Positions 1 to 64,000 of a DNA stretch of 64,000 bases are shown one piece after another; the first letter of the stretch is position 1, and every line of letters starts with the position of its first letter. This DNA is from Bacteriovoracaceae bacterium (GTDB taxonomy: Bacteria > Bdellovibrionota > Bacteriovoracia > Bacteriovoracales > Bacteriovoracaceae). The notes under the pieces are model-generated. The model made no database searches. It was not told the DNA's origin and saw only the letters and a program-made list of their open reading frames with translations. The DNA lies in assembly GCA_964231135.1 (NCBI GenBank), contig CAXRIU010000021.1:157427-221426 (forward strand), in the 5' to 3' direction. The translations under genes and the position numbers were made by a program.

Positions 1-3000
1 CCAGCGATAGATAAATAGGTCACATCATTTGAAGCGAATGAGCCATCAGTTGAAGCGTCAAATATGATACTTTCCATCTGACCTGCTATACTTGTATTTT
101 CTGAAACAGTGTTTATAGTAGGATCTAGCGTCCCACCTTTTTCCCCGTCAGCAGCGATAACATGTTTTTCTACCACTATTTGTTTATTGATTGTAACGTA
201 CGCTGTGTATTGAACGATTGGGTCTGTTGAACTTGGATCAATCCAAGTTGCAATTTGCCCTAAACCAGTATTAGAAGTAGAGTTATTATCATAGGCCATA
301 TGAGTAGATAGGTTAGGAACCACTGTAAAGCTCCATGCTTGACCTAGACCTCCTGAACCAATTGCTGTAGAAGAGTCCATTGGCCCTCCAGTATCGGTAC
401 AGTCATCATTAGTGGCATCGTATGCTTCTTTAAGAGTTTGAGTCCCGTCTATAAATCCATCGTCACCTAAACAAAGTTTTACTTGAGCAGTGGTGGTTGC
501 AAATTGATTGGAGCTTGCGACTTCAATAATTTCCGAGCTTGGAGTCCAAACTAAAATTCTCTCGTTAGCTCCTTCAATTGGAAACCAATTCGTTCCACCA
601 TCGTAACTAACAACCCATTGGTAATCGATGTTTTTACCATCTGCAGTTGAAGCGTCAGAAATAGGACCTGGATCAAGAGTGACTGGCAGTCCGGCCATAA
701 TAGTTAGGTTACCCGGAAGAGCAGGATCAACCTGTCCAGCATCATCAAAACTAGGATCAGGGTTATCATTATTTATTGGGATTCTAACATAAACTGAATC
801 AGAGCTTCTACAACCTGGTTTATCAGTTGTATTACAATCAGTTCCATTTACTGCACTAGAGGCAGCACCTGGAAGATCCGTTACTGAAATTTTGTAATAA
901 GCGATACCACGTCCATTTGCATCCACCTGATCTGTTGTAGAGATGGCATCAAAACGGATTTGATGATTAATGGCAACTGTATTAGTTGCTTGATCTACAT
1001 CTCCCCAGTTCACCGTAGTGGTCGCTACATCCGGAACGAGGGTAACGAGTTTTGAAGCATCAAATGACCCGTCTGTAGGGTCACACTCTGTCACTGCTGT
1101 GGCAAGGTCTTCTGTACAATATAGTTGGTCGATCGTAATTTTGTGTTGATCTCTTTGATTATCAGTCACCTGAACATGAAATTGAATGAGTTCACCCTCT
1201 GCAAGTCCTGGATCTACAGAGAGATCCTCTCCAAGGGTAATAGGCGTTCCCGGAGTTGTAGTTAGAGAAACATAAGAAGTTGTTGTCCCTGAATCAACAA
1301 AGTCGGCAATTGCTACATCATCATTATAATCTTGAACATCATCTACAAGCCACTGCACTTCATTAGATGCTTGACCATTTCCCGGATCATATGGTGATCC
1401 ATTATCTCTAACTTTTGCACTAATAGTGTAAGATGCACTTGAATAGGTAAGCGGTCCACTAGCATTAAAAGGATTGATAATAATATCACATTCATAGGCT
1501 TCATTATCATTTGTGTCACTGGAGTCGATATCAATTGCGTTATCACCAGTATAATTACAATCTGAAAGAGAGTACTTATTAGGCATATCACCATCTGCGA
1601 GTTCTCCATTAACATAAATCTCAAGCGTGAAGTTAGCAGATTCATTAGTCGCACTGGTATCATATGGATCGTAATCATCATCTTCCACTTCAATTCTTAG
1701 CCGAACTGGTCTCGCAGTTTCAGTGATATCGTAGTCCGCTTTATTATCTCCCCAAGTCATTTTACAACCAGAGTATTTGGTTGTGGTTTCACTTGAACAA
1801 TCTAACACCTGGTATCGGCTTCCTGCTGCAATAGGAGCTGTCGTATCTGAAGGCAACTCTACGTCGGCAATAGTGATAACAGGTGGAGTATTTGCCTGAC
1901 GAACTCTTAGCGTATAGTCATAGCGCTGGATTTGGTTGTATCCTTTATATTTTGTTTGTGATGTGGTTCCTGTGTACTTATCATAAACGACAATCGATAG
2001 GGTATGAGACTCTTTCGTCGTATTACTTGGTAGGTCATAAGAATAATCATTATATCCGTCTTCTGATAGGCAATAAGTTGTTGCCGCCGCTGAGCCAGCA
2101 TCATATTCGTTGACCATTTGAATATCAATAGCACCAGAGATTGGAAGTCCATCGATTAAATAGTCTACCCAAATACCGTCACCGTTGACACCATCAAGAG
2201 TTGTATCTGCGTCAGTCTCAGTTGCGTAAACACAAAAATCAATTGCGTTGGCAAGAGTTGTTTCTGGAATGAGAAAACCACCGGCGCTAATAGCTGTTTC
2301 ATCTATTGCCGTAACAATTGTCCCCGAAGTTGGTGTCGCATTACCAAGTGTGGTACTAGTACCAAGTGCAACGGAAGCAAAGGCTGGTGTTGAGTTAGTT
2401 ATTTGCCAAAGTTTTGCATCATATTGTGATCCAGAAGAATCTGTCAGTAATAACTGAATCGCGTATATACCTGTTCCAGCATAGTAACTTGAACTAGAGC
2501 TTGGATCAAAATCGAAGTCGACATCAAGAGAAGTAAGAGAAGTTGTTCCTGACTCACCTGATACAGCGGCACCGTTTACATACCATTGGTAGTTAACTGA
2601 ATTCACTCCATCAGGATTTTGAATGGTCGCATCGATTGTCGTCGCTGCACTTGATATTGTTGTGGTAAAAACACTTGCCGTACTTGAAAAGATGGATGGA
2701 GTGGTTTCAGAGATAACAGTAATCGTCCAACTTCTAGAATCAAAAATTTGAGTTCCACCATCATCAAGAAGTTGTACTTCAATAATATAAGTTCCCTCTG
2801 ATCTTGCTGTGTGATTAAAAGTTATAGAAGAAGTCGTCGCATAAAGAGACCTCGTGTTATTTGAATCAGTGATATACCAACGAAGTTGATAGCCATTGGA
2901 GTAGGGATCTGAAACCGTTACGGCATGTGAAACCGCTGCATCAGCATAAGAAATTGTATAAGAAGCTGAAGGAGTTACACTTGAAATATTAACTGTTTGT

Positions 3001-3146
3001 CCATTGGCACCTAAGGTTGCAACACAACGCCTTTGAGCAGAGTCATAAGCTTCATTACTTCCACATTGAGTTGTTTTTTCTTGGGGAAGACATCCCGCAA
3101 GTGTGATCAAACAAATTAAATAGAGTCCTTTAATAATTTTCAGCAT
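1..3146 (-). CDS. Large repetitive surface lipoprotein, N-terminal part only (ORF runs off the left window edge; at least 1048 codons)
   Basis: Absent from the ORF track because it has no stop inside the window. Minus-strand translation from ATG 3146..3144 (GAGGAA about 6 nt upstream) gives MLKIIKGLYLICLITLAGCLPQEKTTQCGS..., a signal peptide plus lipobox LAGC. No in-frame stop in the stretches checked codon by codon (1-105, 1320-1440, 1680-1830, 2460-2520, 2940-3146). T/S/D/N-rich composition resembles the neighbouring 1683-aa protein. Confidence 0.75.
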   Translation of the reverse strand, partial: MLKIIKGLYLICLITLAGCLPQEKTTQCGSNEAYDSAQRRCVATLGANGQTVNISSVTPSASYTISYADAAVSHAVTVSDPYSNGYQLRWYITDSNNTRSLYATTSSITFNHTARSEGTYIIEVQLLDDGGTQIFDSRSWTITVISETTPSIFSSTASVFTTTISSAATTIDATIQNPDGVNSVNYQWYVNGAAVSGESGTTSLTSLDVDFDFDPSSSSSYYAGTGIYAIQLLLTDSSGSQYDAKLWQITNSTPAFASVALGTSTTLGNATPTSGTIVTAIDETAISAGGFLIPETTLANAIDFCVYATETDADTTLDGVNGDGIWVDYLIDGLPISGAIDIQMVNEYDAGSAAATTYCLSEDGYNDYSYDLPSNTTKESHTLSIVVYDKYTGTTSQTKYKGYNQIQRYDYTLRVRQANTPPVITIADVELPSDTTAPIAAGSRYQVLDCSSETTTKYSGCKMTWGDNKADYDITETARPVRLRIEVEDDDYDPYDTSATNESANFTLEIYVNGELADGDMPNKYSLSDCNYTGDNAIDIDSSDTNDNEAYECDIIINPFNASGPLTYSSASYTISAKVRDNGSPYDPGNGQASNEVQWLVDDVQDYNDDVAIADFVDSGTTTSYVSLTTTPGTPITLGEDLSVDPGLAEGELIQFHVQVTDNQRDQHKITIDQLYCTEDLATAVTECDPTDGSFDASKLVTLVPDVATTTVNWGDVDQATNTVAINHQIRFDAISTTDQVDANGRGIAYYKISVTDLPGAASSAVNGTDCNTTDKPGCRSSDSVYVRIPINNDNPDPSFDDAGQVDPALPGNLTIMAGLPVTLDPGPISDASTADGKNIDYQWVVSYDGGTNWFPIEGANERILVWTPSSEIIEVASSNQFATTTAQVKLCLGDDGFIDGTQTLKEAYDATNDDCTDTGGPMDSSTAIGSGGLGQAWSFTVVPNLSTHMAYDNNSTSNTGLGQIATWIDPSSTDPIVQYTAYVTINKQIVVEKHVIAADGEKGGTLDPTINTVSENTSIAGQMESIIFDASTDGSFASNDVTYLSIA

Positions 3147-3165
3147 ATGAGTTCCTCATCTACAT

Positions 3166-3193
3166 ATATCGGACTTAAAAAACAGAAACTTAA
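3166..3193 (-). promoter_or_regulatory. sigma-28 (FliA)-like promoter for the truncated giant lipoprotein gene
   Basis: Minus strand reads TTAAGTTT-N12-TCCGATAT, versus the enteric FliA consensus TAAAGTTT-N11-GCCGATAA. The -10 ends about 19 nt before the ATG at 3146. Confidence 0.45.
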
Positions 3194-3339
3194 AGGTTTC
3201 TTGTTTTATACCTAATTATCGCATGATGAAATGGTCGAAATATAATATCGATTACTTACCTAATGATTTTGAAAATTGGGTGGGTAAAACTGACCATTTT
3301 TGGAGACTAATAGAATAGCTAAGTGTTGAATATTTTAAT

Positions 3340-4305
3340 TTAAGCTATATCCTTCTTAGAAGAAGAGTAGTCTTCAAGACCTTTTGCCATCTCCATAAAA
3401 TCACTTATTTGAGCCTGACGTTTTTGATAGAGCGCCATGAATTGCTCAAGCTTTAAGCTTTCATCTTGAGAAAGATCAACTGTCACGATCGTTGAAACGT
3501 CGTTTTCTGCAGAGATACTTTGAATCTTTCCGGCTATCAAGAGTTCTACTCGACATCGGTCATAAAGAAATACTATTTGAACCTCAATATCTTCATCTTC
3601 TGCCAGTCCAATCGCCTGCTCAGTTTTTACTTCGAACTCTAATTCGTTGGAGTCAAAATGTTCTAAGAAGAACTGACTATTCTGTGGAAGATCCTGAGAA
3701 ATATTTAATTCCATTCTTCCAGATTCAAGGTTTACGCCACCTATTTTAGGATGCTCTAAAGCCTGGTAATGAAATGTATCGTCTTCAAGAGTGTCAGTTA
3801 CTGACTCTATTCGACTTGAACCAATAACTTCAGCATTGGGAGCTTCAAGTTTTTGAGTCCCTGGAATTTCCTCTTCAAAAATATCCAGCATCTCCATTTC
3901 AGGATCGTTCATAAGAAGGTCTTCATCAAAACCTTCAATAGATTCAATTAATCTCTCGGCTGAAACTTTAAAATTATAAAAATCACTACAACCGTATCTT
4001 TTAAGTATGGCCACGGACTCTCTTGAATAGTCCTTAAGGATGGCCACTGGTTTCAATTTCCCAGAAGAAATTTTGGATTTAAAACGTTTTAAAAGTAAAG
4101 AGATCTGAGAAAGGTCCTGTTTGTCATTAACTAAAAATAGGAAAAGGCAAGCCTTAGTTTGATTCAAATAATCTGAAGCCTCCAGGGGAGTATCTAGAGA
4201 ATTAAAATTAAAACCTTCGTCATCGCTAAAATGCTCAGTGATTTCTCGAGGCAGCATAGCGTCTGAGTTAAAATTAAAAAATAGAATACTTGTTTGCTCT
4301 GTCAT
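3340..4305 (-). CDS. Hypothetical acidic cytoplasmic protein (possible degenerate receiver-like N-terminus and PilZ-like C-terminal beta-barrel)
   Basis: 321-aa ORF with no signal peptide. The N-terminal alpha/beta pattern (CLFLFLVND...KPVAILKDY...AILKRYGCSDF) is receiver-like without a clear phospho-acceptor context. The C-terminus (ELNISQD...EVQIVFLYDRCRVELLIAGKIQSI) is PilZ-like but lacks RxxxR and D/NxSxxG. Confidence 0.6.
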   Translation of the reverse strand: MTEQTSILFFNFNSDAMLPREITEHFSDDEGFNFNSLDTPLEASDYLNQTKACLFLFLVNDKQDLSQISLLLKRFKSKISSGKLKPVAILKDYSRESVAILKRYGCSDFYNFKVSAERLIESIEGFDEDLLMNDPEMEMLDIFEEEIPGTQKLEAPNAEVIGSSRIESVTDTLEDDTFHYQALEHPKIGGVNLESGRMELNISQDLPQNSQFFLEHFDSNELEFEVKTEQAIGLAEDEDIEVQIVFLYDRCRVELLIAGKIQSISAENDVSTIVTVDLSQDESLKLEQFMALYQKRQAQISDFMEMAKGLEDYSSSKKDIA

Positions 4306-4342
4306 ATGAACTTAATTTTATCACCTTTAGGAGTCCTTAAGC

Positions 4343-4369
4343 CTATCGGCTAAAAAAAAAATTAAGTTA
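4343..4369 (-). promoter_or_regulatory. Weak sigma-28-like promoter candidate for the 321-aa gene
   Basis: Minus strand reads TAACTTAA-N11(T10A)-GCCGATAG. The -10 is good; the -35 matches only TAA. Confidence 0.25.
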
Positions 4370-4456
4370 TGGAAATTAGGTAAAAAGTATTAAGAAAATA
4401 TGAAGAGAATTTCGGCAATTATGGAGAAATCTTATGATTTGACTACTATTTGTGGC

Positions 4457-7400
4457 TCAGTTTGAAAATTGACCTATTATCCCACAGCTAGCATGGGGAG
4501 CGTCGTCAGTTCCATCAGTCCCAGTTGTATCAGTCTGACAATGCATCAGGTAGACAGCATTTGCCCCATCAAGGATTTCAATATCATTAGTTGTCCCCTC
4601 AGAGTAGTGGTAGTAAAAATCGAGACCATCGTCCGAGCCTTTGTCACTGGTAGAGTCTGAGAATAGGTCGGAACCACTAGTGTTATAGAAGATGGTATAC
4701 CCTGAATTGATTGTCGTGCCGTTAGGAGACTTCTCGATATTGGCAGCAATGATATCGTTGATGCCATCAGAGTTGACATCACCAATTCCAAAACCAGCGT
4801 CAGTTATACTTGAATTGAGTGAAAGGGTATCTACGAGTTGAAAAAAACCAGCCAGAGAACTATTTCTGTTTTCATAAAAATAAAGAACATTGACGGTGTT
4901 AAAAGTCTGGATCACCATATCGTCTAAGTCATCACCGGTGATGTCTCCAAATTTGATTTCACGAATTGCCTCTCCACTAGGAGCAGAAATAATTGTGTCA
5001 CAAGTTGTGTTTAGATCAGTCCCGTTATTTCCTAGGATACAAACCTTATGATTCCCATCTGAACTATCAACATAAGCAATTAAAGCGTCGTTATCTCCAT
5101 CGTTATCCATATCATAACTTCTTACGAATGTTATGCTGGCCACATCTGCTCCACCGCTGGCGGCAGCTGCTACAGCAGTCGGTCCAGTTATCGTAGCCGC
5201 AGTACTGAGAGGGTTAGTTGCATCAAGTTCAATTTTATAAGTTTGCAGTACTGCACCTGAATATCCGACAGTAAAAAGAGTTTTCTGTGCGGTAGCTGCT
5301 CCTGGTACAATTCCATATTGAGTGGCGGCAGTGGTCGCAGTTATAGAACTGGCAGCTTCAGTAAAACTATCAATTGTTACCACACCCGTATCGCTTAGGT
5401 AGGCGAGTGCCGACTCACCTGTTTCATAATAAAAAGGAGCGGCAGCACGGGCATCTATATTTTGGCCTACAGTAAAAGCAGTTTCAAGTCCATCGTATAG
5501 GGCCGTTGAGCCGGTGTTTTGTACATAAGCGGCAGCTTGAATTGTACCTGCACAGCCAATCCCATCGGTATCACCTTCGCAGTAAGTATCAAAAATAATA
5601 ATATCTTCATTTGAATCAGAATCGATATCAAACTTCATGATCTTAAATCTATGAGCTGAGTCGGTTCCATCAAGCGGAGTTAAAACATGATTGGACTGAA
5701 CGGTAATACTTTCTTCTTGAGATAATGTAATCCCTGAAAGAGTTCTTGATGCTGAATAAGTAAAAGTTCTTCGACCTAGTAATGAGTTATCCGTTTTCGC
5801 GATCTGTCCTGTTGTTCCATTAAAAGTAAAAGGGGTGGGAAGATTAGACTGAGTCGTGAGGGTAAAACTACCTTTATGACAATTTGAAGTGTCAGGTGTG
5901 TATCCATCGGCATTATCAAGAGTTCCCGTATTTAAACTGGAAGCATCGATTGTTAAGTGTGTTTCCCCTGAAAAGCGAGTAGAGTTTGGCTCAAACGTAA
6001 AATTAGGGCCATCTCCAACAATCACTCGTAGAGTCTCTAATTGTCCCGAATTTGCTGGGTTTCTTGAACCACCACTCCAGAGAGTTCCACTATTTCTCGC
6101 TTCAACTTGCACGGAGTATTCACGAATTTCATCTCCAAAACATTGATTGGTTCCTGGTTGTTCGAATTCACAAGCAAAACCACCATTAAAATCTGTTGTC
6201 GCTCCTGTGTAGCCAGTTTCTCCGGTGAAATCTGAGACAATTTCTGTTTCGATATTATTACCGCTCCCCAGATCAGTCGCCGTACAATAGGCTTCAGTTG
6301 TCGCTCCGGAGTTGTCAGAATCATACATCGAGATTAAGCCACCATTAGCTTCAGGTGTATAAGCATTACTTCCATCGGCGGCAAGACCTCCGCGAATCAT
6401 AATAGTATTTCCATATTTAGAATAGGAGTAATCAGGTTCTTCTTCGACGACAAGAATATCGATCGTATCACTAACGTTTGCCGTTCCAAAACTCTCATTC
6501 GTGACACCACCGCCACCAATATTTTCTGCAGTAAGAGCAAACTGATAGGTTGAATTTCCAAAAGGGGATGCCCCTCCATTTGTTGGATCATAAGCTCGGT
6601 ACTCTGAAGGGGTGACTCCTGAAAAGGCCATCCATGCAGCATTGGTACCAGTTGTGTCGCAATCACTTTGAGTTGTATAAGTCGATGCGAGAGGCGTTCC
6701 TGCATCTACTATATAGCAAATAGAATTCTCTTCATTCCATGCTCTGAAATAAGTTTCACGGCATTCCGTTTCATCAGTAATTGTTCCGTCCGCTACTTCG
6801 GTTGAGATGTCTACACATTGACCTGATAGAGTAACAAAGTTTCCATCTTCAATACCAACATTAAGAAGAGTATTTATATTCCAACCATCAACATTTGATA
6901 CGGTATAAGTTGAAATAAATCCTGCTGCTCCAGTATCATAATCACTACCAGTAACTGCAACTGAACTATCCATCTCATCACCAACAGTAAGGACAACAAT
7001 ATCATTATCGTCCACTCCATCATCATCATAATCTTCGGCACCAACGGCATAAAATTCATCAGCTTCAATGGTTCCACTAGAGTCGGTATCAAGACTTAGG
7101 TTTGAAATATCAAAATTAACAATGACAGGTTCAGAAAGAGTACCTTTGCTGTTAGTAACTGTAATGGTGGCCGTATAAAAAGGATTCGCGGCTTCAACTG
7201 GTGTTCCTGAAATCGTACCATTTTTTGAGTTAAGAGTTAGTCCAGCAGGCATTTCACCCGAGGTTATAGAAAAAGTGCCTTGTCCACCTACATAAGTCGG
7301 AGCATAGCTAGCACTACTAAAAAGCGTAAACGTTAAGGTGTCAGAATTATCTGCATCAGGATCAGCTGAAGCATAACCATCACCGCTATAATCTAGGCTT

Positions 7401-9490
7401 TGAGGTGCGACTATTGTATTTGTCGAAATCGCAATAGACTCACTCACTGACCCTGCGCTATTAGTTCCTACAATCGTATAGTATTTAACAGGTAGGATTT
7501 CATCCGGCGTACCACTAATGACACCTGTCGTGAGGTCAATACTTAAACCGTCAGGAAGTTTCGGTGTAATTGAATAGCTTGTTGGAACTCCTGAGCCTTG
7601 CGGAACAGTGGGGAAGATACAATTTCCTCCAGATACCCCAAGTGCTTCCACTCCATCTTGTAGTTCAAATACATTTAGAGAGTCGTTCTTATAAGCACAG
7701 ACAGTGCTATCAATATTACTATAACCTAAACTCTGAGGGGCAGAGACTCCAACTTCAAGAGTAAAAGTATGGGTGCTTGTTTTATCTGTGGTTCCATCAC
7801 CGTAAAGAGTGTAACCCGTTACAGTGAAACTCGTTTCACTGAGTTGAACCAAAGGAGTTCCGGTAATTTCTCCGGTTTGGTCATTGAGTTCAAGTCCAGA
7901 AGGAAGAGCAGCTGAAATAGTGTATTTGGTCGCCCTTGCGGAGTTCTGTGGATTTTTCCCATCATCAGTTGGGTTAATCGTCGTCGCACCACTTGTATCA
8001 ATCCATGCAGCATTGGTTCCATTGGCATCACAGGTGGCCTGAGTCGCAAAACCGGTGGCCAGAGGAGTTGTAGCATCAATTATATAACAGACACTATTTT
8101 CCTCATTCCAAGCACGAAGAACAGTATTTCTACAAATAGTTTCATTTGTTATATCTGTATCTTGGGTTCCACCACTAATATCAATACAATGATCTGAAGG
8201 TGGTACATATTGAGACAGGCTATATGAGTCTTGATATCCAAGGTCAGTAGAGTCTTCTGGATAGTCTTCTGCAACATCGAGGGTAAAAGTATCAGAGATG
8301 GTAACGGTTCCTGTGACATCGCTAGCGGAAGTGACATCCACATCGATATCTCTATGAAGTGTTCCTGTTGGAGTTCCGTATATACGTCCATCTGAAGTAT
8401 CAAAATTCAAACCAATCGCCTGAATGGCCGCCAGATCTGTTGCTTCCATAACGAAACCTGTTGCGCCCGGGTCTCCACCAACATAGGTTGGAGTAATAGC
8501 CTTTATTTTTGCACCAACTTGAACTACATATGCATTTATGGTGGCGTCGTTATTAGCAGGATAATCTAAACTCACTGCTGGTTCTTCGAAAGTCAATGTG
8601 ATTGTTGTGGTGTCTTCTCCCACTTCGTTATAGACCCGTACTTCAAATGAGCTAATGCCAGTATAAGCAGTAGGTGTTCCAGAGATAACCCCAGTGTCAG
8701 TATCAAAGTCTAATCCCGCAGGAAGACTTGGATTTATCTCAAAACTAGAATCTGCTATCGGGGTATCTAATTGTGCCGTCATCGTTGTGATGGCCGTTCC
8801 AACGTCCACAGTTTGTGCATCGTTAGTATAAGGAGTCGTTCCGTCAAAAACTGGAGCTGCCTTTCTCACCGAAATTAAAACATTCGTTGAAACTGAACCT
8901 GTACTATTACTTGCCGTAATTTTATAGGTCTTAGATTCGACGACTGTTGGTGTACCAGAGATAACACCTGTGGTTTGGTCGATACTTAGTCCGGCTGGGA
9001 GGTCATCACTAATTTCATAGCTTGTCACCGTTCCGCCAGAAGTTGTAGGTGAGTAACTGGTACTGCTATCGCCTTTTTCAAAAGCAAGAATTGAAACACT
9101 ATAACTTAAAGTTGCCGGAGCCTCATCTAAGACTTCGATATTGATGAATGCCACTTCGGTTTCGCCCTCTGAGGTTGAAGCCGTTACTCTGAAACTTGTT
9201 TCTGATAAGGTTTCAGTTGGAGTTCCCGAAATTTCACCAGTCGTGGTATCGAATACAAGTCCTGATGGTAGATCTGGAGTGATTTCAAATGCAGCATCAA
9301 AAATTTCATTAGGGTATAGGCTTACATCAGTAGTGTTTTCGATTGCAGATAGCGTAGTAGCGTTATAGGTAAAGGTCGCCGATGATAGAGATAAGGCCCC
9401 TAAATCGACGTCTTCTTGCTTGGTTGGATTACACGAAACCAGCAAAATTATAATTAGAATTTGTAAGCTACCCAAAACACTACTCATCAT
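4457..9490 (-). CDS. Giant surface lipoprotein with He_PIG/cadherin-like Ig repeats and C-terminal FG-GAP/VCBS-type calcium-binding repeats
   Basis: ORF track gives 4457..9508 with a TTG start; ATG-ATG at 9490/9487 is more likely (MMSSVLGSLQILIIILLVSC, lipobox LVSC). About eight copies of LPxGLxxDxxTGxISGTP. C-terminal DxDxDG-type loops (YDMDNDGDNDALIA, GDITGDDLDDMVI, GDVNSDGINDIIA, FDIDSDSNEDIIIF). Confidence 0.9.
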   Translation of the reverse strand: MMSSVLGSLQILIIILLVSCNPTKQEDVDLGALSLSSATFTYNATTLSAIENTTDVSLYPNEIFDAAFEITPDLPSGLVFDTTTGEISGTPTETLSETSFRVTASTSEGETEVAFINIEVLDEAPATLSYSVSILAFEKGDSSTSYSPTTSGGTVTSYEISDDLPAGLSIDQTTGVISGTPTVVESKTYKITASNSTGSVSTNVLISVRKAAPVFDGTTPYTNDAQTVDVGTAITTMTAQLDTPIADSSFEINPSLPAGLDFDTDTGVISGTPTAYTGISSFEVRVYNEVGEDTTTITLTFEEPAVSLDYPANNDATINAYVVQVGAKIKAITPTYVGGDPGATGFVMEATDLAAIQAIGLNFDTSDGRIYGTPTGTLHRDIDVDVTSASDVTGTVTISDTFTLDVAEDYPEDSTDLGYQDSYSLSQYVPPSDHCIDISGGTQDTDITNETICRNTVLRAWNEENSVCYIIDATTPLATGFATQATCDANGTNAAWIDTSGATTINPTDDGKNPQNSARATKYTISAALPSGLELNDQTGEITGTPLVQLSETSFTVTGYTLYGDGTTDKTSTHTFTLEVGVSAPQSLGYSNIDSTVCAYKNDSLNVFELQDGVEALGVSGGNCIFPTVPQGSGVPTSYSITPKLPDGLSIDLTTGVISGTPDEILPVKYYTIVGTNSAGSVSESIAISTNTIVAPQSLDYSGDGYASADPDADNSDTLTFTLFSSASYAPTYVGGQGTFSITSGEMPAGLTLNSKNGTISGTPVEAANPFYTATITVTNSKGTLSEPVIVNFDISNLSLDTDSSGTIEADEFYAVGAEDYDDDGVDDNDIVVLTVGDEMDSSVAVTGSDYDTGAAGFISTYTVSNVDGWNINTLLNVGIEDGNFVTLSGQCVDISTEVADGTITDETECRETYFRAWNEENSICYIVDAGTPLASTYTTQSDCDTTGTNAAWMAFSGVTPSEYRAYDPTNGGASPFGNSTYQFALTAENIGGGGVTNESFGTANVSDTIDILVVEEEPDYSYSKYGNTIMIRGGLAADGSNAYTPEANGGLISMYDSDNSGATTEAYCTATDLGSGNNIETEIVSDFTGETGYTGATTDFNGGFACEFEQPGTNQCFGDEIREYSVQVEARNSGTLWSGGSRNPANSGQLETLRVIVGDGPNFTFEPNSTRFSGETHLTIDASSLNTGTLDNADGYTPDTSNCHKGSFTLTTQSNLPTPFTFNGTTGQIAKTDNSLLGRRTFTYSASRTLSGITLSQEESITVQSNHVLTPLDGTDSAHRFKIMKFDIDSDSNEDIIIFDTYCEGDTDGIGCAGTIQAAAYVQNTGSTALYDGLETAFTVGQNIDARAAAPFYYETGESALAYLSDTGVVTIDSFTEAASSITATTAATQYGIVPGAATAQKTLFTVGYSGAVLQTYKIELDATNPLSTAATITGPTAVAAAASGGADVASITFVRSYDMDNDGDNDALIAYVDSSDGNHKVCILGNNGTDLNTTCDTIISAPSGEAIREIKFGDITGDDLDDMVIQTFNTVNVLYFYENRNSSLAGFFQLVDTLSLNSSITDAGFGIGDVNSDGINDIIAANIEKSPNGTTINSGYTIFYNTSGSDLFSDSTSDKGSDDGLDFYYHYSEGTTNDIEILDGANAVYLMHCQTDTTGTDGTDDAPHASCGIIGQFSN

Positions 9491-9498
9491 TATCTCTC

Positions 9499-9526
9499 GT
9501 ATCGGCAAAGAATTCCGGTGGCTTAA
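9499..9526 (-). promoter_or_regulatory. sigma-28-like promoter candidate directly abutting the giant lipoprotein start codon
   Basis: Minus strand reads TTAAGCCA-N12-GCCGATAC. The -10 ends only 8 nt before ATG 9490, implying a leaderless or near-leaderless mRNA if real. Confidence 0.3.
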
Positions 9527-9684
9527 ATATTTTACCTTTAATATTGATCAGGAATTTCACTTAACCTGATTTCCAACGCTTAAGACCCGCTCACAGAGTC
9601 TTAACGAAGATTAAGGCTAAATAAATTGACGCTTTTTTGGGGCTATAATACATTCTAAAGTATTGAAACTTCTGGAGAAATAAA

Positions 9685-10545
9685 ATGTTCAACATCTTCT
9701 CGAATTCCCCTAAAACTTCCGAGCAAAAAGACATGCCCAAAGGACGCGTGATCGCCTTAATGAATCAAAAAGGTGGAGTGGGTAAAACAACCATGGCCTA
9801 TAATTTGATGCATGCCCTGCATGCGGAAGGCAAGAAGGTGTTAGGAATTGATATGGACCCTCAGTCCAATTTTTCCTTTCTATTTGGTGTGGAGAATGCC
9901 CAAAAAAATATTCATCACTTACTGGTTAATTCAATTCGAGAGTTGAGAGCGCTTCATTCAGATGCTTTGTTAAGCGAAGTGATCATAAAAAACGAAAAGG
10001 GGATCGATCTGATTCCAGCTGGGCAAGAGCTATCAGGTTTCGAATTAACCGTGGCCGGTATCAATGCTCCTAGGCAGTTAATACTGAAGAAATTTATTGA
10101 GAAGAATAACCTCCTTGATTATTACGATTACATTGTGATCGATGGCCCTCCAACACTGGGCCTTTTAGTCGTGAATATCCTTTGTGCATGTAATGGTGTT
10201 CTTTTTCCTTTTATCCCAGACTCGTTTAGCGAGCAGGGACTTAAAAATATTCACGAAGTCATTTTAGATATCGAAGATATGGGAATTGTGGAAACCCCTA
10301 AAATTCTTGGTTATATCCCAAATTTATTTGAGGGAAGACGCAAAAAGAGCCGAGAAGATTACGAGCAAATAAAAAAGCGATTTACTGACGCCCATGTTTT
10401 TGAGCCTTTTAATAATAGGGCCCATCTAGCAAAATCCGTGGCCTCCAGAAAATCAGTTTTTGATTATGATGCTCAAGACTTCAAACAATTACAGACTCAG
10501 TTCTCTCAAATGGCCGAATCTGTAGACAACCAATTAGGGCATTAA
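9685..10545 (+). CDS. ParA/Soj/MinD-family P-loop ATPase (orphan, no parB nearby)
   Basis: Deviant Walker A NQKGGVGKTT, followed by GIDMDPQSN and IVIDGPPTLG (Walker B-like). Confidence 0.85.
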   Translation: MFNIFSNSPKTSEQKDMPKGRVIALMNQKGGVGKTTMAYNLMHALHAEGKKVLGIDMDPQSNFSFLFGVENAQKNIHHLLVNSIRELRALHSDALLSEVIIKNEKGIDLIPAGQELSGFELTVAGINAPRQLILKKFIEKNNLLDYYDYIVIDGPPTLGLLVVNILCACNGVLFPFIPDSFSEQGLKNIHEVILDIEDMGIVETPKILGYIPNLFEGRRKKSREDYEQIKKRFTDAHVFEPFNNRAHLAKSVASRKSVFDYDAQDFKQLQTQFSQMAESVDNQLGH

Positions 10546-10547
10546 TT

Positions 10548-10796
10548 ATGAATGCAAGAAAGAAAAATTCTAATCCCCTTTATGTGGTTAAAGGTGATCA
10601 AGTGGAACCAGCTGAAAATTTCGTCGAATTATTAATTAAGAAATTCAACCTAGAGCCCTTAATTGAACTTATGATGAATATCCTTAAAACGCTGATGGAA
10701 AACGTAGCGAGCTACCCCATGTTCATGTTAGTGAAAGATTTTTTGGATCAGCTTATGGCCAGAATCGAGTTATTTAAAAAATTCTCTATCGCTTAA
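10548..10796 (+). CDS. Small helical hypothetical protein, translationally coupled to the ParA-like gene
   Basis: 82-aa ORF starting 2 nt after the parA-like stop. Basic N-terminus (MNARKKNSN). No recognised motif. Confidence 0.5.
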   Translation: MNARKKNSNPLYVVKGDQVEPAENFVELLIKKFNLEPLIELMMNILKTLMENVASYPMFMLVKDFLDQLMARIELFKKFSIA

Positions 10797-10797
10797 A

Positions 10798-11061
10798 TTA
10801 GCGGGAACGCTTTTTTAAGTTTTCCAGCACGGGAGCAGCAGCTTTAGTGTTGATTTGATCTTCAAAATAAATTTCTTCAAGATCGGCAACAGGCTTATTT
10901 TTACGAGCGCGAGTTTTCTCAGCTAAATTGACAGGAGTAGGTGAGTCCACTGTTTTGGCTTCTTCTTGTAGCATCGTTTCATCTAGGTATTGAATATCGT
11001 CGAGATAACTCGCTTGCGCACTCACAGATAAGAAGAATATGAATACATAGGACTTTTTCAT
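10798..11061 (-). CDS. Small secreted hypothetical protein
   Basis: The internal ATG at 11061 gives MKKSYVFIFFLSVSAQA (signal peptide). The track's longer start (11088) would overlap queA. Confidence 0.5.
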   Translation of the reverse strand: MKKSYVFIFFLSVSAQASYLDDIQYLDETMLQEEAKTVDSPTPVNLAEKTRARKNKPVADLEEIYFEDQINTKAAAPVLENLKKRSR

Positions 11062-11079
11062 GTCTAAATTATATGTTAA

Positions 11080-12129
11080 ATGACTCAAATGGAAAATCCT
11101 GATTTACTTACTTCATCTTACGACTATGAGCTCGATCCCTCACTTATTGCTGCTAGACCTGCTAATCCTCGGGATGAGTCCAAATTATTAGTTTATTATG
11201 CTGAGTCAGATCGTGTTGAACACCGGGTGTTTAGAGAATTACCTGAGATCCTTCAGGCGGGAGATCAAATCGTTTTTAACCAATCAAAGGTATATCCTTG
11301 CCGAATCTTGGGGCAAAAACCAACAGGTGCAAAAGCAGAATTATTTTTACTTTCGCTCACTCCAACAGAGGGCCTATTTCCCGTTATGATTAAGTCTAAT
11401 GGGAAAAAGAATATTGGAGATAAGTTTCTTTGTGATGAACTAATTTTTGAAATCATAAAGCGTGGTGAGGAAGCTGTTTTTTGGGTAAATCTCAGTATGT
11501 GTGGAGTTGAACTTTATGATTACCTTGAGCAAGTAGGAAATATACCGATACCTCCTTATATCAGAGAGGGAAAAGCGGATGATAAGGATAAGGAAGATTA
11601 TCAAACTATCTACGCTAAAAATACAGGCTCGGTAGCGGCGCCAACAGCGGGACTGCATTTTACTGAAAAACTATTCAAGCGTTTAGATGAGCGTGGTATT
11701 TCTCGCACCTTTGTCACCTTACATGTTGGAATGGGAACCTTTCGTCCCGTGCAAGCTGAAAATATCCTCGAGCATAAGATGCATAGTGAGACCTTTGAAG
11801 TTGATGCAGAAAATATTGCAAAGATTAAGCAAGCACAAAATAGAATTGCAGTTGGAACCACTAGCCTTAGAGTGCTTGAATCGATTTATAATGACGGACA
11901 ATTTGATAGGCTTCAAGGGGACACCGATATTTTTCTCTATCCAGGGGTAGAGGTTAAGTCTATAGGTGGGCTTATCACAAATTTTCACTTACCGAAGTCG
12001 ACTCTACTTATGCTCGTGAGTAGTTTGATTGGAAGAGAAAAAACATTAGAGCTTTATAATATAGCAGTAGAAAAACGTTACCGTTTTTATTCATATGGTG
12101 ATGCCATGTTAATTTTAAGGAACCGATGA
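11080..12129 (+). CDS. queA: S-adenosylmethionine:tRNA ribosyltransferase-isomerase
   Basis: YDYELDPSLIAARPANPRDESKLLV near the N-terminus and GLHFT, 349 aa, directly upstream of tgt as in many bacteria. Confidence 0.9.
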   Translation: MTQMENPDLLTSSYDYELDPSLIAARPANPRDESKLLVYYAESDRVEHRVFRELPEILQAGDQIVFNQSKVYPCRILGQKPTGAKAELFLLSLTPTEGLFPVMIKSNGKKNIGDKFLCDELIFEIIKRGEEAVFWVNLSMCGVELYDYLEQVGNIPIPPYIREGKADDKDKEDYQTIYAKNTGSVAAPTAGLHFTEKLFKRLDERGISRTFVTLHVGMGTFRPVQAENILEHKMHSETFEVDAENIAKIKQAQNRIAVGTTSLRVLESIYNDGQFDRLQGDTDIFLYPGVEVKSIGGLITNFHLPKSTLLMLVSSLIGREKTLELYNIAVEKRYRFYSYGDAMLILRNR

Positions 12130-13235
12130 AAAGTTTTACATTACAAAAAAAATCAGGACAGGCGAGAGCGGGATTAATCGAGACTGCCCATGGAAATATT
12201 GAGACTCCAATATTTATGCCTGTTGGAACCAGGGCCTCAGTAAAATCTTTGTGGCAAGAAGAACTTGAAGAATTGGGAGCTCAAATTATTTTAGGTAACA
12301 CTTATCACCTTTATTTGCGACCTGGTCATGAGCTTATAGATAAAATGGGTGGACTGCACGAATTTATGCAATGGAAAAAACCTATCTTAACTGACTCAGG
12401 AGGATTTCAGGTTTTCTCACTAAGTGACTTGAATAAAGTAACGGAAGAAGGAGTTGTATTTCAATCTCATATTGATGGTTCTCGTCATATGTTATCCCCT
12501 GAAAAATCAATGGAGATTCAAAAAGCACTCGGAAGCGATATCGTGATGATTTTTGATGAGTGTCCTAAGCTTCCAGCTACCAAAGAGACTCTAAGAGAGT
12601 CTATGGAGTTGACCCTACGTTGGGCCAAAAGATGCAAAGACTATAAGCTGCAAGATCATCAGTCTTTATTCGCTATCATTCAAGGGGGACTACATTTAGA
12701 CCTCAGACAAGAATGCATGGATAGGCTAATTGAAATGGACTTTCCGGGCTATGCCTTAGGAGGTCTTTCAGTTGGTGAGAAAAATGAAGAAATGGTGTCG
12801 TTTTTAAATGAATTTGCTCCTCGCATGCCTGAGGAAAAGCCGCGTTATCTAATGGGAGTCGGAAAACCTTTGGACGTTCTAAATGGAATTAAGGCCGGTA
12901 TTGATATGTTCGATTGCGTTCTTCCTACGAGAAATGCGAGAAATGGTCAGTTCCTCACTAAGCACGGTCCACTAAATATTAAAAAAGCACGATACTTAGA
13001 AGATACCCTTCCTCCAGATCCTGAATGTGATTGTAAAGTCTGTTCGAAATATTCGCGAAGTTATATCAGGCACCTATTTAATGTTGGTGAGTATCTTGCT
13101 GGCCAGATGATTAGTTATCATAATCTTTATTTTTATATAAAGATGGTTCAAGATGCACGAGCTGCTATCTTAGAGGATAAGTTTGACGAATTTTATAAAG
13201 AATTTTATAAATCATACACTGAAAATCGATGGTAG
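12126..13235 (+). CDS. tgt: Queuine tRNA-ribosyltransferase
   Basis: TPIFMPVGT, LGNTYHL, TDSGGFQV, and the zinc site CDCKVC...H. Confidence 0.95.
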   Translation: MKSFTLQKKSGQARAGLIETAHGNIETPIFMPVGTRASVKSLWQEELEELGAQIILGNTYHLYLRPGHELIDKMGGLHEFMQWKKPILTDSGGFQVFSLSDLNKVTEEGVVFQSHIDGSRHMLSPEKSMEIQKALGSDIVMIFDECPKLPATKETLRESMELTLRWAKRCKDYKLQDHQSLFAIIQGGLHLDLRQECMDRLIEMDFPGYALGGLSVGEKNEEMVSFLNEFAPRMPEEKPRYLMGVGKPLDVLNGIKAGIDMFDCVLPTRNARNGQFLTKHGPLNIKKARYLEDTLPPDPECDCKVCSKYSRSYIRHLFNVGEYLAGQMISYHNLYFYIKMVQDARAAILEDKFDEFYKEFYKSYTENRW

Positions 13236-13251
13236 AAACTAAGGAGAGTCC

Positions 13252-13584
13252 ATGTACCTAATAGCGACAGCGTTTGCTCAAGACGCAGCTCAAGCAGCCC
13301 CTCAAAACACAATCATGAATTTTGTTCCTATGATCCTTGTGATCATCATTATGTATATCTTTGTGTTTGTTCCGCAGAAGAAGAGAACACAAGAACATCA
13401 AACTTTTCTAAAAACATTAGAAAAAGGACATGAAGTTTACACAAATTCTGGTATCCTAGGTAAGGTAACAGGAATGACGGAGAAGATCGTCACTTTAGAA
13501 CTAGAAGGTGGATCTAAAATTAAAGTTCTTCGTTCAAGTGTAGCAGGGCTTGCCAATAATTTATTTGAGGCCCAAAAGAAGTAA
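13252..13584 (+). CDS. yajC: Preprotein translocase subunit YajC
   Basis: 110 aa with a single TM, then QKKRTQEHQTFLKTLEKGHEVYTNSGILGKV. Conserved tgt-yajC-secDF synteny. Confidence 0.85.
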   Translation: MYLIATAFAQDAAQAAPQNTIMNFVPMILVIIIMYIFVFVPQKKRTQEHQTFLKTLEKGHEVYTNSGILGKVTGMTEKIVTLELEGGSKIKVLRSSVAGLANNLFEAQKK

Positions 13585-13585
13585 T

Positions 13586-13966
13586 ATGTTTGGATTAGGC
13601 GCCGGTGAAATCGCCATTATTTTATTCATTGCGTTGGTCTTTATTGGTCCGGAAAAACTTCCGGGACTAGCAAAGACCCTAGCTAAAAGCGTGGGTGAAT
13701 TTCAAAGAGCGATGAGAGGCGTCACTCAATCCATTCGTGATCCAATGGATCAGATAAAAGAACAAATTCAAACTCAGGCAAATGCTCAACCAAGAGGGGA
13801 CTTCAACGATGACCCAGAGCATGACCATAATTTTCCAGATGACGAAACCGGACATGGTGAAGTGGAAGACCCTTGGGGACCAAAAGAGGATGCCGATGCA
13901 ATGGAAGAAAAGATTGCAAAGGACACTGGTTTACAAGAGAATAAAAAGCCTGAACAAAAATCTTAA
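13586..13966 (+). CDS. Twin-arginine translocase subunit, TatA/TatB/TatE family
   Basis: The start at ATG 13586 gives MFGLGAGEIAIILFIALVFIGPEKLPGLAKTLAKSVGEFQRA, followed by an acidic tail. The track's start at 13550 overlaps yajC and is unlikely. Confidence 0.8.
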   Translation: MFGLGAGEIAIILFIALVFIGPEKLPGLAKTLAKSVGEFQRAMRGVTQSIRDPMDQIKEQIQTQANAQPRGDFNDDPEHDHNFPDDETGHGEVEDPWGPKEDADAMEEKIAKDTGLQENKKPEQKS

Positions 13967-14034
13967 TTTATTTTGCTCAACTGTTTAAAATTGTTTAGAA
14001 TTTTCTGACCCTATAAACTTCAGTAAAAAGGTAT

Positions 14035-15768
14035 ATGTCAATGAATCGTAGTTGGTGGTTTCGCTTTAGTTTCTTTCTCGCGCTGTTTTTAATCGCAGTC
14101 ATGTCATTAGTTCCTACCGTGATGAACTTTGATACAAAAACAAGCTCATTTCCGGTTAAATCAAAAATCAACCTTGGTCTAGACCTTCAAGGTGGTCTGT
14201 ACATGGTTTTAGGTATTGATTTCAACAAGGTTTATGCTGACGAGGTAAAGAATTATATCAGTAAAATTCAATACACTCTTAAGGATGAAGGGATTAAGTC
14301 TGAAGTCGGTGTTCTGACAAAAGATGATATCACTGATCCGATGCATACAATTATCATTTCAGATCCTCTACAGTTGCAAGCAGCTAAAGATAAGATTAAA
14401 GAATTCTATAATTACCCAGTAAGACTAACTGGGGAGAATAATAATGAACTTCGTTTTGGAATTGGTCGTCAATATAGAGACGAAATCGAGCAAAACTCGG
14501 TAAAGAAATCTATTGAAGTTATTAGAAACCGTATCGATGAGTTTGGTGTTACTGAGCCTGAGATCGTATCTTTGGGTGCTGATAGAATTGTTGTTCAGCT
14601 TCCTGGTGTTGATGATATCGAAAGAGCGAAAGACTTGATCGGTAAAACAGCTAAGTTGGAATTTAAATTGGTTCACCCAACTCTTGCTAGTTATCCTGAC
14701 GGACAAATGCCGGCAGAGTTAAATAAATTAATGGCGGATGCCAAAGCAGCCGGAATTGTTTTCAATAAAGGAGAGCGATTCTCTGAGTTCGTAACCAAGA
14801 TGAACGAATTCTATAAGGAAAAGCCAAAAGGGTATGAACTTGCTTTTGACAAGCAAATCAATCCAGCAAATAACGAAATCGTGGCACTTCTTCCTTATTT
14901 AGTAGAACAGGGAACAGATATTACAGGTGAAGATCTTCAAGATGCATCTGTTAGGATCAACCAAGAAGACAACCAGCCATATGTTGGATTAACTTTTAAA
15001 TCAAAAGGTGCAGATAAGTTTGAAAGGGTTACCGGTGAAAACGTTGGTCGAAGACTTGCAATTATCCTAGATGGTAATATCTACTCCGCACCAAATATCC
15101 AATCAAGAATCGGTGGTGGAAATGCACAGATTACTCTTGGTGCAGGTGACTATAACACTCTTTTAAAAGAGGCGAGGGACTTGAGTTTAGTTTTAAGAGC
15201 AGGTGCTCTTCCGGTTGAACTAGAGTTTCAAGAGCAAAGAATCGTTGGTCCAAGTTTAGGACATGACTCAATTGAGAGATCGAAGAAAGCGGGAATTATA
15301 GGTGGGCTATTAGTTCTTCTTTTCATCGTTGTTTACTATAAGGCTTCAGGTGTAATTGCGATCAAGACATTAATCGCAAACATTATTTTCATCTTAGCTT
15401 GTTTAGTTGGTCTTGAAGCAACTTTAACTCTTCCTGGAATTGCTGGTATTGCCTTAACTGTTGGTATGGCCGTTGATGCAAATATTATTATCTATGAAAG
15501 AATTAAAGAGGAACTGGCCATTGGAACCCCGGTTAGGGAATCGGTAGAAACAGGTTTTGCGAGAGCTTTCTGGACTATCCTTGATGCTAACTTAACCACT
15601 GCAGTGGCAGGCTTTATGCTATTAAATTTTGGAACAGGTCCAATCAGAGGATTTGCTGTAACATTGATTATTGGTATCGTTTGTACTGTGTACTCGGCTT
15701 ATTTTGTTGGAAAGATGATGTTCCAGTTTTATATGGATAAGACTCGCGGACAAAGTATTAGTATTTAA
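14035..15768 (+). CDS. secD: Protein translocase subunit SecD
   Basis: 577 aa with LGLDLQGG, a large periplasmic domain, and a C-terminal 5-TM block with LTLPGIAGIALTVGMAVDANI. Confidence 0.95.
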   Translation: MSMNRSWWFRFSFFLALFLIAVMSLVPTVMNFDTKTSSFPVKSKINLGLDLQGGLYMVLGIDFNKVYADEVKNYISKIQYTLKDEGIKSEVGVLTKDDITDPMHTIIISDPLQLQAAKDKIKEFYNYPVRLTGENNNELRFGIGRQYRDEIEQNSVKKSIEVIRNRIDEFGVTEPEIVSLGADRIVVQLPGVDDIERAKDLIGKTAKLEFKLVHPTLASYPDGQMPAELNKLMADAKAAGIVFNKGERFSEFVTKMNEFYKEKPKGYELAFDKQINPANNEIVALLPYLVEQGTDITGEDLQDASVRINQEDNQPYVGLTFKSKGADKFERVTGENVGRRLAIILDGNIYSAPNIQSRIGGGNAQITLGAGDYNTLLKEARDLSLVLRAGALPVELEFQEQRIVGPSLGHDSIERSKKAGIIGGLLVLLFIVVYYKASGVIAIKTLIANIIFILACLVGLEATLTLPGIAGIALTVGMAVDANIIIYERIKEELAIGTPVRESVETGFARAFWTILDANLTTAVAGFMLLNFGTGPIRGFAVTLIIGIVCTVYSAYFVGKMMFQFYMDKTRGQSISI

Positions 15769-15791
15769 TTTAGCTTTTAAGGTTTTATAAA

Positions 15792-16688
15792 ATGAAAAAA
15801 TATAATGTTGATTTTACAGGTAAGTTTATTTTTGCAGTCCCACTATCTTTAGGACTAGTTGCGATCTCTTTATTTTTATTCTTCTCAAAAGGATTAAATT
15901 ATGGGGTTGATTTTAGAGGTGGAGCAGAAGTTCAAGTACACTTCAAAGAAACGGTTAATCTAGAGGATCTAAGAGGAGCTTTAGAAAAGGCAGGTTTTAG
16001 TTCTTCATCAGTTCAGTCAATTGGTGGAGAAGTACAGAAAAACTCATTTTTAATTAAAGTGAATGCAGAAGAAAAAGATCTTAATGCTGTTACAGATAAA
16101 ATTACAGAGCTACTTACCTCTCAATTTGCTCAAGCGGGCGCGGAAATAGATAAAACGGATATTGTTGGACCTAAAGCAGGTGAGCAGTTAAGAATTTCAG
16201 GCTTTCAAGCCATGGCCTGGGCACTTTTAATGATTATGATCTATATCGCATTGAGATTTGATTATAAATATTCTCCGGGTGCAATTGTAGCGCTTATACA
16301 TGATGTTTTAATCATTGTTGGTGTATTTGCTCTTATGGATAAGGAATTCTCTCTACAAATTGTTGGTGCACTTCTAGCGGTTATTGGTTATTCAGTTAAC
16401 GATACCGTTGTTGTCTACGATAGAGTTCGCGAGCATGAGGAAAAATCTCCTGGTAAGACGTTAAAGGAAAAGATTAATACCGCTTTAAATGAAACTTTAA
16501 GCCGTACATTTTTGACTTCTTTTACAACTTTTCTAGTAGCAGCAGTTATGTACGCTATGGGTGGAGCAGGGATTGAAGACTTCTTCTTTGCAATTTGCCT
16601 AGGTGTAATCATCGGGACTTACTCATCATTATTTGTTGCAGCTCCGACAATTCTTTTCTTTGATAAAATAATCGGAAAAAAGGCTTAA
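15792..16688 (+). CDS. secF: Protein translocase subunit SecF
   Basis: GVDFRGG, IGYSVNDTVVVYDRVRE, directly after secD. Confidence 0.95.
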   Translation: MKKYNVDFTGKFIFAVPLSLGLVAISLFLFFSKGLNYGVDFRGGAEVQVHFKETVNLEDLRGALEKAGFSSSSVQSIGGEVQKNSFLIKVNAEEKDLNAVTDKITELLTSQFAQAGAEIDKTDIVGPKAGEQLRISGFQAMAWALLMIMIYIALRFDYKYSPGAIVALIHDVLIIVGVFALMDKEFSLQIVGALLAVIGYSVNDTVVVYDRVREHEEKSPGKTLKEKINTALNETLSRTFLTSFTTFLVAAVMYAMGGAGIEDFFFAICLGVIIGTYSSLFVAAPTILFFDKIIGKKA

Positions 16689-16693
16689 TAGAA

Positions 16694-17635
16694 ATGAAAT
16701 TAGCTCTCACTTTAGTCACCATCTTTTTTTGGTATGGAGTGAGGGCACAATCTTCAGATGTTAAAGTCAATCGAGCTCTTAATAATAGCATGATCCAAAT
16801 GCAAGAACTCGCCAAGACCCATTCGGGTGATGAATTAAAAAGTAAAATTAATAGTATTCCTTTACTTTCAGGAGCGGAATTGACATCACTTACCTCTGAA
16901 CAGCAATTAGAGCTAAGAGATCTTAGAATCGAGCAAAAATCTAGTTTTATCGCAAAATATGCTCGAGAGAAGGTTGAAGTAAAAGAAGTCACAACTCGTA
17001 GAAAAAATCCCGCTTTCAATATTAAAGATCGAGACGATATTTTTTATGTGAAAGATGAAAACGGTGAGTATGTAGAAACAAGTGGTGATAGCTTGTTTGC
17101 AGAGTCAAAAGCACCGGCCAACGCTCCGGTTGATGTAAAAGAAAATCTTTCAAAGTTTTATCAGGAAAAAGGGATAGATGATAATTTTCTTTCCAAAATG
17201 ATGGATAAAAAAATGAAAGAAAAGCTCGCTGAGATGATGAAGCAAAATCCACTTTCTATGATGTCCAAAGGCGAGCTAGAAGATAAGATCATGGAGAATT
17301 CTAAGAACACTGCTCTTGGTAGGGTTTTAGAAAAGAATCCAAAACTGAAGGTTACTCTCGTAGAGTTTGCGCATGATAAAGATGCATTACCGGGCTTAGT
17401 TTCGATTATTAATAAGCCTAAGAAAATGCGCTATTATGGATTTTGCCTTATCGCAATTCTCGTAGGTGCTTTCATTTTTAATTTGATGAACACGAAGGGG
17501 AGTTTAATAAAGAGGATCGGGTTAAAGCTCGCTCTTGGTGCCACGACGTTTACTCTCAATATCTCAGCTTTCTATTTCTTCTTTCACGAAGAGCTTGCGC
17601 CGACGGTGGCCGTCCTTAAAAGAGTTTTACTCTAA
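16694..17635 (+). CDS. Hypothetical membrane protein (signal peptide, charged middle region, C-terminal TM helices)
   Basis: 313-aa ORF. N-terminal MKLALTLVTIFFWYGVRAQ and C-terminal hydrophobic segments. Confidence 0.6.
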   Translation: MKLALTLVTIFFWYGVRAQSSDVKVNRALNNSMIQMQELAKTHSGDELKSKINSIPLLSGAELTSLTSEQQLELRDLRIEQKSSFIAKYAREKVEVKEVTTRRKNPAFNIKDRDDIFYVKDENGEYVETSGDSLFAESKAPANAPVDVKENLSKFYQEKGIDDNFLSKMMDKKMKEKLAEMMKQNPLSMMSKGELEDKIMENSKNTALGRVLEKNPKLKVTLVEFAHDKDALPGLVSIINKPKKMRYYGFCLIAILVGAFIFNLMNTKGSLIKRIGLKLALGATTFTLNISAFYFFFHEELAPTVAVLKRVLL

Positions 17636-17646
17636 ATTTCCTTAGT

Positions 17647-19182
17647 TTATTCAGAGAGGACTGGGATGCAACCAATTCTATTATCATGCGGTGGAATTTG
17701 AGTTCTGACTCCATCTGATCCTTGGGAACCAGAGCTTACCGAAGTATCATTACAAGAAATATCGCTTACATTTTTAACTGTATAAGTTCTCTGATAGGAC
17801 TTTTTTATAAATGGTGAGTTCGGGTCAGCAGGCCAGTAGAATTGAATCTGCTTACCTTGAACTGTATCATTAGTCGGCTCAATATGCTGCCCACCTTCAA
17901 TATAAAACCAAATATCTTTTAAGGTTGATTCTTTTATGAGAAGGAAGTCACAGACATTTTGTTGTTTTGCTACATAGAGAGCTTCAGTGTCTACACCTAC
18001 AATTTCTCGCATCGCTTTGAATAGAACAGAGTCGCTATAGTAATGAGATCTAGTAGGGCAGTAAGCCTTGTAGGTTTCACTATCAATAAATGGACTCATA
18101 TAATAACCAAGTTCAGCGGAAGTTGTACTAATAGATACGGAAGCTTCTTCGCCTGGATTTTGGTCTCCATCATTAAAACCATTTAACCAGCTTAGTGGGA
18201 AGAATAGTTCTGGAGTCGAAGATAGTGATTGCCCTTGTAACTCAACATTTTGTTCTATGAGTTCATGAACTCTGAGAACTCCGGTGCTTGAGAGATCAAA
18301 GAATCTCGGATCATTTGAATTCCAAACCGCGAATGAGTTATTAGTCTCCTCTAGAAATGGACTATTGATCGGAGTATTTCCATAGGTCTCAATATCGTAA
18401 CAATTAACAGTTGGAACTGTGGCTTCACTTAGTGGTTCAGGTCTAGTGCTTGGGATAAAGTAAAAGTGGAAACGACTTGTGTCGTTAACTATTAATTCAC
18501 CCGTTGAAGAATCGAATTCCCCGTCTCTAAATAGACAGCTATAAGAATTAACCGGCATAATCGCAAGTGGACCACCAATAGTGTCATCTATTAAGCTAGA
18601 GTAAAGTCTTAGTTGAATTGTGGTGGAGCGAGCGCTAGTTGCAGACTCTACCAATGTTATTCTGTAAGTTTCATCTTCACTTAAAATCTCTCCACTCAGA
18701 TCGAGTTGGAAAGAAGTTGCTCCAGCGGCAGGATCAAAAGCGACTTGCTCGACACTACCACTCTCACTTTTTATTTCGTAATAACAACTATTAACGACAT
18801 CTGTTTCACCTTCAAGAGTTGAACACCATCCTGCTATATCTTGATAAACATCTAAGGTTATGGCTTCCGTTAGCTCCACATCAAAGAAGAAGGTTTTATT
18901 GGCATTGGTTGAAGCCTGTTTGGCCGCACAAATATCAGCGCAATCACCAATACTAATTGGTTTTCCATTTTGGCAGGCACATGCGTCTGGTTGAATGATT
19001 ATGGCCCCAGATGGTCTTTGGGTGATGAGGTCTACCTCTTCCTCTGTCTCGGTGTCTGTATCTGTTACAGCTGTTGAATCACTTAGCTCAAGAGTAGGTC
19101 GTCCACGTGGGATATTATCAGTACAGCTCACGGCTGCAATTAAAAGAATTAAAATGTTTAGGCTTCGCGTTAAATTTTTCAT
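17647..19182 (-). CDS. Hypothetical lipoprotein
   Basis: The internal ATG at 19182 gives MKNLTRSLNILILLIAAVSC (lipobox AVSC). An acidic T/E-rich linker is followed by a Cys-containing globular domain. Confidence 0.7.
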   Translation of the reverse strand: MKNLTRSLNILILLIAAVSCTDNIPRGRPTLELSDSTAVTDTDTETEEEVDLITQRPSGAIIIQPDACACQNGKPISIGDCADICAAKQASTNANKTFFFDVELTEAITLDVYQDIAGWCSTLEGETDVVNSCYYEIKSESGSVEQVAFDPAAGATSFQLDLSGEILSEDETYRITLVESATSARSTTIQLRLYSSLIDDTIGGPLAIMPVNSYSCLFRDGEFDSSTGELIVNDTSRFHFYFIPSTRPEPLSEATVPTVNCYDIETYGNTPINSPFLEETNNSFAVWNSNDPRFFDLSSTGVLRVHELIEQNVELQGQSLSSTPELFFPLSWLNGFNDGDQNPGEEASVSISTTSAELGYYMSPFIDSETYKAYCPTRSHYYSDSVLFKAMREIVGVDTEALYVAKQQNVCDFLLIKESTLKDIWFYIEGGQHIEPTNDTVQGKQIQFYWPADPNSPFIKKSYQRTYTVKNVSDISCNDTSVSSGSQGSDGVRTQIPPHDNRIGCIPVLSE

Positions 19183-19198
19183 ATATAGCTCTATTTGC

Positions 19199-19226
19199 CT
19201 ATCGACCATCATATGTCCCGACTTTA
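19199..19226 (-). promoter_or_regulatory. sigma-28-like promoter for the 17647..19182 lipoprotein gene
   Basis: Minus strand reads TAAAGTCG-N12-GTCGATAG. Confidence 0.45.
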
Positions 19227-19334
19227 CTATTTTAGATCGTTTTAGTTGTTTATGAAGGAAAATACGTGATATTAATGACTTAAGCCTTATTTCAGTCTGA
19301 TAAATAAATTTTTACGCCAAATATATTCGGCGGC

Positions 19335-19362
19335 TAATGTTTTTAGGTTCTTATGCCGATAG
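19335..19362 (+). promoter_or_regulatory. sigma-28-like promoter upstream of the IHF-beta-like gene
   Basis: Plus strand reads TAATGTTT-N12-GCCGATAG (7/8 and 7/8 to the FliA consensus), 38 nt upstream of ATG 19400. Confidence 0.5.
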
Positions 19363-19399
19363 AGAACCAAATAACAAAAACTTATAGCAGGAGAGCAGA

Positions 19400-19705
19400 A
19401 TGACAAAAGCAGATTTAATTGCGGTAATCGAAAAGCAAGCTAACTTAAGTCCGAAACAAGCAGAGAAAGTTGTAAACATCTGTTTTGATAGTATGATCCA
19501 AGCATTGTACGACGATGAAAGAATCGAAATCAGAGGATTTGGATCTTTTGCAAATCGTAACTATAAGGCATACGAAGGACGAAATCCTAAAACCGGAAAA
19601 GTCGTTATCGTCGAACCTAAAAAGGTACCATTTTTTAAAGTAGGTAAAGAGCTGAAAGAAATGGTTGATTTAGGGAAAGACAAATACGTTATTCGCGAAG
19701 CTTAA
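19400..19705 (+). CDS. ihfB: Integration host factor beta-like / HU-family DNA-binding protein
   Basis: ERIEIRGFGSF...GRNPKTGKVV...VPFFKVGKELKE matches the IHF-beta/HU arm region. Confidence 0.8.
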   Translation: MTKADLIAVIEKQANLSPKQAEKVVNICFDSMIQALYDDERIEIRGFGSFANRNYKAYEGRNPKTGKVVIVEPKKVPFFKVGKELKEMVDLGKDKYVIREA

Positions 19706-19727
19706 ATTATCTCCAAATAAATATATC

Positions 19728-19758
19728 GCAGGCAGAGGAAACTCTGTCTGCTCTTTTC
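19728..19758 (+). terminator. Rho-independent terminator after the ihfB-like gene
   Basis: GCAGGCAGAG-GAAA-CTCTGTCTGC forms a 10-bp stem with one G-U, followed by TCTTTTC. Confidence 0.6.
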
Positions 19759-19759
19759 A

Positions 19760-19786
19760 TTGACAAACTCTTGTAATTGCTAGAAT
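19760..19786 (+). promoter_or_regulatory. sigma-70-type promoter for tRNA-Cys
   Basis: TTGACA (19760-19765) and an extended -10 TGcTAGAAT (ending 19786). The 15-bp spacer is short. The mature tRNA 5' end lies 17 nt downstream. Confidence 0.4.
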
Positions 19787-19802
19787 ATAAACATTCTTCG
19801 GT

Positions 19803-19880
19803 GGAGAGGTGCCCGAGTGGTCCAAGGGAACAGTTTGCAAAACTGTAAAGCCGTCGGTTCAAATCCGATCCTCTCCTCCA
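19803..19880 (+). tRNA. tRNA-Cys (anticodon GCA), CCA encoded
   Basis: Hand-folded cloverleaf. Acceptor GGAGAGG/CCTCTCC. Anticodon stem ACAGT/ACTGT with loop TTGCAAA. T arm GTCGG-TTCAAAT-CCGAT. Discriminator U, consistent with Cys identity. Confidence 0.85.
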
Positions 19881-19881
19881 T

Positions 19882-20132
19882 CTTTTTAAAATACTCTCAT
19901 CATTTCATTTTTCTATTCGATTCGCTCGTTGCGGAGTGAAACACCCACGCCTCACTCGCTCACTCATTCAAAATGAAAGCATGAGGGTATTGTAAAAAAG
20001 ATGGTTGGGTGCAGATCGATAGGATTTGAAGGGGAGCCTGCGGAGTGCTAAGGCACTCGAAGCGAGCTGGATGCGAGCGAACAGCAGGCGAGGGAAGGCC
20101 ACGTAAGTGAGCAGGAGCGAACGTTAAGTGGC
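19882..20132. other. GC-rich non-coding insert bracketed by direct repeats of the tRNA-Cys 3' end
   Basis: About 53% G+C by hand count over 19921-20130 in an otherwise AT-rich window. Contains short hairpins (GAGTGC-TAAG-GCACTC) and repeated GCGGAGTG and AGCGAAC words. No credible ORF. Confidence 0.5.
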
Positions 20133-20154
20133 CAAATCCGATCCTCTCCTCCAT
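20133..20154 (+). repeat. 22-bp exact direct repeat of the tRNA-Cys 3' end (att-like)
   Basis: CAAATCCGATCCTCTCCTCCAT at 19860-19881 is repeated exactly at 20133-20154. Confidence 0.9.
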
Positions 20155-20178
20155 TTTTTTATTCCCATCATTGAATTT

Positions 20179-20787
20179 CTATTGAGAGCTAATGACATCA
20201 TTGGTGCGATAGTAGCTTCTTCTCAATGGAATACCGATATACTCGCGAAAAACGTTTTCAAACAATCTGGTGGCCCTGATTTCTTCTGCTTCTATTTTTT
20301 GGCGATTAAAGACCGTAACGAGTTCACCTTCATTTGAAGTAGAATGCATCATAGGATCAATCGCTGGTAAATCAAAGGCTGCGCGACCAAGAGGGGTATG
20401 GCCTATTTCATGGGCAAGTAATGTCCCTAGAGTCGCAACATTAAGGTTCGCTCCATCTGGGAGAGTCATTTCTTGAAGTTTGTTTTGATACCAGGCCCTT
20501 ACATCTTCGGTGTAGTAAATCCAGTTATCTTCATCAGCAGTAAAAGCGTAATAAGGCTCTACTGCAATCAAGCGAAATTTTTTCTTTTGAATCATGCATG
20601 CTTGATGAATCTCGACACCAATAGGACTATCATAAATAAGTTTGAGTTGAGTTCTGACTTTTTTTGGTAGAGCCGTTTCAATATTACCACTGTCTGTTTC
20701 AATAAAATGTTCTAGGCAATTTGATTCGAAGTTTGAATAGTTTGAGATAAACATGAATAGGGTAAGAAACTTCGTAGCCAATATCAT
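20179..20787 (-). CDS. Small secreted HExxH zinc-metallopeptidase-like protein
   Basis: N-terminal hydrophobic signal and LLAHEIGHTPLG. Lies 49 nt downstream of the kinase gene on the same strand. Confidence 0.6.
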   Translation of the reverse strand: MILATKFLTLFMFISNYSNFESNCLEHFIETDSGNIETALPKKVRTQLKLIYDSPIGVEIHQACMIQKKKFRLIAVEPYYAFTADEDNWIYYTEDVRAWYQNKLQEMTLPDGANLNVATLGTLLAHEIGHTPLGRAAFDLPAIDPMMHSTSNEGELVTVFNRQKIEAEEIRATRLFENVFREYIGIPLRRSYYRTNDVISSQ

Positions 20788-20836
20788 GTTCCATGGCTAT
20801 CATTTACAAGCTTTGGAGGAAAAGGAATTGAAAAAA

Positions 20837-22024
20837 TTACATCACAGGTAGAGTGATTTTAAAATTGCTGCCCTGGCCTTCAGTACTTTCCACCTTAATT
20901 TCACCCTTAAGATTTCTTACTAAGCTCGCAACGATAGGAAGTCCAAAGCCAGTTCCCGGCTCATTCTCAGTCCCTTTACGGCTAAGGTTCTTTCTATTGT
21001 TGAAAAGCTGTTTTTGCATTTCTGAAGGGATGCCAATACCTTGGTCTTTAACTTGTAATTGAAGGTTTTCGTCTTTGATTGATATCTTGATTTTAATTTG
21101 TTTATTTCTTGGGGTGAATTTAATGGCGTTGTTTACCAGATTTAAAAGGATGTTATTTTTTAATATTGTCGGATCTGTCTTGAAGGTAAAATCTTCTGCA
21201 AGGTTTGAGTCTATAGTAATTGAAAGTTCTTTGTTAGAGAGGGGTTCTTCAACTATTTCTAGTAGTTCTTCAATTAATTCTTTGATATTGACTTCGCTTA
21301 TATTCAGTTCAAATTCATTATAGCTAGAGACTCTCAATTTTTTCACATCATAAACGATCTCTTCAATTGTTTTCAAATGTTTTTCTACTTTGTCCAAATG
21401 CTTTCGTCTTTGAACAAAACTTCTTGAAACCATCAGCGGGGTCGCAATATCATGGATGACAGTTCTAAGAAGATTATCAATCTGATCATTTTTTTCTATG
21501 ATTTCTTTTTCATGACTTTCAATCGTGCGAGTATAATTCTTTATCAGTCCAGAGCAGGCGAGAATAAACACAATTGTGTTGGCAATTTTTTGTTGCTCGT
21601 AATTCATAATAATATTTGCTGATGGAGGATAGTATTGTTCGGCCAGGACAAGTAGGAGGTACAGAAATAAACTTCCAATGGTTGCCGACTTTATATAGTT
21701 CGAATTAAATATGGAGCTTATACCAATAGGAATGAGTGCGAGGGCAAATGGTGCAGGAGCTTTAGTGCATCCAGCAGCATATATTAAAACCCACCCCATA
21801 ACTACAATAGAGTAGAAAATTAGGCTTGCTTGAGTTTTGTAACGAAGCTCTCTTAACGACCAAACAATTGCTACGAAATTAAAAAAGAGCGCCTGTATTA
21901 TCGCCCAGTGGTATTGAAAAGTTTTATGCACAAACGTAAATGAAATGAGATAGTACAACTCAATAGCACCGAATCCGATGGATAACCAAATAAGTTTGCT
22001 ATGAAGTTTTCTATCAATTTGCAT
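20837..22024 (-). CDS. Membrane sensor histidine kinase
   Basis: About 6 N-terminal TM helices. H-box VIHDIATPL, N-box LVNNAIKFTP, G-boxes DQGIGIP and GTGFGLPIV. Confidence 0.9.
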   Translation of the reverse strand: MQIDRKLHSKLIWLSIGFGAIELYYLISFTFVHKTFQYHWAIIQALFFNFVAIVWSLRELRYKTQASLIFYSIVVMGWVLIYAAGCTKAPAPFALALIPIGISSIFNSNYIKSATIGSLFLYLLLVLAEQYYPPSANIIMNYEQQKIANTIVFILACSGLIKNYTRTIESHEKEIIEKNDQIDNLLRTVIHDIATPLMVSRSFVQRRKHLDKVEKHLKTIEEIVYDVKKLRVSSYNEFELNISEVNIKELIEELLEIVEEPLSNKELSITIDSNLAEDFTFKTDPTILKNNILLNLVNNAIKFTPRNKQIKIKISIKDENLQLQVKDQGIGIPSEMQKQLFNNRKNLSRKGTENEPGTGFGLPIVASLVRNLKGEIKVESTEGQGSNFKITLPVM

Positions 22025-22044
22025 ACCGAAGTTATCGGACGATT

Positions 22045-23361
22045 TTAAGATTTATTCAAAAGGTTTTTAATCGCACTTTGGCATTTTTTAAAGGTTTTAT
22101 CTTGAAAAAAATCATCATATTGATCAACTATTTCACCGACATGCCCCGGTGATTCAGGTTGTTCAATCGCCAATGAGGTGGCCAGAATTTGGGAAAAGAT
22201 AAACAGCGATGGTAGGAAGGGGAGTGAAGACGCATAACTTCCCCTTGGGAAACCCGATCCGTCTGGTCTTTCATGATGAGAACGGATGATCGCAACCACA
22301 TCACTATAGTCTCCATCCAGTTTTGAAACCAGCAAAGCCGCATTTTCTGGATGCTTTAGTATTTTACTTTTTGTCGCAGGAGCTAGGTGTTCCATATCCG
22401 TTTTGGTGTAGATCAATTTTTCTTCATCTGTGTCGAGAAAAATATCGCAAAAAATCGCTGCCATAACTAGTTTGGGTAAATTTTGCACTGGACTCATTTC
22501 AAGCATTTCTAGAACACTGGCTGCAATATAGGTGGTGAGAAGATTTCTTGTTGCGATATGACCATCGACATTTGCTTTATAGATAAGAAACTCTGCCATT
22601 TTATTATTTGATGACAATTTTGTGATCACATTATCGGTAATAGAATCAACCAATTTGAAAATTTTCTCAGAAATACCGAGTTTGTCCGCAATCTCTCTGG
22701 CGTCAGCAATTAATTCGACTGACATTTTTATTTGGTTTTCTAATGTGATGGATTTATTTTCAATAAAAGAAAGAACTTTGTTAAAGAAGTATTTTTGAAT
22801 TTCAAAAAAATCTTCACCACTGACGTAGAGCCTGCCACTTTCTTTGACTTTCTCGTCCAGCTCTAATTCAGCTTCTCGATTTTTCAAAAGTACTAGGCGG
22901 CCAGCGACTTGTAAGTAGACCTCGATATCTGCTCCTCTATATTTTGTCAGCTGTTCAGCGCTAATTCTATGAAAATCATCATATTGCCTTTCAATTAGTA
23001 TTTTCGAGGCTGCACTATATTGAAACTTCATTTGATCAAAGGGCTTTATTAGGTAATCTACTTCATTGTTTTTAAGCTTTCTCACAAGGTCTACCCAGCG
23101 CTTAGTATCTTTAAGAACCCATGTGGTAGGAATCGTTTTGGCAGTTGATTGTTGATCCATAAAAAGGTCTTCAAGATCCATATCAATAAAACGATCATCG
23201 ACCATCATGTAGGATATGTCTTCATTCTGACGGTAATAGCTTGCCAGGTCTTTAGCCGATTTAAGCTTTATTAGATTAAGACTTGTAGGAGTCCTGCAAG
23301 TAATGAGAAGCTCCATATAATCGAGCATTGAATTTTCGTTAGATGCAATTACAACTTTCAT
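22045..23361 (-). CDS. HD-GYP domain protein (putative c-di-GMP phosphodiesterase) with a degenerate receiver-like N-terminus
   Basis: C-terminal ILKHPENAA...IIRSHHERPDGSGFPRG (HD...HHExxDGxGYP pattern). The N-terminal MKVVIASNE... is receiver-like. Confidence 0.8.
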   Translation of the reverse strand: MKVVIASNENSMLDYMELLITCRTPTSLNLIKLKSAKDLASYYRQNEDISYMMVDDRFIDMDLEDLFMDQQSTAKTIPTTWVLKDTKRWVDLVRKLKNNEVDYLIKPFDQMKFQYSAASKILIERQYDDFHRISAEQLTKYRGADIEVYLQVAGRLVLLKNREAELELDEKVKESGRLYVSGEDFFEIQKYFFNKVLSFIENKSITLENQIKMSVELIADAREIADKLGISEKIFKLVDSITDNVITKLSSNNKMAEFLIYKANVDGHIATRNLLTTYIAASVLEMLEMSPVQNLPKLVMAAIFCDIFLDTDEEKLIYTKTDMEHLAPATKSKILKHPENAALLVSKLDGDYSDVVAIIRSHHERPDGSGFPRGSYASSLPFLPSLFIFSQILATSLAIEQPESPGHVGEIVDQYDDFFQDKTFKKCQSAIKNLLNKS

Positions 23362-23421
23362 ATATTACCTATTTTATTCCCATTAGAATAATGTAGGAGT
23401 CGTTAGATATCAATATTATTC

Positions 23422-23448
23422 TTATCGGAATTTAAATTGAGCTCTTTA
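23422..23448 (-). promoter_or_regulatory. sigma-28-like promoter for the HD-GYP/kinase/HExxH operon
   Basis: Minus strand reads TAAAGAGC-N11-TCCGATAA, about 60 nt upstream of ATG 23361. Confidence 0.45.
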
Positions 23449-23480
23449 GGAGTTTCTTGAAATAATCAAGGTGAAGTTTT

Positions 23481-24209
23481 ATGATAAAAACTTATCGGGA
23501 GAAAGCTTTGTTAAATAAAATTTTTTTGCACTTTGGACCTGGCGCAAATGCCAGTATTGAGAAAGAGTTTTTAGCTGACCCAACAACTCATTATTGGAAC
23601 CAGCCAAAAGTGAGTTCACCTAATTATATTGAAGACTTACTTCGAGATACTTCGGAAGAGATTAAAAAGCTTGCTAGTGATTCCAAAGGAAAAGTTGAGA
23701 TTATTGCTCATTCTTTCGGTGTTTTTTTAGCACAAAATTTAGATGAAAAAACTAGAAGCTTGGTTTCAAAGGCAGTCTATCTTGCACCAACTTTTGATTT
23801 TAGACGCTCGATAACTAATATGATGAGTTTTGTGGCGAATGATTCTTCAATAAAAAACATTAATAGCTTTGAGGAATTTTTAAGTGCGTTCGTGTCTTTT
23901 AGCACTAATCATCCAGATTATTTTAAATATTATTTTCACCAAGAAGAGAACTTTCAAAAATATATTAAGCTTGCCCAAAAATATGAATCGACTCATGAAG
24001 CTAGTCTCATGGCAGGAATCAAAGAATTGATTAATACCTACGCCAATCAAGCAATTTCACCTAAGTATGATAACACCAAGGTTATCCTTGGCAAATATGA
24101 CCCGCTAGTTCCAAAAGCTGATCAAGATTTGATATCGAGTGTATTTGAGCATACTGAGATCGTTGATGCTGGTCATTTTCCCCATTTAGAAAAACGAATT
24201 ATTTTTTAG
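23481..24209 (+). CDS. Alpha/beta-fold hydrolase
   Basis: Nucleophile elbow IIAHSFGVFLA and C-terminal DAGHFPHLE (catalytic His region). Confidence 0.7.
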   Translation: MIKTYREKALLNKIFLHFGPGANASIEKEFLADPTTHYWNQPKVSSPNYIEDLLRDTSEEIKKLASDSKGKVEIIAHSFGVFLAQNLDEKTRSLVSKAVYLAPTFDFRRSITNMMSFVANDSSIKNINSFEEFLSAFVSFSTNHPDYFKYYFHQEENFQKYIKLAQKYESTHEASLMAGIKELINTYANQAISPKYDNTKVILGKYDPLVPKADQDLISSVFEHTEIVDAGHFPHLEKRIIF

Positions 24210-25032
24210 CATTAATTATCTTCGTTTCTAATGTCGTAAAATCAATCTTTAAGTACTCTGGCATAACTGGAGTAGGAGTTATCGGGGTTCCCAAAATTTT
24301 TGAGCCCAAGATATCACAAAGAATTCTTGTTACTACAATTGAGTGTCCCACTAAGCAAGATGGACCGAAGATAGGCACACCATCATTCAGGCATTCAGAT
24401 CTAAAGTCCTCCATATTTTTATCTTGAAGATAAGTAGGAGATTCATGAATAAAACTTTTTACCATCTCATCAAACTTTTCTTCAGGAGTCATACTTTCTT
24501 TTAAAGAGAGAAAGTCTTCAAACCTGTATTCATTTCCGTCAAATTTATAAAAATGAATTCCAAGGCCAATGACATAAGCACTATATACGGGAAGTTCATA
24601 TCTTCTAGCAGATTGATGAAGAAGATAATGTGCTTGAATAGGAAAGACATCAATCTCATCGACAATAACGTCGCAACCCGAGACGAATTGATCGACATTC
24701 TCTTCTGTAATTCCGTCATCATAAACGCTTAAGTTTAAGTCTGGAGAGATTTGTAGTAACTCCCTTTTACTGGCAGCAGCTTTTTTCATTCCAACTGAAT
24801 TTAGGTTGGCGATTACCTGACGATTTATATTTGAAGTTTCAATTATATCGGGGTCAGCGATCCTTATATTTTGAACCCCAAGTCTTACTAGGTATTCAGC
24901 AATATTCGATCCCATCCCACCTAGGCCTGCAATTCCTACAGTTAGATTTTTAATATTTAGCTGACCTTCGTCTTTAAGGAAGAAATGGTTTCGCTTGGTT
25001 CTTTTCTGATAAAGATTGTCAGATTCCGACAT
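24199..25032 (-). CDS. ThiF/MoeB/HesA-family (E1-like) adenylyltransferase, non-canonical
   Basis: Rossmann GIAGLGGMGSNIAEYL and IADPDIIETSNINRQ. No C-terminal CxxC zinc motifs and no rhodanese domain. No ThiS/MoaD-like gene nearby. Confidence 0.75.
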   Translation of the reverse strand: MSESDNLYQKRTKRNHFFLKDEGQLNIKNLTVGIAGLGGMGSNIAEYLVRLGVQNIRIADPDIIETSNINRQVIANLNSVGMKKAAASKRELLQISPDLNLSVYDDGITEENVDQFVSGCDVIVDEIDVFPIQAHYLLHQSARRYELPVYSAYVIGLGIHFYKFDGNEYRFEDFLSLKESMTPEEKFDEMVKSFIHESPTYLQDKNMEDFRSECLNDGVPIFGPSCLVGHSIVVTRILCDILGSKILGTPITPTPVMPEYLKIDFTTLETKIINAKK

Positions 25033-25088
25033 AAAAACTCCTAAGTTGTAAAGAGTTTACGGCAAAAAACACAAAAGATTTAGGAAAT

Positions 25089-25104
25089 TCTTATTGGAAT
25101 AAGA
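25089..25104. promoter_or_regulatory. Palindromic operator candidate in the divergent ThiF-like / XRE intergenic region
   Basis: TCTTATT-GG-AATAAGA, perfect 7-bp arms. It contains ATTGGAAT, whose complement ATTCCAA recurs upstream of the LuxI-fold-like gene. Confidence 0.4.
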
Positions 25105-25142
25105 CACTGGACATTCTGAGTATTATTGATTAATATATAGGG

Positions 25143-25937
25143 ATGGGAACAAGTGGAAAAGAATTAAGAGAAAAAACAGCACGTATCTTTAGGGCCGGAA
25201 GAAAGCTCTATGGAATTAACCAGGTTGAGATGGCCAAAACCTTAGGTATAACACAGGGAACGGTCTCAAAGCTTGAAACAGCAGTATTAGCGCCAGACGC
25301 TGGTGTTTGGTACCAATTTTGTAAGCACCTAAATTTAAATGCAGACCTAACTTTCAGCTCAGGTTTTATCTTTGATCCAGATCTTGGAAAAGTTCAAAAG
25401 GACAAATTCAAACTAGGGAAGAAGAAGTCTGGATCTAAAAACAAGATTAAGGTGAGAAACTGTCTGCCTTTTATTGATACAATCTACAGTTTAGAGGGTT
25501 CTGAAGGTCTGGCCAAACATCTCAAGCTAATTAATATCGATGCAGACGTATTTGCGGTACCTGATTACGATGTTCCAGTTGAAGTTTTATCGGAGGTATT
25601 TAATTATCTTGGTGGCCTTCAAACTGAAGCAAAAAGTCTTAAAGCTGTAACTGAGAGTTACTTAAAGTATCAAGATATCCTTTATTCGGGTGATATTGAA
25701 TCAATTGAGATGCTAACAAGCCTCTTTAGAAGTCAGTTGGTAAATGTCAGTCACGAAGCTGGGTGTGTAAATATCACTGTTGACCTTGAAGATAATGCTA
25801 AAATCAATCAAAATTTCCTAGCAGGGTATATAAAGTACCAATCGCAGTTAATTAAGGAAATAGCTTCAAAGGTTTTAAAGATCGACGGGATGACATTGGA
25901 TAAAGTAGATTTGTTTCAGTACTCTCTTCGCTATTAG
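25143..25937 (+). CDS. XRE-family HTH regulator with an uncharacterised ~190-aa C-terminal domain
   Basis: GINQVEMAKTLGITQGTVSKLE (HTH_XRE). The C-terminal domain is unrecognised. Confidence 0.75.
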   Translation: MGTSGKELREKTARIFRAGRKLYGINQVEMAKTLGITQGTVSKLETAVLAPDAGVWYQFCKHLNLNADLTFSSGFIFDPDLGKVQKDKFKLGKKKSGSKNKIKVRNCLPFIDTIYSLEGSEGLAKHLKLINIDADVFAVPDYDVPVEVLSEVFNYLGGLQTEAKSLKAVTESYLKYQDILYSGDIESIEMLTSLFRSQLVNVSHEAGCVNITVDLEDNAKINQNFLAGYIKYQSQLIKEIASKVLKIDGMTLDKVDLFQYSLRY

Positions 25938-25939
25938 GT

Positions 25940-26785
25940 ATGACATTAGATTTACAGTTTTGGCAGAGTATTGATCGAATTAGATCGAGTCTGTTCATAG
26001 ATGATCACGAGCTTTGTGATCTTCTAGACTTGAGCTCTCAGAAAATACAGGCCTTCGAGAAAGTTCAAAAAATTCCGGATTTAGGGAATGTGTCAAATTT
26101 ATGTGATCGCTTAGGGATCACTCTTGATGACGTGTTTGAAAATAGCTTTGATGATAAAGTGTTGAAGGCCAAGTTTTTAGGAAATAAGCTAGAACTTCCT
26201 AAAAAATACGACTTTGCTAAATTTAGTAAAACTAGAACTATTATAAATATCCTTGATCATTTGAAATCATATTACGGACCTGGGTTTGTAACCAGTCTCC
26301 TGAAATCAATGCAGATAGACCCGCGTTTTTTTGATTCGCCTGATAATGAAACTAATATTTTTGTGATAAGTGATCTCTGTCAAAAACTGAAAGAGTTAGG
26401 ACTGCGTGATGAGGACTTTATAAATTTTGGAAGAAGTTCTTACAAGGTGTATCGAAATTCGAGTTTTGGAGAAATTTTAAAATCTCACTCTGACCCAGCC
26501 GAGATGCTGGATGATCTTTGTTCAAATTATAGTTCGCTCTTTGACAAAAATTTCGACTATAAGGTCACAAGAGCAAATGTTAAAGAAATTCTAATAGATG
26601 TAAAACCCAGTGAGCAGGCCAAAGACCTTCTTGGTACTAATTATCTTACAAATTCAGAAGCTTGCCTTACAAAACTTGGCGTATTTGAAACCTTTCCACT
26701 TTATATTGGAGTCGATGCAAAAGCTGAAAAGTCCAAATGCATCTACCAAGGGGACGATACAACGGAATATAGAATTAGTATTTAA
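25940..26785 (+). CDS. Second XRE-like (degenerate HTH) protein with a similar C-terminal domain organisation
   Basis: N-terminal LFIDDHELCDLLDLSSQKIQAFEK...LCDRLGITLDDVF. Starts 2 nt after the previous stop. The C-terminal pattern loosely parallels the upstream protein (ID..F..PD segment). Confidence 0.65.
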   Translation: MTLDLQFWQSIDRIRSSLFIDDHELCDLLDLSSQKIQAFEKVQKIPDLGNVSNLCDRLGITLDDVFENSFDDKVLKAKFLGNKLELPKKYDFAKFSKTRTIINILDHLKSYYGPGFVTSLLKSMQIDPRFFDSPDNETNIFVISDLCQKLKELGLRDEDFINFGRSSYKVYRNSSFGEILKSHSDPAEMLDDLCSNYSSLFDKNFDYKVTRANVKEILIDVKPSEQAKDLLGTNYLTNSEACLTKLGVFETFPLYIGVDAKAEKSKCIYQGDDTTEYRISI

Positions 26786-26880
26786 GCTCCAGAATTTATT
26801 CCAAATTGAAAATAAAATGAAATAATCCTAAATTCCAATTCGAATACACCGAGGAGATTTAGTGTTCGAAGGAGGAGTTT

Positions 26881-27606
26881 ATGGATTTAGATGATTTGCA
26901 AATCGTTGTGATAGAGGACCTGAAAGACTTTTGGGATGACCAAGATATTAGAAGTCTCTATGGGGACCTAATGAAAATTAAATTCGATGGTTATGGTCAG
27001 GTTTATGGCGATAATGTCGTCTCTGCAGATAGGATTGATTTTTTTGGAACTCACCTGATAATTTGTAAAAAGGGTCTAAGACTTAAACCATTAGTCGGCT
27101 ATAAGTCGGTGACACTTAGTAAGTGTGAAGCGTTTAACTGTATATTACCTGCGATTCCTTTAATCAAAAACGATGGAAGTAAAGAATGTTATCAAAGCTT
27201 GATGCGATTGATTGAATCGGCTAAACATAACGGAGAAGAGCTTTCATTTGATTACTCCTGGGCACAAGACCCTAGTCTTAAAGCACTAAACAGCTCTGAA
27301 CTTTTTCGAGACTTAATAATGAGTATGGGAGTTAATCACCACCTTGAAAAAAAGATTACTCATATGATTACTTGTGGGGCGGTAAGAGTAAAAACGGATT
27401 TGTTTTTTGAAAAGATGGGACTTCAAAAAGTCTCTAACTCTGCGGAGTTCTCACAAAAAGATCTCAATGGTGACAAGGCTTATCTCTTTCATACCCAGCA
27501 GTTTTCTGAATACGGTCTAAGTGTGGCCGCAAAATACAAAACTCTGTGGGATAGAAGGCTTCACTTTTCAAAAAAGCAAGGGGCACACTTAAAACTAGCT
27601 GCTTAG
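26881..27606 (+). CDS. Hypothetical protein with LuxI / N-acyl-amino-acid-synthase-like (GNAT-fold) sequence pattern
   Basis: Strong SD AGGAGGAG. By-eye similarity to V. fischeri LuxI as I recall it: IRSLYGDLMKIKF versus ILSLRYQVFKQRL, EELSFDYSWA versus VELSRFAV, KITHMITCGAVRVKTDLFFEKMGLQKV versus GITEYVTVTSTAIERFLKRIKV. Several catalytic LuxI residues are not evident. Confidence 0.35.
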   Translation: MDLDDLQIVVIEDLKDFWDDQDIRSLYGDLMKIKFDGYGQVYGDNVVSADRIDFFGTHLIICKKGLRLKPLVGYKSVTLSKCEAFNCILPAIPLIKNDGSKECYQSLMRLIESAKHNGEELSFDYSWAQDPSLKALNSSELFRDLIMSMGVNHHLEKKITHMITCGAVRVKTDLFFEKMGLQKVSNSAEFSQKDLNGDKAYLFHTQQFSEYGLSVAAKYKTLWDRRLHFSKKQGAHLKLAA

Positions 27607-27696
27607 ATTCTATATGGAATTGTGGGCGGAAGTTATTTAATAAGAACTTTCTTTTTTTTCAATTTGAGTTGAAAATAATTCTAGGAGTTATAAATC

Positions 27697-29055
27697 TTGG
27701 AAAAAATTCAACTTATTATCATGACGATGCTAGTTGTAATGATCGTAGCGTCTGTGGTGTCATTCTTAATATTTTGGTCCAAAAAAGATGAGAGTCTATA
27801 TAAAAAACTTTTAGTCTATTGGGGGTTTCAATTATTAAATATGGTGGTCCAAGGTGCCACTAAAGAAGCTTCACCGATATTGCTCGCGAGTGCTTGTTTA
27901 ATTTGGCCGGCATTAGCTCAAACAGTGGTTCTGATGTATCAAGACCTCTACGATATAAAAATCCCACGAAATCGAACAATCGCTTTGGCCACGGTAGGGG
28001 CCGCTATCGTTATGTACGGACTATATTTTGTGGGTATGCCTTTTGTTGTGTATTCTCATGCTCCAATTTTATTAGTTGCTGGTATGACATTTAGATACAG
28101 TTGGAGTGCTTTTCAAAATATATCTTCTAATAGAGTAGGTCGCTTTTTAGATTATGTTTTTCTATTCTGTAATATTCTTTATATTCTTCAGACGATGACT
28201 TATCCTTTTAGCCGACTCGATCCTAGCAAAGCAGAGCTTGGTCTATTCATGCATTTGAGCTTTGCTGTTAGTTTTGCCATCTTTTTACCTGCAGTGATCC
28301 TTAAAAGAGTTGAGTGGCTTCATCACCGAGAACTAAGGCACAAAGTTGAAGTTCAATCTTCAGCTTTAATCAATGAAACCAAGAGTAGTTCTCTTGGTGT
28401 TTTTAGTGCAGAGATTGCTCATCAAGTAAATAATCCTCTTACAGTCGCTCTAGGAAAAATTAGGCTAGAAAGAAAACACTCTGACAGTAAAAACTTAGAA
28501 GATTCTTTCAATGCGATCTTAAAAGCTTCAAACGTTTTGCATGCAATTAAGTCTCTATCGGCTAGCTTAGAAAATGAACCTAATAGAACTGATTTAACCG
28601 AAGTCCTTAATACATTTAACGAGTCTGTCGAATTCGCACTTGAGGGTAAAAGAATTAGATTTAGAAAATCCTGGCAAACCACTCCTTGTTATGTTCATTG
28701 CCCAAGATCTGTTTTAGTCCAAGTTCTTTTGAGCCTATATAATAATGCTGTAAAAGCCCTTGAGGAGTCTAGTTGTGAAGATAGGTATCTTGAAATAAAA
28801 GTTGATTATAGTCCTTACCGAGTGGTGATGAGTTTTATCGACTCGGCCGCAAGTATTAGTGATGAACAAAAGGCAAGTTTGTTTTTACCCTTTAGGATTG
28901 AAGATAAAAAAACCGCGGCAAAGGGGATCTCTCTGCCAACGGTTAAATTATCTCTTAAACAATTTGGTGGTGATATCAAATTAGTTCAAAACAAAGGCGT
29001 TACTCGTTTTGATTGCTCGCTTGATCCTGTAATTGATAGATATTCACATGCTTAA
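27697..29055 (+). CDS. Polytopic (about 7 TM) sensor histidine kinase, no adjacent response regulator
   Basis: TTG start 10 nt after AGGAG. H-box FSAEIAHQVNNPLTV, N-box LLSLYNNAVKAL, C-terminal GISLPTVKLSLKQFGGDIKL. Confidence 0.85.
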   Translation: MEKIQLIIMTMLVVMIVASVVSFLIFWSKKDESLYKKLLVYWGFQLLNMVVQGATKEASPILLASACLIWPALAQTVVLMYQDLYDIKIPRNRTIALATVGAAIVMYGLYFVGMPFVVYSHAPILLVAGMTFRYSWSAFQNISSNRVGRFLDYVFLFCNILYILQTMTYPFSRLDPSKAELGLFMHLSFAVSFAIFLPAVILKRVEWLHHRELRHKVEVQSSALINETKSSSLGVFSAEIAHQVNNPLTVALGKIRLERKHSDSKNLEDSFNAILKASNVLHAIKSLSASLENEPNRTDLTEVLNTFNESVEFALEGKRIRFRKSWQTTPCYVHCPRSVLVQVLLSLYNNAVKALEESSCEDRYLEIKVDYSPYRVVMSFIDSAASISDEQKASLFLPFRIEDKKTAAKGISLPTVKLSLKQFGGDIKLVQNKGVTRFDCSLDPVIDRYSHA

Positions 29056-29881
29056 CATTTACCTCAAAGCTGTAGGCTGCGTGCTCGCAATCGCCATTGT
29101 CATTATCGCCTGTAGTGACAAAACTAAAGTCGATATTTGTTTCTAGGTTTTCACTGACTATATTTTCAGACAATAAACCCAGCTTTACGATTTCTTCTTT
29201 TGGAATTTCAAGCTTCATTTGACCGTAGGTCTCTGTGGGAGGAATATTACATTTTTGTGCAAAATCAGGATCAGAAGAATCAACTCCTAGACAATATTGA
29301 GGAGTGTAGTTCCATATGTATACGAGCCCTAATAATCCATTTTCTCCTGACCAGTCATACTCTTGTAAACCTATGGCGTTTTGAGTAAACCCATTAGGAT
29401 GCTTGTCTGACTGAGAGTAATTTTGTGAGGACATAACCACATAATTATTAACCAGTAGAAAAATCTCGTCATCATACTGCATGTCTTGTTCAGGAAAATT
29501 GAAGTCCATATCACAGATAGTCGTTCCCGCCGGTAAATTTATACGATAATCTTGTTTTATTCTCGCGGTAATCAGGGCATCAATTCGAGGTCCATTTCCA
29601 GCATCATTGACTTCACTTATTACACTTCCGTGCTCATTGAAGTCGCATTCAATAGCAGCGGGAAAATCAACAATAAATGTCGTCGACTCCAGATCATTTT
29701 CTTCTTCTGCAACAGCGCAATTATATTGAGCAATTTCTAAATCTGTTTCGAGATCACCAGTGGGGTTATTGCGATTGTATTCGTCTTGAAAAGTTTCAAT
29801 AAAGTCTTTTTCATAGAACTCATCTTCATTACAAGAGGCAAGTAGCAGACAACTCGTCATCACTAAAGATAATAGCTTCAT
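29000..29881 (-). CDS. Hypothetical lipoprotein
   Basis: MKLLSLVMTSCLLLASC (lipobox LASC), 293 aa. Its 3' end overlaps the kinase 3' end by 56 bp, in convergent orientation. Confidence 0.65.
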   Translation of the reverse strand: MKLLSLVMTSCLLLASCNEDEFYEKDFIETFQDEYNRNNPTGDLETDLEIAQYNCAVAEEENDLESTTFIVDFPAAIECDFNEHGSVISEVNDAGNGPRIDALITARIKQDYRINLPAGTTICDMDFNFPEQDMQYDDEIFLLVNNYVVMSSQNYSQSDKHPNGFTQNAIGLQEYDWSGENGLLGLVYIWNYTPQYCLGVDSSDPDFAQKCNIPPTETYGQMKLEIPKEEIVKLGLLSENIVSENLETNIDFSFVTTGDNDNGDCEHAAYSFEVNVKHVNIYQLQDQASNQNE

Positions 29882-29984
29882 AGGAATATCGTTTTTTCGA
29901 GAGCTCTTTATGTGATCTGCAACTAACGTCCAACTTGAATAACACGTACCACGTCAAAAAAGAGTGTTTCCATTATTTTAGATT

Positions 29985-30012
29985 CTATCGGAATAAGTAC
30001 AAGATTGTTTTA
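29985..30012 (-). promoter_or_regulatory. sigma-28-like promoter for the 29000..29881 lipoprotein gene
   Basis: Minus strand reads TAAAACAA-N12-TCCGATAG, about 100 nt upstream of ATG 29881. Confidence 0.35.
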
Positions 30013-30132
30013 GTCGGAAATAAGTTGTTAGTTCAAGATTTCGGGTGTTTAGCGGATATAATAAGGTAAATTTAAGGAAAATAAATTCATGATTGGTGGA
30101 CTCTAAAATTTATTTATGCCAAAAGTTCTGGC

Positions 30133-30813
30133 ATGAAGTTCGTTATAATCTTTTGTTTTTTCATTTTTTCAGTTCAAGCTCAAGATGAACGCTATTATTT
30201 TCCAATAGATAAGAAAACGACTTCTACCGTAACTAGTGAAAGCTTTCACCGGGTATTTTTCACTATTATTTCCCTTTATTCAAAGGAGATAAGCCGACTT
30301 GATTTACCCCTTGCTTTGGAACCTGAATGGGAGAATCCATATATTACCGCTTATACGGCGCGCTTGAGTGATCGTATTAGGCTCGGGTTTTGGGGAGGAA
30401 TGGCTCGGATAGATGGAATGAATAATCAAGCGGTTGCACTTATTACTTGTCACGAATTAGGCCATCTTTTTGGTGGAGCTCCTTTTATCGCAATCGATCA
30501 TGAACAATATAAAGATATATCCGCTGAAGGACAGGCAGACTATTTTGCAAGCTCTGAGTGTCTTCCTCGCTATTATGAATTCCTAAATATCGAAGATAAA
30601 GAACATGAATTATATATGGCCTTAAGCGGCTTCATAAATGCTCTTAGGTTATTGAAGCCCCATAGGGGAGAAGTCAATTTACTGAGCTTATCAAATGAAG
30701 TGACTGAAGAGACTTTATACAATAGTTATCCTAGTAACCAATGCCGCATTGATACCTATAAAGCAGGACTAAGTAATGAACCTAGACCTGCCTGCTGGTA
30801 CTTGGGAGATTAA
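30133..30813 (+). CDS. Small secreted HExxH zinc-metallopeptidase-like protein
   Basis: Signal peptide MKFVIIFCFFIFSVQAQ and ITCHELGHLFGG. Confidence 0.65.
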   Translation: MKFVIIFCFFIFSVQAQDERYYFPIDKKTTSTVTSESFHRVFFTIISLYSKEISRLDLPLALEPEWENPYITAYTARLSDRIRLGFWGGMARIDGMNNQAVALITCHELGHLFGGAPFIAIDHEQYKDISAEGQADYFASSECLPRYYEFLNIEDKEHELYMALSGFINALRLLKPHRGEVNLLSLSNEVTEETLYNSYPSNQCRIDTYKAGLSNEPRPACWYLGD

Positions 30814-32282
30814 CTCGCAATTTTGTAATCATTTTCAAATTCATCTTCCTCATCCTGACCTGATTTTGATAGGGAGGAATTAATATAAGAGAGTCGCCTA
30901 GATTCTTGATCGAGATTCCCAATAAGAGTTTCAACTTCTTTTAAGTGGCTGAGTGATTCTCCTGAGGAGGTACTGATTGTACTTAGAGCCGCACTTAGTT
31001 CTTTAATCCCTTCGCTTTGAGATTGAGTTGCATCAAGAACTTCTTTTAGATAGTCTTTTTGAATAGAAGTGTTTTCGGATAATTTTTTAAACGAGCTATT
31101 GAGTTGGCTGTTTGTCTGGTTAAACACGTCGTAAGCCTCTTGGATCTCTGCTTTAAAGGCTGTAATCTGTTTTACAATATCTGTAATAGCGCTACTTAGA
31201 GACGATTTTGATGCAGTAACTATTTTTCCAATTTCATCAGAAGCTTGACCAGAATTATTGGCAAGAATACTGATCTCTTCAGCAACGACTGAAAAACCTT
31301 TTCCATGTTCTCCTGCTCTTGCTGCTTCTACCGAGGCATTGAAAGAGAGAAGTTTTGTTTGAAAAACAATATCATTGATTACAGAAGTCTTGTCGCTGAT
31401 ATTATTAACTGCAGTTTCAACAGAACGAAGATTTTGCTCAGAATGCAATTGAAGTTTATCCATACTCTTAGAAATATCCTCTAATTTTTGAAAAAATTCT
31501 TGAGATCTTTCAATCGCTTGGGAACTAATTCTCATTGACTCTTGGGTTTCTTCCATTAAGTTAAAGCTTTTTGTAATTTGATTTTTAGTGGAGTTAACCA
31601 TCTGATTAATTTCCTCTGAACTAGCAGAAATTTCAGTAATACTATTAGAGTTCGCATTGGAGTTGTTTAATAAAACGGTACATGATTGCATTGTATTCTT
31701 TGAGACGCTATCAATTTTGCCAACCAAAGGAGAGAGTTCTAGGCTTATTTTTTGTTGTAAATCGAGCGATGCCTTGAATTTATAGGCTAAAAAAGCACAG
31801 GCGATTGTTTCGAAAACGACAAAAAGAGCATGAATTGCGACAATCCCAAAACTTGCTTCGTAATTAAAAATACTCTCAGGAATCCAATACCAAAATGCCA
31901 AATGGTGAACTGCACCTGTGACAGCCGCAACAATTGTCGTTTTTGGGTTGGCCAGTAAGCTTAAAATTCCAATAGTAACAAATATATGAAAATGCCATTC
32001 AATCATACCTTTTCCTAAATGGATCATAATCCCAGACAAGGCAATTGATGAAAATCCCATCAATAGGGAGGCGACATTTTCATTTTTTAAAATCTTCCCC
32101 CAGAACATCTGTCCCGCAAATAACAATAGCGGGAAAATAACTGCAATCGACTTCTCTGTTCCAAAATAGTCAGCCATTGCCCAGAATACAGGTATATGAC
32201 CAAGGATTGCCCAGTTCATAAGTTTTAGAATTTGACTTTGATTTCTCTCAAAAACACCCATTTCTTCTTTACCTTTTTGCAT
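30810..32282 (-). CDS. Methyl-accepting chemotaxis protein with a His-rich polytopic N-terminal domain
   Basis: Signalling-domain core SFNASVEAARAGEHGKGFSVVAEEISILA. About 6 N-terminal TM helices with EWHFHIF, AVHHLAFWYW and AIHALF. No periplasmic ligand domain or HAMP recognised. Confidence 0.9.
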   Translation of the reverse strand: MQKGKEEMGVFERNQSQILKLMNWAILGHIPVFWAMADYFGTEKSIAVIFPLLLFAGQMFWGKILKNENVASLLMGFSSIALSGIMIHLGKGMIEWHFHIFVTIGILSLLANPKTTIVAAVTGAVHHLAFWYWIPESIFNYEASFGIVAIHALFVVFETIACAFLAYKFKASLDLQQKISLELSPLVGKIDSVSKNTMQSCTVLLNNSNANSNSITEISASSEEINQMVNSTKNQITKSFNLMEETQESMRISSQAIERSQEFFQKLEDISKSMDKLQLHSEQNLRSVETAVNNISDKTSVINDIVFQTKLLSFNASVEAARAGEHGKGFSVVAEEISILANNSGQASDEIGKIVTASKSSLSSAITDIVKQITAFKAEIQEAYDVFNQTNSQLNSSFKKLSENTSIQKDYLKEVLDATQSQSEGIKELSAALSTISTSSGESLSHLKEVETLIGNLDQESRRLSYINSSLSKSGQDEEDEFENDYKIAS

Positions 32283-32859
32283 ATTTTATTCCTAGAGGAT
32301 CTAGGAGTTGTTGATATTTTTTACTCACACTACAACCTTTAACAGGATAACTAGCGATAGCTTTTCTATTTTCCAAATCAGAAATGAATTTTGTGATGTC
32401 AATTTTTGAAAACGGAGTAATCGATTTTGAAGAATAGCCACCTAGGTACTGAATGGTATTTTCGCTATCATAAATGGCCAAAAGAGGAACACCTTTGAGT
32501 GCATTTTGATATTTACTTGCGAGTTCTTCTTTGGTTGTTTTCAAAACTGTATAACCGGCTTCTTTTAGTAAGGAGACGTAGTCCTTTTGATTGTCATCTA
32601 TAACAACTACAGTTTCTTTTATGTTAGAAATCGGCCTTCGGTTAAGTAGATGATCAAAAATAACAGTTGAACAGCTACACATTGGGGTGAGGAAATGAAC
32701 AGCTCCGTATGTTTGAGTTGGCGTAAATAGATTAGAAACATCAATTTTCGAATTTTCAGGAGCAAGGTCTACTTGGTGCCATGCATGAAACTGCGAAATC
32801 GCTCCAGATATTCCGACGATCCAAGCAAAAGTAATAAAATAGGCCAAAAAATTCTTCAT
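32269..32859 (-). CDS. Membrane-anchored thioredoxin-fold-like hypothetical protein
   Basis: The internal ATG at 32859 gives MKNFLAYFITFAWIVGISGAI (TM anchor). Contains a CSCS motif in HFLTPMCSCSTVIF. Overlaps the MCP start by 14 bp, so likely co-transcribed. Confidence 0.55.
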   Translation of the reverse strand: MKNFLAYFITFAWIVGISGAISQFHAWHQVDLAPENSKIDVSNLFTPTQTYGAVHFLTPMCSCSTVIFDHLLNRRPISNIKETVVVIDDNQKDYVSLLKEAGYTVLKTTKEELASKYQNALKGVPLLAIYDSENTIQYLGGYSSKSITPFSKIDITKFISDLENRKAIASYPVKGCSVSKKYQQLLDPLGIKYAKR

Positions 32860-33082
32860 AATATTCGTTTCGCCGTTGTAAGAAAATACTTTAATGGTCT
32901 GATTTGTAAGTTGTTGTATGGCCAAGACAAATGTTAGAAATAAATTTTTTTCTAACAATATACAGGAGCGCTCCACTCAGGCATGTGGAGCAGCAATCTC
33001 CAAAAAAGCGGGATAAATGACTTTGCAGCTTTGAATTAACAGATATAATTTTAGGGGTGAATTTCATATAAGGAGAGATTTC

Positions 33083-33703
33083 ATGAAACTAATTATTAAT
33101 TTGAGTTTGTTGTCGTTAATTGTTGCATGTAGTTCTAGAAAATTAGAAAGAGACTATAAAGTTGTTGATGCATCCTCACAAGAAATTCCTGAGTGGGTAG
33201 AAGATTTAGATGAGTGGCTTGATGATGAGGAAGAAGATTTCAAAAAACACCGTTACTATATTTACACAACAGAAGCTAAGAACTCACGTTCAACTGCTTG
33301 TGAAATTGCTAAGGCACGATCTGCTTCTAATGTTGCAGGGGAGGTCTCAACTTTTATTAAACAAAGTCTTGCTCAAAGCCGTCATGGTGACCCAACTAAA
33401 ACTAATGGTAAACTAGCAGAATATATTCAAGACGATCTTGCAAAAGAAGTTCAGGCTTTTATTGTTGGAGCTCAGAACTACAAAGTTTATTGGGAAAAAA
33501 GACGTTTTTTAAAAGAGCAGGGTGCTAAAAAAGATTGGGACGGATTTGTATGTACAAGTTTAGTTAAAATCTCAAAGAGTAACCTAAAGAAAGCTTTCAA
33601 GCGTTCAGAAGAAGCATTAGCTGCCAAAGTTGATGTAAAAGCCAAAGAACAAGTTCAAAAGATCATGCAGGAAGCTGCTGAAGCTTACACTAAAGTTCAA
33701 TAA
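33083..33703 (+). CDS. Hypothetical lipoprotein
   Basis: MKLIINLSLLSLIVACSS (lipobox VAC) with SD AAGGAGAG. Confidence 0.7.
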   Translation: MKLIINLSLLSLIVACSSRKLERDYKVVDASSQEIPEWVEDLDEWLDDEEEDFKKHRYYIYTTEAKNSRSTACEIAKARSASNVAGEVSTFIKQSLAQSRHGDPTKTNGKLAEYIQDDLAKEVQAFIVGAQNYKVYWEKRRFLKEQGAKKDWDGFVCTSLVKISKSNLKKAFKRSEEALAAKVDVKAKEQVQKIMQEAAEAYTKVQ

Positions 33704-33719
33704 TACTATAAGATCTGGC

Positions 33720-35732
<2,013 letters not shown>

Positions 35733-35781
35733 TCACGCTGTCCTTTATGCAAATTATTGTATATAAGTTTACACTATAGTT

Positions 35782-36567
35782 ATGGAAAAAAAATATCGTA
35801 ATTTATTAGATCTTCTTGAGCCATATGTGGTGTCGGCTCAGCCTGCCCAAAACTGGGTTGGCAAATCGTGCTTAGGACGAAAGCTTAATCAAGAGCATTT
35901 TTTTAACCCCTTATCCCTTAAATCACAGAGCTTTATTGAAAGAATCTATAAACTTGATGCTATTACTTTTGGAGATCAAGGTATGGGGATGGATAAATGG
36001 GTTTTCTTTGATTGCTCAGTTATGCCAGGCTTTGTTTTTGGCTACAGTATTAAAGGGGATAAGCTTAACGAGTCCGATCGTAAGAAGCTAGGTATTGGAA
36101 TAAACGATTATTTTCCTGTCTCCATGTATATTGCTATTCCTACTATGGAGAAAGGGGTTTGGTTTGGCCATAACTTGAGCTCACTTAACCGACATTTAAG
36201 TATAAGTCTTAGTGGACTTGGATTGTTAACGAAGTTAGCTGGACTCCAATTTTTTGGAATTGAGAAACTTAGGGGCGCCACTCAATGGTTTTCACCTGCT
36301 TTATTCATACACACAAAAATTTCTCGCTTAAAAATTTTAAGTGCCTATACTCCCATTCACTCCAAAGCTGAAACCTTATGTTATGAATGTGCTGTGCCTA
36401 AAAATTTAGATGCTTTAGAAAAATCATCAAAAAATTTAGAAGTAGAAGGCGAATTTCTTTTTAATACAAGAAAAGAAAATCTTATTAAGCTCCAACAGAA
36501 AATTGATCAAGGTGAAGAGTTTTCAATTTCACGTGTAAAAAGTTTGAACGAAATCTATTTGATCTGA
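35782..36567 (+). CDS. Hypothetical protein (possibly GNAT-like fold)
   Basis: 261-aa ORF with no diagnostic motif. Confidence 0.55.
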   Translation: MEKKYRNLLDLLEPYVVSAQPAQNWVGKSCLGRKLNQEHFFNPLSLKSQSFIERIYKLDAITFGDQGMGMDKWVFFDCSVMPGFVFGYSIKGDKLNESDRKKLGIGINDYFPVSMYIAIPTMEKGVWFGHNLSSLNRHLSISLSGLGLLTKLAGLQFFGIEKLRGATQWFSPALFIHTKISRLKILSAYTPIHSKAETLCYECAVPKNLDALEKSSKNLEVEGEFLFNTRKENLIKLQQKIDQGEEFSISRVKSLNEIYLI

Positions 36568-36764
36568 TCTATATTCGTAATGATAATTATTCGTCTGCAA
36601 CCAGGATTAGAGCAGCGAGAAATCTGTCTTTTAAAGTCTTTTGAAATGACATTGAGAGTGTTGCAGTGAGGACAATTGAACTCATAGAAGAGCAACAGAG
36701 GATTCGTTCTAGCCTCTGTTTCAAAAACAATTTCTTCATGTTGAGAATTCTTTTTAGCCTGCAT
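36555..36764 (-). CDS. Small zinc-ribbon hypothetical protein
   Basis: CPHC...N18...CSNPGC, a four-Cys ribbon in 69 aa. Confidence 0.4.
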   Translation of the reverse strand: MQAKKNSQHEEIVFETEARTNPLLLFYEFNCPHCNTLNVISKDFKRQISRCSNPGCRRIIIITNIDQIK

Positions 36765-36811
36765 GAGTAGGGCATTTCGGCGTTTGCTTTTGAATAATAA
36801 AGTTTGTTTAC

Positions 36812-36841
36812 AAAAAAGAACCGGCCAACTAAAGGCCGGTT
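36812..36841 (-). terminator. Rho-independent terminator after the Na/Pi cotransporter gene
   Basis: AACCGGCC-N7-GGCCGGTT, a perfect 8-bp GC-rich stem, followed on the minus strand by CTTTTTT. Confidence 0.75.
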
Positions 36842-36873
36842 ATGAGCGATTAAATTTCGCTTAAACTTTTGAG

Positions 36874-38025
36874 CTATAAGATAGTGAAAATGAAAGGAAT
36901 TAAGAAAAATACACCTATGATATACGCAATACCTGCCATTCTATTTTTGTAAGTTAATCTTGCTAATCCCTGACATAACCTTAAAGGTATTTCTCTTAGT
37001 TTTGGATTTACATACCAAATGATCATTCCAAAAAGGTTAAAAAGAAAGTGGACTAAAGCAATTGCAAGTCCATGAACATTACCCGTTAGCGAAGCGATAA
37101 GTGCAGTCGTTGTCGTTCCAATATTTGCACCAATCGTTACTGGTAAAATAGACCTTAAACTTAAAACGCCAGCTCCGGCCATTGGAACCAAAAGACTCGT
37201 CGTTATAGAACTTGACTGGACAGCAATCGTTAATAATGTTCCAAAGCCAATGGCCACATATCCATTTTTAGCTAATAAATTCTCTATGATTTCACTTTTA
37301 TTAGACTCAACTAATACCTTCATCGTTTTTACGATCATACTTAGTGCAAAAATAATTAGAGTTGCTGAAATTATTGCCATTACTATTCCTGCAGTACTTC
37401 CTGTAAGTGCAAGGGTATCAACTACAAAATGCTTAATACTAGCAGAGATTGGTTTGATGGCAGCTTTAAGTGGGGATTTGTAATTCATTGATGCCGAAGT
37501 CCCATAAAGAAGATTGGCCAAATAAACAGCAGACTTCTCTAAAAGGCCAGTCGCAAGTTCAAGTGGAAGCAACACCGCAACAGTTAAAATATTAAAAAAG
37601 TCGTGAATCGTAGCTGCAGCAAAAGCATCTCTAAAATGAGTTTGATTTTTTATATAACCCAAAGAAACAAGTGTATTGGTAACACTCGTCCCTAAGTTTG
37701 CTCCCATAATCATAGGGATAGCGCCAGCTAGGGGTAGTGCACCTGAGGCAACAAGTCCTACCACTAGAGAAGTTGTTACTGAGGAACTTTGAATTAAAAC
37801 AGTTGCGAACATGCCAGAGAAAAGGCCTAAAAGAGGGTTTGAAGTAACATTAAGAAGACCTTTTGCAAATCCACCTCCCATCATTTTAAAAGAGCCACCT
37901 AAGAGGTTAACTCCAACTAAAAATACAAATAGTAGAGAAATGACGGCCAAGGCCCTCAAGGCATAATCTAGTAATTCTGACTTTTCTTTTAGTGTACCGA
38001 CTTGCGACTCTGTGCGTGTGATCAT
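36874..38025 (-). CDS. Na+/phosphate cotransporter family protein (NaPi-II-like)
   Basis: Duplicated QSSS repeats (LIQSSSVTTSLVVGL and AVQSSSITTSLLVPM) and GANLGTS / GANIGTT. Confidence 0.85.
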   Translation of the reverse strand: MITRTESQVGTLKEKSELLDYALRALAVISLLFVFLVGVNLLGGSFKMMGGGFAKGLLNVTSNPLLGLFSGMFATVLIQSSSVTTSLVVGLVASGALPLAGAIPMIMGANLGTSVTNTLVSLGYIKNQTHFRDAFAAATIHDFFNILTVAVLLPLELATGLLEKSAVYLANLLYGTSASMNYKSPLKAAIKPISASIKHFVVDTLALTGSTAGIVMAIISATLIIFALSMIVKTMKVLVESNKSEIIENLLAKNGYVAIGFGTLLTIAVQSSSITTSLLVPMAGAGVLSLRSILPVTIGANIGTTTTALIASLTGNVHGLAIALVHFLFNLFGMIIWYVNPKLREIPLRLCQGLARLTYKNRMAGIAYIIGVFFLIPFIFTIL

Positions 38026-38134
38026 AAAATCTCCGAAATATATGATTAATTTCGAGCATTTCTATCAGATTTTATTTGGTTGATTGTTAGGGTTGAGTTA
38101 AGAATATATTTTAAGTTTTTAAGATTTATGGGTT

Positions 38135-38809
38135 ATGGACAGTATCGGACAATCAAAAGCAATTTATAGTGATCAAAAAACCATCCATAAGGATCTTCAA
38201 TCCATAGTTCAGAATTATCTAAATAGTAGATATTTACGGCCTATTGAACCTCAAGTTGAAGTCTTTGTGAAAGATCTAGTAGGGAAAGTGCAAAGCTTTA
38301 AAGGTTTGATTGTTGATAGTTGTTGCGGAATAGGCGAGAGTACTTATCATTTAGCGATTGAGAATCCAGAGTATCTAATATTGGGAGTTGATAAGTCGGA
38401 GAGTCGGTTGAGTCGAAAGAACAAGTTTAAGGACTCTCTTCCTGACAATATCATTTTTCGCCAAGGTAATATGCTTGATTATTGGCTGGCCTTAAAAAAG
38501 TTTGAATCGAAATTGAAGATCGCAAAAATCTTTATTTTATTTCCTAATCCGTACCCAAAACCTTCCCAACTGAAAAAACGTTGGCATGCTCATCCAATAA
38601 TTAAAACCATTTTTTCTTTCAGATGTGAATTGGAACTAAGAACCAACTGGGAGATCTATAATTTAGAGTTTGCCGCAGTTTGTGGGCAATTTTGCCGAAA
38701 AGTCCTATACTCAGGTATTTATCAACCGGAAAAAATTATCACTCCTTTTGAACGCAAATATAAAGAAAGTCATCACACTTTATTTAAAAGCTGCATATCC
38801 CCTCTATAG
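38135..38809 (+). CDS. TrmB-like SAM-dependent methyltransferase (tRNA m7G46 methyltransferase family)
   Basis: IVDSCCGIGEST (SAM motif I), LFPNPYPKPSQLKKRWHAHP (compare FPDPWxKxRHxKRR), TPFERKY. Confidence 0.55.
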   Translation: MDSIGQSKAIYSDQKTIHKDLQSIVQNYLNSRYLRPIEPQVEVFVKDLVGKVQSFKGLIVDSCCGIGESTYHLAIENPEYLILGVDKSESRLSRKNKFKDSLPDNIIFRQGNMLDYWLALKKFESKLKIAKIFILFPNPYPKPSQLKKRWHAHPIIKTIFSFRCELELRTNWEIYNLEFAAVCGQFCRKVLYSGIYQPEKIITPFERKYKESHHTLFKSCISPL

Positions 38810-38935
38810 GCTGTTTTAGGAGCATATCTCTCCACTCAGTTATAAGTAAAATCTTAATATTATTTAACGTTTTTTTTGCTGGGTTCATATATATGAATTG
38901 CTTACAATAAAAAGAAAAATTCAAGGAAACCCAAA

Positions 38936-41900
38936 ATGGAAAATGATGCTCTAAAAAATGAATTTCTCGTCGAGTCGTTTGAAAACCTATCTTCAATTAA
39001 CGAAGACCTCACACGTCTTGAAAAAGATCCTTTTGATAAAGAGCTTCTGAACAAAATATATCGAACAGTTCATACGATGAAAGGGTCAGCGAGTTTTCTA
39101 GGCTATAAAAAATTACAGGAAATTACTCATACGGGAGAGAATCTATTAGATGAGTTAAGAGAAGGAAATATTACTGTTACGTCTGAAATTGTAGATACGC
39201 TGCTCGAGACTTTTGATATATGTCATAATTTCCTAAAAAATATAGAAGCGACTAACGAGGAAGGAGAGGTCGACTTTGAGGAAATTCAAAAAAGGTTAGA
39301 AGCTCATCTCAAGGGAGAATCGTCAAAGCCTCAAGAAAATGAAGCGATTGATCGTCAGAGTGTTGAAGAAGACATAATCTCTCAGATGTCGGGACTTGTG
39401 GCAGCTAATCCCGAAGAGGCAGCACGGGAAGCTGTTAATACTCCAGAAACTGATAGTGCTGAAGAAGATGATTTAGACCTCGATAATTTAGTACAAGCTC
39501 ATCGCTCTGTAACTGCTAAGGAAAAAACAGAAACACAAAGTGAATCAGCTGAAATGGGACTATCTAGTGCTGCTTTGGAATCTCTCAAAGAATTGGTTTC
39601 AGATGGAAAAATAGATGCTTCAGCATTTGATGATTTGGAAAAAAATGTGACAACATCACCTGTTGCTGAGACAGAAGTTGTAGCGGCAACAGATGCAATT
39701 AGTTCAGCCGCAATGGATTCACTAAGGGAGTTAATTTCAGATGGAAAAATTGATTCGTCAGCGCTTGATGAAATTAAAGACGTTGATTTATCAGCTGTTG
39801 AACAATCAGTAAGCCCTACGGAAATTGAGGTTGTTTTTAAGGAAGAGCACAAAGAGCCCGAGGAGGGAAATATAGCGGAACCTGTAATCAAACCTCAGCC
39901 AGTTGTGAATAATGAAAAACTCGAAGATCTAGATCAACAAATTCGTGGCGATGACATGAAAAAGTCAATCGTCGATTCATTTGTAAGAGTCAATGTTAAT
40001 GTGCTCGATAAAATTATGAATGTCGTTGGGGAGTTAGTTCTAAATAGAAATCAAATCCTGCAGTATGCATCAAAAGCCGATAGTAGTGAGTTTAATCGTC
40101 TTTCTCAGCAGTTGAACGTCATCACATCCGAATTACAAAGTGAAGTTATGTCGACTCGAATGCAGCCAATAGGAAATATTCTTACCAAGTTTGAAAGGCT
40201 AGTGAGAGATATTGCCCGATCCCATAATAAAAAGATCAATTTGAATTTAATGGGATCGGAAACAGAGCTAGATAAGAGCTTACTAGAGGCGATTAAAGAT
40301 CCTCTAGTGCATATTATTAGGAACTCATGTGATCACGGGATAGAAGATCTTCCAGGACGTAAATCAGCAGGGAAGTCAGAGCAGGGAACCGTTACAATCA
40401 AAGCTTATAATGAGAGTGGACAAGTCACAATTGAGATTTTCGATGACGGTAAAGGTCTAGATCCTCAACGAATTGGTCAAAAAGCTGTGGAGAAAGGGAT
40501 TATTTCGGAAGCAAAATTAAATGAAATGTCAGAGAGCCAGATAATAAATTTAATTTTCAAACCAGGTTTTTCTACAGCGGAAAAAGTGACAAATATTTCA
40601 GGCCGTGGTGTTGGGATGGATGTAGTTAAAACCAATATAGAAAAAATTGGAGGAACTGTTTCTGTAAACTCGAATCTAGGATATGGTACAAATTTCAAAC
40701 TAAGAATACCGCTAACATTGGCCATAGTTCCATCTTTAATGATTAAAAGTAAGGGAGAGAATTTTGCGATTCCTCAGCTTAATTTAGTAGAGCTAGTTCG
40801 ACTAGAGACCAGCCAAGATCACGAGCAAATCGAAACTTTCTCTGGCAGCGAATTTTTAAGGCTCAGAGGGAAACTCACTCCGATTTTTCGCTTGGATAAA
40901 GAGTTGGGGCTGGAGAAAGTCCAGCAGAAATCAAAAGAAATCAATCAAATCAATTCTCTCAATACCTTAAATCCAACGGATAAGCAGGAGTCAAGTAACC
41001 TCCACTCAATGGAAGAAGTTCATGCAGCAATGAATATCGTGATCCTAAATGCTGAAGATAATATCTTCGGAATTGTTGTCGACGAAATCATGGATACCGA
41101 AGAAATTGTTGTTAAGGCACTAAACAATAAGCTTAAAGACATTAAAATTTTCGGTGGAGCTACCATTATGGGAGATGGAAGTGTGGCCCTCATTCTCGAC
41201 GCAATAGGTTTTTTGAGTGAAGTAAGCCATATTGATATTGAAAAAGCTGAAGAATTAGCAGAAGATTCTAATCCAATTAATGCAATTGATGCCTCTTTTG
41301 AGTACCAAGAAAATTTACTTTTTAAATTATATGACGACCGTATCTATGCTATCCCGTTGACTCTCGTCTCTAGACTAGAGGAATTTGATGCCAGTAAAAT
41401 TGAGAAAACCGGAAGTCAAAAAATTGTTCGGTATTTGGACGCACCTATGCCACTCATCGGAGTAGAAAAGGCATTAAGTTTAGAAGGGAAGTCGATACTT
41501 GAGGAAGAAAGCTTACCGGAAGGAACCAGTCTTTCTTGTATAGTTACTAAAATTAGAGGTCGTAATTTTGGAATCATTGTCAAAGAAGTTATGGACATTT
41601 CAATTGATCACACTAAGATCGATGATACAGCTGTTGATAGAGAAGGTATAATAGGGACTATATTTATCGATGAAAAAACAGTTCCTCTGCTTGATCTTTA
41701 TTCCATTCTTGCAGCCCAAAATCTGGGTGTATCAAATAAAGAGATAACTAATGCTAAATTGATGCCGAAAACGATTCTTTTAGTAGACGATTCTCCAATG
41801 TATAGAAAATTAGAAGCAGATTCATTACGCGAAATTGGTTATACGGTTATCACCGCCAATCACGGACTGGATGGTTTTGAAAAGCTTCAAAATCAAGATT

Positions 41901-42157
41901 TTGATTTGTTAATTACTGATATTGAAATGCCTCTTTTGGATGGTTTCGGGTTTGCTAGAAAAGTTAGGGATGAACTTCCGGCAAAGCAGATTCCGATTAT
42001 AGCATTGTCGACTCGGGTTTCTGATAAGGATCTAGAAAAAGGGCGTGAAAGCGGTTTCAATCATCACCTGGAAAAATTTAAGAAAGAAGAAGTAGTAGAT
42101 TTAGTTAATAGTATTTTACAAGGATCAAATTATGGAAATAGTTCAACAGCAAGCTAA
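38936..42157 (+). CDS. cheA: Hybrid CheA histidine kinase: Hpt, repeat-containing acidic linker, dimerisation domain, HATPase, two CheW-like domains, C-terminal receiver
   Basis: Hpt TVHTMKGSASFLG. HIIRNSCDHGIE, DDGKGLD, GRGVGMD. Two CheW-like segments. REC ILLVDDSP...DLLITDIEMPLLDG. Confidence 0.9.
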   Translation: MENDALKNEFLVESFENLSSINEDLTRLEKDPFDKELLNKIYRTVHTMKGSASFLGYKKLQEITHTGENLLDELREGNITVTSEIVDTLLETFDICHNFLKNIEATNEEGEVDFEEIQKRLEAHLKGESSKPQENEAIDRQSVEEDIISQMSGLVAANPEEAAREAVNTPETDSAEEDDLDLDNLVQAHRSVTAKEKTETQSESAEMGLSSAALESLKELVSDGKIDASAFDDLEKNVTTSPVAETEVVAATDAISSAAMDSLRELISDGKIDSSALDEIKDVDLSAVEQSVSPTEIEVVFKEEHKEPEEGNIAEPVIKPQPVVNNEKLEDLDQQIRGDDMKKSIVDSFVRVNVNVLDKIMNVVGELVLNRNQILQYASKADSSEFNRLSQQLNVITSELQSEVMSTRMQPIGNILTKFERLVRDIARSHNKKINLNLMGSETELDKSLLEAIKDPLVHIIRNSCDHGIEDLPGRKSAGKSEQGTVTIKAYNESGQVTIEIFDDGKGLDPQRIGQKAVEKGIISEAKLNEMSESQIINLIFKPGFSTAEKVTNISGRGVGMDVVKTNIEKIGGTVSVNSNLGYGTNFKLRIPLTLAIVPSLMIKSKGENFAIPQLNLVELVRLETSQDHEQIETFSGSEFLRLRGKLTPIFRLDKELGLEKVQQKSKEINQINSLNTLNPTDKQESSNLHSMEEVHAAMNIVILNAEDNIFGIVVDEIMDTEEIVVKALNNKLKDIKIFGGATIMGDGSVALILDAIGFLSEVSHIDIEKAEELAEDSNPINAIDASFEYQENLLFKLYDDRIYAIPLTLVSRLEEFDASKIEKTGSQKIVRYLDAPMPLIGVEKALSLEGKSILEEESLPEGTSLSCIVTKIRGRNFGIIVKEVMDISIDHTKIDDTAVDREGIIGTIFIDEKTVPLLDLYSILAAQNLGVSNKEITNAKLMPKTILLVDDSPMYRKLEADSLREIGYTVITANHGLDGFEKLQNQDFDLLITDIEMPLLDGFGFARKVRDELPAKQIPIIALSTRVSDKDLEKGRESGFNHHLEKFKKEEVVDLVNSILQGSNYGNSSTAS

Positions 42158-42584
42158 TCAGTACTGTGGTTTTAAAATCGCAGGTGAAGAATACGCTATA
42201 CCTGTGATGGAAGTTCAAGAAGTAATCAAGCCTCTTCAAGTAACATCTGTTCCCCTTGCTCAGGATGAAATACGTGGGCTTATAAATTTAAGAGGTCAAA
42301 TTGTCACCTCTTTGAGTCTTAGAAAGCTTTTTGGTCAGGATGAAAATTTGAGTCAAGACTATATGAATATTATAGTTAAAGGTGATGATGGACTCTATTC
42401 TCTAGTTGTCGACGAAGTTACCGATATTATAGACGTAGAAGAAGAGTCAGTGGAAAGAGTTCCGGATACAATTAATCCAAGAATCAAAAGATTTGTGGAT
42501 CGAATTTTTAAAAGAAGCAAAGGGCTCGTTGTCCTTCTTAAGATTGATGAGCTAATCAAATTAGAAGAGAAAAGAGAAAAATGA
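42132..42584 (+). CDS. cheW: Chemotaxis coupling protein CheW
   Basis: 150 aa with FKIAGEEYAIPVMEVQEV...INLRGQIV. Confidence 0.9.
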   Translation: MEIVQQQANQYCGFKIAGEEYAIPVMEVQEVIKPLQVTSVPLAQDEIRGLINLRGQIVTSLSLRKLFGQDENLSQDYMNIIVKGDDGLYSLVVDEVTDIIDVEEESVERVPDTINPRIKRFVDRIFKRSKGLVVLLKIDELIKLEEKREK

Positions 42585-43648
42585 GAGTATTGATTGTTGA
42601 TGATTCCGTTGTATACAGATCTGCCATAAAAAGTGCCTTAACAGGTTCAGGGCAGGATTATGAAATTGATATTGCCGCCAACGGAAAAATTGCAATCGAT
42701 AAACTGAAAATGAGAGAATATGATATCGTAACTTTAGACCTAGAAATGCCCGTCATGGATGGCCTAGAAACAATTAAGGCCATAAGAGAATTCAATCATA
42801 AAGTTCCAGTTATTATATTTTCGGCTCAAAACGTAAATGCAGCTAACAAAACACTCCATGCCTTAGAGATAGGAGCAAATGATTTTGTGAAAAAAATCGA
42901 AGGAGGGTCAAATCTTGATGAAAATATTAAGATGATTCAACAAGAGTTGCTTCCTAGATTTAAAGCACTCGCCGGTAGAATCAGTACTACGAGCGGTGTA
43001 TATGTGAAGGAGCAAGTGGCAGAAAAAATTATTTCTACCCCTGTTCGAGAAAAAAACTTTTTGCAGGTTTGCGATTTTAATCCAAGTATTTTGTGTATTG
43101 CTAGTTCGACTGGTGGACCAGATGTTTTAAAGAAAATATTCTCTGACCTTGAGAAATTGCCAATACCAGTTTTAATTGTCCAGCATATGCCTCCAGTGTT
43201 CACAACTCAATTGGCAAAAGGTCTTGATCAAATTTCCAAGATGACTGTTAAAGAAGCAGTTGTAGGAGATATTCTTGAACCGGGTGTGGCCTATCTTGCA
43301 CCGGGAGACTTTCATATGGTGATTGAAAAAAAGAATGATAAATATCAGATAAATTTAAATCAAGACCCAAAAGTTTGTTATGTGAGGCCTGCCGCAGATG
43401 TAACTTTTCAGTCAGTGGCCGAAAACTTCACTGGGAAGGTACTAGGAGTCGTTTTAACGGGTATGGGAAACGACGGAGCAAATGGGTCGGGGTTACTAAA
43501 AAACAAAGATTGTCGGATACTCATTCAAGACGAAGATTCAAGTGTTGTATGGGGAATGCCGAAAGCGGTATATGAGAAGGGGTTTTACGATATTCGCTTA
43601 ACACCTTCTGACATCGTAAAAGCAATTAATAGAATGACTTTGAGGTAA
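42581..43648 (+). CDS. cheB: Chemotaxis methylesterase CheB (receiver plus esterase)
   Basis: REC VLIVDDS...LDLEMPVMDG. Esterase motifs ASSTGGP, QHMPPVFT, GMGNDGA. Confidence 0.95.
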   Translation: MRVLIVDDSVVYRSAIKSALTGSGQDYEIDIAANGKIAIDKLKMREYDIVTLDLEMPVMDGLETIKAIREFNHKVPVIIFSAQNVNAANKTLHALEIGANDFVKKIEGGSNLDENIKMIQQELLPRFKALAGRISTTSGVYVKEQVAEKIISTPVREKNFLQVCDFNPSILCIASSTGGPDVLKKIFSDLEKLPIPVLIVQHMPPVFTTQLAKGLDQISKMTVKEAVVGDILEPGVAYLAPGDFHMVIEKKNDKYQINLNQDPKVCYVRPAADVTFQSVAENFTGKVLGVVLTGMGNDGANGSGLLKNKDCRILIQDEDSSVVWGMPKAVYEKGFYDIRLTPSDIVKAINRMTLR

Positions 43649-43650
43649 AA

Positions 43651-44019
43651 ATGAAAATTTTGATCGTAGATGATTCGAATGCCATCGCTATGGTGGTGAG
43701 TGAGTACATTAAAGAACTCGGCTTTGAAGCCTATCATGCCTCAAACGGTAAAGATGCTGTCGATATGATCTCCCAGGAAGACATTTTTGACTTGATACTA
43801 TTGGACTGGAACATGCCAGTGATGGACGGGCTAAGCTTTCTTGAGTTCAATCAACAAAATCATTTGACTAAATGCCCAATCATGATGATGACGACAGAGA
43901 ATAAACCGGAAAAAATAATGAAAGCGTTAGAGTTAGGTGCGCTTGAATATATTATGAAACCTTTCAGTAAAGAAATTCTTGAATTAAAAATACAAACCCT
44001 TAAAAAAGCAGCGGCTTAG
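43651..44019 (+). CDS. cheY: Single-domain response regulator CheY
   Basis: ILIVDDS...LILLDWNMPVMDG...MMTT...KPF. Confidence 0.9.
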   Translation: MKILIVDDSNAIAMVVSEYIKELGFEAYHASNGKDAVDMISQEDIFDLILLDWNMPVMDGLSFLEFNQQNHLTKCPIMMMTTENKPEKIMKALELGALEYIMKPFSKEILELKIQTLKKAAA

Positions 44020-44021
44020 TT

Positions 44022-44852
44022 ATGGACAATAAACCTGTATATCCCATTCTCGCAAAATTTGTATTTGATAATACTGGGATATTTTATGGCGAGAGAGACT
44101 ATTATAGGCTCGACAGTAGAATTGATAAAATAATAAGAGAGCTTAATTTAAGCTCAGAAGATGCTTTAATTGAGCATATTAGATCCGGACATGATCAAGA
44201 GGTAAAAGCTAAAATCGTTGATATTTGTACTAATAATGAAACATTCTTTTTTCGTGATCAAAATCCTTTTAATGCACTAAAAGATAATATATTACCTGAT
44301 TTTATTGATCAAAAACCCATGTCTGAGATTAATATTTGGTCCTGTGCTTGCTCTAGCGGGCAAGAACCTCTTTCAATTCTTATGACAATTTTTGAAAAGT
44401 ATCCTAATCAAACTATCAAACTGGACGCGACAGACATCTCTAAAACAATTTTAGAAAAAGCGAAGTCAGGAATTTATAATAGTTTGGAAGCCCAAAGAGG
44501 TTTGCCAATTCAAAATTTGATTAAATATTTTCAACAAGTTGAAAATAATTGTTGGAAGGCGAAACCAGAACTTCTCAATAAAATATCCTATGGAGAATTT
44601 AATCTTTTCAGTAATAACTATCCAAGAGAAAAATACCATGTGATTTTTTGTCGAAATGTTTTGATTTATCAGAATATGGAAAACAAAAATAAAATATTAA
44701 ATAAACTCTACGATTCGTTAGCACCTGGAGGGTATTTAATCATGGGGGCCGGTGAATCTCTTATTGGTAGCTCGATAGAACTTGAGCAAAAAAGTATGGC
44801 CGGAACAATGGTATTTCAAAAGAAAGACAGAGCCAATAAAGTCGCAGCATAA
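44022..44852 (+). CDS. cheR: Chemotaxis methyltransferase CheR
   Basis: TNNETFFFRD, IWSCACSSGQEPLS, IFCRNVLIY. Confidence 0.9.
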   Translation: MDNKPVYPILAKFVFDNTGIFYGERDYYRLDSRIDKIIRELNLSSEDALIEHIRSGHDQEVKAKIVDICTNNETFFFRDQNPFNALKDNILPDFIDQKPMSEINIWSCACSSGQEPLSILMTIFEKYPNQTIKLDATDISKTILEKAKSGIYNSLEAQRGLPIQNLIKYFQQVENNCWKAKPELLNKISYGEFNLFSNNYPREKYHVIFCRNVLIYQNMENKNKILNKLYDSLAPGGYLIMGAGESLIGSSIELEQKSMAGTMVFQKKDRANKVAA

Positions 44853-44858
44853 ATTAAT

Positions 44859-44886
44859 TAAAAGACAAGGACGTTATTGTCGATAA
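44859..44886 (+). promoter_or_regulatory. sigma-28-like internal promoter between cheR and the Hpt-REC gene
   Basis: TAAAAGAC-N12-GTCGATAA, 20 nt upstream of ATG 44906. Confidence 0.4.
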
Positions 44887-44905
44887 ATATACATGAGGTT
44901 GAAAA

Positions 44906-45841
44906 ATGTCAAATGACATGATTGGTGATTTTCATATTGAAGCAATAGAGCTGCTAGACGAAGCGGAAGATAGTCTTTTAGAGCTAGATAAAGGTGGCAA
45001 CTATAAAGAATGCTACAATCAGCTATTTAGAGCATTTCATAGCATTAAAGGTGCGGCGGGTATGTTTGGAATCGAAGACCTCCAAAAGCACATGCATTAT
45101 CTTGAAAATCTACTTTCCAACAAACAATCTTTAGATAAACTCAGCACCGCAACGATTGATTATTTTCTAAATGGAGTTGATGGAGCAAGAAAAATTTTAA
45201 ACAATGAAAATATTCAATTTGATTATTATGACCCTGATAAAGAGTCTCCATCGGGGACGGAAAATGCGGTTACACGCAAACAAGAAACTGCTAAAGAAAA
45301 AATTGGAAGAGAGAAAAATACAGGCGAGATTTGGCTCGTAGATGATGAAGAGGATATCTTAGATATTCTTGAAATTCATCTTGTTGAATATCAGTACAAA
45401 GTAAAAAAGTTTCTAAATCCTCTTAATTTACTAAAAGAATTGGAGACTGCAACACCTGACTTAATCGTCTCTGATATTAATATGCCGGAGATGAATGGTG
45501 TTGAACTCGTTAAACAAGTAAATATAAAAAGACCGCATCTTCCTGTAGTCGTGGTATCTGGCTTTGTAACGAAGGAAGTGTGTTTGAATCTTCTGCGTGA
45601 TGGTGTAACGGGGGTTATTGAAAAGCCATTTTTGGAAGAGGATTTTATAAAGCTCGTAGAATTAAATATAAATCGATATCAAAGTATCAAACTTTTGAAC
45701 AAGAGTATAGATTTACTGATCTATCAATTTGAGAATTTCCCTGGTGTTGCAGGAAGTGAAAAAGATTTTTTTGATCATTTTAGGGCAGAACTTAAATCCA
45801 TTCTGAAACAAAAAAACAACTTGTATAAAAAACTAAGGTAG
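44906..45841 (+). CDS. Hpt-receiver phosphotransfer protein
   Basis: Hpt FRAFHSIKGAAGMFG. REC IWLVDDEED...DLIVSDINMPEMNG...SGF...KPF. Confidence 0.85.
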   Translation: MSNDMIGDFHIEAIELLDEAEDSLLELDKGGNYKECYNQLFRAFHSIKGAAGMFGIEDLQKHMHYLENLLSNKQSLDKLSTATIDYFLNGVDGARKILNNENIQFDYYDPDKESPSGTENAVTRKQETAKEKIGREKNTGEIWLVDDEEDILDILEIHLVEYQYKVKKFLNPLNLLKELETATPDLIVSDINMPEMNGVELVKQVNIKRPHLPVVVVSGFVTKEVCLNLLRDGVTGVIEKPFLEEDFIKLVELNINRYQSIKLLNKSIDLLIYQFENFPGVAGSEKDFFDHFRAELKSILKQKNNLYKKLR

Positions 45842-45848
45842 AATTGAT

Positions 45849-48425
45849 ATGGAAAGCAAGTATCAAATAGTTTGTGTGGACGACGATAAAGATGTTTTAG
45901 ATATCTTGGTAGATACCATTGAAGACTTAGGATACTCTGCCCAAGGGTTTACTAGCCCTCAAATTGCTACCGAATTTATTGAAAAGAATCGCCATCAAAT
46001 AGTCTTAATCTTATCAGATTTAAGAATGGACGATACAAATGGATTCGAACTTAAAAAAGGTCTGCCTAAACTCACACAAGAAATACCATTTGTTATTATC
46101 ACTGGGTATTGGACCCAGGAGATGTCTGCACAGGCCATGGAAATTGGTATCGATGCGTTTTTAGAAAAACCAGTTAAAGCTGAAGTCTTAGAAGATCAAA
46201 TTGATCGTTTTGCCAAAAAACGCGAAGAAACACTAAACGAAGAACGCGAAATGGTAGAGGGGTTCCTAGATGAAACCACCCCTATGCTGGATGAGATTGA
46301 ATCTCTCATTCTTGAATTGGAGGAAAGTTCAGATAAAGAGCTAACTCTATCAGTCTATTTCAGATTACTTCATACTATCAAAGGAACAGCTTCGTGCGTA
46401 GGACTAACTCGTCTTGGAGACTACACTCATAAATATGAAGATTTTATTGGAGAGTTAAGAAATAAAGCCATCCCGGTAAATACTGGGGCCATCAATGTTT
46501 TATTGTCTGGGCTCGACGATTTAAAGCAGTTTTTTAAAATAGTTGATGAAGTTGGCAATGATAACGAAGTTGAATTTCAACATCTTATAGGCAAATTCAC
46601 TGATCTAGATGAACTTGCGACAAGTAACAATGATATCGAACAGAAAGAAGCTCAGAAAGAGCAAGTTGTTGATAATAAAAAAAGTGCTGAAGATGATAAG
46701 ATGACTGTCTCTATGTCTGTCTTGAACCAGTTTATGGAGGAGTCAGGAGAACTCACAGTAATTAGGAATTCAATCCTCAAGACCGTAAATAAAATTGAAG
46801 GTCGTTATAGAGGAGATAAAGATATAGAGCAATTAAACGAACTCTTATCTGGAATGTACTCTGTCACTTCAAACATCCAAAATAAAATAACTGAAATGCG
46901 AAAAGTTCCTCTTAAAAATACTTTTCGTCCATTTAAAAGGCTTGTGCGCGACCTATGTAAGAAGCTGGGTAAAGATGTAGAACTTGAGATTAGAGGTGAG
47001 GAACTACTTGTTGATAACATTATCGCTAAGCTCTATAGCAACACCATGATTCATATTATTAGAAATAGCCTAGATCATGGAATAGAGACGATAGCTAAAA
47101 GAGAAGAAAAAGGAAAAAATCCTACTGGTAAATTGACTATTGAGGCTTATCCTCTGGGAGAGGATATCGTTTTGAAGGTAAGTGACGATGGAAATGGAGT
47201 CGATCCAGAAATTATAAAAAAGAAAGCGGTAGAGAAGGGATTATACACTCCTGAAGAAGTTGCAGTAATGTCTAATTTGCAGATCATCAATATCATTTTT
47301 GATTCTGGCTTTAGTACTGCTGAACAGGTATCAGAACTCTCGGGAAGAGGGGTTGGAATGGATATGGTTCGTGGCTCATTTCGAGACATGGGCGGTGAGG
47401 TATATGTGCAAAGTGAAAGTGGTCAGGGATCTGTTTTTACCTTAAAAGTTCCTATTCCAAAATCAGTTTTAATAATCAATACTCTTTCTGTAGAAAATAA
47501 CGGTAAGATTGTATTGTTTCAAATGGAAGAAGTGGCAGAAGTGTTGCAGTTTAATGAATCTAGCCATTCCACGCGTATCTTTGAGACTGGTGGACAAAAA
47601 ATGCTCGAGCAAAATAATGAGATGATCGAGTTACTAAAGCTTTCAGATGTTTTTGAGGAACCGTACAAAGAGCCTTTAGATGGGCATTATAATATTGTTA
47701 TTCTCAGAGTCGGGGAGAAAAAATTTGGCCTAATTGTAGATACGATTTTTGAATTTGAAGAAGTCGTATTGAGAAAAATCACGCCTCAAATTCATTCGCA
47801 CTCGCTCTATCACGGGGCAAGCTTAGTTGGAGCCGGGGAAGTGGCCATGATTGTATCCTCTGAAGGTATCGCTCATAAAATGGGACTTGAGATTAAGCAA
47901 GTAGAGCACAGCTTAGCTGAGATAGAAGAGGAAAAGGTATCGCATGAGTTATCAGAATATATGATTTTTGACTATACAGATACTCATGATCAACTCTGTA
48001 TTAATCTCTCTCAAGTTGATAGGTTTGAGAAGATTTCACCTGATAAAATCGAGAGAATTGGGACAAACTTCATCATTCGCTACCTCGATCGAAATTTGCT
48101 ATTAGTAGATCCAGGATATGTGCTTGGGCTAACTGATGAATGCCGTCTTGAAAATGGACATTTCCAACAATTAGAAGATTTTGATGTGATTGTAATCCGC
48201 GGAGAACGAAAGTGGATGGGATTAATTGTAAATAAGTTAGGGGAGATCGTTCCTACTGAGCAGGGAGTAAACTTAGATACAGTTAACAATCCAGGACTAA
48301 AAGGTTCATTGTATCTTGATGGAGTGACTGTCTGTGAAGTTGATATGGACTATATTGAAGAGAAGACTAGTAAGCGAATGAAGATTCAGGTGGATAATAA
48401 TTTTAAACTTGCAAAAGCAGTTTAA
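45849..48425 (+). CDS. cheA: Second hybrid CheA: N-terminal receiver, Hpt, dimerisation domain, HATPase, two CheW-like domains
   Basis: REC IVCVDDD...LILSDLRMDDTNG. Hpt LLHTIKGTASCVG. HIIRNSLDHGIE, DDGNGVD, GRGVGMD. Two CheW-like segments. Confidence 0.9.
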   Translation: MESKYQIVCVDDDKDVLDILVDTIEDLGYSAQGFTSPQIATEFIEKNRHQIVLILSDLRMDDTNGFELKKGLPKLTQEIPFVIITGYWTQEMSAQAMEIGIDAFLEKPVKAEVLEDQIDRFAKKREETLNEEREMVEGFLDETTPMLDEIESLILELEESSDKELTLSVYFRLLHTIKGTASCVGLTRLGDYTHKYEDFIGELRNKAIPVNTGAINVLLSGLDDLKQFFKIVDEVGNDNEVEFQHLIGKFTDLDELATSNNDIEQKEAQKEQVVDNKKSAEDDKMTVSMSVLNQFMEESGELTVIRNSILKTVNKIEGRYRGDKDIEQLNELLSGMYSVTSNIQNKITEMRKVPLKNTFRPFKRLVRDLCKKLGKDVELEIRGEELLVDNIIAKLYSNTMIHIIRNSLDHGIETIAKREEKGKNPTGKLTIEAYPLGEDIVLKVSDDGNGVDPEIIKKKAVEKGLYTPEEVAVMSNLQIINIIFDSGFSTAEQVSELSGRGVGMDMVRGSFRDMGGEVYVQSESGQGSVFTLKVPIPKSVLIINTLSVENNGKIVLFQMEEVAEVLQFNESSHSTRIFETGGQKMLEQNNEMIELLKLSDVFEEPYKEPLDGHYNIVILRVGEKKFGLIVDTIFEFEEVVLRKITPQIHSHSLYHGASLVGAGEVAMIVSSEGIAHKMGLEIKQVEHSLAEIEEEKVSHELSEYMIFDYTDTHDQLCINLSQVDRFEKISPDKIERIGTNFIIRYLDRNLLLVDPGYVLGLTDECRLENGHFQQLEDFDVIVIRGERKWMGLIVNKLGEIVPTEQGVNLDTVNNPGLKGSLYLDGVTVCEVDMDYIEEKTSKRMKIQVDNNFKLAKAV

Positions 48426-48430
48426 AAAAA

Positions 48431-48456
48431 GGCCTCTCTTGCGAGAGACCCTTTTT
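48431..48456. terminator. Bidirectional terminator between the second cheA and the convergent secreted-protein gene
   Basis: GGCCTCTC-TTGC-GAGAGACC (8-bp stem, one mismatch), flanked by an A-run upstream and CTTTTT downstream. Confidence 0.6.
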
Positions 48457-48474
48457 ACTTTTGCCGTTTAATAA

Positions 48475-49590
48475 TTATCTACCGAAGTCGCCATCGATCA
48501 TATTTTTAAAATTTCTTTCACCTTCGCTGCTACTAAATTCACCTGCAGAGTATTGTAGTTCTTCGTAGTTCCAATCAGTTTGAGTATATTTGTTTCTTCC
48601 GTCTTGAGCTGCTTCAGCTGTGTATGCGCTATAAGGTACCGCCATGATGTGGTTATATCCTGAGTCACCTAGAGCAAGTGACCTTAGGTCAATCTCGTTC
48701 CAGTAGTACATTGGAGCTTCTGTATAGTAACACCATTCACCTTCATGATCCTTATCAACATCTGCGATCGAATCAACTTTCTTACACTTCATGTCGATTC
48801 GCTCGTTATCTGCCATCCCTAGGTTTTTATATGTTTGCTTTAATTGATTAAGTTCTGCTGTATATTTGCTGATCTTTCTACTGCTAGAAGTTTTGCGAAT
48901 TTTTCCTTCAAGCTTTCTCATTTCATATTCAAGGTGACCTTTTCTAACATCCCATAAAATTTCACCTCTAACGGTTAAACCTTCTAGCCACTCTTCAGGT
49001 GATAGAGGTTTCTTTTGAAGATCCCATCTTTTATGCTCTAAAAACTCATCTGGACTAAGTACTTTTCCTTTAACAGTTCTTTCTGCATCAGTTAGTTGAC
49101 GGGCCTCTTCAATTGTAGGTACACCAGTTGCAAGTTTTAGTGATTTATCTAGAACAATTTTTTCTCCGTCTAGAGTCGTGATCATAGGAGCCACGTGATA
49201 ATCCCATGCGATGTTACTTTTAGCCATTCCAACTGACTTGTAATAAGCACCACTGTCACCAGCCGCATTGATTCTTGCTAATTTAGTCATCCAACCTCCA
49301 CCTTGTCCAAGGAGGTCTAGTTCTCTGTTGAATTTATCTGTATAATGAATAAAAATCTTAGTTGATTTAACTCCAAATCTTCTCTCTAGATTATAAGACC
49401 AAATATGGGCCCTTTTATAACAATCTTTATCATCGAGGTCAGTAGTCATTGAATCCCAAAAAGCTCCTTCGATATCTGATCTTGAATGCTCTGATGGAGT
49501 GTAGTTTTCCATAGGATTCATTGCTGTTGTTTGGTTTGCTTGTGCTAGTCCACTAGCTACGATTAATGCTGGCAAAAGTAGTTTTTTCAT
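48475..49590 (-). CDS. Secreted protein with a protein-glutamine-glutaminase-like Cys-His-Asp domain (tentative)
   Basis: Signal MKKLLLPALIVASGLAQA. DKDCYKRAHIWSY, AWDYHVAPMI and IVLDKSL resemble GCYARAHKM, AWSYHVAILV and IIDPSL of Chryseobacterium protein-glutaminase as I recall it. Confidence 0.4.
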   Translation of the reverse strand: MKKLLLPALIVASGLAQANQTTAMNPMENYTPSEHSRSDIEGAFWDSMTTDLDDKDCYKRAHIWSYNLERRFGVKSTKIFIHYTDKFNRELDLLGQGGGWMTKLARINAAGDSGAYYKSVGMAKSNIAWDYHVAPMITTLDGEKIVLDKSLKLATGVPTIEEARQLTDAERTVKGKVLSPDEFLEHKRWDLQKKPLSPEEWLEGLTVRGEILWDVRKGHLEYEMRKLEGKIRKTSSSRKISKYTAELNQLKQTYKNLGMADNERIDMKCKKVDSIADVDKDHEGEWCYYTEAPMYYWNEIDLRSLALGDSGYNHIMAVPYSAYTAEAAQDGRNKYTQTDWNYEELQYSAGEFSSSEGERNFKNMIDGDFGR

Positions 49591-49825
49591 TTAATACCCC
49601 TTTGAGTGGTAATGAAGTTAGTAAGTAATTATTTAAACTGCGAGAAGAGTTTTAGCACCGCGTCAAAAATAAGTCATTATTTATTTTGGGCACTGTGTAA
49701 AAAATATTGACACTTGATGTAAGTGTTTGAATTTGCTATGTAGAACTTAGAATACTTGAGCTGTAAGCTCATGTTAGTTGTATTTTTAACACTTAATTTT
49801 TATAAAATCCTCCGGGAGAATCAAT

Positions 49826-50746
49826 ATGAAGAGAGTATTTCTATTATTTTGCGTTTTGAGCGCCATAAACGTTCTAGCAGAAGAGGCTAAAACGACTATT
49901 ATTTATGGTGAGGATAACCGCCAAGATATCAATCAAGTTAACAACGATAAAATTAAACTTCTTTCTAAGTCAATTGCAGGGAGAGTTTTTAATTTTTCTT
50001 TCAACAAAGACGAAGATAAAAATAAGATCAGTTTTGATGAAGCGCCGACGCTATCAAGCCCTATGTCCGCAAAAGTTTGTAGTGATCAAAGATTTAAAGA
50101 TCAAAAAACAGCTGTTGATTGTACCGGATTTCTTGTTGGGGAAGACTTATTAGTGACAGCAGGACATTGTGTTGTCGATCACGGTCAGACTGCAGAGAAT
50201 GAAATCACTAGAGATTGTGCGGGTTCTTCTTGGTTGTTTGAATACACTTCTGAGTCAGATTTAAATAATGTAAATGTTGATGATGTATATGGGTGCAAAA
50301 AAGTTATCTTAGGTAAAAACCATGAGGTTGTTGATTTCGCACTTATTCAGCTGGATAGAAAAGTTGTGGGAAGAAAGCCATTGAAAATTGCAGAAAAAAA
50401 TATTTCATTGGCCCAAAAGATTTTTGTGATGGGGCACCCTTCAGGGCTTCCTCTTAAATACGCAGATGGTGCAAGAGTATTTGAAACTGAAGAAGCTTAT
50501 TTCGCAACTAACCTTGATACTTTTGGAGGAAACTCAGGTTCTCCTGTTTTCAATGCCGATACATTGGAAGTTGAAGGGATTCTAGTTCGTGGTGATACTG
50601 ATTACATCGTCTCTTTCGAAGATAATGGAGAGAGATGTCGTAAGGTTAATACTTGTGATAACGAAAGAGAAAACTGCCAAGAAGAAGATCCAAATATTCT
50701 TGGCGAGCATGTTACTTATATTAGTTTAATTAAAGATAGCCTTTAA
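49826..50746 (+). CDS. Secreted trypsin-fold (S1) serine endopeptidase
   Basis: Signal peptide. Catalytic triad contexts LVTAGHCV, DFALIQLD, GGNSGSPVF. Confidence 0.85.
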   Translation: MKRVFLLFCVLSAINVLAEEAKTTIIYGEDNRQDINQVNNDKIKLLSKSIAGRVFNFSFNKDEDKNKISFDEAPTLSSPMSAKVCSDQRFKDQKTAVDCTGFLVGEDLLVTAGHCVVDHGQTAENEITRDCAGSSWLFEYTSESDLNNVNVDDVYGCKKVILGKNHEVVDFALIQLDRKVVGRKPLKIAEKNISLAQKIFVMGHPSGLPLKYADGARVFETEEAYFATNLDTFGGNSGSPVFNADTLEVEGILVRGDTDYIVSFEDNGERCRKVNTCDNERENCQEEDPNILGEHVTYISLIKDSL

Positions 50747-50749
50747 GCG

Positions 50750-52099
50750 TTAGTTGGAGAGTGTGAGTCCAACGTCGATCACACTCTCTGACCTTATTAG
50801 TCCCGCCAAATCTTCTAACTTCACACCACCATTCATTATTTTTTCTTTAATCTGTTTATAATTATAATCAGGAAATTTTGTTTTAACTAAGGCAGCTAAC
50901 CCTGATACTAAGGGCGTGGCCATCGATGTTCCCATCTGTGAAACATATGGTGCTTCACTTTGATCACAAGGACCATAGCAATTAGGGATTGCTGCTGAAA
51001 GGAGTCCTCCACTGTAGCTATCACCACCTGGAGCTGCTATATCAACCGTCGCCCCACCAAAATTAGAGTAACTCGTTAAACCATTATATGAGTCGACTGC
51101 AGCTACTGATATCACATTGTCTTGATTGATGTTTGCTGGGTATACTGGAGCATTGTCATTACAGTCTCCAAGCCCATCAGAGCCACCATTGCCTGCAGCG
51201 GCAATGACTAAGACATCTTTTTCTTTTGCCAGTTTTACTGAGTTAATCATGCTTCTAATTTCATCATTTATTTGGGAACCGCCTTCACCACCTAAAGACA
51301 TATTAATGATATCTGCACCTTGATCTATGGCGTATAAAATACCTGCTGCAATGGTTCCAAGATCGCCGCGACCATCAGCTCCTAAAACTTTAATTGGTAG
51401 AATTTTAGCTTGTGGAGCTATACCAGAAACTGTGCTGGCCGCAAGACCAGCTACATGGGTACCGTGCCCATGATCGTCTAAAGGATAGGCGTCACCATTA
51501 TAAAAATCCCAACCGACATAATCATCTGCAAAACCGTTTCCATCATTGTCGCGACCATCTTCATTTGATCCATGCGGATCATTTGAATTTGTTTTTATAT
51601 TAGGACTTAGGTGAGGATGATTATAATAAACACCGGTATCTATTACTGCAATAACGGCAGCTTCACCTTGATTGTCCGCTCTGTCGGCATTAACTTGATC
51701 TAGATGAGAAAAATATCTTCCAGGATTTGAAGGTCTCCCTTGAATTGAGTGGGCACCATAGTAAGGATAGTCACCATAACTTTGGATATTGAAGTCACCC
51801 TCAACTAAAACCTCATTAAAGACCTTATTCACTTTGAAGTTTGATCTTGGAAGATGTTTTTTTAATTCATCCATGGAGATACCAATATATTCTATAATCT
51901 TTCTTTTTTCATTGATGACTCGAAATGAAATACCCAGCTTGGCGGAAAGTTGTTCAGCTTGAGCCTTAGATGTACAACTTGCAATAATTCCTGCCTCGTT
52001 TTGAGAGCGTGGGGCACTGTTTTTTTCGCCAATGCCTTTTCCGCATGAAATTAATAATAAAAGACAGCCTAAAACCGTCAGGTTCGAATTCCGTTTCAT
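50750..52099 (-). CDS. Subtilisin-family (S8) serine protease lipoprotein
   Basis: The internal ATG at 52099 gives MKRNSNLTVLGCLLLLISC (lipobox LISC). Catalytic contexts AVIDTGV, HGHGTHVAG, GTSMATP. Confidence 0.9.
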   Translation of the reverse strand: MKRNSNLTVLGCLLLLISCGKGIGEKNSAPRSQNEAGIIASCTSKAQAEQLSAKLGISFRVINEKRKIIEYIGISMDELKKHLPRSNFKVNKVFNEVLVEGDFNIQSYGDYPYYGAHSIQGRPSNPGRYFSHLDQVNADRADNQGEAAVIAVIDTGVYYNHPHLSPNIKTNSNDPHGSNEDGRDNDGNGFADDYVGWDFYNGDAYPLDDHGHGTHVAGLAASTVSGIAPQAKILPIKVLGADGRGDLGTIAAGILYAIDQGADIINMSLGGEGGSQINDEIRSMINSVKLAKEKDVLVIAAAGNGGSDGLGDCNDNAPVYPANINQDNVISVAAVDSYNGLTSYSNFGGATVDIAAPGGDSYSGGLLSAAIPNCYGPCDQSEAPYVSQMGTSMATPLVSGLAALVKTKFPDYNYKQIKEKIMNGGVKLEDLAGLIRSESVIDVGLTLSN

Positions 52100-52275
52100 A
52101 AGCACCTCTTGTGATCGATCTTCCTGATCGACACCCATAATTTAGCAAGTTCCGTACCAACAATGGAAGCGGGAAAACGACGACTTGCGCAAGACTATTG
52201 GGCTCTAGTGCCATTTTGGGGTGACAAAAGAGTGACAAGCTTTGCGAAGCTATTGAAATTGGGTATAAATGCTGT

Positions 52276-55071
52276 ATGGATCAGATTCAGATAAATGGCG
52301 CAAAAGTTCACAATTTACAAAACATCAGCATAGATATTCCTAGAAATAAGTTAACTGTAATCACAGGGCCTTCTGGTTCGGGAAAATCATCTTTAGCTTT
52401 TGATACACTATACGCTGAAGGACAGAGGCGTTATATTGAGTCGCTCTCTAGTTATGCCAGACAGTTTCTAGGACAAATGGAGCCACCTGATGTGGAGAGT
52501 ATTTCTGGTCTTAGCCCCGCCATCGCTATTGACCAAAAGTCCACCAGTAAAAACCCGCGTTCAACTGTGGGGACGATTACAGAGATCTACGATTACCTAA
52601 GAGTATTGTTTGCGAGAGTCGGAGATGCTTTTTGTCCACTTACAGGTGATAGTTTGGAAGCTCAAAGTGCAGAGCAGATTGTAAAAAAATTAATGGAAAA
52701 AAAAGCTGGGACGAAATTACAGATACTGGCTCCAGTGATTCGCGATCAAAAAGGTGAGCATAGGGATCTTATTCAAAAGTATATGTCTTTTGGTTTTTCT
52801 AAAGCTCGAGCCAATGGAAAATTAACCACCCTTGATGATGATTTACAGCTGCATAAAACGAAAAAAAATAATCTAGATATCATCATCGATCGTATTGTTG
52901 TTAAAGATGGAATCAAGACAAGGCTTACGGACTCAGTTGAGCAGGCTTTGAAATTTGGAGAAGGTCATTTGTATGTGCTTGTAGATGATCAAGAAGAATT
53001 TTACAGTGAGCATTTATACTCACCAAGTTCAGGCATATCATATCCAGCTCTTGAGCCAAGGCTTTTTTCTTTTAATTCACCTCTAGGAGCCTGTGAGGAA
53101 TGTAACGGCTTAGGTGAGACTAAGGTTTTTGACCGAGATAAATATGTCCTAGATGAGAACCTTTCTTTTGCTGATGGAGCGATATTAGCTCTAGGAAAAC
53201 ACGGTAGTTTTTATTACCAGATGGTTCGCTGCATTTTAGAAGAAGAAGGAGTGGACCTGAATCGACCTCTTAATAAATGGCCTGCAAAAATACGTAAAAT
53301 TATTTTTGAAGGAAGTGATAAAGAGTATACCTATAAATTTGAGTCTGAAAATTCTAGTTATCAATTTACAAAAGCTTTCGCTGGCCTTGATGCTTGGCTT
53401 GATAAAAAATACCGTGAAAGTGCCTCGGATAAAGTTCGCTCAGATCTTGAGCAATTCATGAATATCCAAACTTGTCCTAAATGTGAAGGAAAGAGATTAA
53501 ACCCTTATGCCCTAGCAGTAAAAATTGGTGATAAAGGTATTATGGAGATCTGTGAATTCTCCATCGAAGATGCTCATCATTTTTTTCAAGGTTTAAGTTT
53601 TGAAGGGCATAAAAAAATCATAGCCGTAAAACTGTTAAAAGAGATTCAAAATAGGCTTAAGTTTTTAGTGGATGTTGGTCTGACATATTTAACCATTAAT
53701 AGAGCTGCTAACTCTTTATCAGGGGGAGAATCCCAGCGAATTAGACTAGCTACGCAAATTGGGTCAGCTCTTTCAGGCGTGCTTTATGTTTTGGATGAGC
53801 CAAGTATAGGCCTTCATCAAAGAGATAATGATAAGCTTATTCAGACTTTAATAAATCTGCGAGACCTGGGAAATACAGTCATTGTAGTGGAACACGATGA
53901 AGATACTATGCTTGCAAGTGATTATCTTATTGATATTGGACCGGGAGCTGGTATTCACGGAGGAAAGATTGTCGCCAAAGGTAACCCAAAGGAAGTTTTA
54001 AAAGCTAAAACAGTAACAGCTGATTTTCTCGCGGGTAGGCAAAAGATTGCGATTCCAGAAACAAGAAGAGAATTAACTGATACTTTGAAGTTAAAAGGTG
54101 TAACAAAAAATAATTTAAAAAACTTAGAAGTAGAAATTCCGATTAGGGGCCTCGTGACAATTACTGGTGTCTCAGGTTCCGGAAAATCAACACTCGTACA
54201 CAGCGCACTTGTTCCAGCTGTTAAAAACTATCTCGCAAAAAAGCATCCAAGTAATACTTGTTATAAAAGTATCACTGGGGTTTCAAAAATAGATCAGGTC
54301 ATCGAAATTGATCAAAGCCCGATAGGAAAAACCCCAAAATCTAACCCAGCTACTTACACTAAATTATTTGATCAAATTCGCGCCCTCTATGCCAATACCA
54401 ATGAAGCCAAGATTCGAGGCTATAAGCAGGGAAGATTCAGCTTTAATGTAAAAGGTGGAAGATGTGAAACCTGCGAAGGAAATGGACAGTTAAAAGTTGA
54501 GATGAGTTTTCTACCCGATGTATACGTGACTTGTACAGACTGTCTCGGTCAGCGCTATAACGAGGAAACTTTAAATATAACTTACAGAGGAAAAAATATC
54601 GCTGAGGTTCTCAATATGTCGATTGAAGAGGCGAGGGACTTTTTTAAAAACCATAAAAAAATTCACCGCGCTCTCGATACACTTTTTTCAGTTGGACTTG
54701 GGTATATTAAACTTGGTCAAAGCTCTACGACTCTCTCTGGAGGTGAAGCTCAAAGACTTAAGCTTTCAAGAGAGCTTTCTAAAGCAACCAGAGGCCATTG
54801 CTTGTATGTACTCGATGAGCCTACCACTGGACTTCATTTTAAAGATATCAAAGTTCTTCTAGATGCCCTCGAACGATTAATTGAACAAGGTCATTCCGTA
54901 TTGGTTATTGAACATAATATGGATGTCATAAAAGTGAGTGACCATATTATAGACCTGGGACCTGAAGGTGGAGTCAATGGTGGAGAGATCGTAACTCAGG
55001 GGACTCCTGAAGAAGTTGCTAAAGAAAAAAAATCACTAACTGGAAAATATCTTAAAAAGGTTTTGAAATGA
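52276..55071 (+). CDS. uvrA: Excinuclease ABC subunit A
   Basis: 931 aa with two ABC modules ([29 protein letters not shown] x2) and zinc-finger Cys clusters. Confidence 0.97.
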
Positions 55072-56372
55072 AGTTATTAATCAAAAACGCTAAGACTATT
55101 AAAGCTCTCTTAGGAGAAGAGTCAGAGCAAGAAGTCATCGTAAATCTTGCAATCGATGGGAATAAAATTTCAAAAGTTAGTGAGACGGAAATCTCTGGTG
55201 ACTTTGATCGCATCATTGATGCCAAAGGCTTTTTTCTCTCGCCTGGTCTGGTTGATCCTCAAGTACATTTCAGAGAACCAGGAATGGAATATAAGGAAGA
55301 TATTGAATCGGGGAGCCGTGCTGCCATTAAAGGCGGTTTTACTACCGTCATCTCTATGCCAAATACTTCTCCCACTGCTGATAAGGCCGAGGTTGTGGCC
55401 AGGATGTGGAAAAGGTCGCAGGAAGTGGGACTTTGTAAAGTCTACCCAACTGGTGCCGTGAGCTTTGGTTTAAAAGGAGAGAGCATTACTGACTTCGCTT
55501 CTTTGAAAGAGGCAGGTGCAATTGCATTAACGGATGATGGTAAAGGGGTTCAAAATGATGACCTTTTTAGGCAAGCACTTATTGAAGCGAAAAAAGTGGA
55601 CCTTCCAGTTCTAGATCACTCTGAAGATGAATCTCTTTCGCTTGGAGGAGCTATTCATGCTGGAGAGGTTTCAAGAAAGTATAATATCAAAGGAATTGAT
55701 TCAAACTCTGAAGCTGTTCATGTGGAGAGAGGCTGTCAAATGAGCGAAGAGACGGGAGGACATTATCATGTTCTTCATGTTTCCACCGCTAGATCGATTG
55801 AAGCCATTAGAAAGGCTAAAGCTAAAGGTGTAAGAGTCACTGTGGAAGTTTCACCACACCACCTTCTTTTATGTGATGAAGATATACCAGAAAGAGAAGA
55901 TGGAAGCCTAAATCCCAATTGGAAAATGAATCCACCATTAAGGTCGAAGGAAGATAGAGAGGCCTGTCAAAAAGCACTTCTAGATGGAACTATAGATGCG
56001 ATTGCAACCGATCACGCTCCCCATGCTCCGGACGAAAAAAAACAGCCAATTGAAAAAGCACCTTTTGGAATTATTGGTCTTGAGACTGCTTTTCCTCTGG
56101 TTTATACCAATTTTGTTAAAACAGGTAAGCTAAGCCTTCGTAAATGTATAGATCTCATGAGTAAAAATGCCGGTGGTTTGTTTAAATTAGACTGTGGCGT
56201 TATAAAAGAGGGCTCTTTAGCGGATCTCGTGTTGTTTGATCTAGAAAATTCCTTTACAGTTAAAGAGAGCTTTTTTGCATCGAAATCCAAAAATTCGCCT
56301 TTTATTGGGCACGAATTATATGGAGAAACAAAATTAACTATCATGGAAGGTAAAATTGTCTTTGAAAATTGA
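55068..56372 (+). CDS. pyrC: Dihydroorotase
   Basis: DPQVHFREPG, HVLHVST, ATDHAPH. 434 aa amidohydrolase. Start overlaps the uvrA stop. Confidence 0.85.
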   Translation: MKLLIKNAKTIKALLGEESEQEVIVNLAIDGNKISKVSETEISGDFDRIIDAKGFFLSPGLVDPQVHFREPGMEYKEDIESGSRAAIKGGFTTVISMPNTSPTADKAEVVARMWKRSQEVGLCKVYPTGAVSFGLKGESITDFASLKEAGAIALTDDGKGVQNDDLFRQALIEAKKVDLPVLDHSEDESLSLGGAIHAGEVSRKYNIKGIDSNSEAVHVERGCQMSEETGGHYHVLHVSTARSIEAIRKAKAKGVRVTVEVSPHHLLLCDEDIPEREDGSLNPNWKMNPPLRSKEDREACQKALLDGTIDAIATDHAPHAPDEKKQPIEKAPFGIIGLETAFPLVYTNFVKTGKLSLRKCIDLMSKNAGGLFKLDCGVIKEGSLADLVLFDLENSFTVKESFFASKSKNSPFIGHELYGETKLTIMEGKIVFEN

Positions 56373-56373
56373 A

Positions 56374-56787
56374 ATGAATCCCATACTTGAAAAAGCTTTT
56401 GAAAAAGCAAAGTCTGCTAGAGAAAATGCACAGGCCGAATATTCCAAAGTGAAAGTTGGAGCTGCTATTAAATTAAAGGGTAGCGATGAAATTTACTCCG
56501 GTTCGAACGTTGAATATGTGGTCAATGGTATTTCTGTTTGTGCTGAGAGATCGGCAATTAGCCATGCTGTTACCATGCAAGGAAAGCCGGATATAGAATA
56601 TGTGGTGGTGTGCTCAAACACTGATCCTGTTCTTTACCCATGTGGCGTTTGTATGCAGGCCCTCTCTGAGTTTTGCACCCCTGAGCTTGATATTTATATT
56701 GCTAATCCAAATGGGATTCAGGAAAGAGTTAAGTTTAAAGAGATATTTACTCATCAATATGCCACTCTTCCTAAGGTATTAGATTAA
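56374..56787 (+). CDS. cdd: Cytidine deaminase
   Basis: CAERSAI and PCGVCMQ zinc motifs. ATG 56374 lies just after the pyrC stop; the track's start at 56356 overlaps pyrC. Confidence 0.85.
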   Translation: MNPILEKAFEKAKSARENAQAEYSKVKVGAAIKLKGSDEIYSGSNVEYVVNGISVCAERSAISHAVTMQGKPDIEYVVVCSNTDPVLYPCGVCMQALSEFCTPELDIYIANPNGIQERVKFKEIFTHQYATLPKVLD

Positions 56788-56790
56788 TTC

Positions 56791-58797
56791 ATGGCCCTTT
56801 ATTACCAGGTCGCAGTCAATATACCGATAAAAAATAGTGTCTATACTTATAAGTCAGATCAAGAGTTCATGCCTGGAGACTTAGTGGAAATTCCGCTAGG
56901 AAAGAGAACCTCTCAAGGTGTTATTTTAGGAATCACCCCTCCAGAAAAGAACGATGAACTCGATGGCGTTAATATAAAGTTGATTAAAGGAAAAATAGAA
57001 AACTCTTTTCGCCTCACCCAAATTGAGCGCGAGATGTATGGTTGGATGAGCCGTTATTATCATTACTCATACGGTAAGTTGATCTTTGATTGTCTTCCCA
57101 AGATTTTAAAACGTCCTAGGAAACCTGAGTTTACTCAAGGCCAAAATAAAGCGCTCGAATTCGAATTAAATACCCAGCAGAAACATATTTTTGATCAGAT
57201 CTCTGCTGCTAAAGAGGAAGGGTTTTCTCAGCATTATATCCATGGGGTTACTGGCTCTGGAAAGTCAGTTGTCTATCTAGAACTTATGAAAGAGGCTATT
57301 GCCGCCGGCCAGTCGGTTCAATTTTTATTACCGGAAATTAATCTTACTCCCCAGTTTACCGAGTTTTTTACTGAGCACTTAGATTGTCCAATTTTCACTT
57401 ATCACTCAGGGGTAACTCCCTCTGAAAAATATAATATTTGGAAAGAGCTGCATGAAGGTGACAGACCTGTACTTATTATGGGAGTGCGAAGTTCAATTTT
57501 TCTTCCTGTTAAAAAATTAGGACTGGTCATTGTCGATGAAGAGCATGATCAAAGTTTCAAACAAACTGATCGCTGTCCCTATAATGGAAGAGATGTGGCG
57601 ATTAAAAAAGCGCAATTGCATAATTGTAGGGTTGTGCTTGGATCCGCCACTCCGGCAGTAGAGAATTTCAAAAATTTCCAAGAAGAAAGTGCTAACCGCA
57701 GTTATTACACTCTGACAGAGAGGGCCGCTGGTGGGAATCTACCTGAGTTGGTTCTACTTGATACAAAAGATCGCTTTAAAGAAAATGATCCGGCCTGGCC
57801 ATTTTTAGATGAGACACTGGATTTAATTAATGAGCATGTCGATAGAGGAGAACAAGTTCTCGTTTTTATCAATAAGCTTGGTTACTCTCAATACATTCAG
57901 TGCCGTCATTGTGGGCATCAATTTGTGAATGAAAATTGTGGCTGCCAAAATAACCTTCGCTATTTTAAAAAGAAAAACCTCCTTAGTTGTGCCCATTGTG
58001 AATTTAAAATGCCTATGCCACAGAGTTGTCCTGAATGTGGGAATATGACTTTGATGAATAAGGGCTTTGGAACGGAAAAAGTTCAGGATGTTCTACAGGC
58101 AGTTTATCCAAAGATGAGAATTGGTCGGTTTGATCGCGATGAAATTAAGACTGTAAAAGACCTCACAGAGGTATTAGAAAAATTTCACAACCATGAACTA
58201 GATGTCTTTGTGGGGACTCAGATGCTCGCAAAAGGACATAATTTTAAACGAGTAAATTTAGTTGTGGTGCTTGGGCTTGATTCAATGCTGAACTACGCTG
58301 ATTTTCGTGCGCAGGAAAGAACTTATCAACTTTTAGAGCAGGTTGCCGGAAGGGCAGGTCGTTATAGTGAGGGTGCTAAAGTTGTGGTTCAAACCATGAA
58401 CGGCCACAACACTATTTTCCAGATGATTAAAGCCCATAGCTTTGATGGCTTTTTTAAGGAAGAGCTTCTATTACGTGAGCTTTGCCAATGCCCGCCTTAC
58501 ACTAAGATGGCGATGATCTTTTTCAGTTGTCGGTTCAGAGATAATTTAGTGCGCGAGATTTCTCAAGTGAGTTTGAATCTGCAAAAGACTATTGATCAGC
58601 ATTTGCCAGCTGTGAGGTTACTTGGGCCTGCACCTTTAAATATTGAAAAGAAAGCTAATCAGTTTACCTGGGGAATTATGCTTAAGACTAGTGAAGCGGG
58701 ACAGCTGCATCAATTATTATCGAGTTTTGAGCAGAACTATCAAAAACCGCCCAATATAAGTTTCAAAATAGACGTGGATCCCCTGCAAGTTCTCTAA
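56791..58797 (+). CDS. priA: Primosomal protein N' (replication restart helicase PriA)
   Basis: GVTGSGKS, VDEEHD, Cys-rich zinc region CRHCGH...CPECG. 668 aa. Confidence 0.95.
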   Translation: MALYYQVAVNIPIKNSVYTYKSDQEFMPGDLVEIPLGKRTSQGVILGITPPEKNDELDGVNIKLIKGKIENSFRLTQIEREMYGWMSRYYHYSYGKLIFDCLPKILKRPRKPEFTQGQNKALEFELNTQQKHIFDQISAAKEEGFSQHYIHGVTGSGKSVVYLELMKEAIAAGQSVQFLLPEINLTPQFTEFFTEHLDCPIFTYHSGVTPSEKYNIWKELHEGDRPVLIMGVRSSIFLPVKKLGLVIVDEEHDQSFKQTDRCPYNGRDVAIKKAQLHNCRVVLGSATPAVENFKNFQEESANRSYYTLTERAAGGNLPELVLLDTKDRFKENDPAWPFLDETLDLINEHVDRGEQVLVFINKLGYSQYIQCRHCGHQFVNENCGCQNNLRYFKKKNLLSCAHCEFKMPMPQSCPECGNMTLMNKGFGTEKVQDVLQAVYPKMRIGRFDRDEIKTVKDLTEVLEKFHNHELDVFVGTQMLAKGHNFKRVNLVVVLGLDSMLNYADFRAQERTYQLLEQVAGRAGRYSEGAKVVVQTMNGHNTIFQMIKAHSFDGFFKEELLLRELCQCPPYTKMAMIFFSCRFRDNLVREISQVSLNLQKTIDQHLPAVRLLGPAPLNIEKKANQFTWGIMLKTSEAGQLHQLLSSFEQNYQKPPNISFKIDVDPLQVL

Positions 58798-58798
58798 C

Positions 58799-59044
58799 TT
58801 AAGGGAGCGGATCATGCCCACCGCCGTGGAAGGGATGACATTTGGAAATCCTCTTAACTGTTAAATAGATTGCTTTTGGTATAGAGAATTTTTCAAATGC
58901 CTCAAGTGCATACTGAGAGCATGTTGGCTGAAAACGACATCTCGGGCCCAGGAGAGGTGAGATCGCAAGTCGATAGAATTTAATCATCATGATGAAGGGC
59001 CAGCGCATAGGCTGCATCCTAGTGCGATAAAACTTTCCTGACAA
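58799..59044 (-). CDS. yidD: Membrane protein insertion efficiency factor YidD
   Basis: FYRLAISPLLGPRCRFQPTCSQYALEA...HPFHGGGHDPLP. Confidence 0.85.
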   Translation of the reverse strand: MSGKFYRTRMQPMRWPFIMMIKFYRLAISPLLGPRCRFQPTCSQYALEAFEKFSIPKAIYLTVKRISKCHPFHGGGHDPLP

Positions 59045-59140
59045 GCTAAGAATAATGCTAGACAGTGATAATAAGGTAGTGCAATTGAGGTATAATAGCA
59101 GTAACTTAACGTATCGCAGGTCCTGCTAGAACTCGGTTTG

Positions 59141-59170
59141 ACCTTTGCTGAACCTTTGCTAGACCTTTGC
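59141..59170 (+). repeat. Three direct repeats of ACCTTTGC at exact 11-bp phasing upstream of folE2
   Basis: ACCTTTGC at 59141, 59152 and 59163, ending 15 nt before ATG 59186 and just upstream of SD AGAGGAG. Confidence 0.85.
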
Positions 59171-59185
59171 AACAGAGGAGTAAAT

Positions 59186-60202
59186 ATGATAAAAGACAGC
59201 TCTTTAAAAATGGAGAATGAAATGATTGAGCAGTCCTATAAAGACAATACAAGTGTAAAAACCAAAATGGTAAAAGATATTTTGGAATGTGACACTAAAG
59301 ATGAAACTGGACTTAATGATTTCCAACAGTTACCGACGGAAGACTTTGTTGCTATCCCAAGAGTCGGAATAAATCGATTTAGACTTCCTATTGAATTCAC
59401 AAATAAGTTTGGAGTGACCAGGTCTCACGACTGTGAAGCTTCGATGTATGTAAACCTAGAAGCGAACAAAAATGGTGTTTCCATGTCGAGACTTTGCACG
59501 ATTCTTCAATCGGTTGCAACGACTGACAAAGTAAATTCAGAGTTCTTTAAAAACGTATTAAGAAGATATCGAATTGAGTTAGCGGATGAGGCGGATAAGG
59601 AATTAATCAATACAGCTCATTTAAAGCTAAGATTTAAGTTTCCGGTAAAGCAGAAGTCACTCAAAAGTGATAATTGGGGATGGCAATACTATCCTGTAAT
59701 CCTTGAAGCAAAAGAGTCCAAAGAAAAAGGTTTCCAATTCTTTATGACTTTAACTTACGAATACTCTTCAACATGTCCTTGTTCACTTTCAATGGCCAAG
59801 CAATATGAGCAGGAATATGCTGCTGGCAAAACTGAAGAGGGTGTAGGTATTGGTGTACCTCACTCTCAAAGATCAAAAATGAGTATCACCGTTCAAGTTA
59901 ACCCTGATAGAGAGTTCTTTATCGAAGATTTAGTCCTATTAGTACGTGAAGCTATTCCGACTGAGACACAAAGCTTAGTAAAAAGAGTAGATGAGCAAGC
60001 TTTTGCTATTTTAAATGGTACGCACCCAATGTTTGTAGAGCATGCTTCAACTAGAATTACTAAGGTCCTAAACCGTGAAGAAGAGTTAATCTTTGATTGG
60101 CTGGTGGAACTTGAGCATATTGAATCTCTTCATAGCCACAATGCAGCAGCAGTTGTCTATAAAGGTATTGAAAATGGGTTACGAGCTGATACAATCTTTT
60201 AA
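59186..60202 (+). CDS. folE2: GTP cyclohydrolase FolE2/MptA family (type IB)
   Basis: NGVSMSRL and YEYSSTCPCSLSMAK motifs. ATG 59186 follows AGAGGAG; the track's TTG at 59138 lies inside the repeat array and is unlikely. Confidence 0.8.
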   Translation: MIKDSSLKMENEMIEQSYKDNTSVKTKMVKDILECDTKDETGLNDFQQLPTEDFVAIPRVGINRFRLPIEFTNKFGVTRSHDCEASMYVNLEANKNGVSMSRLCTILQSVATTDKVNSEFFKNVLRRYRIELADEADKELINTAHLKLRFKFPVKQKSLKSDNWGWQYYPVILEAKESKEKGFQFFMTLTYEYSSTCPCSLSMAKQYEQEYAAGKTEEGVGIGVPHSQRSKMSITVQVNPDREFFIEDLVLLVREAIPTETQSLVKRVDEQAFAILNGTHPMFVEHASTRITKVLNREEELIFDWLVELEHIESLHSHNAAAVVYKGIENGLRADTIF

Positions 60203-60990
60203 TGAGCATCGGACCTGTAAAAAAACTAAAATCGTCACCCAATGATATTATAAACTACCAGCTTCCTCTAGGTGAGGAGCTGGTAGATATGAATCCTCTC
60301 ATTGGAAAAAAAATCACGTTAAAACATACTGGAAATATCTTTTGTGTCGATACTGGCAAAAAGATCAAGAAAGCTTATGGTCAGGGTTATTCCTGGGAGT
60401 CCTTTATCACCAGACCAGAGTGTGATCAGTGCATTGTTCAACCTGAGCTTTGTCATTTTTCTCGTGGGACTTGTAGAGATCCTGAGTGGGGTGAAAAACA
60501 TTGTATGCAACCGCATGTGATCTACCTTTCTGTCACCTCAGGGCTTAAAGTTGGGATCACTCGAAAAACCCAAGTACCAACTCGTTGGATTGATCAAGGT
60601 GCCGTTAAGGCAATAAAACTTTGTGAAGTTAAAAATAGGCTGACCTCAGGGCTAGTAGAAATTGAAATCGCTAAAAAAATGGCGGATAAAACTAACTGGC
60701 GCAACATGCTTAAAAATGTTTATGAAGAGGTAGATCTTCTGGCCAAGAAAAAAGAAGTCTGGACTGAATTTAAAGACCTATTTAAGAAACATGACGTGAG
60801 TGAAGTTGATGATGAGATTTTTGTCGCCAACTATCCTGTTGAGAGATACCCAGAGAAGGTTAGTTCCTATAATTTTGATAAAAATCCAGTGATTGAGGAT
60901 ACCCTGATGGGAATTAAGGGGCAGTATTTGATCTTTGAAAAGGGTGTAATTAATATGCGTAAATTTCAAGGATATGAAGTAGAGCTCTAG
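60202..60990 (+). CDS. Cys-rich hypothetical protein (DUF2797-like as far as I recall)
   Basis: 262 aa with ECDQCIVQPELCHFSRGTCRDPEWGEKHC and GLKVGITRK. The ATG overlaps the folE2 stop (TAATG). Confidence 0.6.
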   Translation: MSIGPVKKLKSSPNDIINYQLPLGEELVDMNPLIGKKITLKHTGNIFCVDTGKKIKKAYGQGYSWESFITRPECDQCIVQPELCHFSRGTCRDPEWGEKHCMQPHVIYLSVTSGLKVGITRKTQVPTRWIDQGAVKAIKLCEVKNRLTSGLVEIEIAKKMADKTNWRNMLKNVYEEVDLLAKKKEVWTEFKDLFKKHDVSEVDDEIFVANYPVERYPEKVSSYNFDKNPVIEDTLMGIKGQYLIFEKGVINMRKFQGYEVEL

Positions 60991-61602
60991 ATGGAAACCA
61001 TTCTGATCATTGTTATCGTTCTCTTATGCCTTCTCATCATTGGGCTGTTTGCTTTGACACTTATCTTTGCGATGAAATTCATGAAGATGAAAGAGCAGAA
61101 GCCACCAGAGAGTACAGCTTTAAAAGATAATATAGAGCAGAAAAATATCCCGGATGAGATTAGACAGGCCATAGAACAAGCTAAGAATATTGGAGGAGGA
61201 AACCTCCTCGGAAGGACTTGTGTCGATCATCCTGAACTGCCTGCAGTAGGAATGTGCTCGATCTCGAATCAGATTTATTGCGAACTTTGTTTGACTAAAG
61301 AAAACGACGTCAAAATTGCGAGAAAATACCTTTCACTACTTCTTGATAGTGAGTGGGAAAATATGTTTATGCTTCATAATGAAAAAGTTGGAGCAGATAA
61401 AATCAACGAGCTGATGAGGATAAAAAGAAATCTTTGGGAAGAAAGTGAAGTTCCCGTGATCACTCAGAAGCAATTTAAAATAAATATTGAAATAGACAAG
61501 ATAGAGGACTACACTGCGGTTATGGTTCGAGATCAAGACCAGAACCTAGTAAAAAAAATGCTAAATTTTCTCGAGGACAGCGATGACACAACTCATTTAT
61601 AA
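60991..61602 (+). CDS. Hypothetical single-pass membrane protein
   Basis: N-terminal TM METILIIVIVLLCLLIIGLFALTLIFA and a Cys pair region CVDHP...CSISNQIYCELC. Confidence 0.6.
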   Translation: METILIIVIVLLCLLIIGLFALTLIFAMKFMKMKEQKPPESTALKDNIEQKNIPDEIRQAIEQAKNIGGGNLLGRTCVDHPELPAVGMCSISNQIYCELCLTKENDVKIARKYLSLLLDSEWENMFMLHNEKVGADKINELMRIKRNLWEESEVPVITQKQFKINIEIDKIEDYTAVMVRDQDQNLVKKMLNFLEDSDDTTHL

Positions 61603-63046
61603 CACTCTCAGTGGTAAGAAAGAAGAATTCAAATCAATCATTCCTAACCAAGTTAAAATGTATTTGTGTGGTCCAACGGTCTATGACTTTCTTCATATTG
61701 GAAACTTTAGAGGGGCCATTGTTTTTAACCTCATACGAAACTGGCTTGAGTTTCAAGGTAATAAAGTCACAATGGTTTATAACTACACCGATGTAGATGA
61801 TAAGATAATCAAGCGAGCCAATGATGAAGGTGTAGAGTGTTCTGATGTCACTGAAAGATTCATCAAAGAATTTGAAAAAGATTTTCATATGCTCGGACTT
61901 CGTCCTCATGATCATAACCCACGTGTTACTGAGCATATGACTGATATCATCGAGATGATTGAGGGTATTGTTCGTAATCAAAAAGGCTATGTGGTTGATG
62001 GTGAAGTCTTTTTTGATACTCAGGCTCAAGAGGGATATGGAAAATTATCTAAAAAGAAATTAGACGAGCTTGAAGCAGGCCATAGAGTTGATGTTGATGG
62101 ACGAAAGAAGCATCCAAGTGATTTTGTCTTGTGGAAACCATCTAAACCAGGTGAGCCATCATGGGATTCTCCTTGGGGAAAAGGACGTCCAGGTTGGCAT
62201 ATTGAATGTTCAGCTATGGTTAAGTCGATTCTTGGTGAAACAATAGATATCCACGGAGGTGGAATCGACCTGATTTTTCCTCACCATGAAAATGAAATAG
62301 CTCAAAGTGAAGGATGCAATTGCACCAACTATTGTAATTATTGGGTTCACAATGAATTCATAAATTTTGGTGCAGAAAAAATGAGTAAATCTTTAGGTAA
62401 TGTTATTACTGCTAGAAATTTTATGGAAACTTATCATCCTGAAATTTTGAAATACTTATTTCTATCTGCTCATTATAGAACACAGATGAGCATCACAGAT
62501 GATAAGCTAATGCAGACAATTTCTGCTCTGACGCGAATTTATTCAGCTGTACTATTAGCGCAACAGACAATTGATATGGTCGAAGCGCCTGCTCAAGTTG
62601 ATAAAGCCTTTGAGGCAAAACTAGAGGAACTCGATAAAAAAATCATTGAGTCTTTAAATGATGATTTTAATACCGCTGAGATGATTTCATTTATTTTTGA
62701 GGGTGTAAGAGCATTCAATGCACTTGGCTTTGCAAATAAAGGTAAAAGAAATTCAATTCATAAAGGCTGTTCTGCTGCCTTTGTTGAGTGGATGAAAAAG
62801 TATGGAAGCATGAGTGCACTATTTAATGATGAGCCGGCGAAAATTCTAGGTGAATTAGATGACGTTCTGATAAAGATGAAAAATATCGATCGAACTCAGG
62901 TGGAAGAATTGATCGCTCAAAGAACAAAAGCTCGTGAAGACAAAGACTGGGCCAAAGCAGATGAGATGAGAGATAAACTTGCTGCTATGGATATTGAGCT
63001 TCTAGACGGCCAGGCCAAGGGCTGGAGAGTTCGCGTAAGTGATTAA
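61583..63046 (+). CDS. cysS: Cysteine--tRNA ligase
   Basis: Class I signatures HIGN and KMSKS, plus GWHIECS and the C-terminal DWAKADEMRDKL. Confidence 0.95.
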   Translation: MTQLIYNTLSGKKEEFKSIIPNQVKMYLCGPTVYDFLHIGNFRGAIVFNLIRNWLEFQGNKVTMVYNYTDVDDKIIKRANDEGVECSDVTERFIKEFEKDFHMLGLRPHDHNPRVTEHMTDIIEMIEGIVRNQKGYVVDGEVFFDTQAQEGYGKLSKKKLDELEAGHRVDVDGRKKHPSDFVLWKPSKPGEPSWDSPWGKGRPGWHIECSAMVKSILGETIDIHGGGIDLIFPHHENEIAQSEGCNCTNYCNYWVHNEFINFGAEKMSKSLGNVITARNFMETYHPEILKYLFLSAHYRTQMSITDDKLMQTISALTRIYSAVLLAQQTIDMVEAPAQVDKAFEAKLEELDKKIIESLNDDFNTAEMISFIFEGVRAFNALGFANKGKRNSIHKGCSAAFVEWMKKYGSMSALFNDEPAKILGELDDVLIKMKNIDRTQVEELIAQRTKAREDKDWAKADEMRDKLAAMDIELLDGQAKGWRVRVSD

Positions 63047-63497
63047 AGTTCTTTTCGTTTGCTTAGGTAATATTTGTCGCTCGCCAGCGGCTGAGGCGGT
63101 TTTTAAAAATATCGTCGATTCGAATTCTTATTTTATCGATTCAGCAGGCACAGATGGCTTTCATTCAGGAGAGGCTGCGGACTCAAGAATGAGGGCAGCG
63201 GCGGCAGATAGAGGGATCGATATTACTAGTCGCTCTCGTAAGCTTTTAGCAAGTGATCTTGAGAGCTTTGACTATATCATCACCATGGATGATTCGAATT
63301 ATAGCAATACTGTAAATCTGAGTCCTAAACATCAAAATAAAGTGTTGAAATTTGCTGATTTTTTAGATGGTGAGTTTAAAAAATTCGATAGAGTCCCAGA
63401 CCCATACTATGGAGGATCTGAAGGTTTCGATTTGGTGTTAGACCTTTTAGAAAACGGCAGTAAGAATCTCCTAAAAGAAATCGAAACTAATAGGTAA
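63039..63497 (+). CDS. Low-molecular-weight protein-tyrosine (arsenate-reductase-fold) phosphatase
   Basis: GTG start. P-loop VCLGNICRSPAAE and DPYYG. Confidence 0.85.
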   Translation: MIKVLFVCLGNICRSPAAEAVFKNIVDSNSYFIDSAGTDGFHSGEAADSRMRAAAADRGIDITSRSRKLLASDLESFDYIITMDDSNYSNTVNLSPKHQNKVLKFADFLDGEFKKFDRVPDPYYGGSEGFDLVLDLLENGSKNLLKEIETNR

Positions 63498-63501
63498 AAA
63501 A

Positions 63502-63523
63502 ATAGCGCTCCTGAGAGCGCTAT
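63502..63523. terminator. Bidirectional terminator hairpin between the phosphatase and dksA-like genes
   Basis: ATAGCGCTC-CTGA-GAGCGCTAT, a perfect 9-bp stem, with an A-run upstream and an AT-rich stretch downstream. Confidence 0.65.
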
Positions 63524-63528
63524 ATAAT

Positions 63529-63963
63529 TTACGAACTAAAACTTACTGACTTACCTAATGATTTAGATTGGCGACCGTGGAAGCTTTGAAGCTCATTACG
63601 TTCCGCTTCTTCCTTACAACCAATACACATCGTGCTGGTTGGTCTGGCCTTTAATCTGGTAAAAGAAATAGGGGAGCCACACTCCTCGCACATTCCATAC
63701 TCTTCAGAATCCATTAAAACCAAAGTCTTCATTAATTTTTTTAAATAAAGAGTTTCTCTAGTTGCAAATCTTAATTCTGCATGACGAATAATGTCATCAT
63801 TTGCAGAATCAACTTCATCTCTACCAGAGCTAGAATCATTAGCCGCTTTATGACCTTGTTCTAGATTTAGTTTATTGTGGATCCTCTCTCTTTCGGCTCT
63901 AACCTGATCTTCTAATTCCTTGAGCTGCTTCTTGGTTAGATGACGATTCATTCTTGAACTCAT
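63529..63963 (-). CDS. dksA: DksA/TraR-family C4 zinc-finger transcription factor
   Basis: CEECGSPI...N17...CIGCK. N-terminal coiled coil with an acidic tip (DEVDSANDD). Confidence 0.7.
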   Translation of the reverse strand: MSSRMNRHLTKKQLKELEDQVRAERERIHNKLNLEQGHKAANDSSSGRDEVDSANDDIIRHAELRFATRETLYLKKLMKTLVLMDSEEYGMCEECGSPISFTRLKARPTSTMCIGCKEEAERNELQSFHGRQSKSLGKSVSFSS

Positions 63964-64000
63964 CGTTACTCTCCTTAGTAAAATTCCTCCAAAATGTGTG

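Follow-up and report, generated by a model that had tools for sequence, protein, structure and literature searches.

We identified a conserved, unannotated gene pair in a 64,000-nucleotide stretch of genome (the window) from a Bacteriovoracaceae bacterium. One gene encodes a 241-aa protein with a predicted GNAT-superfamily, LuxI/FeeM-like fold, and the other, XRE2, encodes a degenerate XRE-type HTH followed by a predicted heme-less H-NOX-fold domain. The synthase-like gene directly adjoined an XRE2-family gene in 24 of 24 non-redundant loci, which ranged in identity from 97% down to about 25% and included two prophages. The pairing was kept through strand inversion, and the two genes were convergent with overlapping 3' ends in most clades. 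The synthase-like gene has XRE2 rather than the kinase as its invariant partner. The pair occurs in a marine predatory bacterium, in relatives of this bacterium, and in some viruses of the group, and we judge the chances to be about even that it represents a new synthase–receptor cassette for small-molecule signalling in Bdellovibrionota and their phages.

Four plus-strand genes (XRE1, XRE2, the 241-aa protein gene, and a histidine kinase gene) were read from the ORFs in the arrangement given in the initial annotation (coordinates in Table 1). XRE1 and XRE2 are separated by 2 nt. The very strong Shine-Dalgarno sequence previously described for the 241-aa protein gene was found as AGGAGGAG at 26870-26877, 3 nt 5' of the ATG. 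Because conserved homologues were found for each of the four genes, these are not chance ORFs. The four-gene order was not conserved as one unit in relatives; three of the genes were, within a larger α/β-hydrolase/ThiF neighbourhood.

Table 1. Features of the synthase-like/XRE locus, in positions of the window.
Feature	Position	Strand	Description
HD-GYP-type (HD_5) protein, 438 aa	22045..23361	-	HD_5 E 3e-9
α/β-hydrolase	23481..24209	+	Abhydrolase_1, Abhydrolase_6; most frequent accessory gene of the pair
ThiF/E1-type adenylating enzyme	24199..25032	-	PF00899 E 6e-39; divergent from XRE1; accessory
Palindrome CTTATTggAATAAG	25090..25103	.	Divergent ThiF/XRE1 spacer; candidate operator; minus strand contains TTATTCCAA
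XRE1, 264 aa	25143..25937	+	Paralogue of XRE2; probable DNA-binding partner or second regulator
XRE2, 281 aa	25940..26785	+	Degenerate XRE-type HTH ~1-70, predicted heme-less H-NOX-fold domain ~88-281; proposed receptor
Two ATTCCAA-core sites	26796..26838	+	TTATTCCAA at 26796-26804, ATTCCAA at 26832-26838; candidate operator sites
GNAT-superfamily enzyme, 241 aa	26881..27606	+	LuxI/FeeM-like fold (AF2 and Foldseek); proposed signal synthase
Histidine kinase, 452 aa	27697..29055	+	TTG start; HisKA and HATPase_c; accessory output or input component

The 241-aa protein had no Pfam or NCBIfam match at E<=1, including PF00765, and no PADLOC model match at E<=0.01. It failed LuxI membership by sequence; comparison with a LuxI alignment by hhalign gave only 23% probability, and no sequence-level link to LuxI or FeeM was found. 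In contrast, its AF2 model (pLDDT 92.5) had FeeM (PDB 2g0b; E 4e-6, target TM 0.56-0.66) and EsaI (6e-6) as its top two PDB matches in Foldseek, followed by LasI (1e-4) and BjaI (TM 0.55/0.61), and a Roseobacter phage AHL synthase was among the top viral matches. The TM values of BjaI and FeeM were above those of generic GNATs, but the E-values were modest (1e-6 to 1e-4) and generic GNATs scored almost equally. The likeness to LuxI and N-acyl-amino-acid synthases that was initially proposed from sequence blocks (ADRIDFFGTHLII, ELSFDYSW, and ITHMITCGAVRV..FFEKMGLQKV, all of which are present in the protein) is, then, a likeness of fold that did not extend to family profiles.

The synthase-like family is uncurated and, when clustered at 50% identity, contains about 596 clusters. 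The positions of its conserved core are K/R34, G37, Y38, Y42, D50, D53, H58, C62, P70, K/R75, S76, F89, P90, Y123, S126, W127, T128, P131, R134, G166, R/K169, K171, D173, G180, and W223. Since polar, active-site-like residues are strongly conserved over about 600 clusters, the protein appears to be an enzyme. The acetyl-CoA pyrophosphate loop [QR]xxGx[GA] was absent from the family. Neither the β4 E-x-S-R signature, already regarded as doubtful in the initial annotation, nor the acidic catalytic residue that β4 should carry (E97 in EsaI) was conserved. The C-terminal tail is disordered with a conserved ..K-x-A-A end. We infer all of the chemistry, and the protein is probably an acyltransferase that makes some N-acylated molecule other than a classical AHL, a possibility for which the initial annotation had allowed. 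Our literature searches likewise found no report of an AHL synthase in Bdellovibrionota.

The proposal that both regulators begin with an XRE HTH was clearly upheld for XRE1 (HTH_3, E 1e-7). The HTH of XRE2 is degenerate (Pfam HTH_26, only E 0.1), and its family profile matched the XRE/Cro HTH structures CylR2, PezA, and C.BclI (E 0.01-0.06). The C-terminal domains had been likened to RNPP/Rgg receptors, but the AF2 model of XRE2 (pLDDT 90.9) showed an H-NOX fold rather than TPR, matching H-NOX 6bde and 2o09 in Foldseek (TM 0.73-0.75, rmsd 3.2-3.7 Å). Bet3 and MopR were weaker matches, and one distant XRE2-type partner had a weak Pfam V4R match. As modeled, the domain belongs with the H-NOX, V4R/MopR, and Bet3 sensor folds; V4R (the MopR/XylR sensor) and Bet3 domains are related to it in fold. 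The title of the Bet3 PDB entry names covalently bound palmitate and MopR binds phenolics, so folds of this type accept hydrophobic ligands. About a dozen polar residues are invariant in the XRE2 domain, and heme ligands are missing. Because the proximal helix of the family has no conserved His and the Y-x-S-x-R motif was found in 0 of 40 members, the ligand is probably something other than heme. No description of an XRE HTH fused to an H-NOX-fold domain was found in our literature searches.

XRE1 and XRE2 are paralogues of the same architecture (hhalign 96.5%, E 9e-10, 200 columns), and this paralogy suggests an H-NOX fold for the C-domain of XRE1 as well. In XRE1 the HTH is strongly conserved and the C-domain poorly conserved. 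XRE1 was present in chromosomal loci of the Halobacteriovoraceae/Bacteriovoracaceae type and absent from the prophage loci and a large sub-cluster.

The most conserved DNA of the locus lies in the two spacers around the XRE pair, which have a rare motif in common. The ThiF/XRE1 spacer was 90% identical to that of L022, the locus of the closest relative, compared to 73-86% in the coding regions, and its palindrome was identical in L022. The spacer 5' of the synthase-like gene was 88.4% identical, and both of its ATTCCAA-core sites were invariant. The spacer motif occurred only 3 times in the 64 kb. From this comparison with one close relative, in an AT-rich genome, the motif is a candidate operator.

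As in LuxI/LuxR systems, a proposed synthase of GNAT-like fold is encoded next to a transcription factor with a putative ligand-binding domain. EsaI, LasI, and BjaI rank among the closest structures to the enzyme, and the convergent layout of most clades resembles that of esaI/esaR-type genes, which are convergent. The placement of a synthase-like gene beside HTH proteins with a ligand-binding-type domain, as initially described, was confirmed. The locus differs from LuxI/LuxR in the synthase motifs described above, in its receptor (XRE HTH plus H-NOX fold, compared to Autoind_bind plus GerE), and in the linked ThiF or methyltransferase and hydrolase genes. FeeM, the best PDB structural match, also has a GNAT fold without an acetyl-CoA P-loop. 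In contrast, the 241-aa protein has no sequence similarity to FeeM and exceeds it by about 50 residues, with a helix inserted at 101-116 and an extended C terminus. It also has a regulator of its own as partner, which fee clusters lack. In the MmyB/MltR family, an N-terminal XRE-type HTH likewise precedes a module of about 200 aa that binds a ligand, a fatty acid in the case of MltR, and some members adjoin the signal synthase gene afsA (PMC3406030). However, the MltR ligand domain is PAS-like, and the family is actinomycete-centred and has no sequence relationship to XRE2.

In both prophages the pair is flanked by the endolysin gene on one side and cI/cro on the other, a lysis–lysogeny region, and BFVD holds a viral member of the synthase-like family (E 5e-22). 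There is precedent in prophage LuxI/LuxR pairs that control lysogeny (PMC13345283).

In the signalling reading, the core would be a two-gene synthase–receptor cassette, expanded to three genes at this locus. The 241-aa protein would most likely acylate an amine, probably an amino-acid-type head group, with either acyl-ACP or acyl-CoA as the carrier-bound donor, giving a small hydrophobic amide that may be released and sensed between cells. The heme-less H-NOX-fold pocket of XRE2 would bind this product, or a tailored form of it, and transcription would change. XRE1, having retained a strong HTH, may act with or beside XRE2 at the ATTCCAA-core sites in both spacers, with feedback on the synthase gene and the divergent ThiF gene. 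Tailoring is the weakest step: ThiF or the SAM-methyltransferase could cap the product carboxylate (by adenylation/cyclisation or methyl-esterification), and the α/β-hydrolase could uncap it by ester or lactone hydrolysis. The histidine kinase, with its variable sensor, and the nearby HD-GYP protein may couple the module to a phosphorelay and c-di-GMP output. In prophages, the bare pair at the lysis–lysogeny switch could allow a phage to gauge its own density or that of its host.

Alternatively, the genes could form a local metabolic or detoxification operon, which we regard as possible but doubtful. The GNAT-like enzyme would N-acylate or otherwise modify an intracellular metabolite (e.g., an amine or amino acid from prey), the XRE–H-NOX-fold proteins would be ordinary regulators responsive to substrate or product, and ThiF or the methyltransferase and the hydrolase would be pathway enzymes. 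The linkage data fit this scenario equally, as they would an intracellular metabolite-sensing circuit. No exporter or dedicated signal-transduction gene was strictly conserved, and no transporter, ACP, or fatty-acid gene was linked. A PLP-dependent enzyme and a P450 near individual loci lend a biosynthetic flavour, and MltR, which binds myristate (PMC3406030), is an example of a lipid-binding XRE regulator of metabolism. However, in temperate phages the minimal two-gene pair lies right at the immunity region, unaccompanied by pathway genes. Linked kinase and HD-GYP genes recur, and in structure the enzyme comes closest to synthases of signals or lipid amides.

A toxin–antitoxin or abortive-infection module, with a GNAT-fold toxin (e.g., an aminoacyl-tRNA acetyltransferase like AtaT, TacT, or KacT) and the XRE protein as antitoxin and repressor, is unlikely. 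Known toxin–antitoxin systems include pairs of a GNAT toxin with an HTH antitoxin, AtaT and KacT were among the Foldseek matches (E 5e-5 to 3e-4), and the pair occurs in prophages, in one of them beside a HicA toxin gene. However, the toxins gave the lowest TM in the list (0.35-0.37), they measure roughly 160-175 aa compared to about 245 aa here, and the acetyl-CoA P-loop and any PADLOC match are lacking in the GNAT-like protein. The partner, at 280-310 aa, has a sensor domain and in most clades is convergent, not co-transcribed. A protease could recognise the conserved C-terminal -AA tail as a degron, but in toxin–antitoxin systems it is normally the antitoxin that is labile rather than the toxin.

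The initial annotation favored a pair like LuxM/LuxN or AinS/AinR, in which the 7-TM kinase would sense the product and the XRE proteins would be RNPP/Rgg-like receptors; we now consider this very unlikely. The kinase is immediately downstream on the same strand, with a membrane-embedded sensor in residues 1-208 (about 7 hydrophobic helices with short loops between them and no periplasmic domain by hydropathy, as previously described), and the arrangement is kept in L022. A kinase of some kind follows the synthase-like gene in most chromosomal loci. However, its sensor module is variable: the 7-TM orthologue was found only in L022, and the other loci had cytoplasmic GAF kinases, sensor-less kinase cores of 206-216 aa with an H-box, or none. 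No kinase was linked in the prophage loci, and the H-NOX fold of the XRE C-domain also argues against this reading.

A role of the XRE–H-NOX proteins in heme-based sensing of gas or redox state, as in H-NOX/HnoK, with the GNAT-like gene simply a regulated target, is highly improbable. The fold match is strong, the linked sensor-less kinase cores and HD-GYP proteins resemble H-NOX/HnoK/HnoD circuits, and C242 is well conserved in XRE2, but besides the missing heme ligands there was no Pfam HNOB match and only 0.2% in hhalign against Tt H-NOX, and the strict pairing with the GNAT-like gene would be left unexplained. The domain also departs from bacterial H-NOX sensors in its fusion to an XRE HTH and in having an enzyme gene as partner. 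A heme-free H-NOX can serve as a Cys-based redox sensor (PMC7108781).

Among the accessory genes, the α/β-hydrolase was present in 15 non-redundant chromosomal loci, including the window, and was nearly always found with the pair. ThiF and the SAM-methyltransferase were mutually exclusive over the loci, and one or the other usually accompanied the pair. An HD-GYP-like protein of ~447 aa lay near the module in four distant loci (L003, L011, L017, and L019), once with a receiver domain, and could link the module to c-di-GMP. The PLP-dependent enzyme gene was beside ThiF in L025, and the P450 gene was near the pair in L023.

The initial annotation described four genes on one strand, two for XRE-type regulators (XRE1 and XRE2), one for a 241-aa protein, and one for a histidine kinase. 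All four were present in the open reading frame listing, and every motif string quoted for the 241-aa protein was found in its translation. In Pfam, XRE1 matched HTH_3 (E 1e-7) and the kinase contained HisKA and HATPase_c domains; a hydropathy scan of kinase residues 1-208 gave about 7 hydrophobic helices with short loops between them. The helix-turn-helix (HTH) of XRE2 was weak in Pfam (HTH_26, E 0.1), and the XRE2 family profile retrieved a number of XRE/Cro HTH structures (E 0.01-0.06). XRE1 and XRE2 belong to paralogous families (hhalign 96.5%, E 9e-10, 200 columns).

Coordinates of features in the window and in homologous loci (L numbers)
Feature	Sequence	Coordinates	Strand or orientation	Remark
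XRE1	Window	25143-25937	Same strand as the other three	264 aa (ORF listing)
XRE2	Window	25940-26785	Same strand	281 aa; 2-nt gap behind XRE1 (ORF listing)
241-aa protein	Window	26881-27606	Same strand	ORF listing
Histidine kinase	Window	27697-29055	Same strand	452 aa (ORF listing)
AGGAGGAG (Shine-Dalgarno)	Window	26870-26877		3 nt ahead of the ATG of the 241-aa gene
Palindrome CTTATTggAATAAG	Window	25090-25103		Holds TTATTCCAA copy 1
TTATTCCAA copy 2	Window	26796-26804		
Further ATTCCAA	Window	26832		
ThiF	Window	24199-25032	-	
Membrane histidine kinase and HD_5 protein	Window	20837-23361	-	395 aa and 438 aa
293-aa protein	Window	29000-29881	-	
Mini kinase	L003	9867-10493		
Mini kinase	L005	8840-9490		
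Mini kinase	L007	8781-9407		
Mini kinase	L010	11261-11884		
Mini kinase	L011	526-1146		
Mini kinase	L015	8783-9424		
Mini kinase	L019	4376-5002		
Prophage pair region	L020	6001-7700	XRE2-like gene convergent with GNAT-like gene	
Prophage pair region	L021	6001-7701	XRE2-like gene convergent with GNAT-like gene	
XRE2-like partner	L023	6772-7698		
Cytochrome P450 gene	L023	8809-10101		Near the pair
PALP enzyme co-oriented with ThiF	L025	4257-5911		Beside the pair
PALP enzyme co-oriented with ThiF	L026	2-1599		Beside the pair

To survey gene linkage, we searched the window and 25 fetched loci (23 non-redundant) with tblastn and HMMs. The gene for the 241-aa, GNAT-like protein immediately adjoined an XRE2-family gene in 24 of the 24 non-redundant loci with enough flanking sequence, window included. 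In the closest clade, all three genes share a strand in the order XRE1, XRE2, GNAT; in clades further removed, XRE2 and the GNAT-like gene converge, often with overlapping 3' ends. A synthase–receptor signaling cassette is the best-supported reading, and we put its chances at about even. The GNAT-like enzyme would make a small, probably N-acylated molecule that XRE2 would bind through an H-NOX-fold pocket; XRE1 and XRE2 would regulate the module, and the kinase and an HD-GYP protein would supply variable outputs. The logic of a synthase beside its receptor or transcription factor is already known, in phage-borne form too. Alternatively, the genes could be a metabolic operon with a local regulator and no signaling, an explanation that we regard as possible and rather unlikely. 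Even if the molecule proves intracellular, about 600 clusters of unannotated proteins would acquire an annotation at the level of the fold, together with a defined partner.

Searches of the 241-aa protein against PF00765, GNAT, and TIGR models, as the initial annotation had proposed, returned nothing: there was no match to any Pfam or NCBIfam model at E ≤ 1, nor to any PADLOC model at E ≤ 0.01. Sixty diverse relatives shared no consistent Pfam family, and none matched PF00765 (Autoind_synth). FeeM-type models (Acetyltransf_5 and the TIGR PEP-CTERM-associated type) matched neither the protein nor its relatives, and PDB sequences were matched neither by the single sequence nor by the family profile. 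In a word-indexed search, the protein matched 22 clusters; every one came from MAGs of the Halobacteriovoraceae or Bacteriovoracaceae type and bore the name "hypothetical." The family profile, searched exhaustively, retrieved 596 GNAT-like clusters at 50% identity, of which 519 had E ≤ 1e-10; almost all of the proteins are full-length, at about 250 aa. When the family was compared by hhalign with an alignment of genuine LasI, TofI, BjaI, and RpaI sequences taken from PDB, the probability was 23% and the register was doubtful; therefore, no homology to LuxI is claimed.

The AlphaFold2 model of the protein, built on the family alignment, had a pLDDT of 92.5 and a pTM of 0.89, and the GNAT fold is certain in this predicted structure. 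Foldseek against PDB placed FeeM (2g0b) chains at ranks 1, 3, 4, 6, and 8 (E 4e-6 to 3e-5, target TM ≤ 0.66), with EsaI at E 6e-6 and LasI at E 1e-4; the highest query-normalized TM was that of BjaI (TM 0.55/0.61). Generic GNATs (agmatine/polyamine N-acetyltransferases, NAT10, AtaT, and KacT) were matched at E 1e-5 to 3e-4, and the LuxI/FeeM sub-type of the fold is favored by a small margin in these comparisons of the model. The likeness to LuxI that had been proposed for this protein thus held for the fold and not for the sequence family or the β4 signature. Because there is no sequence match and the catalytic signature is lost, the protein is outside the LuxI and FeeM families, and its resemblance to them is one of fold and layout. 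It shares with LuxI-type AHL synthases a GNAT-like α/β fold superposable on EsaI and LasI, but has neither a PF00765 match nor E-x-S-R; with FeeM-type N-acyl amino acid synthases it shares a similar fold, but no sequence match to their models.

Residues conserved across the broad family were K/R34, G37, Y38, Y42, D50, D53, H58, C62, P70, K/R75, S76, F89-P90, Y123, S126-W127-T128, P131, R134, G166, R/K169, K171, T172, D173, G180, W223, and R226. Conservation was 88% for D50, 98% for D53, and 100% for K/R75, positions that may correspond to the N-terminal acidic pair D-x-x-D of LuxI, with LuxI-like spacing, and to the Arg of its R-L-x-P-T-T block. K/R75 and F89-P90 are 14 residues apart, the same as R67 and F81-P82 in LasI, a register that hhalign does not confirm. 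The E-x-S-R signature of LuxI β4 (E97/S99/R100 in EsaI; E98/S100/R101 in the 1ro5 sequence) is not kept, which bears out an earlier caution on this point. The β4 strand (121-129) of the window protein reads S-F-D-Y-S-W. Across the family, position 124, the β4 acid site, is variable and falls below the 60% conservation cut-off, 63% of members retain S126, and 75% have Trp (W127) in place of the Arg, with the mapping onto the LuxI signature based on secondary structure and spacing rather than superposition. The family also has a conserved and disordered tail, [KR]-[KRI]-[AV]-A-COOH, in which A is last in 143 of 171 members and at position -2 in 124 of 171; the window protein ends in LKLAA (last five codons 27589-27603). 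In pattern it is similar to ClpXP degrons of the ssrA type, which suggests that the enzyme may be subject to regulated proteolysis. No tmRNA gene, wanted for comparison of the tag, was present in the window.

A GNAT toxin–antitoxin or abortive-infection module is another explanation for a GNAT-fold protein with a constant partner, and one that we consider improbable. Acetyl-CoA GNATs, including GNAT toxins, have the pyrophosphate loop Q/R-x-x-G-x-G/A, whereas [QR]xxGx[GA] was absent after β4 here and occurred anywhere in only 8 of 60 members, at no conserved position. Type II GNAT systems combine a toxin of about 170 aa with a small co-transcribed antitoxin; in contrast, the partner here is 280-310 aa and convergent in most clades. 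In addition, PADLOC toxin–antitoxin and defense models did not match the GNAT-like protein, and AtaT and KacT gave its lowest TM scores in Foldseek.

The initial annotation had likened the synthase and the adjacent 7-TM kinase to LuxM/LuxN and AinS/AinR, with the kinase as receptor. Those systems have a conserved pairing of synthase and polytopic kinase, but an orthologue of the 7-TM kinase was found here only in L022, the closest relative of the window and a collinear TARA Oceans contig. At the kinase position, L001, L004, L008, and L009 had GAF kinases, other loci had the sensor-less cores of 206-216 aa that start at the H-box (mini kinases in the table), and the remaining loci had no kinase. 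XRE1 was found in chromosomal loci of the Halobacteriovoraceae/Bacteriovoracaceae type and was absent from the largest sub-cluster (L023-L026) and the prophage loci. The four-gene order as such was not conserved. A synthase with a 7-TM kinase receptor is, in our judgment, very improbable. The mini kinases open directly with the H-box (e.g., YLLHDLNNYLT), followed by the CA domain. By analogy with H-NOX/HnoK systems, they may be controlled in trans by H-NOX-fold proteins.

In the signaling cassette, the sensor would be the C-terminal domain of XRE2. An XRE2 alignment from the fetched loci, used as query, yielded 39 database relatives, while XRE2 alone in a word-indexed search yielded only 2 matches. 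In the AlphaFold2 model (pLDDT 90.9), residues ~88-281 form a helical bundle and then a β-β-α-β-β unit. Foldseek matched this domain to H-NOX of K. algicida and Nostoc (TM 0.73-0.75; rmsd 3.2-3.7 Å across about 194 columns); the entries were 6bde, 2o09, and 3tfg, and the sGC β1 subunit was also matched. Weaker matches were palmitoylated Bet3/TRAPPC3 and the MopR aromatic-sensor domain. The XRE C-terminal domains had been compared to RNPP/Rgg-type receptors, a comparison that the model does not bear out: those receptors join an HTH to TPR peptide-binding repeats, whereas the XRE2 domain has a predicted H-NOX fold and no TPR match in Pfam.

Genuine heme/NO sensing by this fold seems scarcely likely at all, since XRE2 shares the fold with H-NOX sensors but has neither the proximal His nor Y-x-S-x-R. 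Judged by the reference residues H102 and Y131-S133-R135 in Tt H-NOX (positions from the 1u4h sequence), the propionate-binding motif was found in 0 of 40 XRE2-family members, and there was no conserved proximal His on helix 186-201, the αF equivalent (nearest, H183 at 57% and H199 at 42%). The Pfam HNOB and V4R models likewise matched 0 of 40 members, and hhalign of XRE2 with Tt H-NOX gave 0.2%. The invariant polar residues of the domain were Y90, S96, N103, N139, D145, D202, N204, Y207, T244, G247, and Y277; to judge from the alignment, so dense a set of invariant residues is the pattern expected for a pocket that binds a specific ligand. The XRE1 family shows the opposite pattern, a highly conserved HTH and a barely conserved C-domain. 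Because the patterns are opposite, they suggest a division of labor in which XRE2 would sense and XRE1 would bind DNA. The XRE2-like partner in L023 had a weak precomputed Pfam match to V4R, the only sequence-level link to the H-NOX/V4R/Bet3 superfamily. Near that pair is a gene for a cytochrome P450.

We compared the intergenic DNA with that of L022. Identity was 90.0% in the ThiF–XRE1 spacer (25033-25142) and 88.4% in the XRE2–GNAT spacer (26786-26880), both above all coding regions of the locus (73-86% nucleotide identity) and the other spacers (62-78%). The ATTCCAA-core motif TTATTCCAA had 3 copies in the 64-kb window, 2 of them in these two XRE-flanking spacers. The palindrome CTTATTggAATAAG is of 6+2+6 form and was read directly from the sequence, its arms being under the length limit of the inverted-repeat tool. 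In this one comparison, in an AT-rich genome, the CTTATTggAATAAG and TTATTCCAA sites are suggestive as candidate XRE operators. For footprinting, L022 was the sole relative close enough and was too similar to separate individual sites. Rfam found nothing on the locus; therefore, the conserved spacers are no known RNA elements. Promoter and terminator scans gave sites no more numerous than in shuffled sequence. A small-peptide gene of the arbitrium or RNPP style was sought in the XRE2–GNAT spacer and rejected, as the spacer held just a trivial ATG-AAA-TAA.

The module had a linked α/β-hydrolase gene in 15 chromosomal loci, a gene for a ThiF-type enzyme in 10 (plus L025/L026), and one for a SAM-methyltransferase in 6 (plus L024), with the latter two together in no locus. 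Because ThiF and methyltransferase never co-occur and the hydrolase is nearly always present, we suggest, as the most speculative step, a chemistry centered on a carboxylate that would be capped and uncapped. The loci cited for this exclusivity are the window, L003, L007, L010, L011, L017, L019, and L024. The methyltransferases are of the Methyltransf_11/23/25 type, and the swap also occurs within the close clade, where L007 carries a methyltransferase. An HD-GYP-type protein was near the module in the window, L022, L003, L011, L017, and L019. Just upstream of the module, the window carries a membrane histidine kinase and an HD_5 protein of the HD-GYP type. Distant loci repeatedly have an HD_5 protein of about 447 aa close to the module, with a receiver domain in the L017 copy.

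The two prophage loci, L020 and L021, carry a bare GNAT–XRE2 pair between an endolysin gene and a cI-like/cro-like HTH pair. Around the pairs are genes for a tail fiber, for an exonuclease together with Erf or RecT, and for an integrase, assignments confirmed by PHROGs. The L020 pair adjoins a HicA toxin gene. BFVD, a library of viral protein structures, contained a clear family member, A0A516MPF4 (E 4.6e-22, TM 0.87/0.85). The peptide patterns of P0160 and A1 had no match in IMG/VR, no pattern could be drawn from the more diverse A5, and tblastn of INPHARED phages with two family members gave no match; the phage link therefore rests on the two prophage contexts and the one BFVD structure. Prophage LuxI/LuxR pairs control lysis–lysogeny (2026 preprint, PMC13345283) and, by analogy, are a direct functional precedent for a putative synthase–receptor pair at that genomic position.

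Quorum sensing of the AHL type is considered absent from Bdellovibrio-like predators, and a phylum-wide survey of 82 genomes reports no acyl-HSL synthases in them, in agreement with the initial annotation. In the literature searched, neither an XRE–H-NOX-fold regulator nor a LuxI-like enzyme in Bdellovibrionota was described, and both protein families and the receptor architecture appear uncurated and undescribed. The locus has a real chance of being a new signaling system. Tentatively, and with doubt as to the whole, we propose that Bacteriovoracia and their temperate phages use a new cell-to-cell system in which the LuxI/FeeM-fold enzyme would make an N-acyl amino-acid-derived signal. Methyl-esterification in methyltransferase loci, or ThiF-driven adenylation/cyclization in ThiF loci, would render this signal membrane-permeant; the linked esterase/lactonase would turn it over, and an XRE HTH with a heme-less H-NOX-fold pocket would sense it; the output would be kinase/c-di-GMP lifestyle control in bacteria and the lysis–lysogeny decision in phages. 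The locus is a concrete, testable candidate for how predators and their phages sense population density, with two uncurated, always-paired families, one having the fold of signal/lipid-amide synthases and the other re-using the H-NOX fold without heme. Confirmation would bring a synthase family and a receptor class that are both new, a second, non-LuxI/LuxR case of phage-borne small-molecule communication, and possibly a genetic route to AHL-like esters of N-acyl amino acids, the biosynthetic genes of which are so far unknown.

Other genes were seen around the module. In one sub-clade (L025/L026), a PLP-dependent (PALP) enzyme is co-oriented with ThiF beside the pair, and a GAF-HK-receiver hybrid kinase and a dienelactone-hydrolase-type α/β-hydrolase are nearby. 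The 293-aa protein of the window has a lipoprotein-like N-terminus and no Pfam match; its gene is convergent with the kinase gene and overlaps the 3' end of the latter by 56 nt. It is conserved in L022 and lies elsewhere in the locus in L007. The α/β-hydrolase and ThiF genes of the window are also convergent, with an 11-nt overlap (24199-24209); convergent ends that overlap or closely abut are seen again in L001, L004, L005, L008, and L022.

What the first reader, a model, noticed from the sequence alone, without database searches (positions are those of the whole stretch)
38936..48425. Receptor-less chemosensory cluster with two CheA kinases of mirrored domain order and an extra Hpt-REC relay
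Gene order is CheA1(Hpt-linker-dimerisation-HATPase-CheW-CheW-REC), CheW, CheB, CheY, CheR, Hpt-REC, CheA2(REC-Hpt-dimerisation-HATPase-CheW-CheW). By my domain reading the cluster holds 2 kinase cores, 3 Hpt domains, 5 receiver domains and 5 CheW-like domains. It holds no MCP, CheZ, CheC, CheD or CheV. Both kinases carry a duplicated P5/CheW-like domain and lack an obvious P2. The receiver sits at opposite ends, C-terminal in CheA1 and N-terminal in CheA2. This looks like a multi-step phosphorelay of the type seen in non-flagellar Che-like pathways (Chp, Frz or Wsp-style). A possible internal sigma-28-like promoter splits it into two units. The output is unknown.
Basis: partly seen in the sequence, partly recalled or inferred. 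Interest (0 to 1): 0.6.

Follow-up and report, generated by a model that had tools for sequence, protein, structure and literature searches.

The report
Two-kinase F5-type chemotaxis cluster
A marine predatory bacterium carries an intact seven-gene chemotaxis cluster with two different CheA kinases and an extra phosphotransfer protein; the design is conserved and seemingly unstudied in its phylum, belongs to a known flagellar class, and its "missing" receptors are simply encoded elsewhere in the genome.

Summary
Seven co-directional genes (38936-48425) encode CheA1 (P1-linker-P3-P4-P5-CheW2-REC), CheW, CheB, CheY, CheR, a P1-REC protein and CheA2 (REC-P1-P3-P4-P5-CheW2). That gives 2 kinase cores, 3 Hpt, 5 REC and 5 CheW-like domains, with all catalytic and phospho-acceptor residues intact and dN/dS of 0.02-0.08.

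The interpretation needs correcting on two points.

(1) "Receptor-less" applies only to this locus. In other genera of the phylum the same cluster carries a soluble PAS-MCP between CheW and CheB. This genome keeps two orthologues of it on other contigs (C12, C16). Both lack membrane segments and have a 19-heptad arm (38H-like). The MCP 6.6 kb upstream in the window belongs to a different receptor class.

(2) The system looks like class F5 (flagellar), not Chp/Frz/Wsp. Duplicated CheW is the F5 hallmark. CheA1, its REC and CheY best match Azospirillum Che1, and both kinases group with F5 references in a tree. CheA2 is a fast-evolving Bdellovibrionota paralogue of CheA1.

The internal sigma-28-like promoter is conserved within the genus and resembles the Bdellovibrio FliA attack-phase consensus.

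I found no paper on this two-kinase system, and the scan had not recorded it on other DNA. The phosphorelay wiring and the output remain inferred.

The parts
38936..42157 (+). CheA1, 1073 aa. P1/Hpt aa 8-91 (His46); acidic linker with a tandem ~28-aa repeat and no P2; P3 348-406; P4 455-594; P5 601-762 with a ~36-aa insert; second CheW-like domain 794-927; C-terminal REC 947-1055 (Asp995).
   Evidence: Pfam; sequence. Best named match is Azospirillum Che1 CheA at 41% identity over 97% of aa 339-1073. Its REC best matches the Azospirillum and Rhodovastum CheA RECs.
41315..41716 (+). Second CheW-like domain of CheA1 (aa 794-927).
   Evidence: PF01584 at 39.8 bits when scanned alone.
42132..42584 (+). 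CheW, 150 aa. Overlaps the end of cheA1 by 26 nt, as it does in the congener G001.
   Evidence: PF01584 at 101.5 bits.
42581..43648 (+). CheB methylesterase with N-terminal REC (Asp53).
   Evidence: PF01339 at 192 bits and PF00072; NF001965 at 338 bits, above its cut-off of 293.
43651..44019 (+). CheY (CheY1), 122 aa, with Asp52, Thr81, Tyr100 and Lys103.
   Evidence: PF00072. Best match among the references is Azospirillum CheY1 of the F5 Che1 operon, at 77 bits.
44022..44852 (+). CheR methyltransferase, 276 aa.
   Evidence: PF01739 at 162 bits.
44858..44886 (+). Sigma-28 (FliA)-like promoter motif TTAAA-N17-TCGATAA in the 53-nt gap before the Hpt-REC gene.
   Evidence: Sequence. Conserved in G002, and in G001 as TTAAA-N17-CCGATAA; a CGATAA box is present in G015 and G023. 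Resembles the FliA attack-phase consensus of PMC3627812. A similar motif precedes the C16 MCP gene. No transcript data.
44906..45841 (+). P1-REC protein, 311 aa. CheA-P1-type Hpt (aa 3-98; His45, Lys48, His64, Glu67); disordered linker 114-137; REC 141-255 (Asp146/147, Asp190, Ser218, Lys240); conserved helical tail 255-311.
   Evidence: Pfam. NCBIfam matches the CheA model at positions 9-100. The key residues are invariant or nearly so in 27-29 orthologues. AlphaFold2 model has mean pLDDT 81.9. Adjacent to CheA2 in 24 of 27 loci.
45849..48425 (+). CheA2, 858 aa. N-terminal REC 7-118 (Asp57); P1 134-227 (His175); P3 287-350; P4 399-537; P5 547-676; second CheW-like domain 713-834.
   Evidence: Pfam. 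The N, G1, F and G2 boxes, His175 and Asp57 are invariant in 7 orthologues. It is a long-branch sister of the Bdellovibrionota CheA1 group inside the F5-like clade.
47985..48350 (+). Second CheW-like domain of CheA2 (aa 713-834).
   Evidence: PF01584 at 22.3 bits, E 1e-4, when scanned alone. Aligns to CheA1's second CheW domain at E 4e-19. The family profile hits only CheW and CheA-P5 chains in the PDB.
48434..48457 (+). Terminator-like hairpin plus T-run 9 nt after the cheA2 stop codon.
   Evidence: Consensus scan only.

Best explanation
This is the core operon of an F5-type (flagellar-class) chemosensory pathway of a marine Bacteriovoracaceae/Halobacteriovoraceae predator. It carries a Bdellovibrionota-specific add-on: a second, divergent kinase (CheA2) and a P1-REC protein.

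The receptors are most likely the two cytoplasmic PAS-type MCPs encoded on other contigs (C12:74593-76188 and C16:15149-17089). These are the orthologues of the MCP that sits inside the cluster in other genera.

Proposed mechanism:
- The soluble receptors form a cytoplasmic array with CheW and with both kinases. Each kinase contributes P5 plus a second CheW-like domain.
- A PAS-sensed intracellular signal (redox, energy state or a metabolite) sets autophosphorylation of His46 in CheA1 and His175 in CheA2.
- Phosphoryl groups pass to CheY, which acts on the flagellar motor, and to CheB, which with CheR adapts the receptors.
- They also pass to the receivers fused to the kinases (Asp995, Asp57), which act as sinks or feedback gates. 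No CheZ is found in the genome.
- The free P1-REC protein is phosphorylated in trans on His45 by a kinase core and passes the phosphate to its own Asp190. It then acts as a tethered extra output or sink through its helical tail.
- The P1-REC/CheA2 pair has its own FliA-type promoter, so it is probably boosted in the swimming attack phase.

Shown: gene content, intact residues, purifying selection, conservation across the phylum, orthology of the orphan MCPs, and similarity to F5 components. Inferred: array composition, direction of phosphotransfer, promoter activity and flagellar output.
For: Domains and residues.

Functional constraint: dN/dS is 0.02-0.08 for all seven genes against congener G002.

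Conservation:
- Full-length CheA2 orthologues lie next to CheA1-type kinases in 7 of 41 relatives.
- There are 431 tblastn relatives in GTDB genomes. The 79 best loci are nearly all Bdellovibrionota.
- CheA1 and CheA2 are co-located in 43 of 70 loci.
- The ancestral order is CheA1-CheW-MCP-CheB-x-CheY-CheR plus P1-REC plus CheA2.

Receptors:
- In-cluster MCPs of relatives hit C12 and C16 at E 1e-160 and 2e-211, against 1e-9 to 1e-13 for the window MCP.
- In G015, G023 and G020 the best match of the C12 MCP is the in-cluster gene. In congener G001 it is an orphan gene on another contig.
- Neither C12 nor C16 has a membrane segment.
- Their C-terminal arm is 133-134 aa, or 19 heptads. They align without gaps to MCPs encoded beside the two-CheW kinases of Rhodovastum and Nostoc, but with heptad-sized gaps to Tar/Tsr.
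- F5 pairs with 38H receptors according to PMC6759762 and PMC8429497.

Class:
- 99% of F5 CheAs have two CheW domains, and nearly all two-CheW CheAs are F5 (PMC10782961).
- Azospirillum Che1 CheA is the best plasmid-library hit, and it sits in a cheA-W-Y-B-R operon.
- A clade of CheA1, CheA2 and the F5 references has 97/98 support, or 89/89 once an ACF reference is added.
- CheY and the CheA1 REC best match their Azospirillum counterparts.

Flagellum and phosphatases: FliM is present, while CheZ and CheD were not found.

Promoter.
Against: - No class HMMs (MiST) were available. The tree has only one reference each for F1, F6, F7 and ACF, and none for Tfp or F2-F4 and F8-F17.
- The heptad class is inferred from arm length and gapless alignment, not from a class model.
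- The genome has a second, F7-like che cluster on C9. It also has a second CheY (C21:360107-360574) that looks much more like the Pseudomonas motor-binding CheY (133 bits, against 72 for the cluster CheY). The cluster's CheY may therefore not be the main motor switch signal.
- F5 Che1 of Azospirillum changes swimming speed rather than reversals (PMC6759762), so "flagellar class" does not fix the behaviour.
- P1-REC is found beside CheA2 in only 27 of 70 loci and in 33 of 301 sampled genomes of the phylum, so it is an optional part.
- In G040 an OmpR-type regulator sits between the P1-REC and CheA1 genes, which hints at a transcriptional branch.
- There are no expression or biochemical data.
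Confidence: 0.55

Rival explanations
1. Two parallel pathways share one receptor array. CheA1 signals to the cluster CheY (F5-type, for example swimming speed). CheA2 signals to a second, Pseudomonas-like CheY2 that binds the motor and is reset by a CheX-type phosphatase. P1-REC links or buffers the two branches. In this genome the CheY2-CheX pair has been moved about 155 kb away on the same contig.
For: In G020 a 134-aa CheY and a 168-aa CheX-like gene lie right next to cheA2. Their orthologues in this genome are C21:360107-360574 (E 2e-51) and C21:361643-362146 (E 1e-44; Pfam CheC hit). A CheY2 orthologue lies within 10 kb of CheA2 in 12 of 70 loci and within 1.5 kb in 7. CheY2 scores 133 bits against P. 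aeruginosa CheY and 114 against the Rhodovastum CheY next to CheZ.
Against: The linkage is seen in a minority of loci. CheY2 could just as well serve the F7-like C9 kinase, whose cluster has no CheY of its own. There are no phosphotransfer data.
Confidence: 0.3
2. The pathway has a non-flagellar (ACF-like) output. It would control predation-related behaviour, surface motility or gene expression through P1-REC or another receiver rather than through the flagellar switch.
For: There are many phosphotransfer modules and fused receivers, as in Chp, Frz and Wsp. The receptors are cytoplasmic PAS proteins. An OmpR-type regulator is embedded in the G040 cluster. P1-REC has a conserved tail that could bind a target. 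In Bdellovibrio the FliA regulon covers many non-flagellar attack-phase genes (PMC3627812).
Against: No kinase carries multiple Hpt domains, and no pil, wsp or frz-type partner genes are adjacent. The ACF reference falls outside the clade. The architecture, the CheY, the CheA REC and the receptor length all match F5.
Confidence: 0.2
3. The cluster is a decaying remnant that lost its receptor and no longer signals.
For: There is no MCP in the cluster. The in-cluster MCP and the neighbouring gene found in other genera are both gone.
Against: dN/dS is 0.02-0.08 for all seven genes. All catalytic and acceptor residues are intact. The same seven-gene order is kept in at least five further species down to 53% CheA2 identity. 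Orthologues of the lost MCP are retained elsewhere.
Confidence: 0.03

Closest known systems
Che1 (class F5) of Azospirillum brasilense/lipoferum; also Rhodospirillum centenum Che1 and Azorhizobium caulinodans Che
   Same: CheA has the architecture P1-P3-P4-P5-CheW-REC without P2. CheA1 aa 339-1073 is 41% identical over 97% of its length. CheY and the CheA REC are reciprocal best matches. The core genes are cheA-cheW-cheY-cheB-cheR, and the receptors are of 38H length (PMC10782961, PMC6759762).
   Different: Che1 has one kinase. It has no REC-P1 kinase, no P1-REC protein, and mostly membrane receptors. The Azospirillum CheA1 has an N-terminal membrane domain.
Rhodobacter sphaeroides CheOp3 (CheA3/CheA4 with the soluble receptors TlpC and TlpT)
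   Same: Two CheA-like genes sit in one chemosensory cluster that works with cytoplasmic receptors. Trans-phosphorylation of a P1 domain by another protein's kinase core is established there (PMC10782961; otherwise from general knowledge).
   Different: CheA3 and CheA4 are complementary halves: one lacks a working kinase core and the other lacks P1. Here both kinases are complete and both carry two CheW-like domains and a receiver.
N-terminal-receiver CheAs noted in the CheA architecture survey (Berry, Andrianova and Zhulin 2023, PMC10782961)
   Same: The survey records "several cases" of a CheY-like domain at the N-terminus of CheA, and two CheW domains as the F5 signature.
   Different: The survey lists architectures only. 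It does not describe pairing with a second F5-type kinase and a P1-REC protein, and no Bdellovibrionota name occurs in its held supplements.
ChpA (Tfp class) of Pseudomonas aeruginosa, and FrzE/WspE (ACF class)
   Same: These are hybrid CheA-REC kinases with extra phosphotransfer steps.
   Different: ChpA has many Hpt domains in one protein and works with PilJ, PilG and PilH. ACF kinases have one CheW domain. An ACF reference (the S. meliloti pSymA CheA) falls outside the clade that holds CheA1 and CheA2.
Helicobacter pylori CheAY2 and other CheA-REC phosphate sinks
   Same: A fused receiver is present in a genome without CheZ. The survey finds that 93% of genomes with a single CheA-REC lack dedicated phosphatases.
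   Different: This genome has a CheX-like gene elsewhere and two fused receivers in opposite positions.

Membership tests
Chemosensory class F5 (Wuichet-Zhulin/MiST) | CheA with a duplicated CheW-like domain (99% of F5 CheAs; PMC10782961). | tested here: met
   Both kinases have it. CheA2's second domain is 1.2 bits under Pfam's cut-off when scanned alone, but the profile evidence supports it.
Chemosensory class F5 (Wuichet-Zhulin/MiST) | CheA carries a C-terminal receiver and lacks P2. | tested here: met
   Met for CheA1. CheA2 lacks P2 but has its receiver at the N-terminus, a deviation.
Chemosensory class F5 (Wuichet-Zhulin/MiST) | The kinase core groups with F5 CheAs in a phylogeny. | tested here: met
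   A clade with Azospirillum Che1 CheA has 97/98 support, or 89/89 with an ACF reference added. The reference set is small (F1, F5, F6, F7, ACF only).
Chemosensory class F5 (Wuichet-Zhulin/MiST) | Partner receptors belong to heptad class 38H. | tested here: inconclusive
   The orthologues of the in-cluster MCP have a 133-135-aa (19-heptad) arm. They align without gaps to MCPs next to two-CheW kinases and with heptad indels to 36H and 44H structures. No class model was available.
Chemosensory class F5 (Wuichet-Zhulin/MiST) | Assignment by the class-specific HMMs for CheA, CheB, CheR and CheW. | not testable with these tools
   The MiST class HMMs are not in any library offered.
Tfp class (Pil-Chp) | CheA with multiple Hpt domains, plus PilJ-type MCP and PilG/PilH/PilI partners next to pilus genes. 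| tested here: not met
   Each kinase has one Hpt. There are no pilus genes within 6 kb on either side.
ACF class (Wsp/Frz/Dif-like) | The kinase core groups with ACF CheAs, has a single CheW domain and a non-motility output partner. | tested here: not met
   The S. meliloti pSymA ACF CheA lies outside the clade, although on a long branch. Both kinases have two CheW-like domains. No GGDEF or FrzZ-type partner is in the cluster.
Split CheA3/CheA4-type kinase pair (R. sphaeroides, class F8) | Two incomplete CheAs that complement each other: P1 without an active core, plus a core without P1. | tested here: not met
   Both proteins have P1, P3, P4 with intact N/G1/F/G2 boxes, and P5.

The most novel reading that the evidence does not exclude
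Bdellovibrionota have evolved a distinct sub-type of chemosensory pathway. In it, a cytoplasmic receptor array holds two different complete kinases, and several free-standing P1 proteins act as parallel phospho-acceptors. These are P1-REC here, and an MshEN-like/P1 protein in other genera. Such a design would let intracellular energy or second-messenger state gate prey-hunting motility, with trans-phosphorylation of free P1 domains as a general design principle. No class currently describes this wiring.
Probability: 0.25. Interest if true: 0.65.

Novelty: new variant of a known kind. Interest (0 to 1): 0.48.

Why it matters
Chemotaxis in predatory bacteria is poorly understood, and the role of the second CheW domain of F5 kinases is an acknowledged open question (PMC10782961). 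This lineage offers a natural experiment. It has two complete F5-type kinases with receivers at opposite ends, a free P1-REC protein and soluble receptors, all in a conserved, strongly constrained gene set that exists with and without its receptor gene. At least one cultured strain among the related loci, Bacteriovorax sp. BSW11_IV, carries CheA1 and CheA2 (locus L030). The system could therefore be used to test how mixed-kinase arrays assemble, whether free P1 domains are phosphorylated in trans, and how attack-phase swimming is steered. For annotation, the practical lesson is that "no MCP in the cluster" does not make a pathway receptor-independent.

Tried and rejected
- The MCP in the window (30810-32282) as the cognate receptor: rejected. 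It matches the in-cluster MCPs of relatives only at E 1e-9 to 1e-13. It has a different hairpin-tip sequence, a longer arm and membrane segments, and it groups with the C2 and C17 receptors.
- CheA3/CheA4-type split kinase: rejected, because both kinases are complete.
- Pseudogenisation: rejected by dN/dS.
- Literature searches for Bdellovibrio, Halobacteriovorax or Bacteriovorax with CheA gave no description of this cluster.
- The supplements of the CheA survey hold no Bdellovibrionota names.
- Pfam on the ~290-aa gene that sits between cheB and cheY in other genera gave nothing. A profile against the PDB later showed an MshEN/T2SSE_N-like N-terminus and a CheA-P1-like bundle. The gene has no orthologue in this genome.
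- A genome-wide scan for the FliA-like motif gave 51 hits. My rough base-composition estimate, not a tool result, is about 35 by chance. The downstream genes read were mostly secreted or signalling proteins rather than obvious flagellar genes. The motif alone therefore does not prove membership of a flagellar regulon.
- Earlier scan notes searched by sequence returned no look-alike. A word search returned only unrelated chemosensory modules.
- No structure search was run on the P1-REC model, because the tail is only moderately confident.
Full report
**What is there**

The window is G000:C21:157427-221426, from a 3.79-Mb genome that is 97.5% complete. Seven co-directional, tightly packed ORFs occupy 38936-48425, with gaps of -26, -4, 2, 2, 53 and 7 nt.

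- CheA1: Hpt 8-91, dimerisation 348-406, HATPase 455-594, two CheW stretches, REC 947-1055.
- CheW.
- CheB: REC plus methylesterase. The NCBIfam CheB model scores 338 bits, above its cut-off.
- CheY.
- CheR.
- An Hpt(5-76)-REC(142-251) protein.
- CheA2: REC 7-118, Hpt 134-227, dimerisation 287-350, HATPase 399-537, two CheW stretches.

Scanned alone, the second CheW-like segments score 39.8 bits for CheA1 and 22.3 bits for CheA2. The latter has E 1e-4 and is 1.2 bits under the cut-off. The two segments align to each other at E 4e-19. A profile of 20 CheA2-type C-terminal segments finds only CheW and CheA-P5 chains in the PDB.

No P2 family matches either linker. Phospho-sites and catalytic boxes are intact:

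- His46, His45 and His175, each in an H-x-x-K-G motif with the downstream His and Glu typical of CheA P1.
- Asp995, Asp53, Asp52, Asp190 and Asp57.
- The N, G1, F and G2 boxes in both kinases. These, with His175 and Asp57, are invariant across seven CheA2 orthologues.

All seven genes are under strong purifying selection against a congener, with dN/dS of 0.02-0.08.

**Surroundings**

The flanks are unrelated. Upstream lie a flavin oxidoreductase, an ORF without a Pfam match, a Na/Pi cotransporter and a TrmB-like methyltransferase. Downstream lie secreted hydrolases. An MCP lies at 30810-32282 on the minus strand.

Genome-wide there are five MCPs and three CheAs. The second che cluster on contig C9 has these parts:

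- a plain CheA (single CheW, no REC), which groups with E. coli F7 CheA (95/89 support);
- CheW;
- a 1092-aa CheR-REC-x-REC-CheB fusion.

FliM is present. CheZ and CheD were not found. The only CheC/CheX-like hit is at C21:361.7 kb.

**Relatives show that the receptor was moved, not dispensed with**

A search of 41 relatives found full-length CheA2 orthologues in seven genomes, each near a CheA1-type kinase. A scan of GTDB genomes found 431 relatives. The best 79 loci are almost all labelled Bacteriovoracaceae, Halobacteriovoraceae, Bdellovibrionales or Oligoflexia.

Annotating these loci gives a common plan: CheA1-CheW-MCP-CheB-x-CheY-CheR, plus P1-REC and CheA2 in varying orientation. Linkage counts:

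| Feature | Count |
|---|---|
| CheA1 and CheA2 co-located | 43 of 70 loci |
| Of those 43, loci with the MCP in the cluster | 28 |
| P1-REC within 10 kb of CheA2 | 27 of 70 loci |
| P1-REC directly adjacent to CheA2 | 24 of 27 |
| P1-REC in sampled genomes of the phylum | 33 of 301 |

Only the window's own clade (G000, G001, G002 and four further species with 53-63% CheA2 identity) has the exact seven-gene form, without the MCP and without gene x. A few Oligoflexales-labelled loci also lack the MCP.

The in-cluster MCPs are PAS-containing. Their orthologues in this genome are C12:74593-76188 (E 1e-160) and C16:15149-17089 (three PAS domains, E 2e-211). The window MCP matches them only at E 1e-9 to 1e-13.

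The reverse search agrees. The best match of the C12 MCP is the in-cluster gene in G015, G023 and G020. In congener G001 it is an orphan gene on another contig. An ABC1-kinase gene next to the C12 MCP is the orthologue of one embedded in the G015 cluster, which is consistent with a rearrangement.

Neither C12 nor C16 has a membrane-like segment, whereas the other three MCPs do.

**Which class**

The CheA architecture survey states that 99% of F5 CheAs have a duplicated CheW domain and that almost all two-CheW CheAs are F5. It also notes that receivers are usually C-terminal but occasionally N-terminal (PMC10782961).

Against the plasmid library, CheA1 aa 339-1073 matches Azospirillum kinases best, at 41% identity over 97% of its length, including the second CheW domain and the REC. 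E. coli, Pseudomonas and Vibrio kinases cover only about 55%. The A. lipoferum hit sits in a cheA-cheW-cheY-cheB-cheR operon. This is the gene order of Azospirillum Che1, which is classed F5 in A. brasilense and predicted to pair with 38H receptors (PMC6759762 and PMC8429497).

In a maximum-likelihood tree of the P3-P4-P5 core, several groups form one clade:

- Bdellovibrionota CheA1 and CheA2;
- Azospirillum Che1;
- a Rhodovastum CheA-REC;
- a Nostoc two-CheW CheA.

This clade has 97/98 support, or 89/89 after adding an ACF reference from S. meliloti pSymA, which falls outside it. CheA2 is a long-branch group (branch length 2.1) next to the CheA1 group.

Domain-level matches agree:

- The cluster CheY best matches Azospirillum CheY1.
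- The CheA1 REC best matches the Azospirillum and Rhodovastum CheA RECs.
- The CheA2 REC and the P1-REC REC are each other's best match, so these two proteins share ancestry.

The C12 and C16 MCPs and six in-cluster MCPs end 133-135 residues after the hairpin tip, which is 19 heptads. They align without gaps to the MCPs beside the Rhodovastum and Nostoc kinases, and with heptad-sized indels to Tar/Tsr (36H) and TM1143. This fits 38H, but no class model was available.

I therefore read the system as F5-like, with moderate confidence. The limits are the small reference set and the lack of MiST class HMMs.

**The add-on module**

The P1-REC protein has a CheA-type P1. NCBIfam's E. coli CheA model matches at positions 9-100. 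His45, Lys48, His64 and Glu67 are invariant or nearly so.

Its receiver is fully conserved (Asp146/147, Asp190, Ser218, Lys240). A tail with the motif KLLNKSIDL..YQF is present in all orthologues.

An AlphaFold2 model (mean pLDDT 81.9) shows a four-helix bundle, a disordered linker at 114-137, a confident receiver, and a helical hairpin tail of lower confidence.

A complete P1 domain with no kinase core of its own is most simply a trans-substrate of a CheA core. This is known for R. sphaeroides CheA3 and CheA4. That step is inferred here.

**Promoter**

The 53-nt gap before the P1-REC gene holds TTAAA-N17-TCGATAA.

- It is conserved in G002, and in G001 with a perfect CCGATAA.
- A CGATAA box is present in G015 and G023.
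- The B. bacteriovorus attack-phase (FliA) consensus is TTAAG-N16-CCGATA (PMC3627812).
- A similar motif precedes the C16 MCP gene but not cheA1.

The generic motif is only mildly enriched genome-wide: 51 hits against roughly 35 expected from base composition, which is my own estimate rather than a tool result. Activity therefore remains to be shown. A terminator-like hairpin follows cheA2.

**Output**

The class and the CheY similarity point to the flagellum. The evidence is indirect.

A second CheY (C21:360107-360574) with a CheX-like neighbour is the orthologue of a pair that lies beside cheA2 in some genera. This CheY2 resembles the Pseudomonas motor CheY far more than the cluster CheY does. 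A two-branch model (CheA1 to CheY1, CheA2 to CheY2) is therefore a serious rival. A non-flagellar output cannot be excluded.

**Novelty**

Each architecture on its own is catalogued. I found no description of the combination: two complete F5-type kinases, P1-REC and soluble receptors, conserved across Bdellovibrionota. The scan has no earlier record of it on other DNA. It is a new variant of a known kind. It should interest chemotaxis specialists, but it is not a new category.

Noticed in passing
G000:C9:140921-146801 (outside the window): Second che cluster: an F7-like CheA (691 aa), CheW, and a single 1092-aa protein that fuses CheR, a REC, an unassigned stretch of about 330 aa, a second REC and the CheB methylesterase. 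The cluster has no CheY.
   Followed up: partly
L014:2522-3391 (-), L016:10838-11677 (+), L017:8142-9011 (+) and 24 further loci: The ~290-aa gene between cheB and cheY in other genera has no Pfam match. Its family profile matches the MshEN/T2SSE_N c-di-GMP-binding domain of PilF, MshE and PilB at the N-terminus (E 7e-8) and CheA P1 in the middle (E 4e-7). It looks like a further free P1 protein, possibly second-messenger-linked. It is absent from this genome.
   Followed up: partly
G000:C21:360107-362146 (about 155 kb downstream of the cluster, outside the window): CheY2 (155 aa, closest to P. aeruginosa CheY) and a 167-aa CheC/CheX-like gene. They are orthologues of a pair that lies next to cheA2 in G020 and some other genera.
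   Followed up: partly
G000:C12:73086-74591 and L011:10241-11743: An ABC1 atypical-kinase gene lies next to the orphan C12 MCP. It is the orthologue (E 6e-46) of an ABC1 gene embedded in the G015 che cluster, where no cheR was found.
   Followed up: no
window 39559-39779 and about 40919-41026: The CheA1 linker holds a tandem ~28-aa repeat (SSAALESLKELVSDGKIDASAFDDL / SSAAMDSLRELISDGKIDSSALDEI). The P5 domain carries an insert of about 36 aa (aa 662-697) that breaks alignments to orthologues from other genera.
   Followed up: no
window 22045-23361 (-), with motif at 23422-23448: A 438-aa protein with an HD-GYP-type motif (HHERPDGSGFPRG) is preceded by a FliA-like TAAA-N15-TCCGATAA motif.
   Followed up: no
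L103 (Nostoc sp. C052 plasmid pC052_D, 84025-97674): A cyanobacterial plasmid carries CheX, REC, a two-CheW CheA (no REC), CheW, a short MCP with a 133-aa arm, CheB and CheR. This is the same gene order and receptor length as the Bdellovibrionota clusters.
   Followed up: partly
L015:10520-11203 (-): In G040 an OmpR-type response regulator (REC plus Trans_reg_C) sits between the P1-REC gene and cheA1.
   Followed up: no
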